This document shows, piece by piece, positions 1 to 64,000 of a DNA stretch of 64,000 bases. Below the pieces are notes generated by a model. That model saw only the letters and a program-made list of their open reading frames with translations. It ran no database searches and was not told where the DNA came from. Within the stretch, counting starts at the first letter, position 1. Each line of letters begins with the position of its first letter. The stretch lies in sequence record PZ445450.1; one strand, written 5' to 3'. This DNA is from a phage. The position numbers were made by a program, and so were the translations under genes.

Positions 1-2206
1 CGATCTTCCGCTGTGGAAATATGTGGATCGTGTGTTCGAGGACGTTATCATCCAGGAGTTGCTCTGGAAAGAGTTGGTAGCGGAATCAAAAGGTGTATTC
101 TACGGCAAATCTGACATGCAGAACTTTATGTATGACCCTGCCAAAGAGAAGCCTAAAGGATTCAAGAAGATTACCTGGAAGAATGCATTACGCCGAGGCA
201 TGCTGCAGCATTTCCTGATGGAGTTGCAGGCTCGACAGGGTGTGTATTTCGACATAGATGGGGCTATTGCTTTACGTGACCGCTGCGATGCGTGGATGAA
301 AGAGATCGCTGATCGTGTTGAACCACAACTTCCTTTAAAAGAGTTATCAATGTCTCAGCGGCCTAAGTTCCCTGAAAAGCCGTTTAACCAGGATGGGACA
401 ATCTCCAATAATGGTTGGAAATGGTTAAAAGACAAGCTTGGCTACCCTGTGGACATGAGTGCTTTAGAATTCAAAGCTCCTCCTAAGCGAGCATTTACCT
501 CCACAGGAGATGTCAGTAAGATGGGGATAAAATGGTGTGAAGAGATGGGCTGTAAAGACCCTGATAAGATGGCGGATTTCTTGAGGGGCTATATCAAGGG
601 CACCTCCACACCACAACCTTTACCTAAAGAGCTAATGGATCAGGCAATAAGCGATCTACAGCAGAAGCGAATGCCTGACTGCAAGATACCTATGAAAATC
701 AGCAATCAGGACGATATTAAGCGATACCTGATCAGTGCTGGTTGGCTTCCGACAATGTGGAGAACTAAGGATGTAACTAAAGACAGCAAGAAGAAAGCTC
801 TACCTGATGCAGATGTTGATGCACGAGTGTATGCATATATGGACGAGCTTTTAGAGTCAGAGTATTGTGACCTAATTATCAACTTCTGGAACAAAACTGA
901 TGCTAAGTTCCAGACAACCGTGCACAAGTTCCGAAGCTTTCCTAACTCCGAAAGGATTAAAAAGGAAGTATTCGGGAAAATACGTAGAAAAGCTAGGGCA
1001 CTTATTACTTCTCCGCAACTGAAAGATACGTTTGGACACCTATGCCCGAATCTTGAAAAATTGAACGGAGAGATGGCTAAAGATATCGTCTTGTGGTTAT
1101 CATTGCGAAACCGCAGATCGGTCCTTGATCCAATCAAGGAGGATAAGGTTGATACTGGTCTTCTTAATCACCCACGTTTGAAGATTGACCATAAGCTTCC
1201 TGCTAAAAGTTCTGGATTAACAAACACTTCCCGACAGAAACACAGTATTTGTGCAAACATGCCTAAACCATCTCCTAAAGTGGTTATGGGTAAAGAGATG
1301 CGTAGTCTGTGGGGTGTTCCTCCAGGATACTTTGAGATCGGTATTGACGGGTCCAACTTAGAGCAGCTTATCGGGGCTTGGGGTGCCTTTGAGTTCGACA
1401 ACGGCTTGTACTATGATGTTGTAAGTAACGGAGACGCACACCAAAACAATGCTGAGGCATATACAAAAGTAGCAGGCAAAGAGGTGTCTCGTAACGACGG
1501 TAAACCTATCACGTATGGGGTTATGTACGGGGCACAAAAAGATAAAGTTGCAGATATGCTGGATATCTCCCCAGAGTTGGGGCAAAGGGTGATCGATGCA
1601 CTTTGGGATGCCAACCCCGGTCTTAAGGGGCGCAAAGAGGATCTGGAGAAATTCTGGGAAGCAACAGGTAAGAAGTTTATCTACTCTTTTGATGGTCATG
1701 CTATCTGGACCCGATCTAAACACTCTTTACTTAATGCATACCAACAAAATGGTGGTGCATCGCTGTGTGACTTAGTTGGGATACTCATGCACCACCAAAT
1801 GGTGAAGCGTGGGTGGTACGATGAAGGTGTCCGTCGTATTATTTATTACCATGATGAGTACCAACTTCAGGTCCCTGACACACCTAAGTATAAGACTGTG
1901 TACACCTTCGACACAATTGAAGAATTGGAAGCATTTAAGGCAGAGCAGGAGGCCAAACTTCATGTGTTCGACGGTCATAAGTACAAAAAGGCACGCAAGG
2001 ATGAAAACGGAAACGAAGTGGTTGACAGAGACGGAAACACGGTGTACGATCCTATCCTGAACGATGACGGAAAGCTTGAACTTATCTGGAGCCCTGTGGG
2101 TGAAATGGTGGTGCATTGCTTCTGGCAAGCTTCTAAAATGATGGGCGTTCCATTCCAGATCACAGGTGAATACTTGTGCGGTCGTAACTGGGGTGATTGT
2201 CACTAA
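1..2206 (+). CDS. DNA polymerase, family A (Pol I-like), C-terminal part; 5' end lies outside the window
   Basis: ORF open from window start in frame 2. Motif A-like DGSNLEQL, motif B K...YGVMYG, motif C YYHDEYQ. Confidence 0.9.
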   Translation, partial: DLPLWKYVDRVFEDVIIQELLWKELVAESKGVFYGKSDMQNFMYDPAKEKPKGFKKITWKNALRRGMLQHFLMELQARQGVYFDIDGAIALRDRCDAWMKEIADRVEPQLPLKELSMSQRPKFPEKPFNQDGTISNNGWKWLKDKLGYPVDMSALEFKAPPKRAFTSTGDVSKMGIKWCEEMGCKDPDKMADFLRGYIKGTSTPQPLPKELMDQAISDLQQKRMPDCKIPMKISNQDDIKRYLISAGWLPTMWRTKDVTKDSKKKALPDADVDARVYAYMDELLESEYCDLIINFWNKTDAKFQTTVHKFRSFPNSERIKKEVFGKIRRKARALITSPQLKDTFGHLCPNLEKLNGEMAKDIVLWLSLRNRRSVLDPIKEDKVDTGLLNHPRLKIDHKLPAKSSGLTNTSRQKHSICANMPKPSPKVVMGKEMRSLWGVPPGYFEIGIDGSNLEQLIGAWGAFEFDNGLYYDVVSNGDAHQNNAEAYTKVAGKEVSRNDGKPITYGVMYGAQKDKVADMLDISPELGQRVIDALWDANPGLKGRKEDLEKFWEATGKKFIYSFDGHAIWTRSKHSLLNAYQQNGGASLCDLVGILMHHQMVKRGWYDEGVRRIIYYHDEYQLQVPDTPKYKTVYTFDTIEELEAFKAEQEAKLHVFDGHKYKKARKDENGNEVVDRDGNTVYDPILNDDGKLELIWSPVGEMVVHCFWQASKMMGVPFQITGEYLCGRNWGDCH

Positions 2207-2255
2207 TGTAAACTATCAGCACAGGGAGGTGCTGTTGAGCAAAGAGGAGACTTTT

Positions 2256-2540
2256 ATGGTAGTAGAGCCAACAAAAACATTTACATCCATGACCATTCCT
2301 GTTATTATGCAGGTGGAGTGTGTTCAGGTATCTCAAGTGTGGCCTGGCACCAAAATCCCAACAGGGCCTGATTTCTTTCAGGTTGGGAAAGTGTACAATG
2401 TCTGGAAGGCACCAGATTGTTACCCTTTCATTAAAGATGACCGTGGGATGCTGTGGTATCTTGGAAATGACTTGACACTGCACCTTGGGAATGCTATTAT
2501 TGCAGTATTCAGACTTAACAAGAAGGAGACCGATCAATGA
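2256..2540 (+). CDS. hypothetical protein
   Basis: ATG preceded by agaggag RBS; track ORF 2166..2540 trimmed to the RBS-supported internal start. Confidence 0.5.
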   Translation: MVVEPTKTFTSMTIPVIMQVECVQVSQVWPGTKIPTGPDFFQVGKVYNVWKAPDCYPFIKDDRGMLWYLGNDLTLHLGNAIIAVFRLNKKETDQ

Positions 2541-2764
2541 CGACTTTGGTTAAAGCTACCTTTGTAGAAGAAAAGATGACAGACCTGTCATTCTTTAAAG
2601 AAGGAAAGACCTACGAGGTTTATTACGATAAAGCTCGTGCAAACAAAATGATTAAAGACGAGGAAGGGGTTGCCTGGTATATCTCTCACCTGGCAAACGG
2701 TGAGTATCATATCTACGGAACCACTTTGCTTGCCAAGTTTGTAGTTGTTGAAGAGGACCTATGA
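2537..2764 (+). CDS. hypothetical protein
   Basis: ATGA stop/start overlap with upstream gene; aaggagacc RBS. Confidence 0.5.
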   Translation: MTTLVKATFVEEKMTDLSFFKEGKTYEVYYDKARANKMIKDEEGVAWYISHLANGEYHIYGTTLLAKFVVVEEDL

Positions 2765-2955
2765 AAGTAAAGTATCTTGCTGAAGGTATGAATAGGTATT
2801 TTACCCTTGGTGAAGAATATTGGCCCTTTACAAACAACGGTGATGTCTACGTGAAAGATAATTTCGGCACGCCGTGGTTTCTGCACTCTAATGGGCTGGG
2901 ATACTCCATTTACTGCGGTGCAGTGAACAACACAACTCTTGCAGAGTTCGTTTAG
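2761..2955 (+). CDS. hypothetical protein
   Basis: Start overlaps upstream stop (ATGA); operon context. Confidence 0.45.
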   Translation: MKVKYLAEGMNRYFTLGEEYWPFTNNGDVYVKDNFGTPWFLHSNGLGYSIYCGAVNNTTLAEFV

Positions 2956-2965
2956 AGGAGGTAGG

Positions 2966-3337
2966 ATGTTAGTAAAAGGTACCCACACAGTCAAACAACG
3001 TATTGAAGTTGAGATTGATGATTGTGAGCTGAAGCATATTTTACGGTCATGCTCCAACGTTTTGCTCCTTAGTATTCTCCAGGAGCGAGCGGAGAACGAG
3101 TTCTTAAATGCACTGGCAGGCCGCCCTGGTGATTTCTGTGTGCGTAAGCGTGGTGACAACAAGTCATGGCTGTGGGAGATAGACGCAGAATGGGATTACC
3201 ATAAAAATGAGGGTATAGATGAACCTATTCGTGAATTGACGGACAACGAGGTTCAGATGTACAATGAAGTTTGTCAGTGGGCAAAAAGTCAACAAACTTA
3301 TCTTGATCCTTGGTGGATGATCGAAAATAGTCGTTGA
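2966..3337 (+). CDS. hypothetical protein
   Basis: gaggagg RBS before internal ATG of track ORF 2939..3337. Confidence 0.5.
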   Translation: MLVKGTHTVKQRIEVEIDDCELKHILRSCSNVLLLSILQERAENEFLNALAGRPGDFCVRKRGDNKSWLWEIDAEWDYHKNEGIDEPIRELTDNEVQMYNEVCQWAKSQQTYLDPWWMIENSR

Positions 3338-3362
3338 CAGGAAGTAAGATTAGATATAAGAT
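3334..3362 (+). promoter_or_regulatory. sigma70-like promoter (TTGACA-N17-TAAGAT)
   Basis: -35 TTGACA at 3334-3339, -10 TAAGAT at 3357-3362; upstream of gene 3414. Confidence 0.5.
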
Positions 3363-3413
3363 GCTTCACACAAACAGAGCGTTGATTGTTTAACACTTAA
3401 GGAGACCGCTAAG

Positions 3414-3668
3414 ATGAAAATTACTCTGAAGCCAGAATGCGTTGAAAATGACCGAGCTTTTAAAGATTGCACAATCGGTGCAATTTATGAAGCAGAGTTT
3501 TGTGAGAACCCTTTGGTAAAAGCCCTTCTGGAAGAAGGAGCTCCTCTATCACAGGAAGAGCTTGATGAGTTGGAAAACTCAGCACAGTGCCTTACCTTTA
3601 AAGATGATGAAGGAGACTCTGTCTGGTGCACTGTTAATGAAGTAGTTTTTGTAAAACCTGAACATTAA
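3414..3668 (+). CDS. hypothetical protein, paralogue of 3732..4004
   Basis: RBS taaggagacc; shares KP(E/D)..E.D.AF(K/R)DCT and KDD(E/Q)GD motifs with the next gene. Confidence 0.55.
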   Translation: MKITLKPECVENDRAFKDCTIGAIYEAEFCENPLVKALLEEGAPLSQEELDELENSAQCLTFKDDEGDSVWCTVNEVVFVKPEH

Positions 3669-3671
3669 TGC

Positions 3672-3700
3672 TTGACAACAGTCATAGGGCTTACTATAAT
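3672..3700 (+). promoter_or_regulatory. consensus sigma70 promoter (TTGACA-N17-TATAAT)
   Basis: -35 TTGACA 3672-3677, 17-nt spacer, -10 TATAAT 3695-3700. Confidence 0.6.
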
Positions 3701-3731
3701 GGCCCTATCAAAACGAAAGGGGACCACAGCA

Positions 3732-4004
3732 ATGACCAAACAATATCAACGAATTAAAGCCAAGGTTAAGCCAGACTATCTGGAGAAGGACTCTGCTTTT
3801 CGGGACTGCACAGCTGACAAAGTTTACACAGGGGCCGTCCTGTTGAACGATGAACTTGAAGTAGATATTCTGGGTAAAGAGGCCACTATTAAGGACGACC
3901 AAGGCGATTATGTTTGCTGCACCACACGTGAGCTAGAAATCTTAGAATACTTCGGTGAAATCTTCACCTCTCTTGATGATTACTTAGATGATGAGGAAGC
4001 GTGA
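3732..4004 (+). CDS. hypothetical protein, paralogue of 3414..3668
   Basis: aaagggga RBS before internal ATG; the longer track ORF start lies inside the promoter. Confidence 0.55.
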   Translation: MTKQYQRIKAKVKPDYLEKDSAFRDCTADKVYTGAVLLNDELEVDILGKEATIKDDQGDYVCCTTRELEILEYFGEIFTSLDDYLDDEEA

Positions 4005-4393
4005 TGAAAAATATTTGGGATATCGATATCTTTGAAGCCTCTAAGCTTGATGGTGCTGATGGAGTGATTATGGTGTCTGATGGCAAGGCAACACTAACTT
4101 CCGGAGATATCATCTATGCCTTGGACGAGCTGGCGCTTCTGAAATCTACCGGTAACACTTTAGAGGAGCGTCTTCAAGGCTTCGCCTTCAAAGAAGGCAC
4201 AAATACCGCCATGATGTGCACCACACGGACAGTTCAAGTTGGTAACGGTGTCTATATGATCATTGCTGTGTGTCCTAAATTCAGCAACGTCAACAAAGAT
4301 GATGCTGACGCTGTCAACGATGTGGTTGTTCTCTTCGTGGGTGACGCTATGGCAGATCTGATGAATGCAGGAGAAGCAGCAAATGAAGACTGA
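4001..4393 (+). CDS. hypothetical protein
   Basis: ATGA overlap with upstream stop; 130-aa ORF. Confidence 0.5.
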   Translation: MMKNIWDIDIFEASKLDGADGVIMVSDGKATLTSGDIIYALDELALLKSTGNTLEERLQGFAFKEGTNTAMMCTTRTVQVGNGVYMIIAVCPKFSNVNKDDADAVNDVVVLFVGDAMADLMNAGEAANED

Positions 4394-4685
4394 AAACATC
4401 ACCCCCGCAGGGTTCTTAAAAGTATACCGTGAACTGCTATATACTACAGAGGACAGTGTTCTAGAGTATCCAGAATATCTTTTGCTGTATAAGTATCTGC
4501 AGGAGGCTGGTGAAAATCTGCCAGTTAGTGCAGAAGGTGGTCCGAACTGGATATACAGCGCATGGAGAAAGGTTGACATTCTCCCCGACCCAGGTAAAGA
4601 TATGGTAGTTTGGCAGCTTATTAACAACATCGGGATTCCAATCTTTGATGAAGCTGTTAAAATCTATTTTGAACTTGACGATTAA
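4383..4685 (+). CDS. hypothetical protein
   Basis: caggagaag RBS lies between first and second ATG, so the second ATG is taken as start. Confidence 0.5.
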   Translation: MKTENITPAGFLKVYRELLYTTEDSVLEYPEYLLLYKYLQEAGENLPVSAEGGPNWIYSAWRKVDILPDPGKDMVVWQLINNIGIPIFDEAVKIYFELDD

Positions 4686-4702
4686 TATCAGGAGACCTTA
4701 AG

Positions 4703-4948
4703 ATGACTGAAGTAGTTGCTCGCGCAGGACAGAAAGTACGTTGTGTTGAAGTAGGTTTTGGTGGCAAAGGGTGTCAAAACTTGACTCAAGGTAAGGAATA
4801 CGCTGTTATTTCTGGTGGTGGCGACGAAAGTATTGTGTTCGAGGGCCACATCCTGGATGCTGAAAACTTTGAAATCTTTGACGACGATGGGGATCCGATC
4901 ACCTGCCTGCTGGACGGGAATTGGGGAACTTTCGAAGTGATTGGCTAA
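4703..4948 (+). CDS. hypothetical protein
   Basis: caggagacc RBS; Gly-rich acidic 81-aa ORF. Confidence 0.5.
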   Translation: MTEVVARAGQKVRCVEVGFGGKGCQNLTQGKEYAVISGGGDESIVFEGHILDAENFEIFDDDGDPITCLLDGNWGTFEVIG

Positions 4949-5031
4949 CAAATACCTATTGTAATTTACAGAAGGAGATGCTAAAATAGTGTCTCCTTCT
5001 ATGTTGTTCAAATAAAATCGGAGATTCCATA

Positions 5032-5397
5032 ATGGAACAAATGAACGATCAAGCGTCGGTTGCGATGAACGAGCAAGAACAACCTCAAGAATTTTTCTTA
5101 GGGTTAAGTAAAGATCAAGTGTCTCTTTTGCTAGTGCTTTCTTCTTTCATGGGAAGACTTCAGGAGCTCACACAACAACCGGAGGCTGAACAATTATTTC
5201 AGGCTCTGCGTGAAGAAGAAAAATATCGTCGTTTGGACTATGCCTTAGGTTGGGTAGCTCAACAACGAGATATGCTGATGGCCCTCTCTGGGACCACAAG
5301 TTTTGCAATGGGCCTGTTGGCTCAAGTTCAGGACAAATTAATTCAAGCAGGGTTTGCACACACGGCAAACACTAACGAAGAACAAGGAGACAAATAA
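5032..5397 (+). CDS. hypothetical Gln/Glu-rich protein
   Basis: RBS ggaga; 121-aa ORF. Confidence 0.5.
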   Translation: MEQMNDQASVAMNEQEQPQEFFLGLSKDQVSLLLVLSSFMGRLQELTQQPEAEQLFQALREEEKYRRLDYALGWVAQQRDMLMALSGTTSFAMGLLAQVQDKLIQAGFAHTANTNEEQGDK

Positions 5398-6626
5398 TGA
5401 GCGTTATTCAACAATTCGCTAACCCGATGAATCCGCGTGAAACTGTTTTACTGGCTCACGGCATGATTAAACGCGTCAGCATCAAGCCTATCAAAGGTGC
5501 TGATCCTACAACAGGTATTAAAACCACTGTGTGGCAAGGTAAGAAAATTGAGTCCAGCCACACCATCTCTTTACTGATTTCTGAACTGGATTCCTCTGAT
5601 AACCTGCTTCAAGGTGGTGAAGAAGTCTGGATCAGCATGGGTGATAAACTGCTTAAACCGGGTCATCAAGACTCTGTCTCTGTTAAGATTGATGACAAGT
5701 GGGAAACCGTAACGCCAGGATGGATCGTAAATATCCCTTTGAAGGCAAACGAGCATAACGGTAAGACCTACTACAAAGGCTCACTGGCTAAGATGGTTAA
5801 GCTGGGCGCAGGAGAGGCTCCAGCAGCGACTCAGCAGCAAAAACAGCAACAAGGTGCACAATCACAAGGCCAGAAGCAGAAACCTCAGCAGAATGCCAAT
5901 CAGGACGTTTTACGCATCTATGGTGATGTGACTCAGATTGTTGGCAACGTGGTTACTGTAAATGACCACAAGATTGGCGAAGGTGCTATGGTTGTAACTG
6001 ATGAGCAGCTTAAAGACCTGGTGGTAGGCGGTCGTGTTGCAGCCATTGTGGACAAAGACACCGGAAACATTATCAGTGGTTTCAAAGCCTACCCACCTAA
6101 GGCAGAGAACGGCACTCAAGGCCCTGGTGGCAAGCGTAAATCCTCTTACGACCCTATTGGTGTGGAGACGGGGCATAGCATCAATGCGTTGCAGATCATC
6201 CTGGATCGTGGGTTTAAGGTAGACGACCCACTAGGCGTGGCTAAAACACTGCACGTAGTCACCATCGAGCTTAAGAAAGAGTATGCTCAAGCCACCAACC
6301 GAACTGAAGATGAAGTAGGTGCCAGTGTCGGTAATGCGGTGTTGAACGCTTGTCGCCGTATTGACAAGAAAACGAAAGTTGATGATTTTGCAGCGGCAAT
6401 TACTGCAGAAGCAAAAGATGTTTTGACTAATCTGGCTGAGCCGTTGTACGATTGGATCAAGAACGGTGCTGAGTCCACTGACCATCAAGAACCTCAAGCT
6501 GCCAAACAGGAAGAAGCCGCTCCACAGCAAAACACTGTAGACGCCCCTCCTGTAAATGATGAGGAAGATGACCCGATGGATCAGAATCCAGCACAGTACG
6601 CCTTTGATGATGACATCCCTTTTTAA
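5397..6626 (+). CDS. ssDNA-binding-like protein with bacterial SSB-type C-terminal acidic tip
   Basis: Ends AFDDDIPF, as E. coli SSB ends DFDDDIPF; Gln-rich linker QQQKQQQGAQSQGQKQKPQQ; RBS aaggagac; start overlaps upstream stop. Confidence 0.6.
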   Translation: MSVIQQFANPMNPRETVLLAHGMIKRVSIKPIKGADPTTGIKTTVWQGKKIESSHTISLLISELDSSDNLLQGGEEVWISMGDKLLKPGHQDSVSVKIDDKWETVTPGWIVNIPLKANEHNGKTYYKGSLAKMVKLGAGEAPAATQQQKQQQGAQSQGQKQKPQQNANQDVLRIYGDVTQIVGNVVTVNDHKIGEGAMVVTDEQLKDLVVGGRVAAIVDKDTGNIISGFKAYPPKAENGTQGPGGKRKSSYDPIGVETGHSINALQIILDRGFKVDDPLGVAKTLHVVTIELKKEYAQATNRTEDEVGASVGNAVLNACRRIDKKTKVDDFAAAITAEAKDVLTNLAEPLYDWIKNGAESTDHQEPQAAKQEEAAPQQNTVDAPPVNDEEDDPMDQNPAQYAFDDDIPF

Positions 6627-6642
6627 CATCTAGTCAACATGG

Positions 6643-6669
6643 CCCTGCCCGAAAGGGTGGGGCATTTTT
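6643..6669 (+). terminator. rho-independent terminator
   Basis: ccctgccc-GAAA-gggtgggg hairpin followed by cattttt. Confidence 0.55.
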
Positions 6670-6688
6670 GTATAAGGAGATCTGAAAA

Positions 6689-7105
6689 ATGACATTAGAA
6701 GATATCATTGTTAAGCCTGAGAACTATGACCAATACAACCTGTCAACTCAATCTGTAGACCTTGGATGCGCCACGGTCAGTGCGTGGCTGGTTAACGGAA
6801 AAGAGTTGGATAAATGCTTGGAAGCCCACATGTCTGTTAACAAGTTCCTGGATGAAAACACTCACTGGCTTGAGGGTGCAGGCGTATATGCTTCATGGTT
6901 GGAGAGTATGGGATTCGACTACCAATCTGAAGAGGGGTGGTGGAGCTATTTAGCTATCTGCCCAGAGACGCTACAATGCTTCATGAAATATTCTGAAGAT
7001 TTGGAGTACCGTGCGGTGGTTGATAGTGCTATTGCCCGTTATAGCCGTAAACCTTTTTCCCACGACATTAAAACTGTGGAAGAATTTGTTGAAGTTTTCT
7101 GTTGA
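6689..7105 (+). CDS. hypothetical protein
   Basis: aaggaga RBS; 138-aa ORF. Confidence 0.5.
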   Translation: MTLEDIIVKPENYDQYNLSTQSVDLGCATVSAWLVNGKELDKCLEAHMSVNKFLDENTHWLEGAGVYASWLESMGFDYQSEEGWWSYLAICPETLQCFMKYSEDLEYRAVVDSAIARYSRKPFSHDIKTVEEFVEVFC

Positions 7106-7130
7106 CACGGATTGAAAGGTGTGCAATTAT
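7102..7130 (+). promoter_or_regulatory. sigma70-like promoter
   Basis: -35 TTGACA 7102-7107, about 17-nt spacer, A/T-rich -10. Confidence 0.4.
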
Positions 7131-7201
7131 AACTTCATAGAACGGGAGGACGTGATGAACGAAGAAAACTGGGATGTATAACTAACAGGAGGCCACTGCC
7201 C

Positions 7202-7399
7202 ATGATTTATCGAATCCGTGTAAGAGAAGATGCACCAGGCTGTTACTTTGACTGGCGTGGGTGGTGGTTTCTCCACCCGATGGATGGACTCACAGATAGA
7301 ATGCTGGATGCTGCCCTTTATACAGATACCGATATAGAATATAATCTCTATCTGAAGGACGGTATAGATAACGGTCTATTTGAAGCAATTCCTGTGTAA
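7202..7399 (+). CDS. hypothetical protein
   Basis: aggagg RBS; 65-aa ORF. Confidence 0.45.
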   Translation: MIYRIRVREDAPGCYFDWRGWWFLHPMDGLTDRMLDAALYTDTDIEYNLYLKDGIDNGLFEAIPV

Positions 7400-7467
7400 G
7401 AGACTGTGATAGCCATGTTTTATGATCTTCCTGTAGCACCACCACCTGTTGAACCCGGAGAACTAAG

Positions 7468-7893
7468 ATGATCTATGAAATGCCAAAACTGATTCGTGAC
7501 GATGCCCAAAACGCTCACACCATTATTATGGGCAAACGCATGGATATTATTTGTCATAAAGATTTCTGGGAAGGAAGTTACTTCACAGAGTATTTTGGTA
7601 AACTGGACAATGGTCTGCTGATCCAGTTCTACACCGATGCGGAAAACAACATTCACTGGGAGTTCGAAACTGAAGATATCCATAAACTTTTCACCTTCCT
7701 CGGTATTAAGGTTGAGGCCAAGTTTGAAGAAGGTGAGTGCGACGATTGTGGATTCTATGAGGTAACAGATTTCTACCTTCCAAGTGGTAAAAATCTCTAC
7801 TACGAAAGCCACTTCGGCAACTCAAATATGCCACAGGGTTGGGATGAGTTTTTGGAAATTGCAGAAGAGGAGCTGGAATACCGTGATTATTGA
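7468..7893 (+). CDS. hypothetical acidic protein
   Basis: ggaga RBS; 141-aa ORF. Confidence 0.5.
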   Translation: MIYEMPKLIRDDAQNAHTIIMGKRMDIICHKDFWEGSYFTEYFGKLDNGLLIQFYTDAENNIHWEFETEDIHKLFTFLGIKVEAKFEEGECDDCGFYEVTDFYLPSGKNLYYESHFGNSNMPQGWDEFLEIAEEELEYRDY

Positions 7894-8341
7894 TACTGTA
7901 AAGGGAGATCTAATCTCCATTTTCAAGAAAGGGTCAGGCCACATGATCCACGGTTGTAACTGCTTTCACACAATGGGTGCAGGTATAGCGAAAGATATTG
8001 CCCGTGAGTTCCCTCAAGCACTGGCAGCCGACAAAGAGACTGCTTATGGTAATCTAGACAAGCTGGGTATGTTTTCTTGTTGGGAGCATTTTGCCAAGGC
8101 CAGGGTCGTATATGGAATCAACCTGTATACCCAGTTCTACCCAGGGCCCAATGCTGAATACTTCTCAATCATGAAAGGTTTTGAGCGAGTCAACGAGGTA
8201 TTCAAAGGTATGTCATTGCCGTTCTACATTCCTAAAATCGGATGCGGTATTGGAGGTCTAAAGTGGGAACATGTAGAAGATGTAATTAATCTTGCAACCA
8301 CAGATATTGATGTGGTTGTAGTAGAGTACAAAAAGTGTTGA
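7883..8341 (+). CDS. macro domain protein, TARG1/OARD1-like (ADP-ribose hydrolase/deacylase family)
   Basis: VKGDLISIF...HGCNCFHTMGAGIA...PKIGCGIGGLKWEHV resembles the TARG1/OARD1 signature. GTG at 7883 chosen as start; the longer track ORF from 7784 lies inside the upstream gene. Confidence 0.7.
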   Translation: MIIDTVKGDLISIFKKGSGHMIHGCNCFHTMGAGIAKDIAREFPQALAADKETAYGNLDKLGMFSCWEHFAKARVVYGINLYTQFYPGPNAEYFSIMKGFERVNEVFKGMSLPFYIPKIGCGIGGLKWEHVEDVINLATTDIDVVVVEYKKC

Positions 8342-8366
8342 CGACCATCTTCTGAGGTGATATAGT
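8338..8366 (+). promoter_or_regulatory. sigma70-like promoter (TTGACG-N17-TATAGT)
   Basis: -35 8338-8343, -10 8361-8366. Confidence 0.45.
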
Positions 8367-8395
8367 TTCCACAACAACTAAGAGAGGAGAGCACT

Positions 8396-8566
8396 GTGGA
8401 GACTAAAATCTTAATTCTTGCTGTGGTAGATACAACCGAAGGAGCTATATTCGAATCTGCAGGAGGGTATTTCTACCTACCATACGGAAAAAGAACTTCC
8501 GAGCCAAGTAAAGATTCAATCCTCAAAGTGTTCCCGTGTGCTTTCTGGCTGGAGATTTTGGTATAA
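8396..8566 (+). CDS. small hypothetical protein (56 aa, GTG start)
   Basis: agagaggagag RBS 6 nt upstream of GTG; below the ORF-track size cut-off. Confidence 0.35.
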   Translation: METKILILAVVDTTEGAIFESAGGYFYLPYGKRTSEPSKDSILKVFPCAFWLEILV

Positions 8567-8592
8567 GATTGCAGATGATTTGGGAGAGAATT

Positions 8593-8787
8593 ATGAGAAA
8601 CAAGAAAGAACTTTACTCTGGTGAGTGGATCAACGATCAACAGGTGGGAGAGGTAACCTGCTTCCGATGTTTTACCAGGTACAATCTTAAAACTGCACCA
8701 AAAAGTGTTCCAAAGACTGATGGTTATTATATAAAAGAACCCCATTGCCCAAAATGTAAATGCCGATTGTACTGGAGCAATCTGTAA
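8593..8787 (+). CDS. zinc-ribbon protein (CxxC...CxxC)
   Basis: CFRCF...CPKCKC; ggagag RBS before internal ATG of track ORF 8536..8787. Confidence 0.45.
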   Translation: MRNKKELYSGEWINDQQVGEVTCFRCFTRYNLKTAPKSVPKTDGYYIKEPHCPKCKCRLYWSNL

Positions 8788-8791
8788 GAGG

Positions 8792-8819
8792 TTGACATCT
8801 GAAAACTGCAGTGTATAAT
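8792..8819 (+). promoter_or_regulatory. consensus sigma70 promoter (TTGACA-N16-TATAAT)
   Basis: -35 8792-8797, -10 8814-8819. Confidence 0.6.
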
Positions 8820-8850
8820 ATACGCATAAACTAACAGAGAGCGATGTATT

Positions 8851-9042
8851 ATGGTAATTTTTAACCGAGATGGTATCATAGTTAGACAGCACCCGTTCCT
8901 TGAATACTATCAAATTGAGCAATGGTGCTACGGGGATTGCAGTCACTCCTATGGGCAAAGTTGGGGATACCGTACAGTTTTTGAATCCACAGACCTTGAC
9001 AAAGTAAGACAGAAAGTTTTAGAACTTATTAACAACAAGTGA
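8851..9042 (+). CDS. hypothetical protein
   Basis: Downstream of consensus promoter; 63-aa ORF. Confidence 0.45.
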   Translation: MVIFNRDGIIVRQHPFLEYYQIEQWCYGDCSHSYGQSWGYRTVFESTDLDKVRQKVLELINNK

Positions 9043-9049
9043 GTATGAT

Positions 9050-9382
9050 ATGGTAACATTGGAAAGACGTAAAGCTATCGCCGCCACACTGGCAGACATC
9101 TTTTGGGATTGCAACTTAAAAGATACCAGAAATTGTGGCGCATCTGTAGATGTATTATTCTCACGGCCCACCATTGTTGCAATGGGAAACCTGTTAAACG
9201 TAGTGTACGGAGCATGGGATAAAGAGGGTGGATTTTACATCTGGCAACCTGACTACGGGACCTGGAAAGAGGTAAGGGGTGCGGATGACTTTGGGCCTGC
9301 AGCTGCTAAGATGGATGGCTGGCAAATTTATGTTGGAAACGACATGAAGCTGAAAGGCGAGATTGTTTACTGGTTACCTTAA
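9050..9382 (+). CDS. hypothetical protein
   Basis: 110-aa ORF in operon context. Confidence 0.45.
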   Translation: MVTLERRKAIAATLADIFWDCNLKDTRNCGASVDVLFSRPTIVAMGNLLNVVYGAWDKEGGFYIWQPDYGTWKEVRGADDFGPAAAKMDGWQIYVGNDMKLKGEIVYWLP

Positions 9383-9402
9383 GAGAATGCAGGAGATAAA
9401 GT

Positions 9403-9648
9403 ATGAACAAAGGGTGGACATTTGTAGACGGCGTTAAAAACATGCCTCTAGGGAAGTATATTGTAGCCATGGCAGATGAGAATGGCAAGGTGGATTTCGG
9501 AGTTTGCGAGGTTGTTCTTGCAGGATCTGGTGACTATGCTCACAAAACTGGGATAATTAACGGTCATTTCTACTTTGATTACAACCCTGTTGTGGCGTAT
9601 ATGGCTATGCCAGAGTTAGAGCTCCCAAAGGAGGGTGCAGATGTTTAA
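9403..9648 (+). CDS. hypothetical protein
   Basis: gcaggagataaag RBS. Confidence 0.45.
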   Translation: MNKGWTFVDGVKNMPLGKYIVAMADENGKVDFGVCEVVLAGSGDYAHKTGIINGHFYFDYNPVVAYMAMPELELPKEGADV

Positions 9649-9838
9649 GCTTAAATCTGCATGGAACATCGCTGTGGGGGACGAGATCCGCATCCCAGGT
9701 GGAAAGACCATTATGAAGATATCACGTATCGAGTATGAAGGTGATCGTGTATTTCATATCTTTGCAGAAGATGGTCGAGAAATTTATATACAGGCAGGCT
9801 CTCACATCTATATCCGTAAGAAAGGGGACGACAAATGA
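9635..9838 (+). CDS. hypothetical protein
   Basis: ggaggg RBS; short overlap with upstream gene. Confidence 0.45.
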   Translation: MQMFKLKSAWNIAVGDEIRIPGGKTIMKISRIEYEGDRVFHIFAEDGREIYIQAGSHIYIRKKGDDK

Positions 9839-10167
9839 CAGAGATCATCGTTTCAACTGCAGGGTATGTATTCCTGACAATCATTGCGTTGGCTATTCTG
9901 GTGGCGGTGTATGGATTTGTTATCCTGCCTATTCTTGAGACATTTAGTTTGTGTCGGTGTTGGAGAAAAGCTTACGGACCACAACCGTGGAAAGACTGGT
10001 TCCATTTGGTGCGTATAGCGTTCTCTTATGCCTATGACCACTCTAGCAGTGCATGCGTAACCGGGTACCATGCCTACAACTGGAACTGGGAAGGGCTGGG
10101 GAGATGGACTGTTACAAAAACTATACCCTTACGGTTGTATAAAGGAAAGAACAAACTGGGCACCTGA
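9835..10167 (+). CDS. hypothetical membrane protein
   Basis: ATGA overlap; hydrophobic helix VFLTIIALAILVAVYGFVILPIL. Confidence 0.45.
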   Translation: MTEIIVSTAGYVFLTIIALAILVAVYGFVILPILETFSLCRCWRKAYGPQPWKDWFHLVRIAFSYAYDHSSSACVTGYHAYNWNWEGLGRWTVTKTIPLRLYKGKNKLGT

Positions 10168-10197
10168 TATTTTTAAGTTATCAGGTTGCTAGAGATC

Positions 10198-10229
10198 AGG
10201 AGGATTTCTAAAATGGATTTCCTCCTTTT
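10198..10229 (+). terminator. rho-independent terminator
   Basis: aggagga ... tcctcct stem followed by ttt; ends plus-strand block 1. Confidence 0.5.
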
Positions 10230-10478
10230 GATATTTCACCGGACCAGATATTTTAAAATTCTTAGAAAATCAGAAAATGGATCGAAAACTAAAATGGATT
10301 TTTCAGAGTAGGCGCGACAAGCTGAATCGCTCATCCTATCGTTTGCACCATATTCTAGACCACCATTACAGATTTCCCGCACATGCTCACATCCTTCTAC
10401 TAGAACTTCCTCCACTTACCCTTGACTTTTTATGGTAATAGTCTAACCACTATCTTGAGGTTGCGGTACAGCTTTCCG

Positions 10479-10640
10479 GGTACTCGATCTGTTTTTCGTT
10501 TCAAAGATTGAATTTTCTGAAAATTTTTCTCGATAAATTTCTCAGTACTCGATCTGTTTTTCGTTTTCTGAATCGGATTTTCTGGAAATCGTTCCGGAGC
10601 TCGACCTGAAATTTTTGGGGACGAAATCGATTTTTCGTTT
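10479..10640. repeat. AT-rich tandem direct repeats
   Basis: gtactcgatctgtttttcgttt occurs identically at 10479 and 10548; flanking gattttctg(a/g)aaat and aaatggat(t) motifs recur 3-4 times between 10200 and 10680. Confidence 0.6.
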
Positions 10641-10772
10641 TCAGAAATGGATTTTTAAAATTTCTATATGGGAATATTTTATAGGATACTGTTTTATAGG
10701 AAATTGTTACGGAGGGTAATTAGCATGCTAATTAAATTTATTAAATGCGAGGAGTTCTCATTTAGAATTTTG

Positions 10773-10927
10773 AATGATAATCATTCTCGTTTGCAGAATA
10801 ACGGGCAGGCCCGGTGATTGTCTCCCGGCCCCTGTTGCCCCGGCTTGTTATTATAGTATCACACAGGACAAAGAAAGCAAGGACTTTTTGCATAAATTTT
10901 TAAATGATAATGATAACCGTTCTCATT
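10773..10927. promoter_or_regulatory. Fur-box-like palindromes next to a GC-rich hairpin element
   Basis: aatgataatcatt (10773-10785) and aatgataatgataaccgttctcatt (10903-10927) resemble the Fur box GATAATGATAATCATTATC; GC-rich elements at 10806-10846 and 10941-10980. Confidence 0.4.
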
Positions 10928-11149
10928 TTATGCAGCGCCCATCCCCGGTGGTTGTCTCCCCCGTCACCGGTGCCTGCCGTCCTTTCGATAGGTATATTGT
11001 GCCACCTGGCGGGGCCGCTGTCAACACTTTTCAAAAAATTTTTCTAACCTGATGCGCTAACCGTTGCAACCTGGCGGGGCCAGCCTGGCAGGGGGGTGAA
11101 AGCTTGCAAACCTGGTAGTAGGGTAAACAATTGAAGAGGAGGTACAAAA

Positions 11150-11323
11150 ATGAAAGGTAATGCTACTCACCTGGAGAATGTAGCGATTAATGACGCTGAG
11201 GCTATCGCCCTGGTTGAAAAGGCTATGGCGGGAGCGTTGGAACATAAAGAAGAGTACGAAAAAATGGTGGTTAACCTAGCGGGGGCGGCAGGTGGATTCT
11301 ATCATAAAAATAATTTAAAATAG
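11150..11323 (+). CDS. small hypothetical protein (57 aa)
   Basis: Strong RBS gaagaggagg 7 nt upstream; not in ORF track (under 60 aa). Confidence 0.45.
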   Translation: MKGNATHLENVAINDAEAIALVEKAMAGALEHKEEYEKMVVNLAGAAGGFYHKNNLK

Positions 11324-11326
11324 TCG

Positions 11327-11354
11327 TTGACAACAAGGTTAATCATGGTATTAT
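11327..11354 (+). promoter_or_regulatory. sigma70-like promoter (TTGACA-N16-TATTAT)
   Basis: -35 11327-11332, -10 11349-11354. Confidence 0.5.
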
Positions 11355-11404
11355 TACCCTACAAGGTGAACAACACCGCACTAACCAGTAAAGAGGATAA
11401 ATTT

Positions 11405-11602
11405 ATGAACGCATACGGGATCAAAGTACGTTGCAACACTCGCCAGGTGGTCACCAATCAAGTGATTTGCCGGGTGGATGTAACCATCAACAACGGGCAA
11501 GGCCTTTATAAATTTCGTCGCGGTCATAGCTATACCCTGCAACAGCTTAATCGTTGCGCCCTGACAAAAGGTCAGATCAACCACTGGTTTAATAAAAAAT
11601 AA
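11405..11602 (+). CDS. hypothetical protein
   Basis: aagagga RBS before internal ATG; the longer track ORF overlaps the promoter. Confidence 0.5.
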   Translation: MNAYGIKVRCNTRQVVTNQVICRVDVTINNGQGLYKFRRGHSYTLQQLNRCALTKGQINHWFNKK

Positions 11603-11605
11603 ATA

Positions 11606-11634
11606 TTGACATGTAGTCTGAAACAAAATATACT
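11606..11634 (+). promoter_or_regulatory. sigma70 promoter (TTGACA-N17-TATACT)
   Basis: -35 11606-11611, -10 11629-11634. Confidence 0.6.
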
Positions 11635-11666
11635 GAAAGCACAAAAGACACTAAGAGGATAAAATC

Positions 11667-12065
11667 ATGAAAACCACAACCTTTAATTTTGACAATGCTG
11701 ACTTCTCTTTTTCTGATGTTAAAAGCTGCCGCCGTGATCGCGGATTCTACAAGGCCTATAATCTGGTTGGCCTGGACGATGATAATAATTTGCACGAAGT
11801 AGCGGAGATCCGGTACTATGCCGCCGCCAGCGGTAACACTCACTACTGTGTATTTTGGATTCACGACAACAAGAACAATAAGTACGGTTATACTGGCGGC
11901 AAGGCGAGCGGTCACGGTTATGATAAAGCCAACGCTGCACTTGAAAGCGCATTAAGTGCCATGGGAATCACTGCCGACGGCTGGATCTATGAAGAAGAGT
12001 TTTTGGCGGCACTTGCTAACCACCTGGGCTATAAAAAGCACATTGTAACATGTGCCCACGAATAA
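11667..12065 (+). CDS. hypothetical protein
   Basis: aagaggataaaa RBS; 132-aa ORF. Confidence 0.55.
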   Translation: MKTTTFNFDNADFSFSDVKSCRRDRGFYKAYNLVGLDDDNNLHEVAEIRYYAAASGNTHYCVFWIHDNKNNKYGYTGGKASGHGYDKANAALESALSAMGITADGWIYEEEFLAALANHLGYKKHIVTCAHE

Positions 12066-12073
12066 AAAAATTA

Positions 12074-12102
12074 TTGACACGCTGCAAAATTCAAGTAAAC
12101 TA
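12074..12102 (+). promoter_or_regulatory. sigma70-like promoter (TTGACA, -10 TAAACT)
   Basis: -35 12074-12079; followed by 5' hairpin ggcggga-atgt-ttcccgcc at 12112-12130. Confidence 0.5.
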
Positions 12103-12149
12103 TACACAAAAGGCGGGAATGTTTCCCGCCAACACAAAGGAAAAAGATC

Positions 12150-12545
12150 ATGAATAAGAACGTACGCCGCATCATGAACGAACTGGCAAACGATGAAAAA
12201 ATTATTGACATGCATTTAGTCAACATTTGCCGCCGTTGTGTAACATATAACAACCGCGCCGCAAAAGCGCGTGAGATGAACGCAAAAGGCACCTTAAAGC
12301 CTTTTCAGGTGGTTGTAAAATCTATAACTAATGCAGCAGGCCAGGCGCATGACCACAACAACGAGAGCACTAATATTGATCCGTCTTACGTAATGAAACG
12401 GATCCGGACTTGCAAGAATAAAGAGCAGGTGTATAACGTCATAGATTGGCTGGACTCCCTGGGCGATGTGGTTTACAATAGGTTTTCTGCAGCCATCGAG
12501 ATCCAGCTTGACAGATTGGACGGGAAAGTACTAAAAACTTATTGA
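12150..12545 (+). CDS. hypothetical protein
   Basis: Leader caacacaaaggaaaaag then ATG; 131-aa ORF. Confidence 0.55.
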   Translation: MNKNVRRIMNELANDEKIIDMHLVNICRRCVTYNNRAAKAREMNAKGTLKPFQVVVKSITNAAGQAHDHNNESTNIDPSYVMKRIRTCKNKEQVYNVIDWLDSLGDVVYNRFSAAIEIQLDRLDGKVLKTY

Positions 12546-12547
12546 GT

Positions 12548-12591
12548 TTATTTTTAGATGGCCTTGACTCCAGGGCCATCAATAAAGTAAA
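12548..12591 (+). repeat. 44-nt intergenic element, copy 1 of 3 identical
   Basis: ttatttttagatggccttgactccagggccatcaataaagtaaa; hairpin GATGGCC/GGCCATC with TTGACT in the loop; begins 3 nt after the stop codon. Confidence 0.8.
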
Positions 12592-12625
12592 CTAACCACA
12601 ATTAAGCGGAAAAGGAGGCTTAAAG

Positions 12626-12745
12626 ATGAGCACTACACGCCAGCACACAAAGGTAACTATTATCGTTTGCATCATTGGTTACATCCTGGCGCAAATGTTG
12701 ATGGGTAGCGCCAACGGTGTAGCAAAATTTTTCTTAAACTTTTAA
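12626..12745 (+). CDS. small hydrophobic peptide (39 aa)
   Basis: aaaaggaggc RBS; sequence VTIIVCIIGYILAQMLMG. Confidence 0.4.
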   Translation: MSTTRQHTKVTIIVCIIGYILAQMLMGSANGVAKFFLNF

Positions 12746-12773
12746 TTGACAAGCTAACTTAGATCAGTATACT
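12746..12773 (+). promoter_or_regulatory. sigma70 promoter (TTGACA-N16-TATACT)
   Basis: -35 12746-12751, -10 12768-12773; 5' hairpin gggaa-aac-ttccc follows. Confidence 0.6.
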
Positions 12774-12824
12774 AAGCACATAGACGGGAAAACTTCCCCA
12801 GACACACGAAAGGAGAAAAACACC

Positions 12825-13166
12825 ATGACTACTATGACCGCCGAAGAAAAAGCCCTGCAGATCGCCGCTCTGAAAAAACAGATCGCAGACCTTGAGAATA
12901 AGATCGATAACTTTGAAATCGACGAGGACAAGTACGACGAAAACTATGATGAATGGCTAGACGAGGTTTATGGCGAAATTATGATCGGAAACATTTCTTT
13001 TCTTCCGTCGCGTATCCTCAAGGAGTTAGATCCTATCGCTTACCGCTGCGGATTTAGCGACTACATCGACAGCCTGGATATTGAGGACGATGAAGAATAC
13101 CGGGAATTACAGACAGAGTTGGAAGAAGCAAAAGAAGAGCTTGCGGAGCTGGAAGAAAACGAGTAA
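12825..13166 (+). CDS. hypothetical acidic coiled-coil protein
   Basis: aaaggagaaaaa RBS; very acidic 113-aa protein. Confidence 0.55.
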   Translation: MTTMTAEEKALQIAALKKQIADLENKIDNFEIDEDKYDENYDEWLDEVYGEIMIGNISFLPSRILKELDPIAYRCGFSDYIDSLDIEDDEEYRELQTELEEAKEELAELEENE

Positions 13167-13168
13167 GA

Positions 13169-13212
13169 TTATTTTTAGATGGCCTTGACTCCAGGGCCAT
13201 CAATAAAGTAAA
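13169..13212 (+). repeat. 44-nt intergenic element, copy 2 of 3 identical
   Basis: Identical 44-mer to 12548..12591; begins 3 nt after the stop codon. Confidence 0.8.
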
Positions 13213-13255
13213 CTTTATACTGTTAACACTGAACTAATGCATAGGAGTTAAAACC

Positions 13256-13501
13256 ATGGCAGCACTAATCACTAAATATTACGCCCCTACCAACACCAAA
13301 AGCGCCCGTATCATGGTAAAAGGCTTCGGACGTAAAAAGGTTTACACCTGGGATTATGCCTTAGACACGGAAGACAACTACACCAACGCGATGACAGATT
13401 TTATTAATGAGCTGAACACGCGGATCTTGACAAATTATAAAATTACCGATATTGCCTATATAGGGGAAGGCGGGATCTGTTTTGTCGGTATCGTCAAATA
13501 A
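13256..13501 (+). CDS. hypothetical protein
   Basis: aggag RBS; 81-aa ORF. Confidence 0.5.
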   Translation: MAALITKYYAPTNTKSARIMVKGFGRKKVYTWDYALDTEDNYTNAMTDFINELNTRILTNYKITDIAYIGEGGICFVGIVK

Positions 13502-13577
13502 ACTGTTTTTTCGGTGGTCCTGGTAGCAGGGCCATCTATAAAGATAGTTTATCAATACAATGAAAGGAGAAAGTAAC

Positions 13578-13925
13578 ATGATCAGTGGGGCAAGTTTTAT
13601 TATTGGCGCTATTGCTACGGCTTTAATTGTAAACAAGATCCAATCTAAAAACGAAAAAGAGAGCAACGCGCTCACAGAATACCCATTTTGGATATTCAAC
13701 GACAATGAAGACTACATTATCAAGTACAAGAATGAGAAGGGCGACCAGGTAACACCGCGACCGATCCCGGCCTACAAGATGCAAGAAACACTATACCGCC
13801 TAAAGGCTGGAGGCGCAAAAATCGTAGACTTTTGGGGATATGATTGCAAGGATCAGGAGGTTATAAAACGGCGTATCCGGGCTATTCAGGCCAATATTGA
13901 AGTTAGCAAGGGGGGGAATATATGA
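13578..13925 (+). CDS. hypothetical membrane-anchored protein
   Basis: aaaggagaaag RBS before second ATG; N-terminal helix ISGASFIIGAIATALIV. Confidence 0.5.
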   Translation: MISGASFIIGAIATALIVNKIQSKNEKESNALTEYPFWIFNDNEDYIIKYKNEKGDQVTPRPIPAYKMQETLYRLKAGGAKIVDFWGYDCKDQEVIKRRIRAIQANIEVSKGGNI

Positions 13926-14119
13926 AGATTAATTTTGAGAAGATTGTAAAGCGATCTCATGTTTCCGAAGAGCTGCCGGAACGACGCCAGCGTAACAATA
14001 AACTGAATAAGCCAAAAAGATTTGGAAAGATCTGGCGAAATCATTATGATCGTAAATTGCCTGGCCTACTTTTGGAACGTGAACGACAGGCAGAACGATA
14101 CCGCCATAAAGACAAATAA
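13922..14119 (+). CDS. hypothetical basic protein
   Basis: ATGA overlap; Arg/Lys-rich 65-aa ORF. Confidence 0.45.
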   Translation: MKINFEKIVKRSHVSEELPERRQRNNKLNKPKRFGKIWRNHYDRKLPGLLLERERQAERYRHKDK

Positions 14120-14127
14120 CAACCAAC

Positions 14128-14153
14128 GCCCCGCCATTGTGCGGGGCTTTTTA
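14128..14153 (+). terminator. rho-independent terminator
   Basis: gccccgc-cattgt-gcggggc then ttttta. Confidence 0.7.
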
Positions 14154-14300
14154 TTTCTATCCTACGAATAGCGCCCCTGGTTGGCCCTGTAAGCGCCAAA
14201 AAGGCCCCACCTATGCAATCGCCCCCCTTTAACCTGAAAACATCGCTTAGGGCCGTTTTATGGCGTTAAAAATATCATTGACAGTGATTTTATTTAAAGC

Positions 14301-14328
14301 TTGACATCTTAAACAGGTTAGCTATACT
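14301..14328 (+). promoter_or_regulatory. sigma70 promoter (TTGACA-N16-TATACT)
   Basis: -35 14301-14306, -10 14323-14328. Confidence 0.6.
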
Positions 14329-14360
14329 AACCACATCAAAGAGAGAAAGGAGTAAACGCC

Positions 14361-14621
14361 ATGCGTAAATTAAAAAATTTTGATAAAGTTGATGTTGTCC
14401 TGAATAATTTTTACTACTGCAACAACAAGGCCATTTGGTGGCGTGATAGTTCCACCGATAAAGTCAAGGCGCGCTTTCTCCAGGGGCACTGGCAAGGCCG
14501 CCCAGTGATTAAAATCATGGGGCAATTGGTAGCGTTTAAAAATTGCCGCCGTGTTGATGACGTTGAGGAGATTTTAAACATTTTGCGCCACAATAATTTA
14601 AAAAATAGTGTTGACAAGTAA
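14361..14621 (+). CDS. hypothetical protein
   Basis: aaggag RBS; 86-aa ORF. Confidence 0.5.
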   Translation: MRKLKNFDKVDVVLNNFYYCNNKAIWWRDSSTDKVKARFLQGHWQGRPVIKIMGQLVAFKNCRRVDDVEEILNILRHNNLKNSVDK

Positions 14622-14638
14622 ATCTCAATAAGTATAAT
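14611..14638 (+). promoter_or_regulatory. consensus sigma70 promoter (TTGACA-N16-TATAAT)
   Basis: -35 14611-14616, -10 14633-14638; 5' hairpin ggcgg-gaaaactta-ccgcc at 14649-14667. Confidence 0.65.
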
Positions 14639-14695
14639 TAAACACACAGGCGGGAAAACTTACCGCCACTAACAAAGAAAACAGGAGAAAATATC

Positions 14696-15319
14696 ATGAC
14701 CACCGTTAACATTACCACAGGTTACAATTTATCTTTCGACGTGCTGACCGACGAACAAAAAGAAAAAGCCATTGAAATGGTACGCGAAAGAGAAGAACAC
14801 AGCGGGGATGACTTTTTTGCAGAAAGTGTAATTGAACACTACAAAGAATATATCTTTCCAGAGTACGGCCTTGAAGATACCGAAGTACATTGGTCCGGCT
14901 TTTGGTGCCAGGGTGACGGCGCGTCAATCAGTGCTGAAAACGTGGATTTAGAAAAATTTTTGCGTAAAGTAAAGGCCCTGACCAAGTTCCGATCAATTCG
15001 TCACTTGTTCGGCACAATGCACGATGGCGAGTTATCAGCCAGTGTTGAACGCGACAAGTACAGCCATTACAGCCATGAAAACACTGTAAGCGGATACATT
15101 GATACCACCTGGCTAGATCTGACCGCCAAACAAGAAAACAAAGTGGAAGACCTGGAAGAGCTGATCACCGAGACGGTACGGGAGCTATCCCGCAAGGTTT
15201 ACGTAGACCTGGAGGAGGCCTATCTAGAACAGTTCACTACCGAAAACCTGATCGGCCTTATTGAGGCCAATGATTGGCGGTTTGATGTGGATGAATATGG
15301 AGAGATGAGTTTTTCATAA
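14696..15319 (+). CDS. hypothetical acidic protein (207 aa)
   Basis: Leader ctaacaaagaaaacaggagaaaat then ATG; largest protein of the cassette array. Confidence 0.55.
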   Translation: MTTVNITTGYNLSFDVLTDEQKEKAIEMVREREEHSGDDFFAESVIEHYKEYIFPEYGLEDTEVHWSGFWCQGDGASISAENVDLEKFLRKVKALTKFRSIRHLFGTMHDGELSASVERDKYSHYSHENTVSGYIDTTWLDLTAKQENKVEDLEELITETVRELSRKVYVDLEEAYLEQFTTENLIGLIEANDWRFDVDEYGEMSFS

Positions 15320-15327
15320 ATAAAGTG

Positions 15328-15355
15328 TTGCAATAATCTAAAAACCTGCTATATT
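15328..15355 (+). promoter_or_regulatory. sigma70-like promoter (TTGCAA-N16-TATATT)
   Basis: 5' hairpin ggggcaa-gacg-tttgcccc at 15365-15384 follows. Confidence 0.5.
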
Positions 15356-15408
15356 AAAACTCAAGGGGGCAAGACGTTTGCCCCACACAAAACAAAGAGG
15401 AAAACATT

Positions 15409-15789
15409 ATGAAAAACACTACTAAAGCTATTGACACCGTTATGTTTAACCTGGTTACCTTTCGCGAGGATATGAAAGATCTTCCACGTGAAACAGTGTG
15501 CGATCACATTGAAAACTATCGCAAACTAATCAAAGAGTTGCCTTTAAAACGTGACCAGTATGCGGCTAACGCTATGCTCAACGCCATGATCAAAAAGATG
15601 ATTCAGTGTGATTTAACCCTGGCCTATGATTATGCAGGTGGTCGTTTTGCAGTATACAATCAGCCCGTGCCTGGTATGGGCACCACTGAAGAATTGCACG
15701 CGCTCAATCTAAAACAAGACGTGTGGGATAGTATGCCCCGCGTGGTGGTGTGGGCAGAAAGCGGAAAGATTTACGGCGATAATTTTTAA
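15409..15789 (+). CDS. hypothetical protein
   Basis: cacaaaacaaagaggaaaac leader; 126-aa ORF. Confidence 0.55.
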   Translation: MKNTTKAIDTVMFNLVTFREDMKDLPRETVCDHIENYRKLIKELPLKRDQYAANAMLNAMIKKMIQCDLTLAYDYAGGRFAVYNQPVPGMGTTEELHALNLKQDVWDSMPRVVVWAESGKIYGDNF

Positions 15790-15853
15790 TCAGGTAACAG
15801 GCGGCATATTTGCCGCCTTATTGTTAAACAGAACTGCAAAAGAGGTACATAGA

Positions 15854-16225
15854 ATGGAATTTATTATTTTGGCCGTATTAGTTGCCTTGTTTAACGCCTG
15901 GATCGCTGGCAAGATGGGTAGATCCGCCTTTTTATGGTTTATTATATCTATTTTCCTGGGGGTGGTTGCAACTATTGTACTTGTTATCCTTGCAATTGTT
16001 GACAAAGGCGATAATAGAAAGGGTAAAGTATTTTCCGACCTGTATGACGCGCAAACATTTGTCAACGCCTATTATAGTGATCTTCCAGTCTCCCTACGCT
16101 GCAGCCTTGCACAACAGGTTTTCGATGAAGCTAAAACCAGAGATCACGCCCATGAGATTTGTTTAACTGAGGCGGATCGCCTATTTGAGAGGAATAGAAA
16201 ATATGTGGGCCAGCCGTTTAAATAA
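15854..16225 (+). CDS. hypothetical membrane protein (2 predicted TM helices)
   Basis: aaagaggtac RBS before internal ATG; IILAVLVALFNAWIAG and FLWFIISIFLGVVATIVLVILAIV. Confidence 0.5.
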   Translation: MEFIILAVLVALFNAWIAGKMGRSAFLWFIISIFLGVVATIVLVILAIVDKGDNRKGKVFSDLYDAQTFVNAYYSDLPVSLRCSLAQQVFDEAKTRDHAHEICLTEADRLFERNRKYVGQPFK

Positions 16226-16448
16226 TACCACGTTAATTAATCCCTTTGATGAAGATTTGAAGCCAGCCGCCTGGCGTGATGGATTCAATAACGAACGCTT
16301 TATTTTCAGGCCTGATCTTAAGGAATTTTATAACAATGGATCGAACAACGACAGAGATAATTTTTCTTGTGATGTGCGTGGTGATGGTACTCCTGGGGGC
16401 CATTGTAAACCACGTCACTACTACCAGGATGAAAGGGGGAGACGATGA
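16203..16448 (+). CDS. hypothetical protein
   Basis: gagagg RBS; its stop forms an ATGA overlap with the next ORF, supporting this frame. Confidence 0.4.
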   Translation: MWASRLNNTTLINPFDEDLKPAAWRDGFNNERFIFRPDLKEFYNNGSNNDRDNFSCDVRGDGTPGGHCKPRHYYQDERGRR

Positions 16449-16564
16449 CAACCAAGGATAAGCCCCGCACCGATAAGGTGCGCCGGGTTATGGTATGGCT
16501 TGAGATCATCGCCCTTGAAATATTGTTAGGCGTAGGGATGTATTTTATCGCTGTAAGTAACTGA
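16445..16564 (+). CDS. small membrane peptide (39 aa)
   Basis: aagggggagacg RBS; WLEIIALEILLGVGMYFIAV. Confidence 0.4.
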   Translation: MTTKDKPRTDKVRRVMVWLEIIALEILLGVGMYFIAVSN

Positions 16565-16568
16565 TAAC

Positions 16569-16598
16569 GGCCCCCGATCCCTGGGGGCCTAACTTTTT
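16569..16598 (+). terminator. rho-independent terminator
   Basis: ggccccc-gatccct-gggggcc followed by taacttttt. Confidence 0.65.
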
Positions 16599-16621
16599 CA
16601 AAAAATTTTTCTTCCGGGGTG

Positions 16622-16650
16622 TTGCAATCCGGTCCGAAATATGGATAATA
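16622..16650 (+). promoter_or_regulatory. sigma70-like promoter (TTGCAA-N17-ATAATA)
   Basis: Followed by 5' hairpin gggga-gctaa-tcccc at 16663-16677. Confidence 0.5.
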
Positions 16651-16708
16651 ATAATAATCAACGGGGAGCTAATCCCCACCAACACAAAAACCAGAAAGGA
16701 GAAACAAA

Positions 16709-16909
16709 ATGAGCAACAATATCCGCGTTATTAACTTCAAAAAAGAAGAAAAAATTGCCGTGCTGATTGACGGTCAAGAAATCTTCAAGGGCGACTATGA
16801 AGATCATCAAACGGCGATTAGTATCACTCGCGTGATTGGTTACCATAATTTTTACCCCCAAGGCGCTGAGGCAGCTGTTAAACGAATCAAAGAGATTGTA
16901 GGCCTGTAA
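16709..16909 (+). CDS. hypothetical protein
   Basis: Leader ccaacacaaaaaccagaaaggagaaac then ATG. Confidence 0.55.
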   Translation: MSNNIRVINFKKEEKIAVLIDGQEIFKGDYEDHQTAISITRVIGYHNFYPQGAEAAVKRIKEIVGL

Positions 16910-16912
16910 AAT

Positions 16913-16956
16913 TTATTTTTAGATGGCCTTGACTCCAGGGCCATCAATAAAGTAAA
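16913..16956 (+). repeat. 44-nt intergenic element, copy 3 of 3 identical
   Basis: Identical 44-mer to copies at 12548 and 13169; begins 4 nt after the stop codon. Confidence 0.8.
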
Positions 16957-16993
16957 TTTAAACCCTGTTAAAATACCACGCAGTTAACAAGGA

Positions 16994-17302
16994 GTGATAG
17001 ACATGTTTATCCAGGCTAATAATCTTTATTTCTTTGATGGTCAGATCGTAGACGGCGTGGAAGTAGAGATCACCGGGTGCCCTGGCGGTCAGGTTATGAC
17101 TTTTCGGAATAATGCCTTTGATGATTCTCATATCGTTATGAGAATGGAAGTTAGTAAGCTGGACGATAAGAAAACACTCATTGATTATTCCGTGAAAGAT
17201 CATCCAGACTACCACATGATCTATGGCGATTTGTGCATTGTTGACCGTGACAAGGTGAACGGCATTGTGATCGCTATTGTGAACGATGTTTTCTCAAACT
17301 AG
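16994..17302 (+). CDS. hypothetical protein
   Basis: aacaaggagtgatagac RBS. Confidence 0.55.
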   Translation: MIDMFIQANNLYFFDGQIVDGVEVEITGCPGGQVMTFRNNAFDDSHIVMRMEVSKLDDKKTLIDYSVKDHPDYHMIYGDLCIVDRDKVNGIVIAIVNDVFSN

Positions 17303-17319
17303 TTTCAGCAGGTTATTTT

Positions 17320-17670
17320 ATGAAAGTAAAACTATATTACCTTAATGAGCTTAACCCCCTTGCCCAGGTCCGCGCCCTGGCTAATACCTTGATTTGTGAG
17401 AAATCTGTATATTGTGTTGAGATTAACGCCATGCGTGAACGTCTCAAAGGTGGTTACTTTGACATCCATGCTGCAATCAACGGCCTGAATATGGAATTTA
17501 TCCGCTTACGTAACAGCCGCCAGAGTCTGGCAAGAATGGAACAAGATCCGGCCCACCTTCGTAAGCTGGTTATTGAAAACCATCTGATGTTCAATGCCGA
17601 TGGCGATTATTACCATTTTCACCGTAAACGCTGGTACCGTAGCGGCAATATAGGAAATAATGCAAAATAA
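17320..17670 (+). CDS. hypothetical protein
   Basis: 116-aa ORF; weak RBS. Confidence 0.45.
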   Translation: MKVKLYYLNELNPLAQVRALANTLICEKSVYCVEINAMRERLKGGYFDIHAAINGLNMEFIRLRNSRQSLARMEQDPAHLRKLVIENHLMFNADGDYYHFHRKRWYRSGNIGNNAK

Positions 17671-17707
17671 GGCCCCCGGCAGGGCCTACAGCGATATAAT
17701 CATCTAA

Positions 17708-17739
17708 AGGCTATGCAACCGCATGGCCTTTATTATTTT
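17708..17739 (+). terminator. rho-independent terminator
   Basis: aggctatgc-aacc-gcatggcct then ttattatttt. Confidence 0.6.
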
Positions 17740-17871
17740 GGCGTTACAGCGGCCCCAAGGCGCTTAAAAATTTTTTTAAAGAAGTGCTTGCATCAAGTCC
17801 TACAATATGGATAATAGGACGTGTCAGGGGGCGGCCCCCAATCATTAACCGGATAGATAGGAGTTAAAACT

Positions 17872-18156
17872 ATGGCTATTGTTACCGTTGGCGATGTAGT
17901 AGAAATGGAAGCCAAATACTTAAAAGCGGGTATGCATATCCTACGCAACGATCTTGAGCTAGTCCTGACAATGGTCGACTATAATCCCGGCCAGGATTAT
18001 CCAAGCATCGACTACTTTTTTGAGTATGTTGATGAAGAGCTAAAAGAAGACGAAGCCTATTGCGGTGAATTTTGCAACTTCTTTTGCCCTGATGAGGTTG
18101 TAAAAGTTATCTATCAACCTGGCGTACCTTTCCCGTTGCACGCCATCAATAAATAA
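17872..18156 (+). CDS. hypothetical acidic protein
   Basis: Promoter-like TTGCAT with 5' hairpin ggggg-cgg-ccccc at 17827-17839; aggag RBS. Confidence 0.5.
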   Translation: MAIVTVGDVVEMEAKYLKAGMHILRNDLELVLTMVDYNPGQDYPSIDYFFEYVDEELKEDEAYCGEFCNFFCPDEVVKVIYQPGVPFPLHAINK

Positions 18157-18218
18157 GCCTAGCGGGGCCGAAAAGGCCCCTCCTGAAATTATGAAAAAAT
18201 AAAGAGGGGTAAATCATC

Positions 18219-18455
18219 ATGATTGAACAAATTAAAAGCACTAAACCGAACGTTAACGGCAATGTTTCTCACTTTATTGGTGATAATGAAAGAGGGACAC
18301 CGTACGCTGCGGTAACAGTTCAACCGAACGGGGATTATTGGTTTACTGTATACGGATCTTATTCTTTTGGGCGTCCGGTGCATGATAGAATTTTAAAAGT
18401 AGCTAATCCGACCGGGAAGAATATCACAGCAGAAAAATTTTTTGAAAATAGTTGA
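18219..18455 (+). CDS. hypothetical protein
   Basis: aaagagggg RBS. Confidence 0.5.
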   Translation: MIEQIKSTKPNVNGNVSHFIGDNERGTPYAAVTVQPNGDYWFTVYGSYSFGRPVHDRILKVANPTGKNITAEKFFENS

Positions 18456-18479
18456 CATGACCGTATAAGACTGTAGTAT
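18452..18479 (+). promoter_or_regulatory. sigma70 promoter (TTGACA-N16-TAGTAT)
   Basis: 5' hairpin ggggc-aa-gcccc at 18490-18502, then ccaaccacaaagaggataaaaatc. Confidence 0.55.
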
Positions 18480-18527
18480 ATAAATCAAAGGGGGCAAGCC
18501 CCACCAACCACAAAGAGGATAAAAATC

Positions 18528-18707
18528 ATGGCTATTATTGCAAAGACCGAGATTGTAGGGTTAGATTCTATTCTCCTGGCATATGAGGAAGCTATAGAAA
18601 TGTATGTGGTTTCCTACGGTGAGTATATCCGTGAATATAAATCTGTTGATCTAGCTTTTGAATGTTATATTCGCCAGGTCAATAAAGCATATGATGATTA
18701 TCGTTAA
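18528..18707 (+). CDS. small hypothetical protein (59 aa)
   Basis: Full promoter-hairpin-RBS cassette upstream; below ORF-track size cut-off. Confidence 0.5.
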   Translation: MAIIAKTEIVGLDSILLAYEEAIEMYVVSYGEYIREYKSVDLAFECYIRQVNKAYDDYR

Positions 18708-18713
18708 AATAGT

Positions 18714-18741
18714 TTGACAACAATTATAAATCGGGTAGAAT
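18714..18741 (+). promoter_or_regulatory. sigma70 promoter (TTGACA-N16-TAGAAT)
   Basis: -35 18714-18719; 5' hairpin ggcggca-atga-tgccgct follows. Confidence 0.55.
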
Positions 18742-18792
18742 GTATTTCGTAGGGCGGCAATGATGCCGCTCACAACTAGAAGAGGGGTCATC

Positions 18793-18987
18793 ATGGCGCT
18801 TAAAAAACTAACAAGCAATACTCGTTGGGATGAAATCGACGGGGAAGTTTACATTTTCGCCCGTAAACCAGGGGATCAAAAATGGTCAAAGGCTTTTACT
18901 TGCCACCCTGCAACAATAGACCTGATAAAAAGGGAAGGTCTACGTGAAGCAGTATCAAGAAGCCTACTGATCCCTTGTAAAAAATAG
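18793..18987 (+). CDS. hypothetical protein
   Basis: agaagagggg RBS before internal ATG. Confidence 0.5.
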   Translation: MALKKLTSNTRWDEIDGEVYIFARKPGDQKWSKAFTCHPATIDLIKREGLREAVSRSLLIPCKK

Positions 18988-19068
18988 TTGGACAATACGC
19001 GGTTACCTGGTAAAGTGTACGACATAGGGCGGGGCAATAAGGCAACGCCCATTAATGAGGGTGGAATC

Positions 19069-19173
19069 ATGTTAGAGAAAATTTTCACGGTTGTAGTAGT
19101 GGGCCTGGCGTTATCGGTTGGAGTAGTTGCAACTATGGCTAACATGATCCTATCTTCCCACGGTATTGGATAA
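19069..19173 (+). CDS. small membrane peptide (34 aa)
   Basis: aatgagggtgg RBS; IFTVVVVGLALSVGVVATMANMIL. Confidence 0.4.
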   Translation: MLEKIFTVVVVGLALSVGVVATMANMILSSHGIG

Positions 19174-19183
19174 GGTGAATCAA

Positions 19184-19399
19184 ATGATCACGAATAAAAC
19201 AGGTAAAACAGAATTTTTACGCGGCTTGCAGATCGGCAAGCCTGAGATCTGGTATTGCACTAAAACACCACGTGACGAAATGAAAGACTTCACCGCCACG
19301 CTACAACGGGTAAAGATATCCATCACACAGAAAAAGGCCTTGATAGTGGTGGAAGGTGAGATCCCCCAAGCCGTTGTTATAGTTGAGCGTACAGCATAG
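19184..19399 (+). CDS. hypothetical protein
   Basis: aaggtg RBS before second ATG. Confidence 0.45.
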   Translation: MITNKTGKTEFLRGLQIGKPEIWYCTKTPRDEMKDFTATLQRVKISITQKKALIVVEGEIPQAVVIVERTA

Positions 19400-19488
19400 T
19401 TTAATCTATACCGTACACCCCATTAACTAACAAAGCATAAACAGGCGGCGGTGACCGCCTTAAACGCAACAGAAAGAGGATAGACACA

Positions 19489-19773
19489 ATGAAAAAGATG
19501 ATCGCAGTGGTTGCCCTGGTTGTTGGACTTAATGCGCCTGCAATGGCTAAAGAGCTGGCAAAAGAGGTAGATCTAACTGATATCCATGCCGTCAATCAAA
19601 TCGGGGTTACTTATCGCTTATGCCTTGCCGCTAAAACTTTTAAGGACGGCACTACAGAGTACTACGGATTCGAGGGCGTCCGGTGCGGTGAACTTGCTCG
19701 CGACCTTAAAGAAGATCCAGACCTGGAGGATCTGCCGATAACCGTAAACGGGAAAACTTACGTGAACCGTTAA
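19489..19773 (+). CDS. hypothetical secreted/periplasmic protein with signal peptide
   Basis: MKKMIAVVALVVGLNAPAMA then K; aaagagga RBS; 5' hairpin ggcgg-cggtga-ccgcc at 19444-19459. Confidence 0.55.
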   Translation: MKKMIAVVALVVGLNAPAMAKELAKEVDLTDIHAVNQIGVTYRLCLAAKTFKDGTTEYYGFEGVRCGELARDLKEDPDLEDLPITVNGKTYVNR

Positions 19774-19775
19774 CC

Positions 19776-19910
19776 ATGAGAAAGATAATTATTACCATAG
19801 GGATCGTGGCGGCAATGTTGGCGATCTTTCCCCTTATGGTTAGGTATGTGCTGATCAGTGTTGTCCTGGTAGTCAGCGATCTAATGTTATATATTAACTC
19901 ATTGTTTTAG
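19776..19910 (+). CDS. small membrane peptide (44 aa)
   Basis: Hydrophobic ORF IIITIGIVAAMLAIFPL...VLISVVLVV; weak RBS. Confidence 0.3.
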   Translation: MRKIIITIGIVAAMLAIFPLMVRYVLISVVLVVSDLMLYINSLF

Positions 19911-19918
19911 GTGGAATA

Positions 19919-20110
19919 ATGACAGCAGAAGAAGTTAAAAAAGTACTGGCAGTACTACGTTACCATAATCATTGCAAGGTGAAGAATGATCCTGATTATC
20001 TCGATTCATCCCTTGAAGAGGATACACTGCAAGCCATAAGCAACATGCAAGAATTGCTTAAGCGTATGACAGAGAAAAACCGACCGGACTATATAGGCGA
20101 AAAAATATAA
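19919..20110 (+). CDS. hypothetical protein
   Basis: aggtgg RBS; 63-aa ORF. Confidence 0.45.
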   Translation: MTAEEVKKVLAVLRYHNHCKVKNDPDYLDSSLEEDTLQAISNMQELLKRMTEKNRPDYIGEKI

Positions 20111-20126
20111 TCTTTATAAACCATAA

Positions 20127-20156
20127 AACAGGGCTTGTAATGGTCCTGTTTTTTGT
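20127..20156 (+). terminator. rho-independent terminator
   Basis: aacagggc ... gtcctgtt stem followed by ttttttg. Confidence 0.55.
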
Positions 20157-20170
20157 TATACTTATTTCAC

Positions 20171-20217
20171 GGCAGGCACCTGGCGACGGGGGGAGACAAT
20201 CACCGGGGGTGCCTGTC
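20171..20217. repeat. GC-rich element, inverted copy of the element at 10941..10980
   Basis: Reverse complement reads ccccggtgattgtctcccccc...ggtgcctgcc, matching 10941-10980 and, partly, 10806-10846. Confidence 0.7.
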
Positions 20218-20239
20218 ATATAAAAAACTATAAAAACCG

Positions 20240-20268
20240 TTGACACCTGCCAGGCGGTGGGGTAACAT
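20240..20268 (+). promoter_or_regulatory. sigma70-like promoter (TTGACA-N17-TAACAT)
   Basis: -35 20240-20245, -10 20263-20268. Confidence 0.5.
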
Positions 20269-20322
20269 TTATCTTGAAGGGGCAAAAGTGCTCACACAAC
20301 AACCAGAAGAGAGGAAAACGCC

Positions 20323-20595
20323 ATGTTAAGCTGGATTAACCAAGAAGTCGAATCACGTTTTAATACTATTTAGGATCTCATCGAAAAAGAGGACGGAACA
20401 TCAAGCCCTTATCTCAATAATCTTGAATTCCATTTCGTGGAAGCGATGAACGCAGAACATGATCACGAAGGTGGTGCGGACGAGTTCGCTAAAGGGTATG
20501 GCTTCAACAATGCCAACGAAATGATCGAGGCGGTTGTACTCCAGGCTGAGGAAGATTATCAATTAAAAACGCTTGAATTCTGCCGCCGTAAGTAA
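20323..20595 (+). pseudogene. cassette gene interrupted by an in-frame amber (TAG) codon at 20371-20373
   Basis: Promoter, CA-rich leader and agaagagaggaaaacgcc RBS precede ATG 20323; codon 17 is TAG, after which the same frame stays open for 73 more codons to TAA at 20593-20595. Confidence 0.45.
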
Positions 20596-20657
20596 TAAGA
20601 TAATGACACGGGCCAAAAGGCCCACTAATCAGAACCGCACAAAAAGAGAGAAAGAAA

Positions 20658-20876
20658 ATGGCAACCCGTAAAATTAAAGTTGTTTGCATTGAATCAACTG
20701 GTAGCGCTTTTGTAGTTGGTCAGAAATATAATGCGGTTTTAATGGGTACGGATTGGAAGGTTAAAGGCCTTGATGGTTACGAATACGGCACTACTCGGGG
20801 ATTGCGTGGTCGAATCGGATACGTGAGTTTTGACAACAAAGAAAAATTTGTTTTCGATATTGTTGTGAGTAAATAG
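20658..20876 (+). CDS. hypothetical protein
   Basis: 5' hairpin gggcc-aaaa-ggccc, leader cacaaaaagagagaaagaaa then ATG. Confidence 0.5.
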   Translation: MATRKIKVVCIESTGSAFVVGQKYNAVLMGTDWKVKGLDGYEYGTTRGLRGRIGYVSFDNKEKFVFDIVVSK

Positions 20877-20932
20877 CAATTCATGCTATATTATCAACTA
20901 ATCAAAACGAACCGCATAAAGAGGAAAACATC

Positions 20933-21196
20933 ATGAAACGTCTTGACCAGCTCAAACTAGTTCAGTACATGGCTTACAGAATTCTTGAAGTCCAAAAAGG
21001 TAGCAAAAAAGAAGTTTGCGAGAAAGCGTACAAGATCTTTACTCGCAAAAAAGACGATTGGATGTTACGCCAGACCAAAAAAGCCGATATCTTGGGGTAC
21101 CTGGAAGAAGAGATCCGGCTTGAAGAACAAGAAGAGATCCGCCGTAGTGAGGCAGATTATCAGGCAGCTTGGGAAAACTGGATGAGCAACAAATAA
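20933..21196 (+). CDS. hypothetical charged protein
   Basis: aaagaggaaaac RBS. Confidence 0.5.
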   Translation: MKRLDQLKLVQYMAYRILEVQKGSKKEVCEKAYKIFTRKKDDWMLRQTKKADILGYLEEEIRLEEQEEIRRSEADYQAAWENWMSNK

Positions 21197-21262
21197 TACA
21201 ACAGGTTGCATGGTCAGGGGCGATAAAGCCCCTTGATCACATAAAAATTATGCTATCCCTTG

Positions 21263-21291
21263 TTGACAGGGATCGGCAGTTTTGCTATATT
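21263..21291 (+). promoter_or_regulatory. sigma70 promoter (TTGACA-N17-TATATT)
   Basis: -35 21263-21268, -10 21286-21291. Confidence 0.55.
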
Positions 21292-21340
21292 CTTTTTTGA
21301 AGGGAAGTTGTAAGAAAATTAACTAAGAGGTAAAAACACC

Positions 21341-21760
21341 ATGAACATTAAATCTGATAATCCGGCATATAGCTTTGATAACGCTTTTTGTCACGGTCCG
21401 GCGGCGAAAGGATTCGAAATCGATGGTAAACTAATTATTGTCAATGTTGACGGGGAAGAGGTTGCAGTATATCCGGTGGCAGACGTTAAAAGCCGTCTAC
21501 AATGCCGCATAGATGTTACCGCCTATCAGCTTGATCCGGTCCGGGTAGTTGCCCTGGTCCTGGAAGAAGAAATTAAAGCAATGCACCACAGCAACAAGTT
21601 TATTGGTGACGCTCAAGATAATATGCAGGTATGCCGCTATAAAGTTAATGAAGTGCTTAAAGAGTACGGCTATAAGGATTTAATGATCAAGCGCGATGAA
21701 AAATTCCGCTACCGTAACAACCTGGCAAATCGGATTTTTGAAATATACGAATCATTATAA
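21341..21760 (+). CDS. hypothetical protein
   Basis: aagaggtaaaaac RBS; last gene of plus-strand block. Confidence 0.55.
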   Translation: MNIKSDNPAYSFDNAFCHGPAAKGFEIDGKLIIVNVDGEEVAVYPVADVKSRLQCRIDVTAYQLDPVRVVALVLEEEIKAMHHSNKFIGDAQDNMQVCRYKVNEVLKEYGYKDLMIKRDEKFRYRNNLANRIFEIYESL

Positions 21761-21780
21761 TTTCTTAACTGAATTATCAA

Positions 21781-21806
21781 GGGGCTTAAAGGCCCCTTTC
21801 TTTTTG
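21781..21806 (+). terminator. rho-independent terminator
   Basis: ggggc-ttaaag-gcccc followed by tttctttttg. Confidence 0.7.
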
Positions 21807-22421
21807 TCTGCTCTTCTCCTACCATAAACGGCCCTACCTGGCAAGTGGAATAATTGACTAGCCATCAATCCCACATACTGTACAAATATACATGGAAAAT
21901 AACTATTGCATAATCTTTCATTGTGCGGTAGCAGGGCCATTTTTACCCGTTTTCTCTCCCAAAAGTGCACGTAATGCCGCTATTGCACAAATTTTAACCT
22001 GATGCACATATCCAATATCTTGTCAACAACTAAAAATCTTTATAAGTCATACACTTATACAGCATCGAAAGCGTGTTCTACGTGAAAAATCGAGTATAAC
22101 TATAGCCGCCAGATCTCAGAATTCACGTACGCACGCCATTCTATAGCCTGCAAAGTATTTATTCCAACCACAGAATAACGGAATAGTCAATACCTGCATA
22201 AAATAATTATTCGTGTAAACTGCATAACATAAATCAGCTCAGGTGTCAACATTTTTCGTAAACAGTCCGAAATTATCACGATGAGTTATCATAAACAGAG
22301 AAATCTTTAGTCGTCTAATGTTTACTGTACATTACTATACTGACTGGAATCATTAGATGACTAAGAAAAAGATAAGAAATAATTAATAATGTAATTGTTT
22401 TATCTGTAACAATAAGGCAAC

Positions 22422-22700
22422 CATGCAAACGAATGTCATGGCGCGACGGAGTCGCGACATAATATAAAAGCAGTAACCATCACCCCCGTGATAGTTTGTC
22501 TGCAATCTATTATTCAGATCATAGTTGCCTTGTATTTAGTTAATCATGACATAACAAGCAAGGCAACTATAGCTCTGATAATAGTTGCCCTGCTTTTATA
22601 TTATGTCATAGATTGTTAGCTTGTTAACTGTCAGCCTGTTGGCTGTTAGCTTGTCAATTATTAAATTGCTAATCTTTATCATGCAAACGAATGTCATGGC
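22422..22700. repeat. Composite repeat locus: 21-bp direct repeats flanking nested inverted repeats
   Basis: catgcaaacgaatgtcatggc at 22422-22442 and 22680-22700; 18-bp inverted repeat gacataatataaaagcag (22456-22473) / ctgcttttatattatgtc (22580-22597); inner palindromes cgcgac/gtcgcg and atagttgccttg/caaggcaactat. Confidence 0.8.
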
Positions 22701-22711
22701 TTATCATCTCT

Positions 22712-22767
22712 GTGTAAACAGTTTGGGCGTAAACTATTCAGGCGTAAACAGTCTATGCGTAAACAGT
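22712..22767. repeat. Four tandem iterons with 15-bp period (G[CT]GTAAAC[AT][AG]T)
   Basis: gtgtaaacagt, gcgtaaactat, gcgtaaacagt, gcgtaaacagt at 15-bp spacing; tgttagcttgt/tgtcagcctgt repeats sit just upstream and tgtgtc repeats downstream. Confidence 0.8.
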
Positions 22768-23141
22768 GAGATATGGAATAGTAACAGCCGTTATTGTGTC
22801 ATATTGTGTGACATTGTGTCCGGTGTCTGGTGTCCAGTGTGTCAGACAAGTTTTTCTCCTCTTTGTCAAGTGCTGCATGAAAAATTTACAAACTGGTATG
22901 GTAGCATTTTTGCGGCCCTGTTTACATTCAGTTGTGTATGTATAACCCTTGTTGTGTGGGCGTTTAGACGTCTAGACGGTTGGAAGTCTGCAGGTCAATA
23001 TCTAATCTATCGGCTGCTAACTATATCCCACACAAATAGTAAGAAATATAATTGTTATGTGCGTAAACAGTAACTCATGTTATCAATCCCTGTATGTATC
23101 GCCAGTGGTGCGCATAATGGGTATTATGTTAAATTGCCCGT

Positions 23142-23178
23142 AATGATAATGGTTCTCACAATGATAGGTATTCTCATT
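23142..23178. promoter_or_regulatory. Fur-box-like palindromic motifs
   Basis: aatgataatggttctcacaatgataggtattctcatt; same motif family as 10773 and 10903. Confidence 0.35.
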
Positions 23179-23420
23179 CATCCACACAAAATAGGTTGCA
23201 AATGTTGTGCCACTGTGTGAACGGCCTGGCCTATTAATTTCCCTCACTGCCTCGATATTTGAGAATTGTTATAAGAATGAGAAGTATTCCCATTTCGTCC
23301 GCCTGGCAGCACTCCTGTAGTCCTACAAGGACTCTAGCTGAAAGCTAGACCCTTCGGGCCTCCCTGCAGGTCAGGTCAAAATCGTGGTAGAATTGGGCTT
23401 ATTCAGATATTTCTGGCCGA

Positions 23421-23961
23421 CTCTTCAGGTCTGTGTGGGAAAAGCCAACCTCTCCGGCGGGGCAGGGGGAGGTCAATTAAAAAATTTACGTGGTGTATGA
23501 AGCGCTCTTCAGGTAAGGCAGGTATTATGGGATGAAACCCTCTTCAGGCAATGATATTTGTGGGTGTGATATTTGCTGGAAAGCCAGATATGACGGGACT
23601 CCCGGCGGGGATGGGGCAGTACAGACAGGGAAAATATGGGGATGTAGTTGGGTAAATTGATCAGACAGGTAGAGTATGGAATATGTTACAAGTATGTTAA
23701 ATATGGAGGGTGAATATCTGTAGGATTTGTGTGTAAAATCAAAGACTTAAGCGGTGTTGTGGTATTTTCTATAAATAATTCAAGTTTAATAGGTAATATT
23801 TGTCTCTATCCACTCTGTGTGGTAAACAGATTCAGATGATATTGGTTTGCAAGTGTATACATAATATACAAATTAAAGATACAAGAAACCCCCCTCCCCC
23901 TTCGGCTACCATTCACCTTTTCCTCTGACTGGTACTTAAACACTTATTCAGACTCTTCAGG
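23421..23961. repeat. Dispersed direct repeats of CTCTTCAGG with degenerate ~110-bp units
   Basis: CTCTTCAGG at 23421, 23505, 23540 and 23953; ctccggcggggcaggggg and ctcccggcggggatgggg recur; no supported ORF. Confidence 0.7.
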
Positions 23962-24311
23962 TTATCACCCATATATCATATGGCAGTGACTGGTGTCCTC
24001 CGGCCCCTCTTTCGTCACCCGTCCGCTTCGCCATGCTAATGCCATAGCCAAATGTTCGGTTGTTCACCCTGTTCACTCAGGTGTATCTCCATACCCCTTC
24101 AAACCGAAGAGAACAGAAAACCCGAATTACTCGGTAAAAGAAAAGAGAAGAACTTAATTTTATCATGATAGGCAAGAATGTCAAGGCATGACTGCTCACT
24201 AAACAAGCAAACAGTCATGTGTGGAAGGTAAGTGATTGTGGTGGTAGGAAATTTAGTTGAAAGATGTGTTATAGGTGCTCCCAGCACTTTAGCCGGGTAG
24301 CTAATTGTGTG

Positions 24312-24527
24312 TCAGTCCAGTGGTTCATCACCTACTTCACTGAAATCAATGTTCATGGTCTCCTCCCAACCATCAATCTCAGCACCAGAGTAGAGATCTT
24401 TAGGACTTACTCCCAAAGCCTCAGCAACAGAGTCTATATTTAACACCTCTGGCAGGTATGATTCATCGAATTCAAGGTAAATCAGGCCACGAGTGTTGTC
24501 AGCTCCACCAAATATTTCTATCTTCAT
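24312..24527 (-). CDS. hypothetical acidic protein
   Basis: cagaggagat RBS before internal ATG of track ORF 24312..24593; last gene of minus-strand block. Confidence 0.5.
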   Translation of the reverse strand: MKIEIFGGADNTRGLIYLEFDESYLPEVLNIDSVAEALGVSPKDLYSGAEIDGWEETMNIDFSEVGDEPLD

Positions 24528-24647
24528 GAAATCTCCTCTGGAAATGAGAATGTGAACAGGGTTTATATGTTCCAATGCACTGGAATTATGCACGTTTGCC
24601 TCTTCAGGCCATGCTTTAGCATGAGGAACCTGTGTGGGCTCGGTGCT

Positions 24648-24860
24648 TCATAGTCTACCACCTCTGAACTCTTCGTGCTCAGGCATAATAGAGAACCAGA
24701 TATCTACGATGTCTTCCCACGTTAGGTCATCAGCCTCAGGATCTACCTGGAGCGAAGATGGAGAATCTTCAGAATTGAAGTTTTCCTCTTGCACTGGCTC
24801 AGTCAAGGGACATATAGTCACTCCTTTGGATGTCTCTTCAGACGCATGTGTGGTAGTCAT
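24648..24860 (-). CDS. hypothetical acidic protein
   Basis: 70-aa ORF; start overlaps stop of upstream small ORF. Confidence 0.45.
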   Translation of the reverse strand: MTTTHASEETSKGVTICPLTEPVQEENFNSEDSPSSLQVDPEADDLTWEDIVDIWFSIMPEHEEFRGGRL

Positions 24861-24946
24861 GTTCCACCCGTGAGTATTCCGGCAACAGCCGCTATGGAAG
24901 TAATGATCATCAGGATCACCACTAAAACTTCAGACAATGTTCTCAT
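24857..24946 (-). CDS. small membrane peptide (29 aa)
   Basis: ggaga RBS; LVVILMIITSIAAVAGIL; its TGA overlaps the ATG of the downstream gene. Confidence 0.3.
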   Translation of the reverse strand: MRTLSEVLVVILMIITSIAAVAGILTGGT

Positions 24947-25226
24947 TGTGTATTCCATATTCTCCAAACTGTGTGTGGATACTATCACGGGAGCGGTAAT
25001 GTGTCAACAGCAACGCCGCGAGGGTTTGGTTAAAATCCGAGCGTATGGTGATTTGGGTCAAAACGGACGTGCGTTCTCGCTACGCTCGAAAGAGAGGTTT
25101 GTTTATAGACCGTCCTTAAACGCTCTGTAACGAGATTATCTGTCCAAGGTATGCAATCGTGCACCAGATAAAGAAAAGGACGCCATAGAGCGTCCTAGGT
25201 GTCTTAAATTTGATATTTTGCTATAC

Positions 25227-25532
25227 CTATGAGGGCTTATCAAGGTTGGAGTAGCTGAAAGGTGTCAAAAGGTGATTGTCAAAATCTCTCAAACTGTCCA
25301 GATCTTTTTCCTCGTCCTGACACCATCTGTGCCTACATTTATTGTTGTAGTGCATAGAATGCATAGCGTTCTGCAACTTAACAGGCACAAGTGATTCAGG
25401 AGTGGATAGTATTGTTGGGTATGCCAGAACCACCTCAAATAGTGGGAACACATCGAAACTAAAGTCTACCTCTGCAGAGGTTGATGGCATGTAGGAGTAT
25501 TTAGCCGCCTTTGTAGACATAATCCACCTCAC
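25227..25532 (-). CDS. hypothetical protein
   Basis: 101-aa ORF; 4-nt overlap with upstream gene. Confidence 0.45.
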   Translation of the reverse strand: MRWIMSTKAAKYSYMPSTSAEVDFSFDVFPLFEVVLAYPTILSTPESLVPVKLQNAMHSMHYNNKCRHRWCQDEEKDLDSLRDFDNHLLTPFSYSNLDKPS

Positions 25533-25855
25533 ACAGGTTTGATAATACCTTTACCGAATAATTCTTCGTATCTAATCTTATCCGGATCCCACTCCTGGAT
25601 AATTTCGAAGACAATATCCAACCCAGGGATAATCACTTCTCCAGTGTCAAGTTTGGCAAGAACAAAACCAGAAGGCTGAATGGTTTCCCAGTTGCGACGA
25701 TTGGAATAGAAGACCTCGAAAATATCACCGACCTTGATCTGTTGATCAAGATGTTCAAGATTCTCTTTCATATAGATGCAGCGGATTTTTCGTGCAGGCC
25801 ATAGACCGCCTGCATCACGTTCATTTAGTTCTTTTACAGTAATCGGTATACCCAT
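25529..25855 (-). CDS. hypothetical protein
   Basis: 108-aa ORF in operon. Confidence 0.5.
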   Translation of the reverse strand: MGIPITVKELNERDAGGLWPARKIRCIYMKENLEHLDQQIKVGDIFEVFYSNRRNWETIQPSGFVLAKLDTGEVIIPGLDIVFEIIQEWDPDKIRYEELFGKGIIKPV

Positions 25856-25907
25856 CTCAAATCTCCTTCATGGATAGTAAAAGAGGGGCTTGGGCCCCTC
25901 TTTGTCA

Positions 25908-26213
25908 TTATTCTACAGAGCGTTTGAACAGAATGTCTGCCTCAGACATGTGCTCAACCTCTTCTTCGATTTTAGCTCGACGTTTTTCAGCCTCATAGCG
26001 AATATCGAACTCGGTAGCCACCAGAGATTTGATGAATTTAGGAGAATACAGATGATCCTGCTTCTCAACAAGAATGATATCCTTGATGGCATCTTTCAGA
26101 TCTTTAATCTGAAGCTGGAGTTCCACCAGTTCTTCGATTGTTTTGCGAAGGCGATCACGTTCTGCAGTGTCAGAAGGAAGAGAGGTGAACAGTTCAACTT
26201 TAGATTTAGCCAT
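25908..26213 (-). CDS. hypothetical charged helical protein
   Basis: 101-aa ORF. Confidence 0.5.
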   Translation of the reverse strand: MAKSKVELFTSLPSDTAERDRLRKTIEELVELQLQIKDLKDAIKDIILVEKQDHLYSPKFIKSLVATEFDIRYEAEKRRAKIEEEVEHMSEADILFKRSVE

Positions 26214-26241
26214 AGTAGGAGTCTCCTTATGTTGTTTTAAA

Positions 26242-26493
26242 TTAACGTTCTACAAAAATACCATTCAGTTCAATAACCAGGAATTTCTGGTCTTCACTAT
26301 CGTCTCGTGCCAGTACCTCACAGACGTATCGGTCATCCCCATCATCATCGCAGTCAAATACAAGACTGAGGACTTTATCATGGTAAACCTTCGCCACTAC
26401 CGCCTCGTAAGTATTGCCGATTGTGAATCCAAGATAATCTCCGATGCATTTGACAACAACATGGTCTCCAGCATTTAAGTCAATCTTTGTCAT
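26242..26493 (-). CDS. hypothetical protein
   Basis: aaggagcgcag RBS before internal ATG of track ORF 26242..26559. Confidence 0.5.
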   Translation of the reverse strand: MTKIDLNAGDHVVVKCIGDYLGFTIGNTYEAVVAKVYHDKVLSLVFDCDDDGDDRYVCEVLARDDSEDQKFLVIELNGIFVER

Positions 26494-26648
26494 TACTGCG
26501 CTCCTTGGGTAATAATACTGTATGTAAAACTTTAACCAGAGATGTGAATAACGCCCCAAAACACACCGATAGCACTAAAACAGACAAGGCCATCATTAAA
26601 GCTTCAGTAAAATCAGTCACTCCTCACCTCTTGTTAGTCACTATACTG

Positions 26649-26912
26649 TCATTTATCCTTGCCGTCAAGAACTTTTTTAAATCTTTCAGGGATATCTCCT
26701 GTTCTTAGATAGTTCATGACCTCGCAAGGTTCCCACTTGAATTTCTTACAGAGCAGGACGGCTGAGATTGTTTCATTGCGAAAAGAAAGGATATTAATAT
26801 CCCACTCTGAGAACCCCAACTTCCGAAGGGTAGCTATAGAAATCCTCACCGCAACCCAGCAGCAAAAACATGCAACAAACGCCACTGCTACAACCCACAT
26901 CAGGATGTTCAT
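26649..26912 (-). CDS. hypothetical membrane protein
   Basis: N-terminal helix ILMWVVAVAFVACFCCWVAV. Confidence 0.45.
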   Translation of the reverse strand: MNILMWVVAVAFVACFCCWVAVRISIATLRKLGFSEWDINILSFRNETISAVLLCKKFKWEPCEVMNYLRTGDIPERFKKVLDGKDK

Positions 26913-27001
26913 ACAAGCACCTTACTGAAATACAAGACACAGTGTTAAGGTTACTGACCAGCAAATAATTAACAGAACTGTTGCAACCTTGGCAAGATTT
27001 A

Positions 27002-27289
27002 TCATAGTGCCTCTAAGATTTCATATCCATCTGGTCGGAATACAAGCCACTCCGTGGCTCCGTTTGGTCGATACGCTTTATACAGAACAACCTGATCTCG
27101 GCACATGCACATAGCTACATAGTTTTCATCCACACCTGCAGCCTGCATTGCAGCTTCTTCTCCGGCAACTGCTTTGCTTACAACCTCCTTGGTAGGCAGG
27201 TGTGCGATCAGTTCGTCACCATCATTAACTCCAAAATGGCTGAGCTCCCCATTGGTATCTTTAATCTTAATCTTAACCAGATCTTTCAT
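27002..27289 (-). CDS. small acidic protein, possible member of the MK(I/V)K...EVVEE family
   Basis: Starts MKDLVKIKIK; acidic; contiguous with family members. Confidence 0.45.
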   Translation of the reverse strand: MKDLVKIKIKDTNGELSHFGVNDGDELIAHLPTKEVVSKAVAGEEAAMQAAGVDENYVAMCMCRDQVVLYKAYRPNGATEWLVFRPDGYEILEAL

Positions 27290-27618
27290 TAGTCTTCCTC
27301 CAGGTTCAAAGGCCCTAAGATTTCATATGCCAGATTAGAAGTTACCAGAGGGTCTTCTGCATCTTTAGTATTATACCACCCGTGAATAACCAGAGTCCCA
27401 CTCTGTTTCATATCCAACTGGAACTGTTCTGCAGTTTCCTCCTCCATCTCTAAGATTTCCATAAGGTATTTGATGTTAGGAAGGTATGCAGCTGTTACAG
27501 TCCCCTCTACCAGACCTTCAGGCCAACCTACATCTGGATGACAAGTAGGAACCAGGTTGGTCAGCTTAATGGTGTACGCTTTTTCTGCACGAGCCTTCAG
27601 TAACGGGTCAATCTTCAT
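27289..27618 (-). CDS. hypothetical acidic protein
   Basis: 109-aa ORF; starts 1 nt after the upstream stop. Confidence 0.5.
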   Translation of the reverse strand: MKIDPLLKARAEKAYTIKLTNLVPTCHPDVGWPEGLVEGTVTAAYLPNIKYLMEILEMEEETAEQFQLDMKQSGTLVIHGWYNTKDAEDPLVTSNLAYEILGPLNLEED

Positions 27619-27968
27619 TATTCGTCCTCCTCTTCGGTGCCTGCTTCCAGTAATAAGTTAAGAATATCTTCTGCACAAGGCTCATAGAACTCTTGGCCTT
27701 CATTATCGATGATTTTGTAGTCATCTCCACGAATAATCAGGGGATCACTCTCAAAATTATCGAGACCTTTAACAACGACAACACGATCGATTGCCATCAT
27801 TGTAAGAACTTTATCGACATCTTCCTCTGCTACACCATACTGCAGCAGAATGTCCTTGGTAGGAGGAACAGCATCCACCACAACACCGTTACCAAAACCT
27901 TCCGGCAAGTTAGCTAAAATATCTTCCGGAACCACATTAGTATCAAAACCGGTAATTTCTACTTTCAT
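27618..27968 (-). CDS. small acidic protein, family member
   Basis: Starts MKVEITG; acidic C-terminus EAGTEEEDE. Confidence 0.5.
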   Translation of the reverse strand: MKVEITGFDTNVVPEDILANLPEGFGNGVVVDAVPPTKDILLQYGVAEEDVDKVLTMMAIDRVVVVKGLDNFESDPLIIRGDDYKIIDNEGQEFYEPCAEDILNLLLEAGTEEEDE

Positions 27969-28229
27969 TTACAGCACCTCTTCGTCAACTACTTCATAAA
28001 AATGGCCTGGGATTGCAATAGCGTTCTCACCTTCACCTACAAACACAGTTCCATCAAGAATCAACATCATAAGAATTTCTGTAATATCCTCTTCCGGAAC
28101 GTTGCCAAAACCTTTAATCAGCTCGTAGGTTGGGAGATTTACCTCTAAGATGTCACCATCTTTAGAACGGAAATCAACACCGTCCTGAATCTCTGCCGTT
28201 TCAAGGTTTTTCAATTTAATCTTCATCAA
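27969..28229 (-). CDS. small acidic protein, family member
   Basis: MMKIKLKNLE ... FYEVVDEEVL. Confidence 0.55.
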   Translation of the reverse strand: MMKIKLKNLETAEIQDGVDFRSKDGDILEVNLPTYELIKGFGNVPEEDITEILMMLILDGTVFVGEGENAIAIPGHFYEVVDEEVL

Positions 28230-28305
28230 TCAGTCTCCTGTCTTGTTAAGATGAAGGTATTATTTCACACAGGGTTGGCGTTGTCAACACCTGTGTGCAA
28301 GAAAA

Positions 28306-28701
28306 TTACTGAAACAGTGTGAATAAATTACCTTCCGGTGGGAACTTATCTGCCAAAAACGGTGTTAGCACAGTAGCCTTCTGAAGATCTGGGGTCCACT
28401 CGTTGTTCAGAACATCCCAATAGTACGCAATGTTGCTGTGTGGGTGCCGCATTACGAACTTTTTCCCTTCGTAGTCAGTTGAAACCTCTACAGAAGAAAT
28501 AACAACAGAATCTTCAAGAGTTTCTTCATAGAAAGATCCGCCCTCGAATTTCCAACGAGATGCAAGAGCTCCTGCCTTAAACGCTGCAGATAACGGACTG
28601 TCTGCAAGAACATACATTTCTTGCACTCTGTCACTGCGATCTTTGCTTCTTACGTTGTATACAGTGTCTGAGCTATACTCAACACGGTATAGACTTACCA
28701 T
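28306..28701 (-). CDS. hypothetical protein
   Basis: 131-aa ORF. Confidence 0.5.
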   Translation of the reverse strand: MVSLYRVEYSSDTVYNVRSKDRSDRVQEMYVLADSPLSAAFKAGALASRWKFEGGSFYEETLEDSVVISSVEVSTDYEGKKFVMRHPHSNIAYYWDVLNNEWTPDLQKATVLTPFLADKFPPEGNLFTLFQ

Positions 28702-29033
28702 TACCGAACCTCCTCAATAACTTCCACATCTGAACCTACTATAAATGCAAAAGGACAGGTTTCAGGAAAGACATCCGGATCGCCGCCAAGCTTGCTAACA
28801 ATTTCTCCACCACTAATAAACACAAGCTCACCGATATTCATCAGGTTGCTGAAATAGTACCCATAATGATTAAAGAATGCAGCAGGGTCAGGTAGACTAG
28901 TGGCCTCAAGCTCTACATCGGTTGAGGTTACTTTCTTATCATAACCTCTCGCCTTTTGAGATGCAAGATCTGCAGAATCCTCAGGCGACCGGAGATGCAC
29001 AGGAATTGTTTCACCAATAAAACGTACTTTCAT
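28701..29033 (-). CDS. small acidic protein, family member
   Basis: Internal ATG (MKVRFIG) chosen; track start is TTG inside the upstream gene; ends DVEVIEEVR. Confidence 0.45.
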   Translation of the reverse strand: MKVRFIGETIPVHLRSPEDSADLASQKARGYDKKVTSTDVELEATSLPDPAAFFNHYGYYFSNLMNIGELVFISGGEIVSKLGGDPDVFPETCPFAFIVGSDVEVIEEVR

Positions 29034-29037
29034 ATTA

Positions 29038-29301
29038 TCACCCAACAACCATAGCTTCAAAAGGAGTCATGAACGAATAAACGGCATCATCATCTGCTTC
29101 AGGGAATGCTCCCAATGACTTCAGGTCTAAGCCCTTGACAAATACAAGGTTTTGATCAAAAGCTTCTTGCGGATCAATCCGATACATATCCCGTAGGATA
29201 TCGCTTACCTCCTCATCAAGAGGTGAGTATGCTGTGCACGTTTTTCCGATCAAGCTTTGAGAATCAGGGTATCCACCTGAAGTTTTAAAATAAACAATCA
29301 T
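29038..29301 (-). CDS. small acidic protein, family member
   Basis: LVFVKGLDLKSLGAFPE core shared with paralogues. Confidence 0.5.
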   Translation of the reverse strand: MIVYFKTSGGYPDSQSLIGKTCTAYSPLDEEVSDILRDMYRIDPQEAFDQNLVFVKGLDLKSLGAFPEADDDAVYSFMTPFEAMVVG

Positions 29302-29394
29302 ATAGTATCACCTCTGGCAAGAATGGGGATTCCTTTCCCACAAGTAATTACAAACTTTTCTTCTTATTGAGGCAGTATGCTAATCCAAGCAGGA

Positions 29395-29664
29395 TTATTC
29401 CTCTACAACCTCATACACATCAGGAGTTACAATCAACTCTTCTCCGTTACCCGGTGCAACAAACACCACCAAACCTTCAGGTGTGTGCTTTTTAGCCATC
29501 TCGATAACATCTTCTCGCAGAGCTGGCTCCATCAGATCAAAACCTTCACCCAGGGCATCACGAACCACCTTCATGTAGTCTACTGGTTGTGCTTCAACGA
29601 TCATGCCTTCAACCAGTCCACAGTTTTTGTCTGCCAGCTCAGTTTTGAATAATTTAATTTTCAT
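29395..29664 (-). CDS. small acidic protein, family member
   Basis: MKIKLFKTEL ... DVYEVVEE. Confidence 0.55.
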   Translation of the reverse strand: MKIKLFKTELADKNCGLVEGMIVEAQPVDYMKVVRDALGEGFDLMEPALREDVIEMAKKHTPEGLVVFVAPGNGEELIVTPDVYEVVEE

Positions 29665-29801
29665 TTAGAGGTCTCCTCAATTATTTGATATTAATAGCCG
29701 TAACCTAACACATTAACTACAACTGCGATTGCAAACATAATTTCAAAGCATGCAATCTCTACATTTGGGACTAGTTTCTTAATCACGCCCATTGTAGCAC
29801 C

Positions 29802-30119
29802 TCATTCTCCAAAGTCAATCTTTACTTTGCCTTTCCCCTTACCTTTCTTTCCACCACATTTAGCCAACTGACGTGCTGCAACATCTACCATACGGTCAGT
29901 TGCCTCGTAAGCATCACTGCCTTTAGCTTTGGCAATAACTTCTTTTCCGGAAGTGTCAAAAATGAACGCCATAACTTCCTGGTGATCATTTTCAACTTTT
30001 ACACTCACACGTGCATAGTTGGCAGAGGGGTGCAAACGCTCCAGCTTAGACATTTTGTGGGAAATGAAAGACACCATACCTTCAGTGATTTCTACGTTGC
30101 CAGTGATTTCAATTTGCAT
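29802..30119 (-). CDS. hpf: ribosome hibernation promoting factor / RaiA (YfiA) family homologue
   Basis: MQIEITGNVEITEGM...KLE...VKVE...AKAKGSDAYEATDRMVDVAARQLAK parallels E. coli HPF MQLNITGNNVEITEAL...KLE...LKVE...ASAEGQDMYAAIDGLIDKLARQLTK; Lys/Gly-rich tail. Confidence 0.75.
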   Translation of the reverse strand: MQIEITGNVEITEGMVSFISHKMSKLERLHPSANYARVSVKVENDHQEVMAFIFDTSGKEVIAKAKGSDAYEATDRMVDVAARQLAKCGGKKGKGKGKVKIDFGE

Positions 30120-30201
30120 AACGTGTTCCTTTTAAAGAAGAGGGAACCAAACCCTCTTTGAAAACAATGATACTAAATCTGAAGCGTTGTGTCAACAGTT
30201 T

Positions 30202-30492
30202 TTACAGCTTGTTGTCGATAGTTTTTAAAATATCTACAGCAAGATCTGCCATTTTTCGAACATACTCTGCAAACTCAACAGGATCCTTGATCAAAGAATT
30301 CACAGGGTCGTACCCTAGAGCGTTCAAAATGGCTGCAGCATCTACAACCTTCTCATCATTTGCGAAGATCTCTCCGTCAAACTTGTAGGTCCATTTTGAG
30401 TCAACCTTAGCAGAGCAGGGTTTGTCCATGCTTGTTACACCATCGTCTTTAAACTCTCCTGCGTTATCCATATTCAGAACTAAATCCATCAT
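30202..30492 (-). CDS. hypothetical acidic protein
   Basis: 96-aa ORF. Confidence 0.5.
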   Translation of the reverse strand: MMDLVLNMDNAGEFKDDGVTSMDKPCSAKVDSKWTYKFDGEIFANDEKVVDAAAILNALGYDPVNSLIKDPVEFAEYVRKMADLAVDILKTIDNKL

Positions 30493-30509
30493 AGTGGCAC
30501 CTCACTGTT

Positions 30510-30986
30510 TCAGTTTAGCTTTTCTTCAACAACCCCATAGCTTGGGACAGAGTCAAGAGCTTTCTGGTTTAAAAGTGGTGTAGCAGGATCTGCAATGACA
30601 TCCCAAGTCTCATACAGACCGCACTCATGATACCCCCAACGCTGCTCAATTGTCAAGCTGAGTGGCAAATCTTTACCGTCACAAACAACCTTCCATCTAC
30701 AAATGCTGGTATCTGGGCGTATCTGTGCACGGTATATCTGTACAAAATCCAATTTGAATTTGAGGTACTCGTCATACAATTTAAGCACAAAGCTCTCGAT
30801 TTGTGGAGACACTTTTGCAGCAAACTGTGCGTATTTGTACTTGCACTGGATGATCTTTCTGCGTTTTGCAGTTAAATTTTTTGCCGCCAGTTGTTCTTCA
30901 GTGTATCTCCACCTACGATCAACAAACGCAACAGGGTCTTTGTCCCCATAGAGGTCTTCCCAGTTAATCAGAAGCATACCTGTCAC
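30510..30986 (-). CDS. hypothetical protein
   Basis: 158-aa ORF. Confidence 0.5.
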   Translation of the reverse strand: MTGMLLINWEDLYGDKDPVAFVDRRWRYTEEQLAAKNLTAKRRKIIQCKYKYAQFAAKVSPQIESFVLKLYDEYLKFKLDFVQIYRAQIRPDTSICRWKVVCDGKDLPLSLTIEQRWGYHECGLYETWDVIADPATPLLNQKALDSVPSYGVVEEKLN

Positions 30987-31216
30987 TCCTCCACAACTTC
31001 AAGGCCTTTACCGCCTCGCTCTGGCAGATTACTTAAAGATAGGTAATACATATAATCAGGAGAGATCCTGCCAGACTCTGCACCTGCAGCTAGTAAATCC
31101 TTCCCTTTAACCAGGACAACATTCTCGTTTGCAGATAGCCGTTTTGCTTCCACAATTTTACCAACACAGTCAACCAAGGAAGGGTACCCTAAATCTGTAA
31201 GAAATTTAACTTTCAT
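30983..31216 (-). CDS. small acidic protein, family member
   Basis: MKVKFLTDLGYPSLVD ... GLEVVEE. Confidence 0.55.
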   Translation of the reverse strand: MKVKFLTDLGYPSLVDCVGKIVEAKRLSANENVVLVKGKDLLAAGAESGRISPDYMYYLSLSNLPERGGKGLEVVEE

Positions 31217-31255
31217 GCTACCTCCTGCTTCTACCGTCCCTGGTAAGATAAATTA

Positions 31256-31657
31256 TTACTGAACAGAGCGCGGGGCTGGGAAGGATAACTCTTCTAAAGA
31301 GAAGATTTCATTTCCTACCACCCAAGTTGCTGGATCATCTGGGTCAACAGGCTGGATAATCATTACCTCATCCGCCTCGCACACACGTTTCCCACCTATA
31401 GTAGCGGAGTCAGCCACTAGCATACGAGGCTCTTCAGAAATGCACAGGTAACCTCCTCGGCCCACTGTTCCTTCCACAGGATCCTGCCCTTTGACCACAA
31501 TGAATACCTTCTCTCCTGTGGCGATATTACTTTGCACACTAACAGTTTGACCAACTTTAGATGTACCGATCTTAGTGGCTTCAAACATTAAATCCCGAAT
31601 TACTGTTGCATAGTTGCCGGACACTTTCTTACCTTCTTTAGTAATCTCAATCTTCAT
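31256..31657 (-). CDS. hypothetical protein, possibly a distant family member
   Basis: Starts MKIEITKEG, same N-terminal pattern. Confidence 0.45.
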   Translation of the reverse strand: MKIEITKEGKKVSGNYATVIRDLMFEATKIGTSKVGQTVSVQSNIATGEKVFIVVKGQDPVEGTVGRGGYLCISEEPRMLVADSATIGGKRVCEADEVMIIQPVDPDDPATWVVGNEIFSLEELSFPAPRSVQ

Positions 31658-31929
31658 AATCTAGGCTCCTTAAATGAATCTATGTAATCAATTAAATCCC
31701 AAACATCGCGATGGGCTGTCAGAGGGTATACTTCTCCGAGAGGGATCATAGCAATAAGTCTATCAAAAACCCAGTCTGGACGCAACATTTTATGGTGATA
31801 TTCCCACTCACCTTCCACAGATTTTTTCTGAGTGATCAGGATCTCTGTGTAGTGTTTCGCCTGTCTTGAGTAGATTGAAAATGACTTGTACATAAATGAC
31901 CCCCTCTTGTTGAAAACAACAATACACAA
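31654..31929 (-). CDS. hypothetical protein
   Basis: 91-aa ORF; overlaps neighbour by 4 nt. Confidence 0.45.
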   Translation of the reverse strand: MCIVVFNKRGSFMYKSFSIYSRQAKHYTEILITQKKSVEGEWEYHHKMLRPDWVFDRLIAMIPLGEVYPLTAHRDVWDLIDYIDSFKEPRL

Positions 31930-32244
31930 CTACCAGGTTACTGTCAAGTAGGCAACCGTATTATTTTTCTCTGGGGAGATGCCAACAACATCTACCTGCA
32001 GACCTCCTGCCCTTAAATCTCCAACAATGTGCGGGAAGTAATCTGAGAGATGCGAGGGTAGATTTATCGAAAATCCGCACCCCAGAAAGCCTGCTAACGC
32101 TTTATTTTGTATCTCTCCTACAATCGCATCATAAATGGAGTTAAGCTCGTCAGGAAGCGTTACAGGACGTTTTAGCGCTAACTGGTGTAATTTGTCCTTA
32201 GCACTCATTTTCATTTCAGGTCTACCTCTGGGGGTGCCAACCAC
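31930..32244 (-). CDS. hypothetical protein
   Basis: 104-aa ORF. Confidence 0.45.
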   Translation of the reverse strand: MVGTPRGRPEMKMSAKDKLHQLALKRPVTLPDELNSIYDAIVGEIQNKALAGFLGCGFSINLPSHLSDYFPHIVGDLRAGGLQVDVVGISPEKNNTVAYLTVTW

Positions 32245-32744
32245 ATAAACGGCGGCAAGTCTAAACGGTTTTTCTTATCCCACACAAAATATGCATATGC
32301 TTGCCCGTCAGTTCTGCCGTTTGATTGAAATGATGGACGCTTAGATATTGTGATCACAGTAGTAGGTGCATTATCAAGCCACCATTCAAATCTGGCTTTG
32401 CTTTCCAGAAAATTAAGACGCAAAAGCATAATAACTACGTCAGCATCTTTCAACGCCTTGTCTACAAACTCACGAGCCAGGCTGTATGGTGGGTTGGTGA
32501 TAATACAGTCAACATGGTTGTATTCTGTATTCAGATAGTCAACACCTTCTTGGATTTCTCCCCATGCAGATCCTAACGGCATACGGGAGTAGAACACACC
32601 TGAGGCACTATTCCTGCAAGGCTCTAAGTAGGTCCAGTCTTCTGGGAACGGAATAAGGTCATACAGCCCTTCTGCACACCACTCCGGTGTCACATACTCA
32701 TCGTAGGCGTTACGTTGTTCATCAGGTTTTCGAGCACAAGTCAT
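32211..32744 (-). CDS. DNA methyltransferase (amino-methyltransferase, NPPY motif)
   Basis: VDCIITNPPYSLAREF catalytic motif; Dam-like size. Confidence 0.7.
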   Translation of the reverse strand: MTCARKPDEQRNAYDEYVTPEWCAEGLYDLIPFPEDWTYLEPCRNSASGVFYSRMPLGSAWGEIQEGVDYLNTEYNHVDCIITNPPYSLAREFVDKALKDADVVIMLLRLNFLESKARFEWWLDNAPTTVITISKRPSFQSNGRTDGQAYAYFVWDKKNRLDLPPFMWLAPPEVDLK

Positions 32745-32795
32745 GCAAATCTCCAGATCATAAAAGCCCTCCGAAGAGGGCTTTAGAATTAATGT

Positions 32796-33845
32796 TTAAG
32801 CTTCTTCGATAATTCCTGCACCCAGGATTTTTTCATTGAGCTCTTTTGCTGTTTTAATAATATTGTCCACCAGACGCTTGCGAGTCTTATCTTTTACCTT
32901 AACCTCTTCACCGCCGTTCAGGGTTGTCTTCAATTGGGACAGAATGTCTTGAAGTTCAACGACAGAGAATCGCTGCAGATCTTCTGAGGTAATCTCGCCT
33001 AAGGCAATCTTAACGGTCTCACCACTTTCCATCTGCAGGTTCAGGAACACAGTGTGAACATCACCTTTCGAACCACCCGCTTTTGCAGATTCAACAGCAT
33101 GAACTAGCTCATCTAAAGAGGTGCACTGGTGAATCTCCGGAAGACCTGCTTCACCTAGCACACCTTCTTCATCACCTTTTGCCAAAAGCTTTTTAGGTTT
33201 TTGTCCGTTCTGGATGCGTTGTATGTTGCCTTCATCCAGAATAATAGCTCCAGTACGTGCTGCCAGCTCTTCTCCGTCCAACCACACTTCGCCACCAGCT
33301 GTGATGGATGCGATCTCATCTTCTGTCAGCACTCCACCGTAGTATTTTTCAATCAGGCGTTCAAAACGTTTTTTCCAGTAGCTGACCTGAGTATTCATGT
33401 TCACACCGTTACCATAAGTGCCACCTTGATAGTAGTGGAACATAAATTCTGTGTCCGGAGCCACAGTGCGTTCTTTGCAACCCAGCCATAAGATTGTTCC
33501 CGCAGAGCAGCACATCCCTTCAGCATGTGCAACAACGCTTGCCTGAGACTCGCGGAATGCCTGTAGATAAGCCATTGCAATGTGCACGCAACCCCCAGGG
33601 CTATTGATGATCACCCGAATGCTTTCTTCCGGCTGAGCCATACGGATCGTCTGCAGACGAGACATATGATCCTGCAGGTCTTCCAAATCGTCGATATAAA
33701 GAACGTGGTCAACAACAGGTGTTGGGTAGCTGTATGTTTCCATGATACCGCCCGGCATACCAAACATTTTATTACTCATAGGTTCGAAACCGTTCTGTTT
33801 TTCTTTCATGCCGTGTACCATGGTGCTGCGAGGTGTTAAATTCAT
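32796..33845 (-). CDS. ClpP/S14-like serine peptidase with C-terminal extension
   Basis: INSPGGCVHIAMAYL and GMCCSAGTILWLG resemble the ClpP oxyanion and active-site Ser regions. Confidence 0.6.
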   Translation of the reverse strand: MNLTPRSTMVHGMKEKQNGFEPMSNKMFGMPGGIMETYSYPTPVVDHVLYIDDLEDLQDHMSRLQTIRMAQPEESIRVIINSPGGCVHIAMAYLQAFRESQASVVAHAEGMCCSAGTILWLGCKERTVAPDTEFMFHYYQGGTYGNGVNMNTQVSYWKKRFERLIEKYYGGVLTEDEIASITAGGEVWLDGEELAARTGAIILDEGNIQRIQNGQKPKKLLAKGDEEGVLGEAGLPEIHQCTSLDELVHAVESAKAGGSKGDVHTVFLNLQMESGETVKIALGEITSEDLQRFSVVELQDILSQLKTTLNGGEEVKVKDKTRKRLVDNIIKTAKELNEKILGAGIIEEA

Positions 33846-33905
33846 GAGAAATCCTTAATATTGGAAGTTGAAAGCTATTTATTTAAACCTGATTCACATT
33901 TACCT

Positions 33906-34340
33906 TTATTTAGCAATCACTATAGAATACTTACGATTGTCAGAAGCATCACAACTCAATGATTGCCAGTCTACCACATACCACGTATCATTGTCAACAA
34001 TTACTTTATCGCCTGTTCTGTAGCAAGTGCTGCTTTCAATAATGCGAGACTCGATAAAGAATCTGTGTCGGCGCTCACGTAGCAACGCTAAGTTGATTAT
34101 ATTACCACCGCTGTCCTTGGTCCACACATTCTTGGATCCTTTATTTGCCAAAATTGTCTCGCCGTTATAGACAAACAGGCAGTATATTTTATTCAGTTTC
34201 TCTTGTATTGTAGCCATACTGTCCTTCTCCTTGTTTTGTCCGATAATAATATCTAAAGCTTGCCTATTTGTCAACAACTGTTTTAGATATTTAAGGGTGG
34301 AATAACCACCCTTCTGTATTACTCGGAAACAGGGGTCCAA
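33906..34340 (-). CDS. hypothetical protein
   Basis: 144-aa ORF. Confidence 0.45.
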   Translation of the reverse strand: MDPCFRVIQKGGYSTLKYLKQLLTNRQALDIIIGQNKEKDSMATIQEKLNKIYCLFVYNGETILANKGSKNVWTKDSGGNIINLALLRERRHRFFIESRIIESSTCYRTGDKVIVDNDTWYVVDWQSLSCDASDNRKYSIVIAK

Positions 34341-35107
34341 ATATGATTTGCACGATCCTCGATAAGATTGAGTGCGATCTGACGACCCAACCCGGAACGA
34401 ACGACATCGTCTGGACTATCAAAGCTGATCATTCCAACCTCAGGATCTGGATGGCGAGTAAAGAAATCCGTCACCCATGCAAGGCCAGATTTGCCAGGGA
34501 TGTCACGTTGGCTATTATCACCCATAATTACAAGAGTGGCCTGATCAGAGATCCTTGTGATAATTGACAACATTTCTTCAGGGTTAGTTTGCTGTGCCTC
34601 GTCAATCAGAACAAAGCATCGCTCATCGAAACTACGACCACGAATGCTTTCAACTTCACAAATCTCGATACGACTGTTCTGACCGTCTCCCAGCATTGCG
34701 GCAAAAGCACCTTTGCCAACACGACGACAAATCGTGTCCATCATGCTTCGAAGATAGGGCCACAGTTTCTGCATTGCATTCCCTGGTTTAAATCCTGAAG
34801 TTTTTCCTGTCTGGACGTAAGGACGTGCAACAATAATCTTATCAATCTCGTTCTTACGCAGAAGATCACCTGCATATGCAGATGCCATGAATGTCTTACC
34901 GGATCCAAACACACCGTTTACAATAATAATCTTACGTGACCCTAGATAATCAAGATACTTTTGCTGCTTCTTATTCATTGGTCGGAGAGCTGGAGCGGTG
35001 TGCTCTCTTTCGTCAGCAAATTTCTCAGCAGCCTTACGCAGGCGATCAGATTTGCGAGCCTCTCTAGCTTCATCACGCATGCGTTTTGTTTCTTTAGCTC
35101 GACCCAT
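34319..35107 (-). CDS. phoH: PhoH-like ATPase
   Basis: Walker A GVFGSGKTFMA; PhoH-like length and layout. Confidence 0.75.
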   Translation of the reverse strand: MGRAKETKRMRDEAREARKSDRLRKAAEKFADEREHTAPALRPMNKKQQKYLDYLGSRKIIIVNGVFGSGKTFMASAYAGDLLRKNEIDKIIVARPYVQTGKTSGFKPGNAMQKLWPYLRSMMDTICRRVGKGAFAAMLGDGQNSRIEICEVESIRGRSFDERCFVLIDEAQQTNPEEMLSIITRISDQATLVIMGDNSQRDIPGKSGLAWVTDFFTRHPDPEVGMISFDSPDDVVRSGLGRQIALNLIEDRANHIWTPVSE

Positions 35108-35145
35108 GTTGGGACTCCTTTCAGATTGAGATGTGCCAAGTACTT

Positions 35146-35496
35146 TTACTGCAACAGTTTTTCAATAGCCGCTTCCATGCTGCTTGCAACAGCCTGAACT
35201 CGGATATTCATCTCTTCTTGGTGGATCAGCTCCTTAAGCTCTTTAATGGTAAATTCTTTAGAGAAACCTTCCACCATAATCTTGTGCAAGGCTTCTTGCG
35301 TGTCTACTTGCAAGAACTTTTCCAGTTTGTTGGCAGAGGCTTCTAAATCAGCCCGAATACGAGGGTCATCTGTGCGATTCAGCATTAGGCGTAAGCCATC
35401 AAGATTAGTAGAAATAGCATCTGCATGTTGAGTAACTAACCGTGGCAAAATGAGATCTACAAACTTATTAGCCAAATCGATACGTTCTTGTGTCAC
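35146..35496 (-). CDS. hypothetical protein (GTG start)
   Basis: 116-aa ORF; GTG start overlaps stop of upstream small ORF. Confidence 0.45.
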   Translation of the reverse strand: MTQERIDLANKFVDLILPRLVTQHADAISTNLDGLRLMLNRTDDPRIRADLEASANKLEKFLQVDTQEALHKIMVEGFSKEFTIKELKELIHQEEMNIRVQAVASSMEAAIEKLLQ

Positions 35497-35606
35497 TGTT
35501 GCACCCCCTCTTCATCTTCATGATGTTTCTTTTCACGCTTGTGTTTTTTCTTAAGCTCAAGCGCAATCTCTTTCTTGTACGCCTTCTTCAAGGCTTTTTT
35601 AGCCAT
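35493..35606 (-). CDS. small highly basic protein (37 aa)
   Basis: Strong RBS cagaggaggtg; MAKKALKKAYKKEIALELKKKHKREKKHH; not in ORF track. Confidence 0.4.
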   Translation of the reverse strand: MAKKALKKAYKKEIALELKKKHKREKKHHEDEEGVQQ

Positions 35607-35668
35607 TTGGCACCTCCTCTGCTTTCATTACGACAATTATAACCAACTTAACAAAGATTTGTCAACAA

Positions 35669-36142
35669 CTAGTCTACCTGAACCCAACCGCCTGATACTT
35701 TTTTAAACATTCTTTGGTTATCACTACCTCGGAACGGTTTCTTGGTTGGTAAATCTTTTACATACTTACCGTCAATGATGATATCAGCCAGTTTAAGAAC
35801 ATCACTAGAGATATGGTCAAATGTGAACCCAGTATATACAAGAATAGTTTTCTTGTCACCAAATTTTTCCTTAATTTTCTCCATCAGGCTAATAATATCT
35901 GGCTCATTATAGTATGCTAAGGGTTCTCCACCCAGCAGAGAGATACCGCACACAGACGGGTTATCTAAATCTGACAAGATTTTTTGCAAGTCTTCTTCAG
36001 TGAACTCCCTCCCCTTATCTTTTGACCAAAATGCCTGATTAAAGCAACCATGGCAAGCGTGTGGGCACCCAGATACCCACAAGGCAGTTCTAATACCTGG
36101 CCCTTCGGTGTAAGATATTTCTGTGTATCCGACAATGTTCAT
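35669..36142 (-). CDS. nrdG: anaerobic ribonucleotide reductase activating protein (radical SAM)
   Basis: CPHACHGCFN radical-SAM cysteine motif; directly downstream of nrdD. Confidence 0.85.
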   Translation of the reverse strand: MNIVGYTEISYTEGPGIRTALWVSGCPHACHGCFNQAFWSKDKGREFTEEDLQKILSDLDNPSVCGISLLGGEPLAYYNEPDIISLMEKIKEKFGDKKTILVYTGFTFDHISSDVLKLADIIIDGKYVKDLPTKKPFRGSDNQRMFKKVSGGWVQVD

Positions 36143-36255
36143 AGATACTCCGCATCACATTTAGGGCAATGCCAAATAAAATCGTCTAGTGCCTTGCACC
36201 AACGAAGATTGCAACTACAGCCGCACTTGCAAATTTTATAAATACCTGATGACAT
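36139..36255 (-). CDS. small Cys-rich protein (38 aa, 8 Cys), translationally coupled to nrdG
   Basis: RBS gctaggaggtg; MSSGIYKICKCGCSCNLRWCKALDDFIWHCPKCDAEYL; its TGA overlaps the nrdG ATG. Confidence 0.45.
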   Translation of the reverse strand: MSSGIYKICKCGCSCNLRWCKALDDFIWHCPKCDAEYL

Positions 36256-36318
36256 ACTGCACCTCCTAGCTCACTGTGTGTCAATAATATGCCACATCCT
36301 TGTGGCTTTTGTCAAGTA

Positions 36319-38442
36319 TCAGCAACTACAACTTCCATAGTGCTTAACTCGCTCGATAACTTCCGCTTGCTTACCTTTATTGTAAGGACGGGAGTTAGGA
36401 CTGGAAAGGTATCCAGACACACGTCGAATTACACTGATCGTTCCCTCTTCATGGTTTCCACACTCTGGGCACACAAAGCCTTTAGCTGTTGCACTGAACT
36501 CACCAGAGAAACCACACTTAAGACATTTATCCACAGGTTGGTTAATACCAAAATACATAATGTGTTTATACCCGAAGTCAACAAGAGCCTCTAAAGCATC
36601 AAGGTTGTTTTTCAGGTTAGGTGTCTCTACGTATCCGATGTTGCCACCGGAGGAGATCATAGCAAAACCTTCCTCATACTCCCACTTATCAAAAGGAGAG
36701 CTATTGATCCATACTGGCTGATGGAAACTGTTGGTGAGATATTCATGCTCGTGCTTTAACACTTCTGGATATTCACGATCCAGACAGGTTGCAGCTTTAT
36801 AGCATAGACTCTCAGAAGGAGTGCCGTACAAGCTAAATGCTAGTCTACTTTCCTTCTTGTATCGCTCACAAGCATCTCTCATGTGCTGAAGGATTCCAAG
36901 AGCTAAAGCCTTGTCACCCTCTCTACCCAAAATCTGACAGGTTTCATACACACCGATATACCCAATACTAATGGAAGCGTACCCGTCATAGAAGAGTTTA
37001 TCAATACTCTCTTCAGGATCCAGGCGAGCAAGAGCGCCTTCACACCACATGATGGGATTCTGCCCTGCCTTTGTTCCTTTTAGACGATTAACCCTTACAA
37101 GGTGAGCCTCGTATGCAAGATCCAAGTATTCGTCAAGAACTGCAAAGAAATCAACACCTTCCGTCTTGGCTTTTGCCGCAATCATTGGCAGGTTAAGGCT
37201 AACAACGCCTAAGTTAAATCTGCCAAGGTATTTCTCCTCACCTGTTTCCAAGTCATTGTATTTGCTAAGAAAACTCCGGCAACCCATGCTCGTTACTTTG
37301 CCATCTGTCGAGCCTGTCACTTTTCTATTTAGTGGTACAGATACGAAGTCAGGGTAGATACGTTCTGCACAGCATTCCAGAGCTAATCGTTTCAAATCAT
37401 AGTTAGGATCCCCAGGGTTCATGTTGACACCCTCTTCTAGGAAGAACAGCACTTTAGGGAACACAGGTGTAATACGTTCTTCACCAAGACCCATTTTGTG
37501 GACTTTCAGGTAGTTTTTGGTAATCATTCTACCAAAGACCGAGGTATCCAGTCCTAAACTTAATGTGATAAATGGAGTTTGCCCGTTGACAGAAGTTAAC
37601 GTATTGATTTGATAGAGCAAAGTCTGCATGCTGTCAAATACGTCTTTATCTGTCATTTGCATTGCAACAGTCTCAGCATCCGGCAACCAATGTTCCTGGC
37701 AAAATTTAAGGTTCTTCTCATAGGTTGCTTCAGCATACTGTGCCAGATAATGATCAATATGGCTCATAGTCTGACCACCATATTGAGCACTAGCTACCGC
37801 ACTAGAGATTTGGCTAAGGATTGTTGTTGCAACCCCTATTGACTTCGGCTTACTGACATGGGCGTTACCAATGTTGAATCCGTTTTCCAACATATCTGGA
37901 TAATTTACCAAACAACAGTTTGTTAACGGACTGATCAAGTAGTCAAGATCATGCACATGGATGAAGCCTTTATTGTGCTCTTCGGAGACACGGTCTGGCA
38001 GGATCTGTGTTGATGCAAGGTGTTTGCTAAGAATACCTGCAAGCAGGTCGCGATGAGTGTGTACATGATTAGTAGGCTTATTTGCGTTTTCTTTTGTAAA
38101 TTCATCACAAGTTCGATCCAAGAAGCCACTAATATCTGCAAGCAGTTTTCCACCTGCCTCTCTGTTATTATCTCTTGTCTGTCTATACTGGATGTATTCT
38201 CTGGCTGCACATTTTAAACCCATATCCATAAGAGCATCTTCAACAAGGATATGGATATTTTTTACAGAGATCGTGCACTGGTCGGTTGGTAGATTGTTAG
38301 CCACAACTTCATTAACCGCGCAGGCGATCCGGTAAGCTTCTTCTTCAGTATGTCCAGACTCAAGTAAGGCGGACTCTGCCGCCTTGATCACCTTAATTCC
38401 GTTATAGAACTCTTCTCTACCGTCCCGTTTTACAACTTTCAC
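36319..38442 (-). CDS. nrdD: anaerobic (class III) ribonucleoside-triphosphate reductase
   Basis: 707 aa; C-terminal glycyl-radical region RRVSGYLS and Cys-rich zinc site CLKCGF...CPECG. Confidence 0.85.
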   Translation of the reverse strand: MKVVKRDGREEFYNGIKVIKAAESALLESGHTEEEAYRIACAVNEVVANNLPTDQCTISVKNIHILVEDALMDMGLKCAAREYIQYRQTRDNNREAGGKLLADISGFLDRTCDEFTKENANKPTNHVHTHRDLLAGILSKHLASTQILPDRVSEEHNKGFIHVHDLDYLISPLTNCCLVNYPDMLENGFNIGNAHVSKPKSIGVATTILSQISSAVASAQYGGQTMSHIDHYLAQYAEATYEKNLKFCQEHWLPDAETVAMQMTDKDVFDSMQTLLYQINTLTSVNGQTPFITLSLGLDTSVFGRMITKNYLKVHKMGLGEERITPVFPKVLFFLEEGVNMNPGDPNYDLKRLALECCAERIYPDFVSVPLNRKVTGSTDGKVTSMGCRSFLSKYNDLETGEEKYLGRFNLGVVSLNLPMIAAKAKTEGVDFFAVLDEYLDLAYEAHLVRVNRLKGTKAGQNPIMWCEGALARLDPEESIDKLFYDGYASISIGYIGVYETCQILGREGDKALALGILQHMRDACERYKKESRLAFSLYGTPSESLCYKAATCLDREYPEVLKHEHEYLTNSFHQPVWINSSPFDKWEYEEGFAMISSGGNIGYVETPNLKNNLDALEALVDFGYKHIMYFGINQPVDKCLKCGFSGEFSATAKGFVCPECGNHEEGTISVIRRVSGYLSSPNSRPYNKGKQAEVIERVKHYGSCSC

Positions 38443-38717
38443 TTTTTCTCTCCAAAACCATTCTTAACAAAAGAGATGAAATCGTCGGCACCGCCTATAT
38501 GGACACTGTCAAGATCGCTTTCTAAGAAGATCTGCGGCAACGTTCTGGGGACAATTGGACTGCACTTCTCAATAAGCTCTTCTTTTGTGTAGCCCTCGCC
38601 AAGTGTCTTATATACAAAAGGCAGACCTTTGCTGATTGCAAATTCTTTTGCTCTGACACAATGTGGGCAGTTATCCTTACCGTAAATGATGATGAAAAAA
38701 GATTTTTCGCAGCTCAT
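38439..38717 (-). CDS. glutaredoxin/NrdH-like redoxin
   Basis: CPHC active site in GKDNCPHCVRAKEF. Confidence 0.7.
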   Translation of the reverse strand: MSCEKSFFIIIYGKDNCPHCVRAKEFAISKGLPFVYKTLGEGYTKEELIEKCSPIVPRTLPQIFLESDLDSVHIGGADDFISFVKNGFGEKK

Positions 38718-38720
38718 ATA

Positions 38721-39809
38721 TTAAAACTCCCAAATTTCTTCTTCAGCGTCGTTAACAGTTGTGTTGACGCGGTAGTCAGTGTTCGACATTTCTTGGTTCG
38801 CCGTCTGTTGCAATGAAGGTTTCATCCACACCTGCATAAACGGTAGCGGGTCCTTTGTTGGCGGCACAAAGTCTTTGTCGATGTCGTAGTAATCATAAAT
38901 CGGTGAGCAGTTATAGTCAACCCACTCTTTAAGCAACGGTGAGTTAAGACCTATAATCGCTCTTCCTTCGCTGAAAATATAGTCACTCCAACCGTACTCT
39001 TTGGTTCGTACTTCATCAAGAATCTCTTTTAACTCCCCCTTTATCTCAAGGAAGCTTTTCTCCCATGCGGGATCATTAAGCAGGATATCAATGATGGCAA
39101 AATCACCTTTCGAATGTAGCATTTCGTCAAGCATGATTTTTTGAACAAGCTGCGCCACCTGAACAAAGATACCCTGTTCAGCTACTGCGAAAGTGCATGC
39201 AAAACTTGCAATAAACTCAATACTTTCCAGAGCTAAAAGTGCAAAAAGCGCTCTAAGAATGCATTTCCGCACAACATCTTCTTCAACACTAGAAGGATCC
39301 AGTCGATATTTTGCACCAATAACCTCAAGCTCTTGCATGTATTTAACAATAACGCCGGATCTGCTCAGAACGTTTTGGTTTTCCTGAATCTCTTCTATAA
39401 TCTCACGGGCATTGGGGAGGCATTGTCTAACAATCTCTGAGTAAGTTAGTGCGTGAAGAACTTCAATCTCTGACTGTTTCATCAATAGAGTGAAAAGCTC
39501 ACTATTAGTGATGAATGGTGAAAAGAGGCAGATGATCGATCTTGCCGCAACGCTATCAGCCTCCCATTGCCACATCAAGGTCTGCACCATTACATCATAA
39601 GTTGACTTGGAGCATGTTACAAAATCTGAAATAGATTGCGACAAATCCACTTCATCCTCTGCCCAGTCTTGTTCTTTTTGTTTTTTGTACAGTTCGAACA
39701 GTTGTGGATATTTTTTGTTGATAGAGTCGTACATACCCATTTGCTGTCCCAGAAACAGCGGATAGTCACCAGTTTTATGAGCGGTGTTCTCAGCATTAAA
39801 TACAGCCAT
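38721..39809 (-). CDS. nrdB: ribonucleotide reductase class I beta subunit
   Basis: Follows nrdA; gaggtag RBS before internal ATG (MAVFNAEN); di-iron helix region E..H motifs; UUCG-loop hairpin ggggc-ttcg-gcccc between nrdA and nrdB. Confidence 0.8.
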   Translation of the reverse strand: MAVFNAENTAHKTGDYPLFLGQQMGMYDSINKKYPQLFELYKKQKEQDWAEDEVDLSQSISDFVTCSKSTYDVMVQTLMWQWEADSVAARSIICLFSPFITNSELFTLLMKQSEIEVLHALTYSEIVRQCLPNAREIIEEIQENQNVLSRSGVIVKYMQELEVIGAKYRLDPSSVEEDVVRKCILRALFALLALESIEFIASFACTFAVAEQGIFVQVAQLVQKIMLDEMLHSKGDFAIIDILLNDPAWEKSFLEIKGELKEILDEVRTKEYGWSDYIFSEGRAIIGLNSPLLKEWVDYNCSPIYDYYDIDKDFVPPTKDPLPFMQVWMKPSLQQTANQEMSNTDYRVNTTVNDAEEEIWEF

Positions 39810-39847
39810 TATTCTACCTCTAAAATGGGGCCGAAGCCCCTTTAAAA

Positions 39848-42163
39848 TTATAGTGCACAGCTTTCGCAATACGGATCTTCAACTGAACTATCTGCAATCA
39901 AAGGATAGTTCTTTCTGGTTTCATCTTCAGCCTGTTTCTTGGCATGAAGTTCCTCTGCCAAGGAGTCACCCGCACCAACCCTAGAGTTTAAATAATACCA
40001 TGTCTTCATTCCGAATTTAGTGGCACGGATAAGGTACCCTAGCTGCTCCTTCATTGAAATTTTACCATCTTTCAACTTGGTGTAGTCTATGTATAAATCC
40101 GCGCTGATTGCCTGACCTGTGAATTTTTGAATCACAGCATACATATCGATCATGTCGTTAGTATCAACGTCCCAAGCCGAAGTGTAATACTCTTTCAACT
40201 CATCATAGTCAGGAACGATAAACAGCACCTGCCCTTGTGGCGACTTTTTAAAGATAATGTGCTCACGGACAGGATAAACCCCGTTAGTGGTGTTTGTTGC
40301 CAGCGAAGAGCTTTCATTAGGCATGTATGCTTCAAGAACGCTATTACGTAGCCCACCATTTTCAACGATTTCTTTACGTAACCCTTCCCAATCCTGCTTA
40401 AGAGAAGGATCTTTCACCACACTATCGACCTCTTTGTTATAAGTATCGATTGGTAACCAACCCTCTGGGTATTTTGTTTTATGCATCCACTCGCAGACAC
40501 CACGCTCTTTTGCCAATCGTAAACTTGCCTTATGCAAGCTGTAGCTGTGGAGCTCTGCAAGATCGTGAACAAGCTGTTTACTTTCAGGAGACCCGTAAGC
40601 AACCTTGTGGCTGGCAATAAAATGTGCAACATTGGTAAGGCCAACCCCGATGGATCTGCGTTTTTTAACAGTGCTCTCCATATTTTCATACGGATATGTC
40701 ATGATTTCCATAACATTGTCAATCATAAGCACAGTGTAGTATGCAACATCCTCATACTCCTCTGGAGTAACCCTTCCAGCTACAAGAGATGACAGGAAGC
40801 ACAATGCAACTTCGCCATCATCAACATCGTACTTGAAGATATTACGCATATCTGAATAGCCTTTTGTCGGGAGGGCTATTTCTGCACACAGGTTACTTGA
40901 ATAGATCACATCTTTAAAAGGTGTATGTCTATTCATCTCATCTGTCCAGTACACATACAGCCTGCCAACCTCGGTACGCTGAGTGATCAGCTCAACAGCA
41001 AGATCTCTAGCTCGGATCCATGTTTTAGGAATACTGTCATCTTTAGCGATACGATCAACCTCTGCATCGAACTCCTCCATAGACATGGTGAAGATACCCT
41101 CATGCAGTTGAGGCGCGTGCTTATAAGAAACAAGCATCCAATCCAAATTCTTAGCCACACGGTTGATAAACGACCTATTAATACCTATAGAGTAGTCCAT
41201 GGTGTTGATTCTTTTTGAAGCAACAGTCATAGGGTTTCTCAAACGGATTAGCTCATCAATCTGCGGGTCCAGTGCAAGGAATGATACTGTTGCAGAACCG
41301 CCACGTGATTGTTGTCTGTTCTCCTTAACCCCAGCATCAATACCTCGATAATATGGAATCTTGCCCATATGTTTAATAGTGTTACCACGAACACCATCAC
41401 CTGCAGATCTTGATGATAAATAGTAGCCAATACCTGCTTGGTTAACCGTCATTGTGTATGCAACTTCACGTGCCACACCAATAGATTTTGCTGTATCGTC
41501 AGCTTTTATTACACAACAAGATGCATACCCTGTCTTGCCTGTGCGTAGACCGTTTAAGTACGGTGTCGGGGCATTGATCTTTAAGTCTGACAGATAAGTG
41601 TATAATTTTACAACATCTTCAATACGGCGTTCTTTCGGCATATTTTTCATGACAGCCATCGCTATCCCCATAAACATCATCTGTGGAGATTCGAACAGGG
41701 TGTCTTTAAGAGTATCCTTGATCCCGTATTTGTCTCGAAACTGTTTAAGGACTGCATAGCCATAACCAAGGTCTTTACTGTGATCAATAACAGTGTCTAA
41801 AGTGTTTAACTCGGTAAAGCTATATCCCATATCCTCCCAATACCCTTTATCAACCATGGTATTGTAAAATGATGGTAAGGAAGGGATCTTTGTGAATCCT
41901 CCAAAAGCCTCTTTATAAATCTGACCGATAAGAACACGACCAGCCATACGAGAATGTGCTTCGTCCTTACGGCTAACACAGGAGTCTATAATAGCTTGGT
42001 TAACTTCTTTGGTTGTGCATCCATCATACAGCCGTTTGTATGCATCAAGTGCAATATGTGACCAATTGCCGTTACCGTCGTCACCGAAAATAGCTGCCTT
42101 ATTTAAACGTTCCGGATCGAATGCTACTTCACATCCGTTGCTTTTAATTACCTTGGTGATCAA
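39848..42163 (-). CDS. nrdA: ribonucleotide reductase class I alpha subunit
   Basis: 771 aa; N-terminal ATP-cone-like VIKSNGCEVAFDPERL; active-site SNLCAEIALPT. Confidence 0.9.
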   Translation of the reverse strand: MITKVIKSNGCEVAFDPERLNKAAIFGDDGNGNWSHIALDAYKRLYDGCTTKEVNQAIIDSCVSRKDEAHSRMAGRVLIGQIYKEAFGGFTKIPSLPSFYNTMVDKGYWEDMGYSFTELNTLDTVIDHSKDLGYGYAVLKQFRDKYGIKDTLKDTLFESPQMMFMGIAMAVMKNMPKERRIEDVVKLYTYLSDLKINAPTPYLNGLRTGKTGYASCCVIKADDTAKSIGVAREVAYTMTVNQAGIGYYLSSRSAGDGVRGNTIKHMGKIPYYRGIDAGVKENRQQSRGGSATVSFLALDPQIDELIRLRNPMTVASKRINTMDYSIGINRSFINRVAKNLDWMLVSYKHAPQLHEGIFTMSMEEFDAEVDRIAKDDSIPKTWIRARDLAVELITQRTEVGRLYVYWTDEMNRHTPFKDVIYSSNLCAEIALPTKGYSDMRNIFKYDVDDGEVALCFLSSLVAGRVTPEEYEDVAYYTVLMIDNVMEIMTYPYENMESTVKKRRSIGVGLTNVAHFIASHKVAYGSPESKQLVHDLAELHSYSLHKASLRLAKERGVCEWMHKTKYPEGWLPIDTYNKEVDSVVKDPSLKQDWEGLRKEIVENGGLRNSVLEAYMPNESSSLATNTTNGVYPVREHIIFKKSPQGQVLFIVPDYDELKEYYTSAWDVDTNDMIDMYAVIQKFTGQAISADLYIDYTKLKDGKISMKEQLGYLIRATKFGMKTWYYLNSRVGAGDSLAEELHAKKQAEDETRKNYPLIADSSVEDPYCESCAL

Positions 42164-42390
42164 TTTGCTTCCTCCACTTCATCAACGTATTTATCAAGGC
42201 AGGTATCAGTATCTTGTTGGGTAAAGGTATCCTCTTCTACAGAGATATTTATAATTTTACCTGTATACTCGTCATAATAAACATCATCATACATTTTAAT
42301 ATCGTTTGTCAGGCCATTGAACCAAAGCCAACCAACATATTCTGCCCGACTTGCAAAACCAAGATCCTTCCACTTGGAGTTATGACTCAT
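42160..42390 (-). CDS. hypothetical acidic protein
   Basis: aaggtgg RBS before internal ATG (MSHNSKW). Confidence 0.45.
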   Translation of the reverse strand: MSHNSKWKDLGFASRAEYVGWLWFNGLTNDIKMYDDVYYDEYTGKIINISVEEDTFTQQDTDTCLDKYVDEVEEAN

Positions 42391-42400
42391 CTTCACCACC

Positions 42401-42862
42401 TTAGCTTTCAATACCGAATAATTTTTCCAGGCGATGCAGATCTTCAAAATTGAAAGGTTCATCAACAATATGAATATCTTCAGCCTTTTCAGATTGTTTT
42501 GTATACTTTCTTACATTGACACGATCCTCTACGGGGATATCATACGGAAGATCTTGAACAAGCATTGTCTCACCGGGTGCTTTATCTACATCTAGAATAT
42601 CTACACCATTATACATTTGTGGGTATCTAAAGTCTGCACGCATGACACCAGCAAATACATCGGCCTTTCGATAATGAGTTGGTTTATTTTTGCATCTAAC
42701 GTTTTTTCCACGAAGAACATCAATATTTTTTAAATCAAACCCTACGGCAAAGAGTGCAGCTCGAAGACCGTTTCGTGTGCGAACGTTAAACCCAGGAACG
42801 GTAGATAGGAAATCTAAAGTAACTGAAATAAATGTCTTTTTAGGAATCATAACATCACTCAT
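42401..42862 (-). CDS. hypothetical protein in nucleotide-metabolism operon
   Basis: aagggagacag RBS before internal ATG (MSDVMIPKK); no recognisable motif. Confidence 0.45.
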   Translation of the reverse strand: MSDVMIPKKTFISVTLDFLSTVPGFNVRTRNGLRAALFAVGFDLKNIDVLRGKNVRCKNKPTHYRKADVFAGVMRADFRYPQMYNGVDILDVDKAPGETMLVQDLPYDIPVEDRVNVRKYTKQSEKAEDIHIVDEPFNFEDLHRLEKLFGIES

Positions 42863-42960
42863 ATCTGTCTCCCTTTCTGGCTCACCAACAAAGTGAGCCA
42901 CTATTATAGATTATCTAATGCTATTAGTCAACACAAAAATTACCTATCGCTGTGATAGGC

Positions 42961-43944
42961 TTACCCTTTCATGAAGTGGTTATTAAGCAACTGTCTGTGC
43001 TGAACCCACCCACAAAAGTTGGCAGACCAGAATTTACCATCACGGTCTTGATGGGTTACACCTTCCTGCCAAACACAACTATCTTGTGTGATTTCACATG
43101 AAGACAGGTAGTAGTTTAAACGTTCCATTGCATTATCGTGATCCATAGGTGTCGCCTGGTGCTCGTAAGGGCTTGCATGAATACGATCCCCACCAATCAA
43201 TTTTTTAGCCACACTATCTGCTTTTTCAAACGTGCTGTCAATATTGCGATAAGATACTTGTGCACAGCAGCTCGCACTAATAGATAGAGCTTCTCCAGTA
43301 TCGAGAATGCATAGCTTCCCTTCTGTGTCACGCACGGCATAGTTAAACTCACCGTCCAAATAAACGTGCTCTACATATGGGGTGTGCCATTGGCCTGGTT
43401 TAAGGGTTTCAGGAGTGCTATTCATAAGAGCATCCCACATACAATTAGCCAGCATCTGAATCGTAGGATCAGCATCGTGCCAGCAACGCAGATGGAAAAA
43501 ATTATTCCACTCGGTGCTTGTTACAACTGTTTTCATGCGCTGAAACGGCTCCACTAAGCGATTACATACTTGCTTATGGTAACCAGCAAGGGCGAACTTC
43601 TCTGCATGCCACGCGGCGTTTTTTGCAGCTTCTTTCCAAAACTCTTCAGGAGTTAACTCCATGTCGGTATACTCTACACGGATCTTTTGATCGTGTTCCC
43701 CACCATCTTCCATCCCTCGCTTATTTACACCGAAGCGAACTGGCATTGCCGGATTCTCCACGATCTGCTGCAGCATCTTACCGACAGGAACTGCACGAGA
43801 AGACATGGCGTTTCGGCTGAACACTCGATGTGTCATAAGCTCTGAGTGAATAATTCGAGGATACTCTAGCTCAAAAGTGGTGATACGCTTACCTTTCTCG
43901 GAAATGCTGTCGGCAATAATCTTTGCAGTGCACAGTTTTAGCAT
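42961..43944 (-). CDS. thyX: flavin-dependent thymidylate synthase
   Basis: ThyX-type signature HRVFSRNAMSSR (RHR...S.N..S.R pattern). Confidence 0.75.
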   Translation of the reverse strand: MLKLCTAKIIADSISEKGKRITTFELEYPRIIHSELMTHRVFSRNAMSSRAVPVGKMLQQIVENPAMPVRFGVNKRGMEDGGEHDQKIRVEYTDMELTPEEFWKEAAKNAAWHAEKFALAGYHKQVCNRLVEPFQRMKTVVTSTEWNNFFHLRCWHDADPTIQMLANCMWDALMNSTPETLKPGQWHTPYVEHVYLDGEFNYAVRDTEGKLCILDTGEALSISASCCAQVSYRNIDSTFEKADSVAKKLIGGDRIHASPYEHQATPMDHDNAMERLNYYLSSCEITQDSCVWQEGVTHQDRDGKFWSANFCGWVQHRQLLNNHFMKG

Positions 43945-44144
43945 TATTTAGCTCTCCTTGTTTTAATTTTGGAAATTTCGTCTGGGTTTATGTTGGCCTT
44001 AAATGCAAGGTATCTGTTAAACATATCAGAGCACATGTCTTGGGTGATCCTGGAGGCATACACTAGCTTACCTCCAAGATCATATACCTCTAGCCAGTCA
44101 CCGTATCTGACTACAGGATCGCCACCTTTAGAACATCTGCCCAT
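43944..44144 (-). CDS. hypothetical protein
   Basis: 66-aa ORF; start overlaps the upstream stop by 1 nt. Confidence 0.4.
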   Translation of the reverse strand: MGRCSKGGDPVVRYGDWLEVYDLGGKLVYASRITQDMCSDMFNRYLAFKANINPDEISKIKTRRAK

Positions 44145-44145
44145 T

Positions 44146-44739
44146 TCAAATACCTTCTAAAAACTTTCCTATTTTATACCAACTATTGGTGGTATAGTCA
44201 ACACTGACCTTCAACTCCTCGAATTGCTCATAAGGAGTGTCTTTTAAGATTTTAATAACTTCAGGGCGTGAAGCGAATTGGTTCAGGTATTCATGCCTGT
44301 CGTCAATTATAACATCTACAGCCACATTCCCTTTGAAATGTGTGGCGTAGAAGCCGTGGCCCTGGGTGTGATCGTCCAGATCCATAAAATCGCTGGTCCA
44401 ACGCTTTAAGAACCTTGATTTAGATGCAAGGTGACCTTTCTTGCATACCGAGATAAATGCAAGCTTGTGACCACGAGCAACCAAATCTTTCATAACCTCA
44501 ATAGCCCCCTCTTCAGGCTTAAGAAAGTCGTAGAGGAACGGATCACTCCAGAAATCAAAAGGTCCTATGATGTTTTCTTTGGGGCGATCAGGCCAATACT
44601 TTGACAGATCGTAATACATCAGTCCGTTAGAAGGTTTAGCGACTGTCTTACTGGCTGGACCATACAAACGCTCCAACCACTCCCACCATGCTGTTCCTGA
44701 ATCTACCAGTGTCAAATCTACATCAATTCCGATTAACAT
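44146..44739 (-). CDS. HAD-family phosphatase, likely 5'(3')-deoxyribonucleotidase
   Basis: N-terminal IGIDVDLTLVD (DxDxT nucleophile motif). Confidence 0.6.
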   Translation of the reverse strand: MLIGIDVDLTLVDSGTAWWEWLERLYGPASKTVAKPSNGLMYYDLSKYWPDRPKENIIGPFDFWSDPFLYDFLKPEEGAIEVMKDLVARGHKLAFISVCKKGHLASKSRFLKRWTSDFMDLDDHTQGHGFYATHFKGNVAVDVIIDDRHEYLNQFASRPEVIKILKDTPYEQFEELKVSVDYTTNSWYKIGKFLEGI

Positions 44740-45347
44740 TCTTCTTGGGCCTCTTTAGCATCAATATACTTGCACACAATCTCCGATGCACATTCCCAAG
44801 GTGCACCTTCAGGGTTTACAACATCGAACTCAATTCCTTTTATTCCGTTCTTTTCCAGGCTTAGATAGGTTCTGGAATCATTTCCCCAGTCATATCCGGC
44901 CCGGTGAATACGGAACAACAACAGATCTCCACCTGTGCTGTATGCGTACTCGCTAAGGCATGCCAGCTCCTCTTTGAAGCCACCATCGGAGTAAACAACA
45001 ACCCCTTTACCTTCTGGGAAATCTTTCTCCAGAGAAGCAACACTGGCCTTTCCGAAGGCATCACTGCCGAATACAGGTTTAATCAGGGCCTCGCTACAAT
45101 GGATCATCCACTCACGAGGAGAAACGTGCTTGCCATCGATCATCAAGAACGGGCACGGCTCTTCTTTATAGCGGCGATCATAGAATGCATTCCACAACTG
45201 TGGTGAAATACCTGCTGCCTTAATTGCCACGCTGAATAGCATTTCCTTTACCTCGCGGTGATGCGAGTTTGGAATAGCTTCCAACAAAAGATCTGCGATA
45301 TGGTCTTTTCCAGAACTTGGTGGAGCATTAAGAACAATAATATCCAT
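44733..45347 (-). CDS. deoxynucleoside monophosphate kinase-like P-loop protein
   Basis: LNAPPSSGKDHIADL P-loop at N-terminus; T4 gp1-like length. Confidence 0.55.
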   Translation of the reverse strand: MDIIVLNAPPSSGKDHIADLLLEAIPNSHHREVKEMLFSVAIKAAGISPQLWNAFYDRRYKEEPCPFLMIDGKHVSPREWMIHCSEALIKPVFGSDAFGKASVASLEKDFPEGKGVVVYSDGGFKEELACLSEYAYSTGGDLLLFRIHRAGYDWGNDSRTYLSLEKNGIKGIEFDVVNPEGAPWECASEIVCKYIDAKEAQEEC

Positions 45348-45550
45348 TAAAAACCTCCGTGATATTCTTCGACTGCATCAATAATACTTTTACACTTATC
45401 TACCAGCTCGTTAGCCACTACAGCATCATCTTCCCAAACAGCCTCCTCAATCTGATCAAGCAGTGATCGCATCTTCCCCATCATCTCTGGAACAAAGTCT
45501 TCTGAAAAGCTGTCTGGAATTGTTAACTCTGGTGTCATTGCGGTCTCCAA
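45347..45550 (-). CDS. hypothetical acidic protein
   Basis: 67-aa ORF. Confidence 0.4.
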   Translation of the reverse strand: METAMTPELTIPDSFSEDFVPEMMGKMRSLLDQIEEAVWEDDAVVANELVDKCKSIIDAVEEYHGGF

Positions 45551-45565
45551 TCATACTGTGCGTTA

Positions 45566-46024
45566 TTAGAAGTTTGTTTTTACACGTCCCTTTTCATCTA
45601 CTTCGTTGTTAGCTAAAAGCGTTACAAAGTCTGTAAAACGAACATGAAGAACTCTTTTCTTATCTAGATATCCTAAAGCCACACCTGAGAAATTTATCAT
45701 CAAAGGGGCTAAAGAAGCTCTAGCATTAAAATGCTGCTGCTCCACTCTCCCAACACCCTTAGTATAAGAAGGGTTGAGATTGTAAGTTCTGAATCCAAGT
45801 TTTGTTGGAGCTTTAGAATTAAAAACAACTTTATAACGTTTCTTACTCAGCTTATGTTCCAGAATAAGCATACCCTTTTCACCTCGGATAAGCTGAAAAT
45901 CTGTAAAATGCTCTTTTAAGACAAAAGGTAGTGCCAGCCCCATAGCCTGCCCCCTTTGCACGGCTGTCTCACCAAAAGCTTTTGCATCGGTAAGCTCTTT
46001 AGTCAAGTCTATGCTTTTGATCAT
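45566..46024 (-). CDS. hypothetical protein
   Basis: 152-aa ORF. Confidence 0.45.
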   Translation of the reverse strand: MIKSIDLTKELTDAKAFGETAVQRGQAMGLALPFVLKEHFTDFQLIRGEKGMLILEHKLSKKRYKVVFNSKAPTKLGFRTYNLNPSYTKGVGRVEQQHFNARASLAPLMINFSGVALGYLDKKRVLHVRFTDFVTLLANNEVDEKGRVKTNF

Positions 46025-46835
46025 ACCTGGTCTCCAAAATGTATTGTAGTTCTTTCTTGCCTATACTCTTCATTCCAGCAGTCTTACCTGCTTCTTCTTG
46101 AAAAGAAGAATAGCACTCAACAAACACTCTGTCAACACCATCAACTAAAGATTTTATGAAATATGTTGATTCTTCAGATTTTGGGTCATCATCTCCCAAT
46201 ACTTTCCCAGCATTATACCCAACACGTCTTATACAGAAGTCGTAATCGTCCGGTGTGCTAAAAGAAAATAACTTATTCTCCCCGATCTCTACAGGGTCCC
46301 TATTGCACACCTTTTTCTCCCAAATTTGGAAAACACATGGCACGTCATAAGGTTTGCCGTTAAGTAAAAACGAGTTCTTGGGGCACCTTTCGCTGTAAAT
46401 AAGGTGCATCGACATGTCCAGTTTGTTTGCAAAAAATATTTTTTCAAAAGTTCGTGGCAAGATGAAGGCTATAGCTCCACCAGGCTCTAGCAATGATGCA
46501 CAGTGGTTAAAGAACTTGCAAGCTAAAGACGAATTTTTGCCGAATGGAGGATTACCTATGAATACATCAGCCTTGGGATACACCTCTAAGAAGTTTGCCT
46601 TAATACACGGGGTTGGGCCTTCAAATTCAGGATCTGGTACCAAATCATACGACAGTATCTCTGAAAATAGTTTTGAAAAAGAACCCTTTCCAGCAGAAGG
46701 CTCAACGTATGCACAATTCCCATACTTACCTTTTACTTTACCAACAAGATATTCTGCATACTCGGGGTCTGTGTAATATTTGTCGTTGGACTCTTTCTTG
46801 CTCAAAGTACCTCCAAAAGGAAAAGGGAGGCGCAA
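45999..46835 (-). CDS. DNA N6-adenine methyltransferase (NPPF motif)
   Basis: EPSAGKGSF (AdoMet motif I) and DVFIGNPPFG (motif IV). Confidence 0.7.
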   Translation of the reverse strand: MRLPFPFGGTLSKKESNDKYYTDPEYAEYLVGKVKGKYGNCAYVEPSAGKGSFSKLFSEILSYDLVPDPEFEGPTPCIKANFLEVYPKADVFIGNPPFGKNSSLACKFFNHCASLLEPGGAIAFILPRTFEKIFFANKLDMSMHLIYSERCPKNSFLLNGKPYDVPCVFQIWEKKVCNRDPVEIGENKLFSFSTPDDYDFCIRRVGYNAGKVLGDDDPKSEESTYFIKSLVDGVDRVFVECYSSFQEEAGKTAGMKSIGKKELQYILETRYDQKHRLD

Positions 46836-46850
46836 GCCTCCCTCTATTTG

Positions 46851-47834
46851 TTAGATTATCTGAATAAGGGTGTTTTTCATCTCTTCCCTAGTACGGATGT
46901 TGTTACGATCACGAACAACAGATCCACAACCTTCGCAGCGGTATGTTTTAAATGCACTCAGCTGAGTATACGCCAAAGCTTCTTCCTCGTGAAGGTGTTC
47001 TCCACCACAACGTGGGCAACGAACTTTTGACTCCTCATCTTGGTAGTACAACGACATGTTAGGGTGCTGCTTAGCAAACGGACGCGCCAGCAAATACAGG
47101 CCTTCAAGAGACAAGATGTCCCCAACATTATACTCCCGCATCTGTTTAAACGCATCAAGATCACCATGAACACACTTGATCCACATTTCAAATGTGTGGT
47201 CAATCAGCTTCTGTCGGGCCAGTTGGAAGTATTTACATGCATACTCTAACGTGTTTGCATTCAAACGGAATGCCTTTTTAATCATCTTGAGGGTGTCAAC
47301 CTCTTTGTATGGACTTGTTGGCGGTAAGCCGTGAAATGCAAATCGTTGGTTGGCCCATCCACAGTCAAAACCAGAGTTGTGCGCTACTGCAACATCACAT
47401 TTATCCAGATAATACCACAAATCTTGAATCAGTTCAAGATCGTTGTGGATATCCTCGCCCCACATTTTGTAATCAGGAAGAGCACAGTCAACCACGCTAG
47501 GGCTGTCTAACCATTTACCTGCGAAAGTTAGCATATAAGGCATAATTTCAATACCGCAGGTTTGAATGTTGGTCTTATAGTGCCCAAAGAACCAGCCGTT
47601 TGTTGGGGATGTCTCTGTATCATACACCCAAACTTTAGCGCCTTTGTGTTCTTCAAGGAAGCGCTCCGTTGCCTCTCCTACAATCTCTGACATATTCTCT
47701 TGTGCACGTTTAAGCTGTAGTCGGATCCAGCTCTCACGCGACTCACGCCCTAAAAATTCACGAGCAATTTGTCTATTAGTGTATCCCTGTTGCTTTAGTG
47801 TTAAAATTTGCTCAAGAGTTAACTTTGTCATCAT
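46851..47834 (-). CDS. DEDD-family 3'-5' exonuclease with N-terminal HTH and C-terminal zinc ribbon
   Basis: VWVYDTETS (Exo I), AVAHNSGFD (Exo II), YNVGD (Exo III); CPRCGG...CEGCGS. Confidence 0.7.
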   Translation of the reverse strand: MMTKLTLEQILTLKQQGYTNRQIAREFLGRESRESWIRLQLKRAQENMSEIVGEATERFLEEHKGAKVWVYDTETSPTNGWFFGHYKTNIQTCGIEIMPYMLTFAGKWLDSPSVVDCALPDYKMWGEDIHNDLELIQDLWYYLDKCDVAVAHNSGFDCGWANQRFAFHGLPPTSPYKEVDTLKMIKKAFRLNANTLEYACKYFQLARQKLIDHTFEMWIKCVHGDLDAFKQMREYNVGDILSLEGLYLLARPFAKQHPNMSLYYQDEESKVRCPRCGGEHLHEEEALAYTQLSAFKTYRCEGCGSVVRDRNNIRTREEMKNTLIQII

Positions 47835-47846
47835 CGTTAAGATTCC

Positions 47847-48068
47847 TTAGTAAAACTGAAGAATGTCTTTTAAAGCGAAGTCACGGTATTCGCCCTTATC
47901 TACGTCAAATGCATGCATCAACCACTGCTCTTCTTTATGATACTCTGTAGAGCCAAACCATAAATTAGGCTCAGTAACGCAGCGATCTGCAACAACACCT
48001 TTCCAGTTACGGTATTTCATCCTGATCAGAACTGAATAGCAAGGATTGAATACCTTTTTCGTCCCCAT
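47847..48068 (-). CDS. hypothetical protein
   Basis: 73-aa ORF; 3' end overlaps next gene. Confidence 0.4.
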   Translation of the reverse strand: MGTKKVFNPCYSVLIRMKYRNWKGVVADRCVTEPNLWFGSTEYHKEEQWLMHAFDVDKGEYRDFALKDILQFY

Positions 48069-48486
48069 AGAAATCTCTCTCCTCAGTTTTCTTTATAAAC
48101 TCCTGCATGTAGGCCTCAATAGCCTCATGCTTGGTATACTCTGAATTAATGACAAGACCGAGATCCGATTCTGCACGTGCAATAATCGTAGCTTTAGAGC
48201 ATCTCCTCAAGAACTTTGTCATATCATCTCTGTAATTTTTGTGGAGCGGGAAGTCGCTGTAGTCTTTCTCCAGATAGTCAGCCATCCGGCGTAACGCCTC
48301 TGATAAACTGCAATCTGTATACTCGTTACAGTATTTCATCCAGTATTTAAGCACATACCCCTCAAAGGTATTAGTGCATTGGGACAAAACACCCCTGCAA
48401 CGACCAGTCAGATGATCATGATCTAAACAAGGCTTACGAAGTGGTTCGCACAAGATTGGATCAAGACCATCCTGCTCTTCTGACAA
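48007..48486 (-). CDS. recombination endonuclease VII (T4 gp49-like Holliday junction resolvase)
   Basis: CLDHDHLTGRCRGVLSQCTN matches the endo VII HLDHDH..G..RG.LC..CN zinc/catalytic motif. Confidence 0.75.
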   Translation of the reverse strand: MSEEQDGLDPILCEPLRKPCLDHDHLTGRCRGVLSQCTNTFEGYVLKYWMKYCNEYTDCSLSEALRRMADYLEKDYSDFPLHKNYRDDMTKFLRRCSKATIIARAESDLGLVINSEYTKHEAIEAYMQEFIKKTEERDFYGDEKGIQSLLFSSDQDEIP

Positions 48487-48563
48487 TTCTTTCCGAAAGT
48501 CGGCTATGTCCTTAGAATCTTTTAGCCACCCGCTATGGACGGGGGCTTTGACAGCTTTCTTTC

Positions 48564-49193
48564 TTATTTTACGCTTTGCGATAATCCCTCCAGATGCGCC
48601 CTACCTATCCAATAAGCATCTGCGAGATCGGCCTTACCTTGTACCAAGTTGATCCCATCCAGGAACCCAGGTTCAGATACTTCGCAGGCCTTAACCATCA
48701 ACTTTTTATCCATCGTAACAGGTTTCTTCACAGTATGCTCTTTACCTGTCCTTTTGTCAAGCTTTTTCTTCTCCTCAAAAGCAAGTTCTTCAGGAAGATG
48801 ACTACGAGCAAACTTTTTGGCAGTTGTTGGTGTCACTGTGTGAACCTTAAACAGGCCGTCATTTTCACAATCTGCTAAAGCATCCCAAAGCATAACTTCA
48901 AGACCGTAAAACAACCCAGCCAGCTCACGTGTGGCATCACCTCGCGATCCAAAGGAAAGCCCTTCCATAACCACAGTATCGACTCCGTGCGTGTGGATAT
49001 AATATCTAACCTGTTTGCAGATCCAGTCAATACGCTCAGCAGCTGTTGCAAAAGAAACCGTCCCTGGTTTCTTCTCTTTTGCAGATGAGCTTTGTGTGCG
49101 TAACACAACCTTATGAACAGGCCTACCATCGTCCCATACAACACAGGCTGTGTGGGTAAGAGACTGGTCTATAGACAGCAGTCTTTCTCTCAT
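48564..49193 (-). CDS. RuvC/RNase-H-fold nuclease-like protein
   Basis: SIDQSLTHTACVV and DTVVMEGLSFG resemble RuvC-family acidic motifs; weak. Confidence 0.45.
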   Translation of the reverse strand: MRERLLSIDQSLTHTACVVWDDGRPVHKVVLRTQSSSAKEKKPGTVSFATAAERIDWICKQVRYYIHTHGVDTVVMEGLSFGSRGDATRELAGLFYGLEVMLWDALADCENDGLFKVHTVTPTTAKKFARSHLPEELAFEEKKKLDKRTGKEHTVKKPVTMDKKLMVKACEVSEPGFLDGINLVQGKADLADAYWIGRAHLEGLSQSVK

Positions 49194-49516
49194 GCTGTTT
49201 CCTCTTCATCTGGAGAATAAGCTTTGTCTTTGAATAGCACAAGAGAGCAAAGCTTAACGTCTGTTTCCACGCTGGTAAACATGCATAACCGCTCGCCCTC
49301 AATCAGCTCGCAATCCTCTTTTAAAACAGCAGACCATACACGATCATCTGCGTAATCATCAGTATACAGGATGTATGCAATAGTGTCATCTTCATACAAC
49401 CGCCACATACCTGTGGCAACAATAAATGTATTTTTTGTTTTAAGGGTCCCTGTTGTATGATCATCCTCAAAAACAGCTTCCATAATTGCATTATCTACAG
49501 AATTTTTAGTCATCAA
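49190..49516 (-). CDS. hypothetical protein
   Basis: 108-aa ORF; 4-nt overlaps both sides. Confidence 0.45.
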   Translation of the reverse strand: MMTKNSVDNAIMEAVFEDDHTTGTLKTKNTFIVATGMWRLYEDDTIAYILYTDDYADDRVWSAVLKEDCELIEGERLCMFTSVETDVKLCSLVLFKDKAYSPDEEETA

Positions 49517-50652
49517 ATTGCTCCAACATTTCTAAGAACGTTAACAAGTTTTGTTTGATCATTGAATGTTCGCTTCATATACAAACAGTCAAAAATTATA
49601 CTCATCCACTGACCTACGGAAATCCTACGGTCGATACCATTGAAATCAGTATACTTAACAGCACCTTTCGGAAACCATTTTTTATACTGATCAATGATTG
49701 TTAACCACATCTCTTTCGGTGTGCTGCACTGGGACAGCAAGGAGAATGCAGATGCATCTCCAAACTTCCCTTTACCAATAAGACCTTGGTAAGGCTTAAT
49801 ATTGTCAGCTGAGTCACCACATAGCATTTGATAACCGAAGAACAACATTCCATACCCACCAACATCGCCGTTTGGTTTCATGAATATGTTACCCATACCG
49901 TTATCAATGAGCATAGGTGTCTCTCTTACAAAATCACCTTTATCGTTCCTCATCGGATCGAATACAAGCCCAGGAAGTGTTCGCTGGTCCTTATCTATAG
50001 AGATAATAAACTTGTTGAACTTGCCTGTTTTCTGGTAGTGGTTCCAACCTTCAAATTGCTGGATAGCTAACCAGTCGTCAGCTTCAATACCGTTGATCAC
50101 TTGAGCGTTATATTGCTTTTGGAGATACTGTCTTGCATCTTCAAGCAATAGTGGTCGAAGAGTATTGTTACGGTTGGCTTTATATCGTTCCGGCATGGGA
50201 AGATCTAGTCTGAAATTACCAGTACCCCCAAGCACTCCTACGCACCGATCTTCAGGAATACCGAGATAGTTAAGGACTGCATTAGCTTTACACTTAATTG
50301 TGTGCAAGCAGTTCTCTACAGGATCAGGGGTTTGGATATCCAAGACATCGAAATCTTCTCGTGTCCACGGAATAAACTCCTTGCCAGCTTTTTTACATGC
50401 AGCTTCACGGTTGGTGTTCTCAGCCTTTAACCAACCACCAACTGCGTTCTTCTGCCTCCCCCAAAACTCTGTTCGTGTTTTAAACACCTTCTTACGTCCT
50501 GAGGCTTTATGTGTTACCTCAATTGTCCTTTTTTCACAACTTGCTGCAGCTTGGTATGCAACCTGATCGAAGTCATAATAAACTATAGCGTCAGGTTCAA
50601 GAAGATCAGCTAGACAATCTATGGACTCAATAAGCGGATATTCTCTACTCAA
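49513..50652 (-). CDS. 5'-3' exonuclease / flap endonuclease (FEN family)
   Basis: GIEADDWLA and LCGDSADNIKPYQGLIGKGK (H3TH-like) motifs. Confidence 0.75.
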   Translation of the reverse strand: MSREYPLIESIDCLADLLEPDAIVYYDFDQVAYQAAASCEKRTIEVTHKASGRKKVFKTRTEFWGRQKNAVGGWLKAENTNREAACKKAGKEFIPWTREDFDVLDIQTPDPVENCLHTIKCKANAVLNYLGIPEDRCVGVLGGTGNFRLDLPMPERYKANRNNTLRPLLLEDARQYLQKQYNAQVINGIEADDWLAIQQFEGWNHYQKTGKFNKFIISIDKDQRTLPGLVFDPMRNDKGDFVRETPMLIDNGMGNIFMKPNGDVGGYGMLFFGYQMLCGDSADNIKPYQGLIGKGKFGDASAFSLLSQCSTPKEMWLTIIDQYKKWFPKGAVKYTDFNGIDRRISVGQWMSIIFDCLYMKRTFNDQTKLVNVLRNVGAI

Positions 50653-50953
50653 AGACCCTCCTGTTAGTTATTCTGCAAGATGGTTGGATGCTGTAATGGA
50701 ATGCATCATCACTCTCTGCAATAAGCGACTCAACATCCCAATATTTTTCAAAAAGGAACGGATTAGACCCCCAGTGGTGGGTTATTTTCATCAAGGAGTC
50801 TGGTATCAGATAGCCACAGATCTTAATTACATCGCCAGGTTGAATTGTGTTTTCATGAAGGTTGCTTGCCTTCTTCAGAATCATACCTTTATGATTCTCG
50901 TTTGCATACAACTGGACAATATCTTTATCTTCAACAATAAAAATTTTAAGCAT
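50645..50953 (-). CDS. hypothetical protein
   Basis: 102-aa ORF. Confidence 0.45.
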   Translation of the reverse strand: MLKIFIVEDKDIVQLYANENHKGMILKKASNLHENTIQPGDVIKICGYLIPDSLMKITHHWGSNPFLFEKYWDVESLIAESDDAFHYSIQPSCRITNRRVFE

Positions 50954-51012
50954 ATCTAGTTCTCCTAGTTTATAGATATCTGACCGATAATATCAGATTA
51001 ATAACACTTTTG

Positions 51013-51306
51013 TCAAGACTTTTTAGTCTTTCTTGGAGAGCTTTTTGTTGATCTTTTCCTTTTGTGGTAGATTCCAAGTGCAGCATTTTCTTGGGCGCAC
51101 GTTTTAACAGTTCTCAGACAAGAACTTTCAGCTTTAGGCAGGTTTAACTCCCACCAACCAAGCCAGTAAAGTTCTGATTCAGACAACTGCTCAGATTCAG
51201 CCTTCCGATACAAGGCTTGCATACCTCTGATGATATCGTCCAGAGGTGTATCGAATACAAAAGCTGTCTTATCGAATTTCTCTTTTACAGGTCTCTTAGC
51301 CATCAA
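51013..51306 (-). CDS. hypothetical protein with basic C-terminus
   Basis: 97-aa ORF. Confidence 0.45.
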   Translation of the reverse strand: MMAKRPVKEKFDKTAFVFDTPLDDIIRGMQALYRKAESEQLSESELYWLGWWELNLPKAESSCLRTVKTCAQENAALGIYHKRKRSTKSSPRKTKKS

Positions 51307-51760
51307 GGTAACCCTCTATCCACGAAAAGTCAGTCTTCCATTCTGGAACTTTACTAAGCTCACGCCATTCTGCAAAGCAGTCTCGGTAATACGCCTCTGC
51401 CATACCCTTGGTGATCTTATTCACCTTAGCCAACTGATTAACTGCCTGAGCATACTTTCCACGAATATTTGCTAACCCAGGATGCACCGATGTGTGACAA
51501 TCTGGGCACAACGCTATCAGTCCGACAAGCCGGATCACTCCCTCTTCGAAAGTGTAAAGTTCATGACACTCCACTGGATGTTTGCTGCCTTTACCTCCGC
51601 ACACCTCACAAGTGTAGTTGGCTTCTCTATAGCACTTCTTTCGGATCTTATCCCACTCGCTCTTCTTCACAGCGTTCCGGAGGTTATTATACCAAGCTGT
51701 TTCTGGGATCAGCTGCACAATAAGCCTGCGTTCAGACTTCATTAAACGTCCGTCTTCCAC
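51296..51760 (-). CDS. zinc-finger HNH-like nuclease (putative)
   Basis: CEVCGG...HPVECHELY...CPDCH...H arrangement. Confidence 0.45.
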   Translation of the reverse strand: MEDGRLMKSERRLIVQLIPETAWYNNLRNAVKKSEWDKIRKKCYREANYTCEVCGGKGSKHPVECHELYTFEEGVIRLVGLIALCPDCHTSVHPGLANIRGKYAQAVNQLAKVNKITKGMAEAYYRDCFAEWRELSKVPEWKTDFSWIEGYLDG

Positions 51761-51769
51761 GTATCCCCC

Positions 51770-51976
51770 TTATTCAAAGAAATGGGTGCGAGGGCAGGAA
51801 CCTGCCTCGCCTTGTTTCACAAGCTCGTAGAGCTCACCTTGGCTTGTCTCATAAAGGCAAATACGTTTACCATTGTCCCGATATACATCGACAAGATACG
51901 CTGTTTCACCTGCAAACACGACACCACAGGCCAGACATGCTACCATGAACAAAATTGCCAACAGAAAATCTTTCAT
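51770..51976 (-). CDS. small lipoprotein (signal peptide with lipobox)
   Basis: MKDFLLAILFMVACLACGVVFAG; just downstream of the endolysin. Confidence 0.5.
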   Translation of the reverse strand: MKDFLLAILFMVACLACGVVFAGETAYLVDVYRDNGKRICLYETSQGELYELVKQGEAGSCPRTHFFE

Positions 51977-52039
51977 GGTTAAACCCTCCCAAACATTTTA
52001 TGAGGTGACAATACCACGTCCGTGTGGTTATGTCAACCA

Positions 52040-52519
52040 TTAATCCAGTACTGTGCCTCCGGCTTTTCGGAAGACGTCCAGCATCTTCTCTATGTTTTCT
52101 ACACGCTGATCATACAGTTTACCAGCCCCCGGTGGTGGTGGGAAACTTGCCCAACGGCTACGGCATTTATAGATAGCTGAACGGATCCTTCCTTCATAAA
52201 TGTCATCAAGGGCTTTACATTCGCGGATCAACTGTTTTGCTATGGCATCCTGACTTGCCGGACCAAAATCTCTTAAGCCAAGCTGCTTCATGTAATGCTT
52301 AGCGTATTTCTCCAGAATTTGGTATCTGCCAAATGCTGAAGAGGTAAGGCCTGGTCTTAATTTGACATAAATACCGGGATGCCTGCTGAGATCCTCTATG
52401 TATTTTCCACCAACAAGGATGTGGTACGAAGCATCTTCGCCACCATACCTGTCAGTACCTTCTGAATGTGAAATCATCGAAAAAAATGCTCTCAATTGTA
52501 CATTTTTATCTAGCTTCAT
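52040..52519 (-). CDS. endolysin, lambda R-like lytic transglycosylase
   Basis: LRAFFSMISHSEGTD...ILVGG...GRYQIL...KQLGL...GGTV closely parallels lambda R (AFLDMLAWSEGTD...VIVGG...GRYQLL...KQLGL). Confidence 0.9.
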   Translation of the reverse strand: MKLDKNVQLRAFFSMISHSEGTDRYGGEDASYHILVGGKYIEDLSRHPGIYVKLRPGLTSSAFGRYQILEKYAKHYMKQLGLRDFGPASQDAIAKQLIRECKALDDIYEGRIRSAIYKCRSRWASFPPPPGAGKLYDQRVENIEKMLDVFRKAGGTVLD

Positions 52520-53232
52520 TTAAACCTCCGATTAAACCACTCTTCCAACGAATCATCATGTTTTGCATATTCTGCGGATTTTCTGACGCATACAGCATCC
52601 CACCACTCCGTGTATTGCCCCAAATGATACCTTTTGCTGTTTTCAGCAATCTGAACTTGCCACTTGTCAGTATCGTGTCTCCATTTAACACCTGTACACC
52701 CAGATGTGTTATTAAGTTTTAGTATTTTGCCTTTATAAGTACCTGAAACTAGCTGTTTTCTTGCCTCTACAGCCTCATCTTTGGTCTTAAAGTACCCAGC
52801 AAACCTATCTCCTTCGAGGGTGTTATATACTGCATACCATAAACCACATTTCTTATAAACGCCTAAGTTACCGTGCGGGTTATTTTTCGGGAGTAAATTA
52901 TTTCTTATGCGGTCCTTGTTGTTATCACTGTAGGTGCCCATAGAAAGATTTTCTATATTATCCTGGCCTTTTATATCATTTAAATGCCTGACAAGAAAGT
53001 TTTTTGTTAAAGAGTTATAAAACATGTCGTAAATAATTCTATGACGCTTCTTATCACCACCTTTATGAGAGTTGATTATAACATACCCTTGTGCATCATT
53101 ACAACCAGCTTTTGTGCCAGCTTTTATGAAGAGTTGATTTTTACCTCGGCCTCTATAATGATTCTTTGTCCAAACTAGCTCCCCATCTTTGTACCAAAAT
53201 GCAAAATTATCATTGAAGAAGAAATTAATCAT
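52516..53232 (-). CDS. HNH-AP2 homing endonuclease (free-standing)
   Basis: HNH core HRIIYDMF...VRHLNDIKGQDNIENLSMGTYSDNN plus two AP2-like repeats (GVYKK..GLWYAV...F.TKDEA; TGVKWRHDTDKWQVQI...LGQYTEWWDA). Confidence 0.75.
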   Translation of the reverse strand: MINFFFNDNFAFWYKDGELVWTKNHYRGRGKNQLFIKAGTKAGCNDAQGYVIINSHKGGDKKRHRIIYDMFYNSLTKNFLVRHLNDIKGQDNIENLSMGTYSDNNKDRIRNNLLPKNNPHGNLGVYKKCGLWYAVYNTLEGDRFAGYFKTKDEAVEARKQLVSGTYKGKILKLNNTSGCTGVKWRHDTDKWQVQIAENSKRYHLGQYTEWWDAVCVRKSAEYAKHDDSLEEWFNRRFK

Positions 53233-53385
53233 TTTTTTTACTCTCCAATCTACTTATAGCATATCCGATCAACAACACTGTACAGCATGGTTATATTGCA
53301 CAGTGCGAATATCAAGGCATATGCAGGTGCCAATTGAAAAAACCCTCATTCAATTGGCTACCGTTACCTACTGAACCTTCCTACA

Positions 53386-54669
53386 TCATTCCAGCACCTC
53401 CCAAGTGTCTGGGTCAACATTTCGGACGCAGATACCGACAGGGAATTGGTAGTTGTTGTCTTCTGTCCTTGATTGATATTTGAAGGTGACAAACTTGCCG
53501 ATCATTTCCTGCATCCTGTCATAGCTACGCTCCTCGTGCGTGCCTTTCATCTTCATTTTAACAACTATACCTTCCTTGTCAACGCAGATAAGAACACCTT
53601 CATCATTCTTATCTTTCTCAACGTCAATAACTTTCACCTCAGCATCGTTGAACTTTTTCCATTTCAATGCTTCAGATGTTCGCTGACCATATTCATATTT
53701 ACCACAGAAGTTACGCATGATAGTACCTTCATATCCTTCGGACATGAATACACCAACAGATTCTTCGCAATGATCAACTGTGTACGCAAGCTCTGCGTCA
53801 ACAACCTTGATATGGTCAAGCATCAGGGTGGTAATGGTATCTTCTGCATCCATAAGATCCTTGCATCGTCCAGATTCTGTTTCCGGATCCCACCATACCT
53901 TGTCACTAGGAATGTCGAAAATATGATACTCTAAGTCATAGCTACAGTACCCTCCGTAACGCAAATCATCACGAACAGGCTCAACATCAACAGGAATATC
54001 TACCTTATTGAAGTTTTTGTATGTTGATAAGCCTGCCTTAATTGCGGCATGACGGCGTTTTTTATCTGCCTCGTAGTCTTTATCGATCTCGGCCTGAATC
54101 TCTTCCTGTGTGCGCCAACGTTTAGCAAGAGACACTATTTTCTGCAGAGGCAGACCATGAATATAGATCTCTCCGTCGAGCTGTTTAATCCCGGTGGTGA
54201 AGTGGAAAGAACGAAGTTGCTCCAGAAGCTTTCCTTGAATAGGGTAGGACTTATTACCACGGGAAATAAATTTAGGCTCACCGTTTTGGAAAACAACCAG
54301 TAGACGAAGGCCATCTAACTTACGCAAGATCCAGCAGGGTAATTTAAGTGCCTTTCCACGCTTCAGGTAGTCATGCACCAGCATGGGTAAAAGGTCAACA
54401 CCCTGCTCGCAATCTTCCATATTTTCAACATACCCCAGACGGACTTGTTTTTCCCACTTACTGATCGCTTCCAGCTCAGCCTGTTGCTCAGCTGTAGTTT
54501 CATTGGCACGGCCCACGTTCTTAGGTGTGCAGATCGTCTCTTTGTATTGCAGTTTACCATCAAGCTTGCCAAACTCTACGATAACCTTATCACCATCCGT
54601 GAATACTTTCCACTGTTGGTAGCTGCCATCTTTGTTCAGTGCGTACAGTGTTGTTTTGATCTGATGCAT
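53386..54669 (-). CDS. DNA ligase (nucleotidyltransferase superfamily)
   Basis: Motif I KLDGLR, motif IV-like EGYEGTIMRN, motif V-like KMKMKG. Confidence 0.7.
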   Translation of the reverse strand: MHQIKTTLYALNKDGSYQQWKVFTDGDKVIVEFGKLDGKLQYKETICTPKNVGRANETTAEQQAELEAISKWEKQVRLGYVENMEDCEQGVDLLPMLVHDYLKRGKALKLPCWILRKLDGLRLLVVFQNGEPKFISRGNKSYPIQGKLLEQLRSFHFTTGIKQLDGEIYIHGLPLQKIVSLAKRWRTQEEIQAEIDKDYEADKKRRHAAIKAGLSTYKNFNKVDIPVDVEPVRDDLRYGGYCSYDLEYHIFDIPSDKVWWDPETESGRCKDLMDAEDTITTLMLDHIKVVDAELAYTVDHCEESVGVFMSEGYEGTIMRNFCGKYEYGQRTSEALKWKKFNDAEVKVIDVEKDKNDEGVLICVDKEGIVVKMKMKGTHEERSYDRMQEMIGKFVTFKYQSRTEDNNYQFPVGICVRNVDPDTWEVLE

Positions 54670-54938
54670 TACTCGGCCTCTTCCTTAAAAATTTTAAACA
54701 TCTCTTCTTTGCTCATTACCAACCAGTCTCCCATAAAGTCAACTAGCCAATCTCCCTGGTACAAGACAAGGTTACCAAAAGGCTCGACAAGCTCACACAT
54801 GCGACGAAGATCTCTGGTCCGAACAGGTGACGATGTAAACACACCTGTATCAATCCACCGTTGCAGATCAGATACTGATGAAGAGCTTCCGTCAAACTGA
54901 TGTGCTTCTACAGGTTTAGCAAGATTAAATAACGGCAT
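54669..54938 (-). CDS. hypothetical protein
   Basis: 89-aa ORF. Confidence 0.45.
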   Translation of the reverse strand: MPLFNLAKPVEAHQFDGSSSSVSDLQRWIDTGVFTSSPVRTRDLRRMCELVEPFGNLVLYQGDWLVDFMGDWLVMSKEEMFKIFKEEAE

Positions 54939-55233
54939 TGCAGTCCTCCTTCTGTAGTAGGTCTTTTATAGGATAAACAAGTAAGTGTGGGTCGTAATAA
55001 CGTATAGTCCTATTCTGCCACACTATGAACTTTATTACAACCAAATTTACAATATCTTTATCACCATGTAGCCCAACACACACATTTGTCCATATTTTGT
55101 GGTTGAAGACCTTGCTATCGATGTAGATTTTAGTGTCAAACTTATCTTCCATTCTACCAATAAGTTTGATCAGCTCCTTCATCTGGTCGCCAAACACAGC
55201 ATCTTTTTCAAGATCTCTGGAATGCTTGTACAT
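54925..55233 (-). CDS. hypothetical protein
   Basis: 102-aa ORF. Confidence 0.45.
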   Translation of the reverse strand: MYKHSRDLEKDAVFGDQMKELIKLIGRMEDKFDTKIYIDSKVFNHKIWTNVCVGLHGDKDIVNLVVIKFIVWQNRTIRYYDPHLLVYPIKDLLQKEDCNAVI

Positions 55234-55295
55234 AACTGACTACCTCACTGCATACTTTCCATAATAAGTAAAGCCGGGTAATCCCGGCTATGTTG

Positions 55296-56009
55296 TTAAA
55301 TATACTCTGTTACATCCTTGAAGCTCGAAGGCTTCATAATCTTACCTTTACTGTCAAGGAATATAATAACTTTATTGCCGTTGTAGAACTCCTCTTTAGC
55401 AACGAAACCTTCGTAGCGACCACCAAAACGACGCTCAAGATCTTTAATCTCCAACTCGATGAGTTGTTCAGCAGGCATATCTGCACTGGCACCGTGTGAA
55501 TGCCGTAGATGGTTGATCCGTGCAAACTTACTGTCATTAGATTTTAGAACCTTCCGCATCATCCCACACACATCCCCGCTAAGCTGGAACAGTAAAGCTG
55601 TTGATAACTCCGCTAGTCGGTAAGCTGACGCTCTTTGCTTGGATGTGTTTTTCGCAGCGATCAGTGTATCATAGAACTCACCGATCTTGAACTTAAGACC
55701 TCGCGGATTATCAAACAGGTTTGACCACTTTTCGTGGTTATCATTAACAAGATAAGCTGCATAACTTGTGACAACGTGAAGATCGCAGGCCTCTTTTAGC
55801 AGGTGATCTCCACCATCACCTTTCTCCAGCTCTTCCAAAACCTCATTGAACTCTTCCTCAATGAAGCTAAGCTGTAATTCGAATGGTGTGTATGATTTTT
55901 TCACTTTAGCTGCCACACGGTTCCAGTTTTCCACCCAGTTGGCAGACCAAAGGTAGTTTTCAGGCTGGGACAGTTTTTCCAGGTTGTCGATCAGTTTAGT
56001 ATTCAGCAT
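55296..56009 (-). CDS. MazG-like nucleotide pyrophosphohydrolase (putative)
   Basis: FIEEEFNEVLEELEKGDGGDHLLKEACDLHVV resembles the MazG EExxE...D metal-binding helix pair. Confidence 0.5.
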   Translation of the reverse strand: MLNTKLIDNLEKLSQPENYLWSANWVENWNRVAAKVKKSYTPFELQLSFIEEEFNEVLEELEKGDGGDHLLKEACDLHVVTSYAAYLVNDNHEKWSNLFDNPRGLKFKIGEFYDTLIAAKNTSKQRASAYRLAELSTALLFQLSGDVCGMMRKVLKSNDSKFARINHLRHSHGASADMPAEQLIELEIKDLERRFGGRYEGFVAKEEFYNGNKVIIFLDSKGKIMKPSSFKDVTEYI

Positions 56010-56022
56010 TAAAGGTCTCCTT

Positions 56023-56784
56023 TTAAAGTTCCATAAAGTTTTCTACAGTTTCAATAAATGCTTTATCAGAGAAAGCGTCAACAGCACCGTTAAACCATAC
56101 AGGGATCCCGCGATCCTCATATTGATAAAGGTCGCTACGTGAAATGCCACTTCCATCTGCACTCTGCGAATCATACTTGTTTACAATCAGCAGTTTTGTG
56201 CCTTTACAAGTAGCAGGAAACAATTCCCAGTTAAAATTAATAACTGTGTTAGAACAACCTACCAGGATCACCATATCATTGCTTGTGAGAGATGTCAACA
56301 GGTCATACATGTCTGTATACTTAGGAGCAACCTCACCGAAGAACACTACATTGGGCTTAACCCAGGTATACTTGCCTGTATCTACCTCCGTGTATCCGAT
56401 ATTTTTAATTACATCATTACCTTCAGCATCTTCGTAGGTGATTTCAGGCAAATACCCGTGGACATGTAAAATATCTTCATGTTTTACACCAGCACGCTCC
56501 AGCAAATCATCTACATTGGTAGTAAGGTTGATCACACGACCAGACCAGCGGGAATACCACTCAGCGATCCGAAGATGTGCAAGGTTAGGATCAACACTGC
56601 CCAGAGCTACACGACGTGCATTGTAAAAGTCATGCACCTTATAGTAGTTCTTGGCAAAGGTGTGGATGTTGCACACCTCATCGATGCTGAAATTCTCCCA
56701 CATTGCAGTGCTACCAGATCGGAAAGTGGGAATACCAGATTCAGCGCTCAAACCAGCACCGGAGATAATAATCAGTCGTCGCAT
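56023..56784 (-). CDS. Sir2 (sirtuin) family NAD-dependent protein
   Basis: GAGLSAESGIPTFRSG, TTNVDDLLERAG, HVHGYL, PNVVFFGE sirtuin motifs; no obvious CxxC zinc ribbon. Confidence 0.8.
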   Translation of the reverse strand: MRRLIIISGAGLSAESGIPTFRSGSTAMWENFSIDEVCNIHTFAKNYYKVHDFYNARRVALGSVDPNLAHLRIAEWYSRWSGRVINLTTNVDDLLERAGVKHEDILHVHGYLPEITYEDAEGNDVIKNIGYTEVDTGKYTWVKPNVVFFGEVAPKYTDMYDLLTSLTSNDMVILVGCSNTVINFNWELFPATCKGTKLLIVNKYDSQSADGSGISRSDLYQYEDRGIPVWFNGAVDAFSDKAFIETVENFMEL

Positions 56785-56792
56785 AAGTGTCC

Positions 56793-57143
56793 TCAGTAGA
56801 TGTTTTGTTTAATCTCTATTCCAAACTTCTTGAATGAGTCAGCAGCAAGCATAAATTTACGAGCTGCCGATGGATTAGAAGTATGCACGAAAATAATCAC
56901 GTTGTCAATAAGTGGTGGCTTTCCGAATACAAGTTTCTCCTCTAGCGCAGAGAAGCAGTCGTACCCTTCAAGCACTTCACCTAGATCATTGTCAAAATGC
57001 CACTCAGAAACGCTCCTGTAGAGCTTTCTATTATCGTTAATAAAATCCATGAACTCAGAAGAGTTCTTCAGCCAAAGAGCATCTTGGATTCCGTAATTTG
57101 ACGGATCTCTCAAGTCATCTAGCCACACAATCAACTTCTTCAT
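56793..57143 (-). CDS. hypothetical protein
   Basis: Internal ATG (MKKLIVWLDD) forms ATGA overlap with the RNA ligase stop. Confidence 0.45.
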   Translation of the reverse strand: MKKLIVWLDDLRDPSNYGIQDALWLKNSSEFMDFINDNRKLYRSVSEWHFDNDLGEVLEGYDCFSALEEKLVFGKPPLIDNVIIFVHTSNPSAARKFMLAADSFKKFGIEIKQNIY

Positions 57144-58075
57144 TGCATATAGTCCTCGTTGTGAAAATAGCAATCAAGTATCTCACGGCGTTCCTGCTCC
57201 AGGAGGCAGTTCCACACATCTTCTGTGTAATTGCTACGAATGAAGTTTACCATGCCATAAAACTCTTCGTCAATACGTTTAAAGATATCATCATCCCAAA
57301 TCTTCCAAGCTTTACCCCTCATTACGGCCTTCCGTGCCAAATAGTATGGAGACTTGATCTTCAGCTGCAGGTCATAAGGGTAGTAAGGCTTACGGATCAT
57401 ATACCCTTCGCCCCTTGTTTCTGCAGCTAATTCTTTTGCATAGCTGAACGGGATTTCACGCACAGTGTGAGGACGTTTTGCACCAAGGTATTTGGCAATT
57501 CCATCTAAAGCTGCTTCTGGTAGCATTATTCCAGAATCATTATATCTGCAACCTATCAAATATGCGCCATGGTCTTCTTGAACAATATGCGGATCTGAAG
57601 GGTGACAAATTTCAAACATGAATGTCATGTTTTCATTGCCCATAACCTTCTTGATAAGATCTAAATTACCACATTGCTCTTGGATGGTTTCCTTTGCAAG
57701 GTTACAATATGGAGAATCAAGAGACCCGGTTGTTGAGAACAATAGGTCACCTTTATGAGATGATACCACACCAAGGAATCCGTTCTTTTTCTCTACCGCA
57801 GTCACAAGCTTATTGTCAGGCAGGTTGGTGGAGTTTTCTCCCAAGTTAAACACTTTTGTGAAGGGCCATGCCACAACATTTCCTTCATTACCTACAACAA
57901 TGCCTCGGCACTCCAGTAAACGAGGGGACAAATGCCATAAATTGTTGTAAAATACTTTTCTAGCATATTTATAGATCTTTAACCCGAGATCTGGGTAATA
58001 CCTACTGGTTACAAGACCTTTGTCAACTAGGTCGTCTGCATTAAAATACTTCATCATACGTTCCTCATTTGTCAT
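57140..58075 (-). CDS. RNA ligase-like nucleotidyltransferase (Rnl family, putative)
   Basis: Motif I EKKNGF, motif IV EGYMIRK, motif V LKIKSPYY; divergent from kinase/phosphoesterase genes. Confidence 0.6.
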   Translation of the reverse strand: MTNEERMMKYFNADDLVDKGLVTSRYYPDLGLKIYKYARKVFYNNLWHLSPRLLECRGIVVGNEGNVVAWPFTKVFNLGENSTNLPDNKLVTAVEKKNGFLGVVSSHKGDLLFSTTGSLDSPYCNLAKETIQEQCGNLDLIKKVMGNENMTFMFEICHPSDPHIVQEDHGAYLIGCRYNDSGIMLPEAALDGIAKYLGAKRPHTVREIPFSYAKELAAETRGEGYMIRKPYYPYDLQLKIKSPYYLARKAVMRGKAWKIWDDDIFKRIDEEFYGMVNFIRSNYTEDVWNCLLEQERREILDCYFHNEDYMQ

Positions 58076-58118
58076 TTTGTCAGTCTATCCTGTCACACAA
58101 ATAACCTAGTGTCAACAC

Positions 58119-58147
58119 TTGAAATTAACAAAACAGTTAGATATACT
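58119..58147 (+). promoter_or_regulatory. sigma70-like promoter (TTGAAA-N17-TATACT) in divergent intergenic region
   Basis: -35 58119-58124, -10 58142-58147. Confidence 0.5.
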
Positions 58148-58175
58148 ATCGTTGAAATTAAAACGGAGGGTCACT

Positions 58176-58586
58176 ATGTCTAAAATGCTATATATCGTGC
58201 GTGGTCTACCAGGGTCTGGCAAATCAACACTGGCAAATGCGCTATCTTTAGAGGGTCTGTATCCACATTTTGAGAAAGACATGTTCTGGTATGACGATGA
58301 CGGCAATTACAACTGGGATGCAAGTAAAGTAACACTCGCAGCGAAATGGTGCAAAGATAACGTAGAAGATATGATGCGTATGGGATACGACCGTATCGTG
58401 GTAAGTAATACGTTTACAAAAGAAAAACATGTGCAGGAATATGTTGACATGGCAATCAGTCATGGGTATAGTTATACCGTGATCGTGGTTGAAAACCGCC
58501 ACGGTAATAAAAGCATTCATGATGTTCCAGACAAGGTTGTGGATCGTATGGAACGCCAGCTTAAAAACTGCATTAAACTTAAATGA
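58176..58586 (+). CDS. polynucleotide kinase-like P-loop kinase
   Basis: ggaggg RBS; MLYIVRGLPGSGKSTLA Walker A at extreme N-terminus, as in Pnk kinase domains. Confidence 0.65.
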   Translation: MSKMLYIVRGLPGSGKSTLANALSLEGLYPHFEKDMFWYDDDGNYNWDASKVTLAAKWCKDNVEDMMRMGYDRIVVSNTFTKEKHVQEYVDMAISHGYSYTVIVVENRHGNKSIHDVPDKVVDRMERQLKNCIKLK

Positions 58587-58593
58587 GGAATGT

Positions 58594-59148
58594 ATGAAAT
58601 ACTTTGTAACAAGCGACACACACTTTCTCCACCAGCGGGTCATGGAGTTTGATTCATGTCAAAAACACAGATCTCAGTATGATCACAATCTTGACAGTAT
58701 GAATGCGGGAATCATCGCCGAATGGAACTCTGTTGTGTCACCTGCAGACACTGTGTTCCACTTGGGAGATATTGCGTGCACTAATGATAAGAATATCAAC
58801 AACTTACTTCCAGATATTCTAAATATGTTGAACGGACATATTATTCTTGTTCGTGGCAACCATGACACAAGGACGACTGTCAGAATTATGAAAGAGTTCG
58901 GTCATGAGGTTGTAGATTATTACGAGCTTCGCCACAACAAGAATTTGATCTGTATGAGCCATTACCAATTTGCAAAGTGGAACAGAAAGCCTCACGGATC
59001 AGTCCAACTGTTCGGTCATGCTCACGGAACCACACAACAGTTGTTTGGCAGGCAGCTTGATGTCGGTTGGGATGTGTGGGGGAGACTCTTACCATTAGAA
59101 GAGGCATACCGTATTGCAATGAGTTTTGCTATTGACAGCGGGGAGTAA
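58594..59148 (+). CDS. calcineurin-like metallophosphoesterase
   Basis: SDTHF, GDI, VRGNHD, GHAH motifs; gagg RBS before internal ATG. Confidence 0.7.
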   Translation: MKYFVTSDTHFLHQRVMEFDSCQKHRSQYDHNLDSMNAGIIAEWNSVVSPADTVFHLGDIACTNDKNINNLLPDILNMLNGHIILVRGNHDTRTTVRIMKEFGHEVVDYYELRHNKNLICMSHYQFAKWNRKPHGSVQLFGHAHGTTQQLFGRQLDVGWDVWGRLLPLEEAYRIAMSFAIDSGE

Positions 59149-59195
59149 TCCCTGCTATTTTAAAGAAAATTGCCACACAAGGAGAATCAGGAGAT

Positions 59196-59546
59196 ATGAA
59201 AGATGGGGATAAGCTGCTATATCTTAAAGTCCCCCTTGAAATACTGTCTATGTCAAAAGTTTTGAATGACACAACTGGAGAGGTTGTTGTTCTTGACTTA
59301 TATGACAAGATCGTATACTGCTACCTGCACAACTGGTACAAGCTTGGAGGAAATTCACGCTTCACACCCAGCACAAGGAAAATTGCAGCAGATGTTGGGA
59401 TAAAGAAAACAAAAGCAGCAGCGTGCGTTAAAACTTTAGAATGTGCAGGAGTGGTTGAAATATCCACACAAGGGAGAGGTAAAAGATGCACATTTTCCAA
59501 AGTTTTGCCACCAGAAGAGGTTATTCGAATGTCAACAACTGGTTAG
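59196..59546 (+). CDS. winged-helix/HTH DNA-binding protein (putative initiator or repressor)
   Basis: aaggagaatcaggag RBS; HTH-like TRKIAADVGIKKTKAAACVKTLECAGVVEI; immediately upstream of iterons. Confidence 0.5.
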   Translation: MKDGDKLLYLKVPLEILSMSKVLNDTTGEVVVLDLYDKIVYCYLHNWYKLGGNSRFTPSTRKIAADVGIKKTKAAACVKTLECAGVVEISTQGRGKRCTFSKVLPPEEVIRMSTTG

Positions 59547-59620
59547 ACCAGTAAAAACTTAAATATCTGTACTATAAGGATTCGTATGTTTTATGTCCAC
59601 CCCAGAGCAGAGGATAGTAA

Positions 59621-59705
59621 CTGTCCGTGATACGGACACTACTGTCCGTCACGCGGACACATCTGTCCGTAATACGGACACTAACTGTCCGTGATACGGA
59701 CACAT
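59621..59705. repeat. Four tandem palindromic iterons CTGTCCGT-N4-CGGACAC
   Basis: Units at 59621, 59642, 59663 and 59686 at 21-23 bp spacing; each contains inverted half-sites GTCCGT/ACGGAC. Confidence 0.85.
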
Positions 59706-59893
59706 AAAGAATATAACTAAAATAACTAAATAATAAAAAAATAAAAGATCTAGTACTTATGGTACTAAAGTGCATATACTTAACTTATGTAGAATATACT
59801 AGATCCTAAGTACCATGTTTTAAATTTATTACTTATTGTTGGTAGTGTCGGCCCTTCATTGGCACTCGCCTACGAGGGGCGAGATGCCGGGCC
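59706..59893. other. AT-rich tract with nested palindromes followed by a long GC-rich hairpin
   Basis: 59706-59845 is strongly AT-rich with agtac-ttatg-gtact and agatctagta/tactagatc inverted repeats; hairpin 59850-59893 with ggccc/gggcc outer stem and ggca+ctcgcc / ggcgag+tgcc inner stem. Confidence 0.6.
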
Positions 59894-60208
59894 TCCATAG
59901 TGCACACAATGACAGAAGTGCATACATGCAGGACTGTTAACATGTGTGGGAGCGAAGCGATAGCGCAGGCCAAAGGCAGAGCACTAATGTTGACCACCGA
60001 CGAAAGCTTGCCAGCGCCGGAAGGAGTCGGTTGAGAGACTCCCGCGCGAGTTCTGATAAAGTTTATGTGTGGAAACTGACAAGAAGGCTCCTAAATCGCT
60101 CCACAGCTATATAAACTATACCAAGTAAGGCAATCGCACCAGTTTGATAGAAAAGCTCGTTACAAAGCGATACAGTGAGTTTTTCTATAACTTGAAGAGG
60201 AGGCTGCT

Positions 60209-60787
60209 ATGAGTTCACGCAAAGATGCCCGTGAAAAGATTGCAAAACGTTATCAGGATGAAGAACAGATGGAGAAAACTTTCAAGTGGAAGCCAGGTTT
60301 CCAGCGTAATCATTCTAACGCCCGTGATCGTAAGCATCCTGATAAGTGGCTAACACCGCCAAATGATGGCATGCAGGTTGGTGATGAGAAGGAGCTATCA
60401 CCTGGAAAAGATGGCAACTACATTCGCACTAAGGACGCCAGTCCAAAGGATGACAGCTATCTTGTAGATAAGGTTCTTGATGGTATTGATGTAGATGTTG
60501 ACACTGCACGAAACCTTTTTCTTGGTTGGTATCGTACAGGTTTTTTCGACATCGAGGCTATTCGTCGTGTTTGTGATATTAAAAAGTCTGCATATGATGA
60601 CGACTCGTTACATCGCACCCTGAGACAATATTCAGAAAGATATGGTCATCCGGTTATCACTCTTGACGATGTTAACGAAGTGATGTATCATGCAGAGGTT
60701 GTTGCAGGCAGATTTGGTGATGCATATCTTGATATCCTTTCTGCAAACGATGAGGTAATGTTGAATAAGATTTACTATGAACGTTGA
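60209..60787 (+). CDS. hypothetical protein
   Basis: gaagaggagg RBS; 192-aa ORF. Confidence 0.55.
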   Translation: MSSRKDAREKIAKRYQDEEQMEKTFKWKPGFQRNHSNARDRKHPDKWLTPPNDGMQVGDEKELSPGKDGNYIRTKDASPKDDSYLVDKVLDGIDVDVDTARNLFLGWYRTGFFDIEAIRRVCDIKKSAYDDDSLHRTLRQYSERYGHPVITLDDVNEVMYHAEVVAGRFGDAYLDILSANDEVMLNKIYYER

Positions 60788-60797
60788 GGAGAGCTTA

Positions 60798-60986
60798 ATG
60801 AACAATCCGGTAGCAAAGAACTGTAATAAGTTCAACAAGTCTGCAATTCACACCGACAGGAAAAAGAGCTGGTCACCGGACATTGACGAGGAGCTTGAGA
60901 ATTACTTTGAAGATCTAGTCACCAATGCAGGTGAGGTTGCGATTAAAGAATACGCAGACAGGAAGGATAAGGCCGGAATCTGTTGA
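60798..60986 (+). CDS. hypothetical protein
   Basis: gaggagag RBS before internal ATG. Confidence 0.45.
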   Translation: MNNPVAKNCNKFNKSAIHTDRKKSWSPDIDEELENYFEDLVTNAGEVAIKEYADRKDKAGIC

Positions 60987-61011
60987 CAAAAATAATGTTA
61001 CCTGATAAGAT
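60983..61011 (+). promoter_or_regulatory. sigma70 promoter (TTGACA-N17-TAAGAT)
   Basis: -35 60983-60988, -10 61006-61011. Confidence 0.55.
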
Positions 61012-61062
61012 CTGCAATATGATGTGATACAATTTTAACTTACGAGGTCTACAGGTAATGCT

Positions 61063-61305
61063 ATGTTTAAGGTTAAGCTCGTTTTCCGTTCCATGAATGA
61101 GGATTATTTAGAAGATGAAGGTGAATTTCGTGCACTAGATGATGCAATAGATTTTGCCAACGACTTAGCTTGTATGAATACTGGTTATGGTTTATGTTGT
61201 TGGGATGGTGGTGTTCAGATTGGTGATAGCAAGATCTTCTACTTCTACCCTGAGCCCGATAACAAACAAATTAAGTATGTTTTATTTATTTGTGCTTTAC
61301 AATGA
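61063..61305 (+). CDS. hypothetical protein
   Basis: 80-aa ORF downstream of promoter. Confidence 0.5.
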   Translation: MFKVKLVFRSMNEDYLEDEGEFRALDDAIDFANDLACMNTGYGLCCWDGGVQIGDSKIFYFYPEPDNKQIKYVLFICALQ

Positions 61306-61593
61306 GGTTGTTTTCGTGTATCATGATGAATATCCAATTTAAAGATGAGTTTGATGGCTTTATCTCCGGATGCTTTGAAACAGGGTTCGGAGAAGGCTGA
61401 GTTCCCCTTAGAGGGCTTGATAGTGCACCACACTTAAAATGGTAGGGGCAGCCAGCACATGACGATGTGACCCCAGCCAACCTGTAATAAGGTCGAGCCA
61501 GAGCGCGGTAATGGGTATCTGGTAACCCACTTGTTGGGTCTTGCTGGTCCAGGACGCTGGGCAAGTCGCAGGGAATACCACCCTGCGGCGAAC

Positions 61594-61640
61594 TTGACAA
61601 TCAGTATTTGCCGTGATAAAATCCACCTATCACGTGATAA
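61594..61640 (+). promoter_or_regulatory. sigma70 promoter (TTGACA-N17-TAAAAT) overlapped by operator-like repeats
   Basis: -35 61594-61599, -10 61617-61622; CGTGATAA direct repeat at 61612 and 61633 and GTGATA...TATCAC inverted repeat spanning the -10. Confidence 0.55.
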
Positions 61641-61650
61641 TGGAGGAAAC

Positions 61651-61989
61651 ATGGCGGATACAACTAAAAAGCGTCGCCGTAGAGGCAGACCTCTGAAAGA
61701 GGAGTCCAACGCCATTCAGCTAGAGAAGAACATTCTTGATATGAAGGAATCTTTTATAGCGATGGTTCCAGAAGCTCACAAAGTTTTAAGAGAGCTGATG
61801 TTGGACCCGAAAACCAAACAAAATATTCGTCAAAGCATTGCAGAGTATGTTCTTGATAAGGCAGACCGAATGCAGGAAGAATATGATGAGATGTTTGGTG
61901 AAGAGGAAGAGGTGGTAGTAGAAGAGGCTGAAAAACCAGCACCTTTTATGCCATTTACCACAGAAATACAGCCTGTTGGCAATAGTTAA
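61651..61989 (+). CDS. hypothetical protein, basic N-terminus and acidic C-terminus
   Basis: ggaggaaac RBS before internal ATG; MADTTKKRRRRGRPLKEE. Confidence 0.5.
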   Translation: MADTTKKRRRRGRPLKEESNAIQLEKNILDMKESFIAMVPEAHKVLRELMLDPKTKQNIRQSIAEYVLDKADRMQEEYDEMFGEEEEVVVEEAEKPAPFMPFTTEIQPVGNS

Positions 61990-62085
61990 AATATTTTCTT
62001 GACAAACTTTGCCTAACAGTGTAATATTATAAACATGGTCTCCCACCTTTTCTGGCGGCTCAGGTGTAAAAGAAAGCCACCCAGT

Positions 62086-62160
62086 GCCCTGTTAGCTTAG
62101 TGGATAAAGCAGCGGCCTTCTAAGCCGTTGACACTGGTTCGAGTCCAGTACGGGGTGCCA
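62086..62160 (+). tRNA. tRNA-Arg (anticodon UCU)
   Basis: Cloverleaf folded by hand: acceptor gccctgt/acggggt (one G-U), anticodon loop CUUCUAA, T-loop TTCGAGT, CCA encoded. Confidence 0.8.
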
Positions 62161-62164
62161 AATT

Positions 62165-62251
62165 GGGGAGTTATCCCGTAGAGGTAGCGGTGTAGACTGT
62201 AAATCTATTGTCATTGCGACTCGGGTGGTTCGACTCCACCACTCCCCACCA
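62165..62251 (+). tRNA. tRNA-Tyr (anticodon GUA), class II
   Basis: Acceptor ggggagt/actcccc, anticodon loop CUGUAAA, long variable arm, T-loop TTCGACT, CCA encoded. Confidence 0.75.
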
Positions 62252-62365
62252 AATTTATATTTTTAAATGCATAAATCATACAGATAATGACATTGATATT
62301 TATCGTCGTTTATACTAGTCACTAACTGCTCGAAAATCAGTGTCATTATCAGTGTAATTTATAAA

Positions 62366-62456
62366 GGAGGGTAGGGAGCAATGGTGCTCAAGCGGTCTTG
62401 AAAACCGTCCCGTTGAGGATGACTCGATGATGGTTCGATTCCATTACTCTCCGCCA
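62366..62456 (+). tRNA. tRNA-Ser (anticodon UGA), class II
   Basis: Acceptor ggagggt/actctcc, anticodon loop CUUGAAA, long variable arm, T-loop TTCGATT, CCA encoded. Confidence 0.75.
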
Positions 62457-62554
62457 CATTGTTGACCTTGTAATTAAGCGAAAGCCGGAAGCAGAACCGG
62501 ATTATCAAATGTTACAGTCGTCATCGCCGACTAGCCACATGGTCAACATATTGC

Positions 62555-62653
62555 GCTAGGTAAGCCCTTTGGCAAGGGCGAGGATTTTTAATCCTGAAAA
62601 TAGACGAGGTAGTCGTTGAATACATAGGTGGTTCGATTCCATCACCTAGCACC
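62555..62653 (+). tRNA. aberrant tRNA-like gene (candidate Lys-UUU-like anticodon loop; ~30-nt insertion before T-arm)
   Basis: Acceptor gctaggt/acctagc, D-arm gccc-tttggcaa-gggc, T-arm ggtgg-ttcgatt-ccatc. Anticodon region aggatttttaatcct gives UUUUUAA loop only with a 4-bp stem; ~30 nt lie between it and the T-arm; 3' CC only. Confidence 0.45.
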
Positions 62654-62657
62654 TTTT

Positions 62658-62733
62658 GCTGATGTAGCACAATTGGCAGTGCAATTGATTTGTAATCAAT
62701 AGGTTGCAGGTTCAAGTCCTGCCATCAGCACCA
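62658..62733 (+). tRNA. tRNA-Thr (anticodon UGU)
   Basis: Acceptor gctgatg/catcagc, D-stem gcac/gtgc, anticodon loop UUUGUAA, T-loop TTCAAGT, CCA encoded. Confidence 0.8.
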
Positions 62734-62734
62734 T

Positions 62735-62809
62735 GGCCCTGTAGCTGGAAGGTTCAAGCAAGCGACTCATAATCGCCAGACGGTGGTTCAATTCCACCCA
62801 GGGCCACCA
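62735..62809 (+). tRNA. tRNA-Met (anticodon CAU; elongator Met or Ile2 lysidine type)
   Basis: Acceptor ggccctg/cagggcc with G1-C72, anticodon loop CUCAUAA, T-loop TTCAATT, CCA encoded. Confidence 0.7.
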
Positions 62810-62820
62810 AATAATAAATA

Positions 62821-62897
62821 CTCCGCGTAGCTCAGCTTGGTAGAGCGCCTGATTTGGGATCAGGAGGTCGAGTGTTCGAATCACTCCGTGGAGACCA
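62821..62897 (+). tRNA. tRNA-Pro (anticodon UGG)
   Basis: C1-G72 acceptor typical of tRNA-Pro, anticodon loop UUUGGGA, T-loop TTCGAAT, CCA encoded. Confidence 0.8.
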
Positions 62898-62943
62898 CCT
62901 TTAGTTATACTTTAAATATATACACACAAAAGGAACCTTTAAA

Positions 62944-63213
62944 ATGTATACACTTAAAATTGTAGAACGTGTAAATCCAACCCATACTGTAGATTTTCGT
63001 GAAGATTTCAACCCTCTTGCTGTAAATCTTCGAGAGTCGTATCATGAACTAAGCTGCGATGCAGTTGTGGTCTTCTTTGAAGACAACTCTGAAGGGGCAG
63101 TAGCTTGTGTTGTTGATAGCGAGCAGAAGTTTTATATTTACAGAGATGTGGATGCTTACTTGATGAATGAGAATGCGGTTACTGTCAGAATCATCCACCG
63201 AGTGCCTCGATAA
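62944..63213 (+). CDS. hypothetical protein
   Basis: aaaggaacc RBS; 89-aa ORF followed by terminator. Confidence 0.5.
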   Translation: MYTLKIVERVNPTHTVDFREDFNPLAVNLRESYHELSCDAVVVFFEDNSEGAVACVVDSEQKFYIYRDVDAYLMNENAVTVRIIHRVPR

Positions 63214-63269
63214 GTATTAGTCTCCTTTTAGTTAGTTTCGATCTATTTAGGTTACTCAATTTTAACCCG

Positions 63270-63300
63270 CCCCGTTAGCTGTATAGCTGCGGGGTTTTTT
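63270..63300 (+). terminator. rho-independent terminator
   Basis: ccccg-ttagctgtatagctg-cgggg stem-loop followed by tttttt. Confidence 0.7.
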
Positions 63301-63318
63301 CGTTTCTGGAGCCTTAAA

Positions 63319-63717
63319 ATGATTTCAGTCTTAACATTGATGAGTAAATACAGAGGGATCATAAAAGGTTTAGTTTTTGCAGCGGCTATAGGCATGGCTT
63401 ATCTTGGGGCCGTGTATTGGTTTAACTCTAAGCTCAATGATGCTTATCAGGAAGGTGTGTCAGCAACAGAGTTGAAGTGGGAACGGATCCTTGACCAACA
63501 ACAAAAGCAAGCCGACAAAATTAAAATGGGCCACGCAGAGGAGGTTAAAAACCTTGAAAAATCTCTTTCTGATCTACAGGATAAATTAAATATGGCTGAG
63601 AAGGCAGGTAAAGAAAAGCAGATTATCTACCTCCAATCTCCTGAAGGTAAGAAGTCAACACTTCCTGATCAGCTAATAGATATTTATAATGAGAGTATCA
63701 ATCAGGAGGTTCGATGA
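63319..63717 (+). CDS. i-spanin-like protein (N-terminal TM helix plus coiled coil)
   Basis: TM segment GLVFAAAIGMAYLGAVYWF then charged helical region; stop overlaps next ATG (ATGA). Confidence 0.5.
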   Translation: MISVLTLMSKYRGIIKGLVFAAAIGMAYLGAVYWFNSKLNDAYQEGVSATELKWERILDQQQKQADKIKMGHAEEVKNLEKSLSDLQDKLNMAEKAGKEKQIIYLQSPEGKKSTLPDQLIDIYNESINQEVR

Positions 63718-64000
63718 GAGTTACTGCACTGGTTGTTTTGTGCTTGTTATTGTGTGGGTGTGCAACCAGCGTTGAGAGAGAATACAAGATTGACCCTCCG
63801 GATGTAGGAAGGTTGATTGTTAAACCTCCCGAGGGTGCTATGAAACCACCTGCTAAAGCTATCCCTTTGAAGAAAGGTGCGCCAGATGCGGTGAATTCTG
63901 GCATTATGAGGGATAATAACCTGTCTTGTAGTAATGATAGAGCTAAATTGATCATTTTGCAAGACTATATAAGAACACTGTTTCCAAAGGAGAGAGGTTA
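63714..64000 (+). CDS. o-spanin-like lipoprotein (proline-rich), 3' end outside the window
   Basis: caggagg RBS; MRVTALVVLCLLLCGC signal/lipobox-like; Pro-rich DPPDVGRLIVKPPEGAMKPPAKAIP. Confidence 0.45.
   Translation, partial: MRVTALVVLCLLLCGCATSVEREYKIDPPDVGRLIVKPPEGAMKPPAKAIPLKKGAPDAVNSGIMRDNNLSCSNDRAKLIILQDYIRTLFPKERG

Follow-up and report, generated by a model that had tools for sequence, protein, structure and literature searches.

The stretch of DNA analyzed here, a window of 64,000 nucleotides from phage PZ445450.1, belongs to Vequintavirus, the rV5-like coliphages of the E. coli myophage group. Its 2.5-kb segment 21800-24320 matched 121 phage records at 90-96% identity, nearly all of them Vequintavirus. 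A first-pass annotation, made from the sequence of the window, had noted that this segment carries no supported open reading frame (ORF), and our analysis bears this out: a hairpin at 21779-21798 closes the plus-strand gene block, the last minus-strand gene lies at 24312-24527, and the ORFs of the intervening core are not kept in relatives, as exemplified by a 150-aa ORF (22621-23073) that is intact in none of 13 relatives. The annotation of the BASEL phage RudolfGeigy is likewise gene-free between the homologues of 21341-21760 (plus strand) and 24312-24527 (minus strand). Since the core ORFs are not preserved and neither the gap ORFs nor their neighbors produced a single PHROG or Pfam match, a coding role for the core was rejected. 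A tRNA scan found none within the gap, and an Rfam scan of 20000-26000 at a permissive threshold returned a single chance miRNA match and no Rfam family in the core. Going by rV5 gene numbering, the terminase gene is presumably located outside the 64-kb window.

The gap opens, on the plus strand, with a terminator-like hairpin followed by a T-run (21779-21806; 8-bp stem with 5 GC pairs and a TCTTTTTGTC tail); in phAPEC8, the homologous gene is likewise followed by a similar hairpin. The left gap arm (21807-22421) has a mean identity of about 92% among relatives and carries a solitary GTAAACAG motif at 22258 as well as the most AT-rich part of the gap, 22350-22420, with 15-20% GC (15% in the lowest 40-bp windows). 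The right gap arm (23361-24311) contains four copies of CTCTTCAGG (23421-23961), a GTAAACAG motif at 23822 and a 98%-conserved segment (23901-24311), within which a strong sigma-70-like promoter is found on the minus strand (24184->24157); RNA structure in this conserved arm was not significant (z = -1.7). We also considered CTCTTCAGG as a promoter motif and rejected it, because, of the four copies found outside the gap, three lie within genes and read in frame as Pro-Glu-Glu codons; the fourth, at 24600, is intergenic and lies just upstream of ORF163.

The same stretch was drawn as a “non-coding” box in the rV5 genome paper, whose authors believed the genome to be circularly permuted (PMC3606486), and a later annotation guide named it the “wasteland” (PMC8785237). 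In a 2025 preprint describing a saturated mariner library (HIDEN-SEQ), an intergenic region of phage Bas54 (MaxBurger) was reported to be without insertions (bioRxiv 10.1101/2025.11.20.689424). This insertion-free gap (92786-95297 of MZ501093) proved to be the homologue of window positions 21761-24311; we counted 224 TA sites in its 2512 bp, and the direct terminal repeat (DTR) of Bas54 falls at 93831-94289. Insertion intolerance of this kind could alternatively reflect an origin, or damage from transcription of the cassette.

The part of the gap singled out by the first-pass annotation (22381-22900, hereafter the core) contains an exact 21-nt direct repeat, CATGCAAACGAATGTCATGGC, on the plus strand at 22422-22442 and 22680-22700, with a spacing of 258 bp. 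The palindrome cluster (22443-22610) comprises a GC hairpin (CGCGAC-GGA-GTCGCG) and a perfect 18-nt inverted repeat (22456-22473 / 22590-22607, with 116 nt between the arms) that encloses a hairpin at 22475-22496 and two nested inverted repeats of 12-15 nt (22521-22532/22559-22570 and 22556-22570/22581-22595). The direct repeat, the inverted repeat and the nested palindromes had all been listed in the first-pass annotation and were recovered by our search. In first-order Markov simulations of 520 bp, composition-matched to the core, direct repeats of at least 21 nt occurred in 0 of 1000 sequences and inverted repeats of at least 18 nt in 4 of 1000. As single-stranded DNA, 22415-22630 is predicted to fold with -48.6 kcal/mol (z = -9.2). 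The cluster hardly varies and was found in 117 of 119 records. In FV3, it has been lost by a precise 258-bp deletion between the two 21-nt direct repeats, whose copies form the two endpoints; hence, unless the FV3 sequence is an artefact, the palindrome cluster is not essential.

Beyond the cluster, two arrays of short direct repeats follow on the plus strand. The first, which had been described as four iterons, was detected as a 15-bp-period array at 22714-22767 (3.6 copies; 22711-22770 for all four units) composed of four GYGTAAACWRT units in a single orientation with the core GTAAACAGT; two units are exact copies of GCGTAAACAGT, one reads GTGTAAACAGT and one GCGTAAACTAT. The second (22788-22844) is made of (T/C)ATTGTGTCA-type units with a 7-11-bp period. 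The earlier claim of TGTGTC repeats stands for this local periodic array (22792-22840, periods 10 and 7) and fails for the window as a whole, where TGTGTC is not enriched (28 matches vs 34.7 expected). By comparison, the 64-kb window holds 8 matches to GTAAACAG vs 2.25 expected, seven of which cluster within 22258-23829, and the solitary copies in the DTR and both arms keep the core of the motif while their flanking bases vary. TGTTAGCTTGT, also pointed out in the first-pass annotation, does occur twice, inside a plus-strand tract with a TAGCTTGT period (22609-22654); according to the 14-genome alignment, this tract is lineage-specific filler that only A142 has in common with the window; the other 12 of the 13 relatives either lack it through deletion or carry a GC hairpin module in its place. 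The arrays display no single-strand structure (z = -0.47), so that recognition as duplex DNA would fit them. A hairpin at 22824-22848 was dismissed as a conserved terminator or cut-site hairpin because its 5' arm is not conserved, and an IHF scan detected no site in the core.

A replication origin was, besides a packaging site and genome termini, one of the three options raised by the first-pass annotation. In that case, the GTAAACAGT repeats would be bound by a phage initiator, the AT-rich stretch 22350-22420 would be the site of unwinding, and priming would be helped by the palindromes. Tandem direct repeats, four or more of them in the same orientation with a 15-bp period, are what lambda ori and plasmid oriV have in common with this locus; an AT-rich stretch lies nearby as well, about 300 bp away from the iterons and beyond the palindromes. 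Unlike in those origins, there are no DnaA boxes to speak of (a scan of the gap found no cluster and only a single site, with 1 mismatch), neither a conserved ORF nor an initiator gene lies in or beside the arrays, and a period of 15-16 bp does not keep the repeats in helical phase. The cumulative GC skew does peak at the locus; however, as the rV5 authors pointed out, the change in skew coincides there with the change in transcription direction (PMC3606486), which confounds this signal. The lack of insertions in the homologous Bas54 locus would suit an origin, as would the T7-like replisome of rV5, for which no origin is known (PMC3606486), and our literature search likewise found no origin assigned in the rV5-like group. 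Nevertheless, the number, spacing and sequence of the iterons vary widely among phages that are 90-96% identical, which makes them unlike origins tied to one initiator, and the arrays adjoin the terminase cut position. Having found little that specifically supports an origin, we regard this explanation as unlikely.

What lies immediately next to the arrays became apparent from relatives with characterized genome ends. LL12 possesses a 459-bp non-permuted redundancy (PMC6658697), EdH4 and HdK5 were described with 458-bp redundancies (PMC6563267), and KPP-1, a member of the Vequintavirinae, was assigned a 514-bp DTR and T7-type packaging by PhageTerm (PMC9862379). Read starts at fixed positions and a doubled coverage of the repeat have been reported for LL12 and KPP-1. 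The LL12 DTR aligns to 22845-23303 with 97% identity, and the window contains one copy only, that is, a single collapsed copy of the 459-bp element. The base homologous to 23303 is the very first one in at least six independent records (EdH4, HdK5, Gotham, four bov phages including bov10K2, and YN3), and the last 459 bases of the ECP2303 record align to the DTR. In EdH4 and Gotham, the 459-bp element is found at both record ends, in two places each, and the Gotham annotation carries a repeat_region at 1-459. The left boundary (...TGTCA/GACAAGTTTTTCTCC) and the right boundary (...CGTCCGCC/TGGCAGCAC) are identical to those of EdH4 and Gotham and conserved in 14 genomes. We are therefore highly confident that the DTR of this phage maps to 22845-23303; its termini are deduced by homology, and it would presumably be packaged as its relatives are. 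The DTR reading conflicts with a paper of 2026 in which PhageTerm results for a cocktail-derived Vequintavirus were taken to indicate headful packaging (PMC13211470).

This placement also clarifies which part of the first-pass annotation was right in proposing genome termini. The locus was correct, as judged by the DTR and the record ends, but the core itself is not the terminus: given a DTR at 22845-23303, the core adjoins one of the two DTR boundaries from the outside and reaches into the repeat with only its last 56 bp. The final unit of the second array abuts this boundary directly (...GTGTCA/GACAAG). Inside the DTR are two GTAAACAG sites, at 22918 on the minus strand and at 23063 on the plus strand, and three 17-bp palindromic operator-like sites of the form ATGAKAA-N3-TTMTCAT, at 23143, 23161 and 23277 (23143-23293). 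A motif scan of the window returned 10 matches to the latter vs 1.57 expected; their half-sites are conserved, and their 3-nt spacer is variable.

The alignment of the gap from the window and 13 relatives (14 genomes in all) revealed a sharply uneven pattern of conservation. The DTR has a mean identity of 95% and is nearly indel-free (no more than 0.1 inserted base per genome in its first 50-bp bin), the gap arms have mean identities of about 90-98%, and the non-coding DTR and arms are as well conserved as the flanking genes. Directly outside both DTR boundaries, however, lie hypervariable zones, at 22611-22860 on the left and at 23311-23360 on the right, the latter forming part of an indel-rich stretch that follows the right boundary (23304-23360). 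In the array zone, nucleotide identity drops to 13%. Yet the 115-211 bp outside the left DTR boundary follow the same two-array plan, with constant order and orientation, in 14 of 14 genomes. In relatives, the first array consists of about 3 to 12 units with a 15-16-bp period and the core GTRAAYAGT, variable in both count and sequence; the second is of the TGTGTCA type, with a 10-11-bp period of (T/C)ATTGTGTCA or AGTATGTCA units and its last copy at the boundary. It is closed in all 14 genomes by a TGTCA directly before GACAAGTTTTT, between 22844 and 22845. Since the same plan persists at 13% identity, the arrays must turn over fast without losing their motif, their order and orientation or their contact with the boundary.

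Such variability could be taken to mean that the arrays are functionless by-products of slippage or recombination at recombinogenic ends, tolerated as junk, and the hypervariable, indel-rich state of both the arrays and the zone to the right of the DTR, the lineage-specific TGTTAGCTTGT tract and the very term “wasteland” used in the field (PMC8785237) would agree with that. It is difficult to reconcile, however, with motif cores, order, orientation and exact boundary abutment being kept in 14 of 14 genomes, with the footprint-like conservation of solitary motif copies, with the remainder of the gap being as conserved as the adjacent genes, and with zero insertions in Bas54, all of which leads us to consider a mere by-product quite improbable.

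The locus was also compared with related genera. In the Phapecoctavirus Mt1B1_P17, we found an exact 328-bp repeat at both ends, matching the terminal redundancy of 328 bp reported for Schickermooser (PMC6563267). This repeat sits in a 1.5-kb gap beside a homologue of the same 139-aa gene, and the DTR-bearing gap lies there between co-directional genes. The first-pass annotation had framed the locus as a convergence of two transcription blocks; while this is true of the window, it is evidently not an essential property of the equivalent gap. In the Mydovirus KPP-1, the 514-bp DTR is located in a convergent gap. In both phAPEC8 and KPP-1, a large inverted repeat with hairpins inside it is located 200-310 bp beyond one of the DTR boundaries, and the operator-like ATGAKAA-N3-TTMTCAT motif is also enriched in their terminus gaps. 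No GTAAACAG or TGTGTCA arrays were found in the terminus gaps of Phapecoctavirus and Mydovirus; both arrays are genus-specific, which counts against the packaging reading proposed below. Global comparison of the Vequintavirus and Phapecoctavirus DTRs gave a score of 14.5 vs 10.0 +/- 5.8 for shuffles, with weak local matches only; because the DNA similarity to phAPEC8 is not significant, we claim organizational equivalence only. Weak colinear matches between the window and KPP-1 (E from 1e-4 to 0.014), which include a block just inside the left boundary, are regarded as suggestive. A TGNCA motif common to both DTR boundaries was set aside as a likely chance match, being absent in Phapecoctavirus.

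The Phapecoctavirus arrangement also bears on the possibility that the gap chiefly stops or insulates transcription, with palindromes and hairpins that terminate transcription in both directions and repeats that serve as sites for regulators, so that the concatemer junction would be shielded from the converging blocks. Terminator-like hairpins do exist on both strands (21779-21798, plus; 22496->22475 with a T-run, minus; 22824-22848, plus), even if the last of them is not conserved, and the palindrome segment carries an annotated terminator in Murica. The rV5 authors had in fact expected to see bidirectional terminators separating genes 163 and 164, but found none (PMC3606486), and rejection of a promoter-bearing cassette across the Bas54 gap fits a need for transcriptional silence. 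On the other hand, the equivalent gap of Phapecoctavirus is flanked by co-directional genes, FV3 is without the palindrome cluster, the arrays are unstructured, and 2.5 kb far exceeds what termination needs. Insulation as an explanation of the locus therefore strikes us as improbable.

What has been shown are the repeats, the homology to published DTRs together with the boundaries, the way conservation is distributed, the failure of the corresponding Bas54 locus to accept insertions, and a parallel in phage T7 considered below. On this basis, we propose instead that the 2.5-kb gap serves Vequintavirus as a concatemer junction and packaging region of the T7 type, a reading to which we give an even chance. 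The junction would contain a single DTR copy, which the packaging process would cut at either boundary and duplicate. The GTRAAYAGT array (15-16 bp) and the TGTGTCA array (about one helical turn) would serve as putative duplex sites that position the packaging or terminase machinery at the boundary between 22844 and 22845. This role of the arrays in packaging is plausible at somewhat short of even odds; it presupposes a protein that binds the arrays and forms part of the packaging machinery, and both points are inferred. The palindrome cluster, located 240-400 bp further out, might be an accessory element that either extrudes as a hairpin or cruciform or stops transcription from both sides to quiet the junction, and it would not be strictly required.

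A more far-reaching version of the packaging reading can be conceived, in which the gap would be an essential cis-acting module of large DTR myoviruses: helically phased arrays would set the terminase cut, the palindrome would prime or delimit duplication of the DTR, and Fur-box-like palindromes in the DTR and in an early intergenic region would place end processing or early transcription under the influence of a host factor, for instance Fur. Priming or delimiting of terminal repeat duplication by a hairpin has been proposed for T7. We offer this version as speculation to which we attach little probability.

Parts of this picture are already known, as the literature gives the termini of close relatives and experiments have pointed to the importance of the gap. 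What appears to be new is the placement of the flagged repeats at base level with respect to the DTR boundary, the two-array plan, the natural deletion in FV3 and the T7 parallel; the flanking anatomy is a modest new detail and not a new kind of biology. Its relevance stems from the rV5-like phages themselves, which rank with the coliphages isolated most often and have a place in therapy cocktails. The “wasteland” has been noted since 2013, and its insertion intolerance came in 2025 without an explanation. A DTR, fast-evolving arrays and a conserved palindrome together provide a concrete and testable model of why the gap is essential, and the placement of the DTR shows annotators where to open rV5-like genomes.

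Among known systems, the large untranslated iss region of T5, which is repeat- and palindrome-rich and tied to a terminal repeat, resembles the locus at first sight, and by analogy the cluster, which lies within 500-900 bp of the genome end, might pause or regulate genome entry. In T5, however, this region lies inside a 10-kb repeat and contains eight DnaA boxes in a fixed order, neither of which is the case here; the cluster is situated outside a very short (459-bp) DTR, no candidate pre-early genes lie between the end and the cluster, and two-step transfer is not known for rV5-like phages. Control of ejection thus seems to us very improbable.

The packaging reading finds its parallel in T7 (NC_001604), where the DTR (1-160) is followed by a 13-bp-period array (174-340) with the core CCTAAAG, further copies of which occur within the DTR and also precede the right DTR. 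Both systems share an exact DTR of modest length (459 bp here and 160 bp in T7), of which the concatemer junction has one copy, regular short repeats of the same orientation that begin within tens of bp of the DTR, and extra copies of the array core inside the DTR and across on its other side. They differ in that T7 has one array type and our phage two (15-16 and about 10 bp), in that a large conserved palindrome cluster lies here beyond the arrays, and in their sequences, which have zero similarity; moreover, this phage is a 137-kb myovirus that, unlike T7, lacks an RNA polymerase of its own. To our knowledge, the function of the T7 flanking arrays is not firmly established, and the parallel is therefore an architectural one only.

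With LL12, EdH4, HdK5 and Gotham, the locus shares the same 459-bp element with identical boundaries, the same gap and the same flanking genes. The papers on the DTRs of LL12, EdH4, HdK5 and KPP-1 give the length and location of the repeat only; the arrays, palindromes and operator-like sites are not described there.

Terminase recognition repeats beside the cut site are found in the R sites of lambda cosB and in the pacL and pacR boxes of SPP1. As in these systems, several short repeats of the same orientation are located here within about 150 bp of the cleavage position, some with a period of one helical turn. Unlike in these systems, the core is without an IHF site and the ends are a duplicated DTR and neither cohesive nor headful. 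Because its relatives have non-permuted DTRs, the locus would work like a cos or headful pac site without being one.

When phage FV3 (NC_019517) was compared with window positions 22443-22700, it proved to lack the whole palindrome cluster, owing to an exact deletion whose endpoints are the 21-nt direct repeats at 22422-22442 and 22680-22700. FV3 is the sole confirmed case of such a loss among the 119 records that carry the direct terminal repeat (DTR), and in 117 of these 119 the cluster is kept. The deletion can be read in two ways: either it represents a natural test of dispensability, or else it arose as an artefact of cloning or sequencing.

To the right of the DTR, a second hypervariable indel zone begins approximately 10 bp beyond the repeat boundary (23311-23360) and has alternative hairpin modules, the presence or absence of which differs by lineage. 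In the right arm that follows, four copies of CTCTTCAGG, all on the plus strand, fall within 540 bp (23421-23961). The entire window contains eight copies compared to 0.4 expected; of those lying elsewhere, three fall within genes, where they encode Pro-Glu-Glu, and the fourth, at 24600, is intergenic. The end of the gap (23901-24311) shows a mean identity of 98%, which is the highest conservation in this non-coding region and exceeds that of the adjacent genes. Within it, the minus strand has a strong sigma-70-like promoter (24184 to 24157; 11/12 matches, with TG), followed by a short terminator-like hairpin (24134 to 24122). A 62-aa open reading frame on the minus strand (24099-24287) is intact in 11 of the 13 relatives aligned with the window and had no match in PHROG, and the predicted RNA fold of 23901-24311 was not significant.

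On its other side, the gap is adjoined by a plus-strand gene encoding 139 aa (21341-21760), which corresponds to rV5 ORF164 (phrog_12277). This gene is accessory, being detected in 7 of the 13 aligned Vequintavirus loci. Its Phapecoctavirus homologue shares about 88% protein identity and likewise borders a DTR-bearing gap. This suggests exchange between Vequintavirus and Phapecoctavirus.

As for the public records, 19 entries named "Campylobacter phage" (MG0656xx) are 93-97% identical to the E. coli Vequintavirus locus of the window. The one inspected, A142, is marked UNVERIFIED and is unannotated; the MG0656xx entries are probably mislabelled or contaminant genomes. In addition, a 2026 paper describing a Vequintavirus assembled from a cocktail inferred headful packaging with partial permutation (PMC13211470), which conflicts with the fixed 458-459-bp DTR of other reports.

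Several other places in the window deserve mention. A cluster of seven tRNA genes (62086-62897) includes a 99-nt tRNA-like gene (62555-62653), to which ARAGORN gave a four-base anticodon (atcc) and no assigned identity. Another stretch, 59281-59800, carries a 22-nt exact direct repeat and is situated close to where the strands switch divergently, at approximately 58 kb. Within the plus-strand block, positions 10170-11150 form a second non-coding region of about 1 kb; GC skew is zero across it, and it contains two copies of the 22-nt direct repeat GTACTCGATCTGTTTTTCGTTT and repeats of the GGATTTTC type, together with an inverted repeat of 18 nt and Fur-box-like sites.

The latter sites belong to a 17-bp palindrome, ATGAKAA-N3-TTMTCAT, in which the half-sites are kept and the spacer is variable, and for which the window holds 10 matches against 1.57 expected. 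Three of them are located in the DTR (23143-23159, 23161-23177 and 23277-23293) and three in the intergenic region at 10.7-10.9 kb (10745-10926). The motif is likewise enriched in the terminus gaps of the Mydovirus KPP-1 (5 compared to 0.04 expected) and the Phapecoctavirus phAPEC8 (4 compared to 0.29), at positions 2415-3159 and 4170-5121, respectively, of the sequences compared. When scored against the 19-bp Fur consensus, the best Fur-box-like sites reached 16/19 (at 10906) and 15/19 (at 10770), and the geometry of the palindrome is that of the E. coli Fur 7-1-7 box.

Follow-up and report, generated by a model that had tools for sequence, protein, structure and literature searches.

The DNA analysed here, a stretch of 64,000 nucleotides taken as a whole (the window; sequence record PZ445450.1), belongs to a Vequintavirus genome, i.e., to an rV5-like myophage of E. 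coli. The repeat region studied in this work, at positions 23281-23965, falls in the 2.5-kb "non-coding" box of rV5, which was first drawn as an ORF-free gap lying between genes 163 and 164 of rV5 (Kropinski et al., 2013). During a search for the origin, the same authors noted skew changes at rV5 104425-105475, which they put down to a switch in transcription direction; in the box they expected a bidirectional terminator and nothing else, without assigning a function, analysing repeats or drawing a link to the genome ends (Kropinski et al., 2013). The gene blocks on both flanks of the box are transcribed toward the genome ends. Our literature search found no transcriptome study of Vequintavirinae.

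Physical genome ends beside the repeat region

In the record of phage EdH4 (MK327930), positions 1-459 and 135573-136031 are identical (100%), and on the window the two copies fall at 22845-23303, so that the repeat region starts at a physical genome end. The ends of this direct terminal repeat (DTR) were mapped solely from the record of a relative (EdH4); terminal redundancies of 458 bp have been described for EdH4 and HdK5 (Korf, 2019). We refer to the cut at 22844^22845 as the "T-end" and to that at 23303^23304 as the "O-end." Among independent records, Pr121LW opens exactly at 22845 and bov10K2 v2 has its end at 23304. The Klebsiella phage KPP-1, from a sister genus, has a 514-bp DTR according to coverage and PhageTerm, with T7-type packaging, and this DTR ends at motifs homologous to those of the window (..GTCCGYC^TRGCA and TGCTA^AACAC...TTGTCAAG). 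Read from the outside inward, the two cuts have TGYYA^R in common and form two-fold symmetric motifs, and both cut sites change together between genera. Fixed, sequence-specific ends are thus kept among relatives, as seen from the record ends and from the PhageTerm ends of KPP-1 on homologous motifs; two Vequintavirus genome announcements, where default PhageTerm runs gave circularly permuted or headful genomes, conflict with this. Outside the T-end, hypervariable tandem repeats (Table 1) reiterate the TGTCA of the cut site and carry many indels in relatives. The DTR context, which was absent from the view of the earlier note on this DNA, is the key to the adjoining region. A host-derived origin of the region was rejected, as 5,426 E. 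coli genomes yielded one marginal 40-nt match, located inside the DTR.

Table 1. Features of the terminal repeat and of the DNA on either side of it (window positions).
Feature	Position	Strand	Basis or remark
Hypervariable tandem repeats outside the T-end, TATTGTGTCA x2.9 and GTGTCCG x3.6	22792..22844	+	Tandem Repeats Finder
DTR of 459 bp, forming the physical termini of the DNA in the virion	22845..23303		EdH4 record and record ends of relatives
Indel-prone hairpin cluster outside the O-end (AGTCCTACAAGGACT, CTAGCTGAAAGCTAG, CCCTTCGGG)	23304..23399		Alignment, consensus fold
CTCTTCAGG copy 1	23421..23429	+	Preceded by CTTATTCAGA (23398-23407) and GATATTT (23406)
G-rich hairpin unit 1, CTCTCC-GGCGGGGCA-GGGGGAG	23449..23473	+	Repeat comparison, folding of variants
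CTCTTCAGG copy 2, within the longer repeat ATGAAGCGCTCTTCAGGTAA	23505..23513	+	Direct-repeat family D13
CTCTTCAGG copy 3, within ATGAAACCCTCTTCAGGCAA	23540..23548	+	Followed by GATATTT x2 at 23553 and 23568
G-rich unit 2, CTCCC-GGCGGGGAT-GGGGCAG	23598..23621	+	Repeat comparison, folding
Direct repeat pair CAGACAGGGAAAATATGG / CAGACAGGTAGAGTATGG	23622..23679	+	Direct-repeat family D19
AT-rich variable spacer, segment F	23801..23884		69% of columns variable; composition
Nearly invariant block of 266 nt, predicted minus-strand transcript of ~260 nt	23885..24150	-	Putative transcription
Sigma-70-type promoter TTGACA-N16-TGaTAAAAT	24157..24184	-	Points through the block toward the DTR
Perfect inverted repeat CATGACTG-N17-CAGTCATG	24187..24219		Adjoins the -35 hexamer; read from the sequence

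Repeat families and their conservation

The earlier note had listed four occurrences of CTCTTCAGG, at 23421, 23505, 23540 and 23953; all are present, and all are on the + strand. The window as a whole holds eight copies, against 0.4 in shuffles, the remaining four (24600, 37009, 43642, and 44509) lying under minus-strand genes. In one complete relative genome, the box is the sole non-coding cluster, and all copies outside it correspond to CCTGAAGAG on the sense strand of genes (5 sense, 0 antisense). The copies outside the box, all of which follow the gene sense strand, reflect codon usage, and the signal proper is the non-coding cluster. A genome-wide strand-specific signal, such as a nick site or a Chi-like element, was rejected on the same ground. 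Also rejected was a sigma-70 promoter built on CTCTTCAGG, which has the wrong spacings to -10-like hexamers. Conservation of the repeats among relatives is borne out by the alignment, in which the four copies are kept across 15 genomes with three single-base changes in all, limited to copies 2 and 3.

The copies had also been placed inside degenerate ~110-bp units, and this periodicity did not hold up: Tandem Repeats Finder reports no array in 23281-23965, the copies are spaced by 84, 35, and 413 bp without helical phasing, and the similarity of two putative units is confined to ~22 nt (a score matched in 4 of 300 shuffles). The ctc(c)cggcggggc repeat said to recur in these units does exist, as two CTC(T)CCGGCGGGG elements (23449-23462 and 23599-23610) that are 148 bp apart in register. 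Short direct repeats of at least four families, all on one strand, make the region a mosaic: CTCTTCAGG (four copies), TTATTCAGA (two), GATATTT (three) and CAGACAGG..TATGG (two); an iteron-type array, with head-to-tail or evenly spaced copies of one unit, was not found in 23281-23965. The hairpin of the first G-rich unit has an insertion hot spot on its 3' side and is retained in most variants despite register shifts, the + strand folding better in 11 of 12 variants. The distance between the cut and the first CTCTTCAGG is variable, from 117 bp here down to ~50 bp in relatives without the hairpin cluster. Note also that binding of a protein to the candidate motifs of the array is neither known nor predicted.

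The hairpin cluster itself is missing or replaced in many relatives, with 82% of its columns variable among 15 genomes and consensus-fold z-scores of -4.1 (+ strand) and -8.7 (minus strand). Segment E (23400-23800) has 26% variable columns, compared with 20% in the neighbouring CDS and 69-82% in the spacers on either side; in L005, L006, and L008, other sequence stands in the place of segment F. By this alignment, segment E is under constraint though non-coding. Variable columns within it number 3 of 27 in the motifs and 101 of 374 elsewhere (p = 0.07, not significant).

Comparison was extended to other genera of the Vequintavirinae. Within 660 nt past the O-end, loci from four genera carry one to five copies of CTTCAG on the same strand and none on the opposite strand (0.1-0.2 in shuffles), with two to five copies in all but one of the six non-redundant loci. 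Runs of CTCCGG(G)CGGGG.GGGG are present at Vequintavirus, Mydovirus, and Seunavirus loci, including those of PVP-SE1 and KPP-1, and an Avunavirus-like contig has G-runs of a different form. GATATTT repeats are found in three genera (Vequintavirus, Mydovirus, and Avunavirus-like loci), and ATGATATTT..GTGATATTT around copy 3 aligns with KPP-1. As nhmmer profiles of segments E and G gave no match outside the genus, the homology of segment E across genera is at motif level only. In PVP-SE1 and contig L037, some CTTCAG copies lie in a terminator-like hairpin loop, or over a stop codon or a -35 hexamer, so that the cross-genus enrichment may partly have other causes. Synteny via the neighbouring 101-aa proteins gave no route to other genera, one of them being genus-specific and the second being located elsewhere in Seunavirus and Mydovirus genomes.

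Coding potential, RNA structure and the invariant block

In agreement with the earlier note, no ORF is supported in 23281-23965: each ORF stays intact in no more than 0-5 of the 14 relatives, and the variable sites are even across codon positions, without third-position bias. The proposal of a structured RNA is not supported for most of the region, where folding is no better than in shuffles (z = +0.99 and +1.46 for single-sequence folds of the two strands of 23281-23965) and has neither an Rfam match nor a conserved fold. The consensus fold of 15 genomes has an absolute z below 1.5 in every 120-nt window of 23390-23929 on both strands, the exceptions being the dispensable hairpin cluster (23330-23449) and minus-strand 24050-24289. 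Rfam searches of 6 kb (E <= 1) and of 1.07 kb (E <= 10) gave noise matches alone. Consensus folding with relatives detected no conserved fold for 23400-23880; as to compensatory changes, the 23449-23473 hairpin persists via its register shifts, and 23885-24150 is too invariant for the test. Among individual RNA candidates, a hammerhead ribozyme was rejected (CCUGAAGAG has CUGANGA, but no GAAA, helix arrangement or Rfam match), as were a tRNA-like anticodon loop (CUGAAGA, with unpaired flanks; ARAGORN finds no tRNA here) and a CsrA-type GGA sponge (GGA occurs ~11 times in 330 nt by hand count, near the base-composition expectation).

The last 80 bases of the region (23885-23965) alone probably belong to a transcript, on the strand opposite to that read in the earlier note. 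In the nearly invariant block that includes these bases, 3.8% of columns vary, compared with 20% in the adjacent CDS, and the surrounding 406-bp stretch (23885-24290) shows 95.6-99.3% identity across 118 genomes. Read on the minus strand, the block opens with a pyrimidine-rich leader, contains CCUGAAGAG at 23953-23961 (copy 4) and has G5AG6 at its end (23900-23889); it also has several Shine-Dalgarno-like purine runs. The C-rich tract that had been placed at 23890-23905 is present, as CCCCCCTCCCCC, with its coordinates corrected to 23889-23900; it is the end of the invariant block, conservation stopping directly past the G-run. The sole pairing predicted for the G-run end is a long-range one with the pyrimidine leader, a scan of 23885-23910 on both strands revealed no intrinsic terminator, and in L005, L006, and L008 the G-run is not followed by T-rich DNA. 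A tandem duplication of the block was rejected, its similarity to 23281-23884 consisting of the 12-mer GACTCTTCAGGT alone. Two ORFs inside it were likewise discarded, one of 18 aa that gains a stop codon in four relatives, and one of 39 aa in which the changes are all non-synonymous and fall in a 5-nt patch, with zero synonymous changes.

The sigma-70-type promoter has 11 of 12 consensus matches and an extended -10. In L015 both hexamers and the TG are kept, and the sequence and length (16 to 18) of the spacer differ. Consensus scans of KPP-1, PVP-SE1, and the Avunavirus-like contig, representing three other genera, place promoters at the corresponding position with the same orientation. The inverted repeat next to the -35 hexamer is a candidate operator or upstream terminator; the minus-strand consensus fold of 24170-24289 has z = -5.2.

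Possible functions of the region

The non-coding DNA of the repeats starts exactly at the end of the DTR, which makes signals for DNA cutting and packaging most likely, over structured RNA. We tentatively read 23281-23965 as control DNA that acts in cis when concatemers are processed and packaged, a role that it may quite possibly have. Of the ideas in the earlier note, an array of protein-binding sites, here putative ones, fits best. The region is the first unique DNA inside one virion chromosome end, starting at the inner ("O") boundary of the DTR. Its same-strand CTCTTCAGG/TTCAGR, GATATTT, and CTCYCCGGCGGGG elements would form an asymmetric recognition platform that binds terminase or an accessory protein and sets the side of the DTR for the start. 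Staggered nicks would be made at the two symmetric cut motifs (TGYYA^R at 22844/5 and, on the opposite strand, at 23303/4), after which the DTR would be duplicated. The host-type promoter (24184-24157, minus strand) would drive a nearly invariant 260-nt G-rich RNA toward the array and the DTR, and this transcription may be coupled to end formation, comparable to the pausing of T7 RNA polymerase at the concatemer junction. In favour of this reading are the mapped genome end and the matching ends of KPP-1, the flank motifs shared with other genera, the constraint on segment E, the lack of coding or structured-RNA signal, the unique non-coding CTCTTCAGG cluster and the direction of the promoter. 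Against it stand the variable distance between cut and first CTCTTCAGG, the copy spacings without helical phasing, the non-significant result for the motif columns, the other contexts of some CTTCAG copies, the announcements of permuted or headful genomes, and a cross-genus homology limited to motifs.

The closest parallels to such a putative packaging region are with the concatemer junction of T7/T3. They include a short exact DTR with fixed ends (the sister phage KPP-1 being T7-type by PhageTerm), short direct-repeat arrays just outside the DTR (here on both sides, with different repeats), and a promoter (phiOR in T7/T3, a predicted one here) a few hundred bp away that points into the junction. 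In T7 and T3, repeat arrays and pac signals reportedly lie beside the terminal repeat. Differently from these phages, the present one is a 137-kb myovirus without a phage RNA polymerase, and its promoter is of the host sigma-70 type; its repeat motifs are unrelated in sequence, the CTCTTCAGG array is on one side of the DTR with different tandem repeats on the other, and in Vequintavirus a nearly invariant 260-nt block separates promoter and array. Polymerase pausing at the T7/T3 junction starts maturation and packaging (PMC3276506). The symmetric cut motifs also resemble the cosN nicking site of lambda, and the one-sided cluster of short repeats in the same orientation, inside the packaged DNA, resembles cosB with its sites for the terminase small subunit; however, the staggered cuts would be 459 bp apart and not 12, they would give a duplicated repeat and not cohesive ends, and sequence similarity is absent. 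The relative that we examined has no annotated small terminase subunit.

It is unlikely, in our estimation, that the region is instead a replication origin or primer region, where a minus-strand G-rich RNA ending in G5AG6 would prime DNA synthesis via a persistent RNA-DNA hybrid or G-quadruplex by AT-rich 23640-23885, the repeats serving as iterons or accessory sites. The order of promoter, G-rich transcript, G5AG6 and AT-rich segment (62-74% AT, 23650-23850) is consistent with this, as are the sharp skew switch at ~23850, where the + strand turns from G>C to C>G, the G-runs on opposite strands that flank the AT-rich segment, a DnaA-box-like TCATCCACA at 23176-23184, and TATCCAC at ~23806. Primer formation depends on a G-run in ColE1 RNA II and at mitochondrial CSBII, with a very similar G-run. 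These systems share with the present locus a promoter-driven G-rich RNA (predicted here), the G5AG6 end and T-rich DNA beyond it, and they differ in that the G block is genus-specific here. The skew changes that the rV5 paper met here while looking for an origin were, however, ascribed by its authors to the switch in transcription direction; furthermore, conservation of the AT-rich segment F is poor, with other sequence in its place in some relatives, the G block is missing in other genera where the repeat array is still there, the repeats have no regular iteron spacing, and L005, L006, and L008 have lost one of the DnaA-like boxes through deletion. We consider it similarly doubtful that 23885-24150 encodes a genus-wide new ncRNA, made by host RNA polymerase, whose synthesis is coupled to end formation. 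Such an RNA might be part of a host-polymerase counterpart of the T7 switch with its polymerase pause at the concatemer junction, in which G-rich template hairpins and the CTCTTCAGG array would act as a pause and terminase-loading platform, or might be a G-run-dependent replication primer.

That the region acts as RNA is quite improbable; an unstructured, C-rich and G-poor transcript tail would then be a Rho zone, where Rho-dependent termination keeps host RNA polymerase out of the DTR, or the CCUGAAGAG repeats would bind an RNA factor. C-rich, G-poor, unstructured RNA is the usual signature of Rho loading, and the minus strand of 23450-23799 has a C:G ratio of 106:40 without stable conserved structure, the minus-strand promoter points into the region, and KPP-1 and PVP-SE1 likewise have an E-like flank that is rich in C on this strand. 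Yet the kept 9-mers, GATATTT, and the G-rich hairpin exceed what a loading site defined by composition alone needs, the + strand gives the better fold of the hairpin unit, and neither an Rfam family nor covariation was found.

There is little chance that the repeats have no specific function and are relics of slippage, duplication and hairpin insertion in a tolerant spacer between transcription units, conserved since the sampled genus is young. The box is indeed rich in indels, tandem repeats and 46-nt hairpin insertions with short direct repeats at their flanks, variability in the motif columns is not significantly below that around them, and identity at the locus is at least 85% in all 118 matching genomes; against this, the share of variable columns is 69-82% in spacers D and F and 26% in segment E, and CTTCAG copies and G-runs reappear, with strand and DTR side unchanged, in genera without detectable nucleotide homology. 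A DNA-ejection pause signal is highly improbable: a large non-coding region rich in repeats and palindromes near a genome end recalls the repeat-rich one by the T5 terminal repeat, said to stop first-step transfer, but rV5-like phages are not known to have a two-step transfer, and early genes are absent between the genome end and the array, since transcription of the gene blocks on either flank runs toward the ends.

Phages of the rV5 type find wide use in O157 biocontrol and in therapeutic phage cocktails and also serve as models in the BASEL collection, and the 2.5-kb box that their first description left without function has been blank since 2013. The mapping from relatives' records would place the physical genome ends in it and offer a common start point, as ~120 genomes could be opened at 22845 and not at arbitrary positions. 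If the region does act in cis on the processing and packaging of concatemers, the cut motifs with their symmetry and the array on one side would be mutable targets for studying how a large short-DTR myovirus recognises and cuts its DNA, and knowledge of the packaging signal would help to predict which DNA is packageable or transducible. The hyper-conserved, promoter-driven 260-nt block is, by prediction, a candidate phage regulatory RNA.

Position of the region at the genome end

The region at 23281-23965 sits within an ORF-free gap of ~2.5 kb (21800-24300), and the 121 phage records matching 21800-24400 by megablast (90-96% identity) all belong to rV5-like Vequintavirus, myophages infecting E. 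coli. Careful annotations (BASEL RudolfGeigy, rV5) place no features in the gap; in the 2013 rV5 paper it is shown in grey as a 'non-coding' box, with skew changes recorded and no function proposed. Several GenBank records start or stop within it. In the record of EdH4 (MK327930), the two ends share an exact 459-bp repeat, which maps precisely to the conserved block at 22845-23303, and terminal redundancies of 458 bp were reported in EdH4 and HdK5 (Korf et al., 2019). Because this repeat maps there, and the ends of two further records agree (Pr121LW begins at 22845, bov10K2 version 2 stops at 23304), the region starts where the direct terminal repeat (DTR) has its inner boundary. Two genome announcements of 'circularly permuted' Vequintavirus genomes, from default PhageTerm runs, carry limited weight as counter-evidence to fixed ends.

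The Klebsiella phage KPP-1 (sister genus Mydovirus) has a 514-bp DTR of the T7-type class, supported by two-fold coverage and PhageTerm. It likewise lies in a gene-poor gap with convergent gene blocks on either side and, reverse complemented, aligns patchily with the window. The palindromic core GCGYATAAYGNGTNTTATGTTAAAT of the DTR, used as query, retrieved 16 IMG/VR loci, including PVP-SE1-like (Salmonella phage), Ro1-like (Raoultella phage) and Avunavirus-like contigs. Homologous motifs occur at both DTR boundaries (..GTCCGYC^TRGCA on one side, TGYYA^RACA...YTGTCAAG on the opposite side), with TGYYA^R common to both cuts when read from outside inward. The pair changes jointly from genus to genus: this phage has TGTCA^G and TGCCA^G, Mydovirus and Seunavirus have TGCTA^A and TGCTA^G; to judge from the motifs, their two-fold symmetry would fit staggered nicks at both boundaries.

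Within the DTR, the palindromic core GCGCATAATGGGTATTATGTTAAAT (CATAAT-N4-ATTATG, 23110-23134) is conserved across Vequintavirinae genera and resembles an operator to which a dimeric DNA-binding protein would bind. It also occurs in unrelated IMG/VR contigs (L029, L040), sometimes in several copies beside DnaA boxes, and matches E. coli chromosomes (40-nt match, E = 8e-4). Fur-box-like sequences (AATGATAATGGTTCTCA and AATGATAGGTATTCTCATT, 23140-23180) could reflect iron-/Fur-responsive control or a phage protein of similar specificity; KPP-1 has a 22-nt repeat family in four copies (L026 4741-4964), two of them 7-1-7 palindromes (TGATAAGGATTATCA, TGATAAAAGTTATCA). Left of the DTR, GTAAACAG is a second candidate protein-binding repeat, with six plus-strand copies and one minus-strand copy in the gap (22253-22767, 23063, 23822), the 15-bp tandem array GTAAACAGTTTAGGC (x3.6, 22714-22767) being part of the set. 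An exact 21-nt direct repeat, CATGCAAACGAATGTCATGGC (22422-22442 and 22680-22700, spacing 258 bp), encloses a perfect 18-nt inverted repeat, GACATAATATAAAAGCAG / CTGCTTTTATATTATGTC (22456-22473 and 22590-22607). Four minus-strand ORFs, one of 37 aa (22315-22428, intact in 13/13 relatives) and three of 27-30 aa (21918-22279, intact in 10-12 of 13), have TTGACA-like hexamers upstream on the same strand and show no third-position bias; they may be unannotated micro-genes, or chance.

Repeats and segments beside the terminal repeat

CTCTTCAGG is found at 23421, 23505, 23540 and 23953, as the earlier note had it, and these four copies are kept across 15 genomes, apart from three single-base changes. 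The window holds eight copies, all on the plus strand, vs 0.4 in shuffles; the other four underlie genes on the minus strand. Of the copies in the complete genome of RudolfGeigy (a Vequintavirus relative), every one outside the gap reads CCTGAAGAG on the sense strand of a gene (5 sense, 0 antisense), so that this part of the excess is a codon effect. The meaningful signal is the non-coding cluster of four, which, spanning 541 bp of non-coding DNA, is the only one in that genome. A ctc(c)cggcggggc-type repeat is also present (CTC(T)CCGGCGGGG, twice), as is the C-rich tract, at 23889-23900. The proposed ~110-bp units did not hold up: Tandem Repeats Finder detected no array, successive copies lie 84, 35 and 413 bp apart, and the similarity of one presumed unit to the other covers only about 22 nt. 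The region is a mosaic of short one-strand repeats, namely CTCTTCAGG, TTATTCAGA, GATATTT and CAGACAGG..TATGG.

In the 15-genome alignment, which defines segment borders and variable-column scores, the gap falls into sharply contrasting segments (table).

Segments of the non-coding gap, neighbouring features and split genes of RudolfGeigy
Feature	Coordinates	Strand	Remark
Plus-strand genes, left of gap	end 21760	+	
Tandem repeats	22550-22844		hypervariable, many indels; variable columns not scored
Conserved block = DTR	22845-23303		24% variable columns
Hairpin cluster	23304-23399		82% variable columns
Repeat mosaic (segment E)	23400-23800		26% variable columns
AT-rich spacer (segment F)	23801-23884		69% variable columns
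Nearly invariant block (segment G)	23885-24150		3.8% variable columns
Predicted sigma-70 promoter, TTGACA-N16-TGaTAAAAT	24184-24157	-	11/12 score
Minus-strand genes, right of gap	end 24312	-	
Neighbouring CDS	24312-24527		20% variable columns
Split core genes, RudolfGeigy	L023 683-2817; L024 19749-22802; L025 13164-15331		

Short hairpin-bearing insertions, with motifs such as CCCTTCGGG or GGTGACTAGGTCACC, differ in presence among relatives: 46 nt at 23316-23361, a second of 46 nt in one relative (L015) adjoining 24600, and ~70 nt adjoining alignment position 23470. The first two have short direct repeats at their edges (CTCC..TGTAG and CTCTT), and the insertions resemble miniature mobile elements or products of slippage. 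A fifth conserved CTCTTCAGG copy (24600-24608), whose minus-strand reading is CCTGAAGAGG, lies 5 nt upstream of the GTG start of ORF 24312-24593, which it would serve as Shine-Dalgarno (GAGG); the annotated start of this gene differs (282 nt in rV5 vs 216 nt in BASEL).

Counted over the 660 nt that follow the GTCCGYC^ boundary, CTTCAG has four copies in this window, three in KPP-1, two in the Ro1-like, five in the PVP-SE1-like, one in a second Seunavirus-like and three in the Avunavirus-like contig, vs 0.1-0.2 per locus in shuffles, a few of the cross-genus copies falling in coding sequence, a terminator-like loop or a -35 hexamer; the opposite strand of these six flanks has none. CTCCGG(G)CGGGG.GGGG runs are found at Vequintavirus, Mydovirus and Seunavirus loci, the Avunavirus-like contig having differently formed G-runs, and GATATTT repeats at Vequintavirus, Mydovirus and Avunavirus-like loci. 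Profile searches gave no extended homology of the flank to other genera. At the level of motifs, the repeat array beside the DTR is a subfamily feature.

Elsewhere in the window, ARAGORN places a 99-nt tRNA of no assigned type in the tRNA cluster (62555-62653), its anticodon being four bases long (atcc); RudolfGeigy has a 97-nt tRNA-Lys annotated at the corresponding place, and the tRNA may be intron-containing or otherwise unusual. RudolfGeigy genes for the terminase large subunit, DNA polymerase and anaerobic NTP reductase are annotated as 2-3 joined pieces, which points to introns, or intervening sequences of another kind, interrupting core genes in Vequintavirus.

Invariant block, predicted promoter and tests for coding or RNA structure

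Invariance starts a few bases past the predicted transcription start and stops exactly after G5AG6, the minus-strand reading of the C-rich tract. Across 118 genomes, the surrounding 406 bp (23885-24290) have 95.6-99.3% identity. The relative that diverges most has kept both hexamers and the TG of the promoter, with a spacer altered in sequence and length. The block contains no conserved small ORF, has no Rfam match and was not found in other genera by profile search; despite this, a promoter-like site with an extended -10 occurs in those genera at the same position and direction. A promoter-primed replication origin is a rival reading that we consider unlikely.

Within 23281-23965, ORFs of at least 25 aa remain uninterrupted in just 0-5 of 14 relatives and take substitutions evenly over the three codon positions, in line with the view that no ORF is supported. 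Structured RNA is not supported for most of the region: folding was no better than shuffles (z = +0.99 and +1.46 on the two strands), consensus folding of 15 genomes left every window in 23390-23929 unremarkable, and Rfam gave no family match to the region. Past the G-run, C far outnumbers G on the minus strand (106:40), as a Rho termination zone might have it; a role of this kind at the RNA level is somewhat less probable than the origin.

A proposed terminal-repeat junction region

The best-supported reading of 23281-23965 is cis-acting DNA for concatemer processing and packaging, held tentatively because we infer protein binding, transcription and the packaging role alike. Symmetric cut sites would lie at the repeat boundaries, the one-sided array of same-orientation short repeats would be a recognition platform, and the putative promoter would point at the junction. 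Among known systems, the T7/T3 concatemer junction comes nearest; RNA polymerase pauses there and recruits gp18/gp19 (PMC3276506). Lambda cosN/cosB is a second comparison. That the region has no function we think improbable; an ejection pause signal seems highly improbable.

Separate publications already describe the non-coding box and the 458-bp redundancy; we found no paper joining them, nor any on the boundary motifs, the flanking array or the invariant block with its predicted promoter. The region belongs to a known element type, the terminal-repeat junction region, and a novel phage RNA linked to the making of genome ends is possible, though unlikely.

Follow-up and report, generated by a model that had tools for sequence, protein, structure and literature searches.

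Two old and constrained families of small acidic proteins, predicted to be SH3-like barrels, in the accessory gene block of an rV5-like phage

Small acidic phage proteins that act as inhibitors or DNA mimics include T7 Ocr, T4 Arn, phi29 p56, PBS2 Ugi, and the anti-CRISPRs AcrIIA4 and AcrIF2. The SH3-like small beta-barrel, which is the fold of eukaryotic SH3 domains, KOW, PsaE, the PhnA C-terminal domain, and bacterial SH3b, is also the one predicted here for two families of small acidic proteins in an rV5-like phage. Phages of this group are widely used, for biocontrol of E. coli O157 as well as in phage collections, yet over half of their genes lack annotation. The window, a stretch of 64,000 nucleotides (PZ445450.1), comes from a Vequintavirus, an rV5-like E. 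coli myophage with 99.8% identity to Gotham over most of the region. An eight-gene locus sits within its minus-strand accessory gene block (Table 1). The minus-strand ORFs listed in the first-pass annotation are present and encode proteins of 77-133 aa, mostly acidic (pI 4.05-5.42). All the locus ORFs carry CDS annotation in related phages and, with dN/dS values of 0.04-0.16, they are real genes.

Table 1. Genes and promoter of the locus and its surroundings
Coordinates	Strand	Assignment	Length (aa)	pI	Remarks
27002..27289	-	subfamily A4, family A	95	4.77
27289..27618	-	subfamily A3, family A	109	4.42	absent from the first-pass list
27618..27968	-	subfamily A2, family A	116	4.05	net charge -22
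27969..28226	-	subfamily A1, family A	85	4.08	rV5 ORF150; ATG start 28226
28259..28287	-	sigma70-like promoter TTGACA-17-TG-AATAAT			upstream of A1-A2-A3-A4; 11/12 consensus matches
28306..28701	-	outside A and B	131
28701..29033	-	subfamily B5, family B	110		rV5 ORF148; length from ATG at 29033
29038..29301	-	subfamily B4, family B	87	4.05	rV5 ORF147
29395..29664	-	subfamily A5, family A	89	4.44	rV5 ORF146
30983..31216	-	subfamily B1, family B	77	5.42	phrog_5009 (E = 8e-36)
31256..31657	-	outside A and B	133		phrog_5748; possible member in the first-pass list

Similarity beyond composition is real for subsets of these genes, as judged by shuffle tests, leave-one-out HMMs, and HHalign. Six pairs among 153 reached p = 2e-5 to 1e-3 in Smith-Waterman comparisons against composition-preserving shuffles, and subfamily profile pairs within families gave HHalign probabilities (P) of 60-98%. 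These comparisons assign 27002, 27289, 27618, 27969, and 29395 to one family (A) and 28701, 29038, and 30983 to another (B). The first-pass proposal of a paralogous family was therefore correct as to true paralogy among adjacent small acidic proteins, but these form two sequence families and its five core genes are a mixture of both. Its two possible members 27002 and 28701 do belong here, the former in family A and the latter in family B. When all window ORFs of 45-170 aa were scanned, only eight members of A or B were recovered, with a wide E-value gap between the weakest member (1e-17) and the best non-member (2.5e-3). The third possible member, 31256, was discarded (E = 0.043 against both family profiles; only its own orthologs retrieved by jackhmmer), as was 28306 (P < 0.4% against A and B in HHalign; no membership by jackhmmer either), which has its own paralog, rV5 ORF142, partly deleted in the window. 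Jackhmmer, HHalign, and the profile scan likewise led to the rejection of 30202, 25529, and 26242, and an 84-aa plus-strand ORF (3414-3668) that resembles family A by eye had no statistical support.

Family A comprises five genes in the source phage, A5 being separated from the remaining four by three other genes; the ortholog of A4 appears as two ORFs (ORF153/154) in the rV5 record. Its leave-one-out HMMs reached 16-22 bits, against 8-14 bits for the top of 2000 shuffles. A1 and A2 are linked by pairwise alignment (p = 2e-5, Smith-Waterman shuffle test) and by their profiles (P = 97.7%), and scored 19.8 and 21.6 bits versus 10.5 and 9.6 for the best shuffles. The profile of A2, a protein with an additional acidic C-terminal tail of ~27 aa, is linked in HHalign to those of A1, A3, A4, and A5. 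A4 (20.7 bits; best shuffle 8.2) matched A2 with P = 75%, and A5 (15.8 bits; best shuffle 13.7) matched A1 with P = 91%. The weakest member is A3, with a marginal leave-one-out score of 9.7 bits exceeded by 1 of 2000 shuffles and a profile match to A2 at E = 1.1e-5 (P = 61%). Compared with 1.84 billion representative proteins, the family A profile gave 13 matches, those traced being on rV5-related contigs. Outside Vequintavirus, a distant DNA search of a phage collection together with tblastn (E <= 10) yielded one chance-level match, in a Cellulophaga phage. Contig L005 might have been read as a phage of unrelated backbone in which a family A gene stands alone; this reading was dropped because the L005 helicase and polymerase share 85-91% identity with those of Vequintavirus.

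Family B has three genes here and five in most relatives, the two further paralogs, B2 and B3, lying in a segment deleted from the source phage, which also lacks about a dozen more small genes. Leave-one-subfamily-out HMMs gave 19-28 bits versus 7-10 bits for shuffles: 28.3 versus 9.6 for B1, 20.4 versus 9.8 for B4, and 18.8 versus 6.7 for B5. B4 and B1 are related at p = 2.4e-4 in the Smith-Waterman shuffle test, and the B3 profile matched those of B4 (P = 74%) and B5 (P = 76%) in HHalign; B5 is alignable over its full length and has a 20-aa insertion in its first loop. Homologs of B1 with 41-49% identity occur in the temperate phages mEp021, mEp554, and mEp013; in such mEp021-like phages they have the Q gene on one side and the lysis genes on the other, a part of the genome that is not early. 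When 5.8 billion proteins were searched by word index with A1 and B1, only close orthologs (at least 74% identity) were retrieved.

For both families, an SH3-like five-stranded beta-barrel is predicted with high confidence. The AF2 models of A1 (pLDDT 89.4) and B1 (pLDDT 95.5) each form an antiparallel barrel of five strands, partly open and with the strands ordered as in SH3. The conserved positions correspond to the barrel core, namely the MK[IV]K[LF] N-terminal strand, G-x-[IV]-[VL]-E-A, [VL]V-x-V-K-G-x-D, and the C-terminal [YL]E[VI]V strands, and the paralogs differ in their loops and in an insertion between strands 2 and 3. Significant sequence links were found within A and within B only, so that the single family initially proposed for all the listed genes does not hold. 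The best A-B profile links (E = 0.002-0.015, HHalign) are like those of control families, and pooling all sequences of each family made the link no stronger (E = 0.015; control families 0.018-0.02). From strand 1 through strand 5, these weak alignments keep the register expected from the structures, and the family B HMM, run on 414 ORFs, has three of the five A genes in its top ten matches below threshold; a very distant relationship between A and B is probable.

It is also possible, if tentatively, that A and B are unrelated and that their similar termini arose by convergence, through beta-strands that are hydrophobic at both ends of the protein, a second codon rich in Lys and favored at initiation, and terminal GAG-GAG codons serving as the Shine-Dalgarno site of the next gene. 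In line with this, the A-B profile link is not significant and no better than controls, SH3-like barrels are very common among small folds, and the shared termini that the first-pass annotation took as a family trait are only partly informative. An MK start is common, being found in 22 of the 125 crude genes of the window, and the Glu-Glu end doubles as a ribosome-binding site. Genes here are packed stop-to-start, and ribosome-binding sites lie within the C-terminal Glu codons of 27969, 27618, 27289, 28701, and 30983, where GAGGAG is the Shine-Dalgarno site of the next, translationally coupled gene, which accounts for part of the EE C-terminus. Where phage genes are tightly packed, acidic C-termini that recur should accordingly be treated with caution, as they may simply be the ribosome-binding site of the following gene. 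At the opposite end, A and B could make up a single ancient phage-specific superfamily with ~10 copies per genome in rV5-like phages, from which one copy each would have reached temperate mEp021-like phages and perhaps a Vibrio phage; the individual copies would neutralize different host proteins or defense systems via their own loop or insert surfaces. We regard this as unlikely; if true, it would be a modular inhibitor array of the type 'one scaffold, many targets', with a logic like that of anti-CRISPR clusters.

In contig L007, at only 29-57% identity, all paralogs have positional 1:1 orthologs, and the gene order is the same. The duplications are old, predating the split from that lineage, and the expansion is not a recent one. 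In pairwise gene-wide comparisons (NG86) across nine Vequintavirus genomes, dN/dS was 0.04-0.16 for family A (0.04 for A5) and 0.07-0.08 for family B, and 0.01-0.24 for unrelated neighboring genes. Every copy is under purifying selection, gene-wide, and there are no lineage-specific recent duplications; the diversifying selection initially suggested is therefore without support.

These results bear directly on the proposal that acidic DNA mimics or host-protein inhibitors form one family here, expanded in tandem and under diversifying selection, which we consider very unlikely. The proteins are acidic (A2, with its net charge of -22, has 25% Asp+Glu, and A1 has a net charge of -13), their genes are adjacent, and in phiWec189 one allele replacement occupies the 27969 slot, the new allele having only 51% identity and the genes on either side of it 97-99%. 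DNA mimics are very acidic, with a pI of about 3-4.5; 27618, 27969, and 29038 are at 4.05-4.08, 27002 and 30983 at 4.77 and 5.42, and in the window as a whole 37% of small proteins have pI < 5. No known DNA mimic is among the fold or sequence matches listed. Mimicry lacks specific support, and the locus does not look like a fast-evolving set of DNA mimics. From A1 to A4, the four genes follow one another stop to start or with a 1-nt overlap (the 27618 start codon immediately follows the 27969 stop, and the 27289 start overlaps the 27618 stop by 1 nt), and the diverged contig L007 has them in the same order, with L004 largely agreeing, as would be expected if they formed one hetero-oligomeric complex instead of acting separately. 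However, A3 is missing from L004 and the related phage L005 has a lone A2-like copy in another accessory cluster, and we find such a complex rather improbable. A role as nucleic-acid- or ribosome-binding regulators, similar to KOW, Sm, or OapB-type small barrels, that would reprogram translation with a neighboring ribosome hibernation factor seems highly improbable. Pfam searches gave no SH3, SH3b, or KOW match even at E <= 1. More generally, no homolog of known function or functional annotation was found in PHROG, Pfam, NCBIfam (no match for the family proteins), or PDB sequences (chance-level profile matches only), and we found no description of the locus ORFs in the literature.

With moderate confidence, we favor as the best overall explanation two old, constrained families of SH3-like barrels that are early protein-binding modules. 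A1 is the first gene downstream of the sigma70-like promoter, a site that bears the annotation 'Sigma70-type promoter P150' in rV5 and is a predicted promoter in Gotham. Promoters of E. coli consensus are reported to be dispersed across the rV5 genome (PMC3606486), and our promoter scan of the sequence detected 27 sites versus 20.7 +/- 5.0 in shuffles, that is, no enrichment. Judging only from the promoter consensus, host RNA polymerase would synthesize the proteins early; their amounts would be roughly coupled. The proteins may constitute a battery of protein-binding modules on a common barrel scaffold, in which the loop and insert surface of each paralog would bind a different host or phage partner, and such binding may serve host takeover or counter-defense. 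Early-expressed protein-binding modules are thus our best guess for the role of the eight proteins.

Each of these window proteins matches its own PHROG family end to end (E = 1e-36 to 1e-75): the A genes correspond to phrog_12359, 12155, 12457, 12794, and 11868, B1 to phrog_5009, and B4 and B5 to phrog_13920 and 13661. In PHROGs these are eight separate unannotated families, with a sole cross-link from 29038 to phrog_5009 (E = 1.5e-4); their grouping into two families with a common predicted fold is new here. Eight 'hypothetical protein' families (ten in most relatives) are reduced to two, old and constrained, and an orphan gene block becomes a defined candidate set for host-takeover or counter-defense screens; should the function prove ordinary, the finding would be a modest improvement in annotation. 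In contrast with SH3, KOW, and SH3b domains, the A and B proteins have no Pfam sequence match. To the SH3-like folds, the AF2 model of family A adds a helical hairpin of ~25 residues between strands 2 and 3, and that of family B adds short helices, one site being the first loop and the other following strand 3. Compared with SH3 domains, they are strongly acidic and give no indication of proline-peptide binding. By description they resemble Ocr, Arn, p56, Ugi, and the Acr proteins in being small, acidic, encoded in an accessory region, and clustered with other small genes. The initial suggestion that they are inhibitors of host proteins is a reasonable guess.

Sequence comparison of the small minus-strand genes of this region (ORFs are named by their lower window coordinate) confirms in part that they are paralogous, as the first-pass annotation had proposed for a single tandem family of small acidic proteins. 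However, Smith-Waterman scores, HMMs, and HHalign resolve two families, with a membership unlike the original list: family A, with 27969 (A1), 27618 (A2), 27289 (A3), 27002 (A4), and 29395 (A5), and family B, with 30983 (B1), 29038 (B4), and 28701 (B5). Among 18 local proteins, BLASTP found weak matches only. When all 153 pairs were scored by Smith-Waterman against 300 composition-preserving shuffles per pair, 27618-27969 was the best (p = 2e-5), the rest of the top six (p <= 1e-3) being 27002-27618, 29038-30983, 27289-27618, 27969-29395, and 27002-27969; five of these six pairs lie within family A. Its five sequences align collinearly across their full length. In leave-one-out HMM tests, 27002, 27618, and 27969 each scored about 20-22 bits and 29395 scored 15.8 bits, compared with 8-14 bits for the best of 2000 shuffles across the family; 27289 was marginal (9.7 bits). 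Searched against 1.84 billion representative proteins, the family A profile returned only 13 matches, namely the window's own clusters and, for every one of the five paralogs, diverged counterparts, whose addition leaves the alignment collinear. Two metagenomic contigs (L007 and L004) carry such counterparts in the same neighbourhood as in the window (ClpP-like protease, methyltransferase, and HPF), and a further match lies on contig L005, which encodes a helicase and a polymerase with 85-91% identity to those of Vequintavirus. This last gene (L005 10001-10273; P0038, 90 aa) is A2-like; it stands as a lone copy downstream of the DNA polymerase, in another accessory cluster, and its neighbours include Ead/Ea22, DUF7238, and a gene with a faint match to the Macro domain. 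An 84-aa acidic plus-strand ORF at 3414-3668 (MKITLKPE...NEVVFVKPEH, pI 4.17), which by eye has a strand/helical insert/strand arrangement, matched neither profile significantly and was rejected.

In family B, 30983 matches phrog_5009 and 29038 does so weakly, and jackhmmer over all compared loci links both with 28701 and adds two paralogs of 75 and 84 aa (rV5 ORF140 and ORF141), both missing from the window. Leave-subfamily-out HMMs scored 30983, 29038, and 28701 at 28.3, 20.4, and 18.8 bits, respectively (shuffles <= 9.8 bits). Homologs of B1 with 41-49% identity are also present in mEp021, mEp554, and mEp013, all temperate phages, where they sit between Q and the lysis genes, a position typical of morons. 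In mEp554 and mEp021 (L008 and L009, both 4001-4228) the homolog is a single gene, with the Q antiterminator on one side and lysis genes on the other.

The separation of the two families is supported by HHalign comparison of all subfamily profiles with seven control families taken from this part of the genome: all within-A and within-B pairs ranked top (P up to 98%), followed only by a weak A5-B1 link (E = 0.006) with controls close behind, and the merged A and B profiles matched at E = 0.015, against 0.018-0.02 for controls. When all window ORFs of 45-170 aa were compared with both profiles, exactly five A and three B genes were retrieved, with an E-value gap from 1e-17 (weakest member) to 2.5e-3 (best non-member); 31256, initially listed as a possible member, falls outside both families. 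The candidate 28306 was also rejected. By jackhmmer, its 131-aa product (28306-28701) has a 132-aa paralog of its own in other Vequintaviruses (rV5 ORF142; L001 7653-8051), and the two make up another small paralogous family, the third in this block.

Confident AlphaFold2 models built on the family alignments predict SH3-like barrels for both families (27969, pLDDT 89.4, pTM 0.76; 30983, pLDDT 95.5, pTM 0.82). The predicted A fold has the order strand-strand-helix-helix-strand-strand-strand, with a helical hairpin between strands 2 and 3, which is also where the additional residues of the longer B subfamilies are found. Given this shared insert position, and the structurally correct register of the weak A-B HHalign alignments from first to last strand, a common origin of A and B is likely but unproven. 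Among viral predicted structures, the only strong Foldseek match to the family A model was a Vibrio phage Vc1 protein of 86 aa (BFVD A0A6M5CA15; TM 0.73, 31% identity, E = 3.6e-5), which suggests that family A extends outside rV5-like phages; a protein of 83 aa from the Vequintavirus Shigella phage CM1 matched more weakly.

About 120 phage records match the region 26000-32000, and all of them are E. coli phages of the rV5-like Vequintavirus group, the top one being vB_EcoM_Gotham (99.8% over 26000-30596). Matches to the window include 18 GenBank MG0656xx "Campylobacter phage" records (about 95-97% identity among the matches listed), whose C. jejuni host labels look doubtful; the records so labelled share at least 96% identity with the coliphages. 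Every gene in 24-58 kb lies on the minus strand. The ORFs initially singled out carry the label hypothetical protein in Gotham, MaxBurger, FV3, and rV5, and correspond to rV5 ORFs 146-154, within the transcription unit delimited for rV5 as genes 82-163 (PMC3606486). Three near-consensus promoters were predicted; the whole promoter scan showed no enrichment over shuffles. The small-gene cluster has at its centre the HPF/RaiA gene, which existing annotations of rV5-like phages already include. The methyltransferase-like and ClpP-like genes lie immediately upstream in transcription order and show much stronger conservation in L007 (85% and 70% identity, respectively) than the small genes do.

Features of the small-gene cluster and its surroundings (window coordinates)
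Feature	Position	Strand	Remarks
Predicted near-consensus sigma70-type promoter	28287..28259	minus	Upstream of 27969; rV5 "P150" site
Predicted near-consensus sigma70-type promoter	30195..30167	minus	Upstream of HPF
Predicted near-consensus sigma70-type promoter		minus	Upstream of 29395
Glu-Glu codons with Shine-Dalgarno	27969-27990, 27618-27640, 27289-27310, 28701-28720, 30983-31000	minus	Five genes
HPF/RaiA ribosome hibernation factor	29802-30119	minus	Pfam PF02482, 48 bits (cut-off 23.7)
N6-adenine methyltransferase-like gene	32211-32744	minus	Weak Pfam matches, below cut-off
ClpP-like protease gene	32796-33845	minus	PF00574, 47.7 bits

The shared termini first taken as family evidence carry less weight. 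In the runs 27969-27618-27289-27002 and 29038-28701-28306, stop and start codons are adjacent or overlap by 1 nt, and the next gene's Shine-Dalgarno lies within the last codons of the upstream gene (GAG-GAG or GAA-GAG, that is, Glu-Glu). The recurrent acidic "...EE" ending is therefore in part a translation signal, and the [YL]E[VI]V before it corresponds to the predicted final barrel strand. An MK start occurs in 22 of 125 crude window genes, which makes the N-terminal motif by itself a weak indication. Nor is acidity distinctive, as 37% of small proteins in the window have a pI < 5.

The best L007 match of each window paralog is its positional ortholog (29-57% identity for A, 50-75% for B) and gene order is preserved, so the duplications must be old. 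In nine Vequintavirus genomes, family A has an NG86 dN/dS of 0.04-0.16 and family B one of 0.07-0.08, compared with 0.01-0.24 in neighbouring genes; these are therefore constrained, real coding genes, and the diversifying selection originally invoked is unsupported gene-wide. The exception is the 27969 slot in phiWec189 (L003 6001-6249 versus window 27969-28226), where the protein is only 51% identical, flanking genes are 97-99% identical, and the DNA alignment is limited to the last 45 nt, a pattern suggestive of local cassette replacement. In the original rV5 record DQ832317 (L014 1622-1892 versus window 27002-27289), the 27002 ortholog is interrupted by a 2-nt gap and entered as two separate ORFs (153 and 154), which points to either an error in the sequencing or a pseudogene.

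The block has also undergone deletion. The 158-aa ORF at 30510-30986 is an in-frame chimera with its junction at 30581-30595: the N-terminal portion (about 145 aa) derives from the MaxBurger gene bas54_0165 ("putative glycosidase") and the last 36 aa from the 132-aa paralog of 28306. A 15-nt sequence, TAGCAGGATCTGCAA, is common to both ends of the missing segment, which measures 3840 bp by comparison with Gotham and 1977 bp by comparison with MaxBurger. The genes that Gotham has in this segment include an HNH endonuclease, about ten small ORFs, and two paralogs of family B. Across the junction, none of the approximately 120 related records matches in a single piece.

The A and B proteins have no meaningful Pfam, NCBIfam, or PDB-sequence match and none to an annotated PHROG, and a literature search found no paper treating these ORFs. 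Based on their common barrel core with variable loops and inserts, the old and individually conserved paralogs, and the location in an accessory block behind host-type promoter sequences, we infer that they are probably early, soluble, protein-binding modules, with binding surfaces specific to each paralog, that would serve host takeover or counter-defence. DNA mimicry, one of the roles first suggested for such small acidic proteins, is less likely and unsupported. RNA or ribosome binding also seems less probable than protein binding, as does a hetero-complex formed by the coupled paralogs 27969-27618-27289-27002. The A and B proteins, previously ungrouped among phage proteins, are predicted to have a known fold, the SH3-like barrel.
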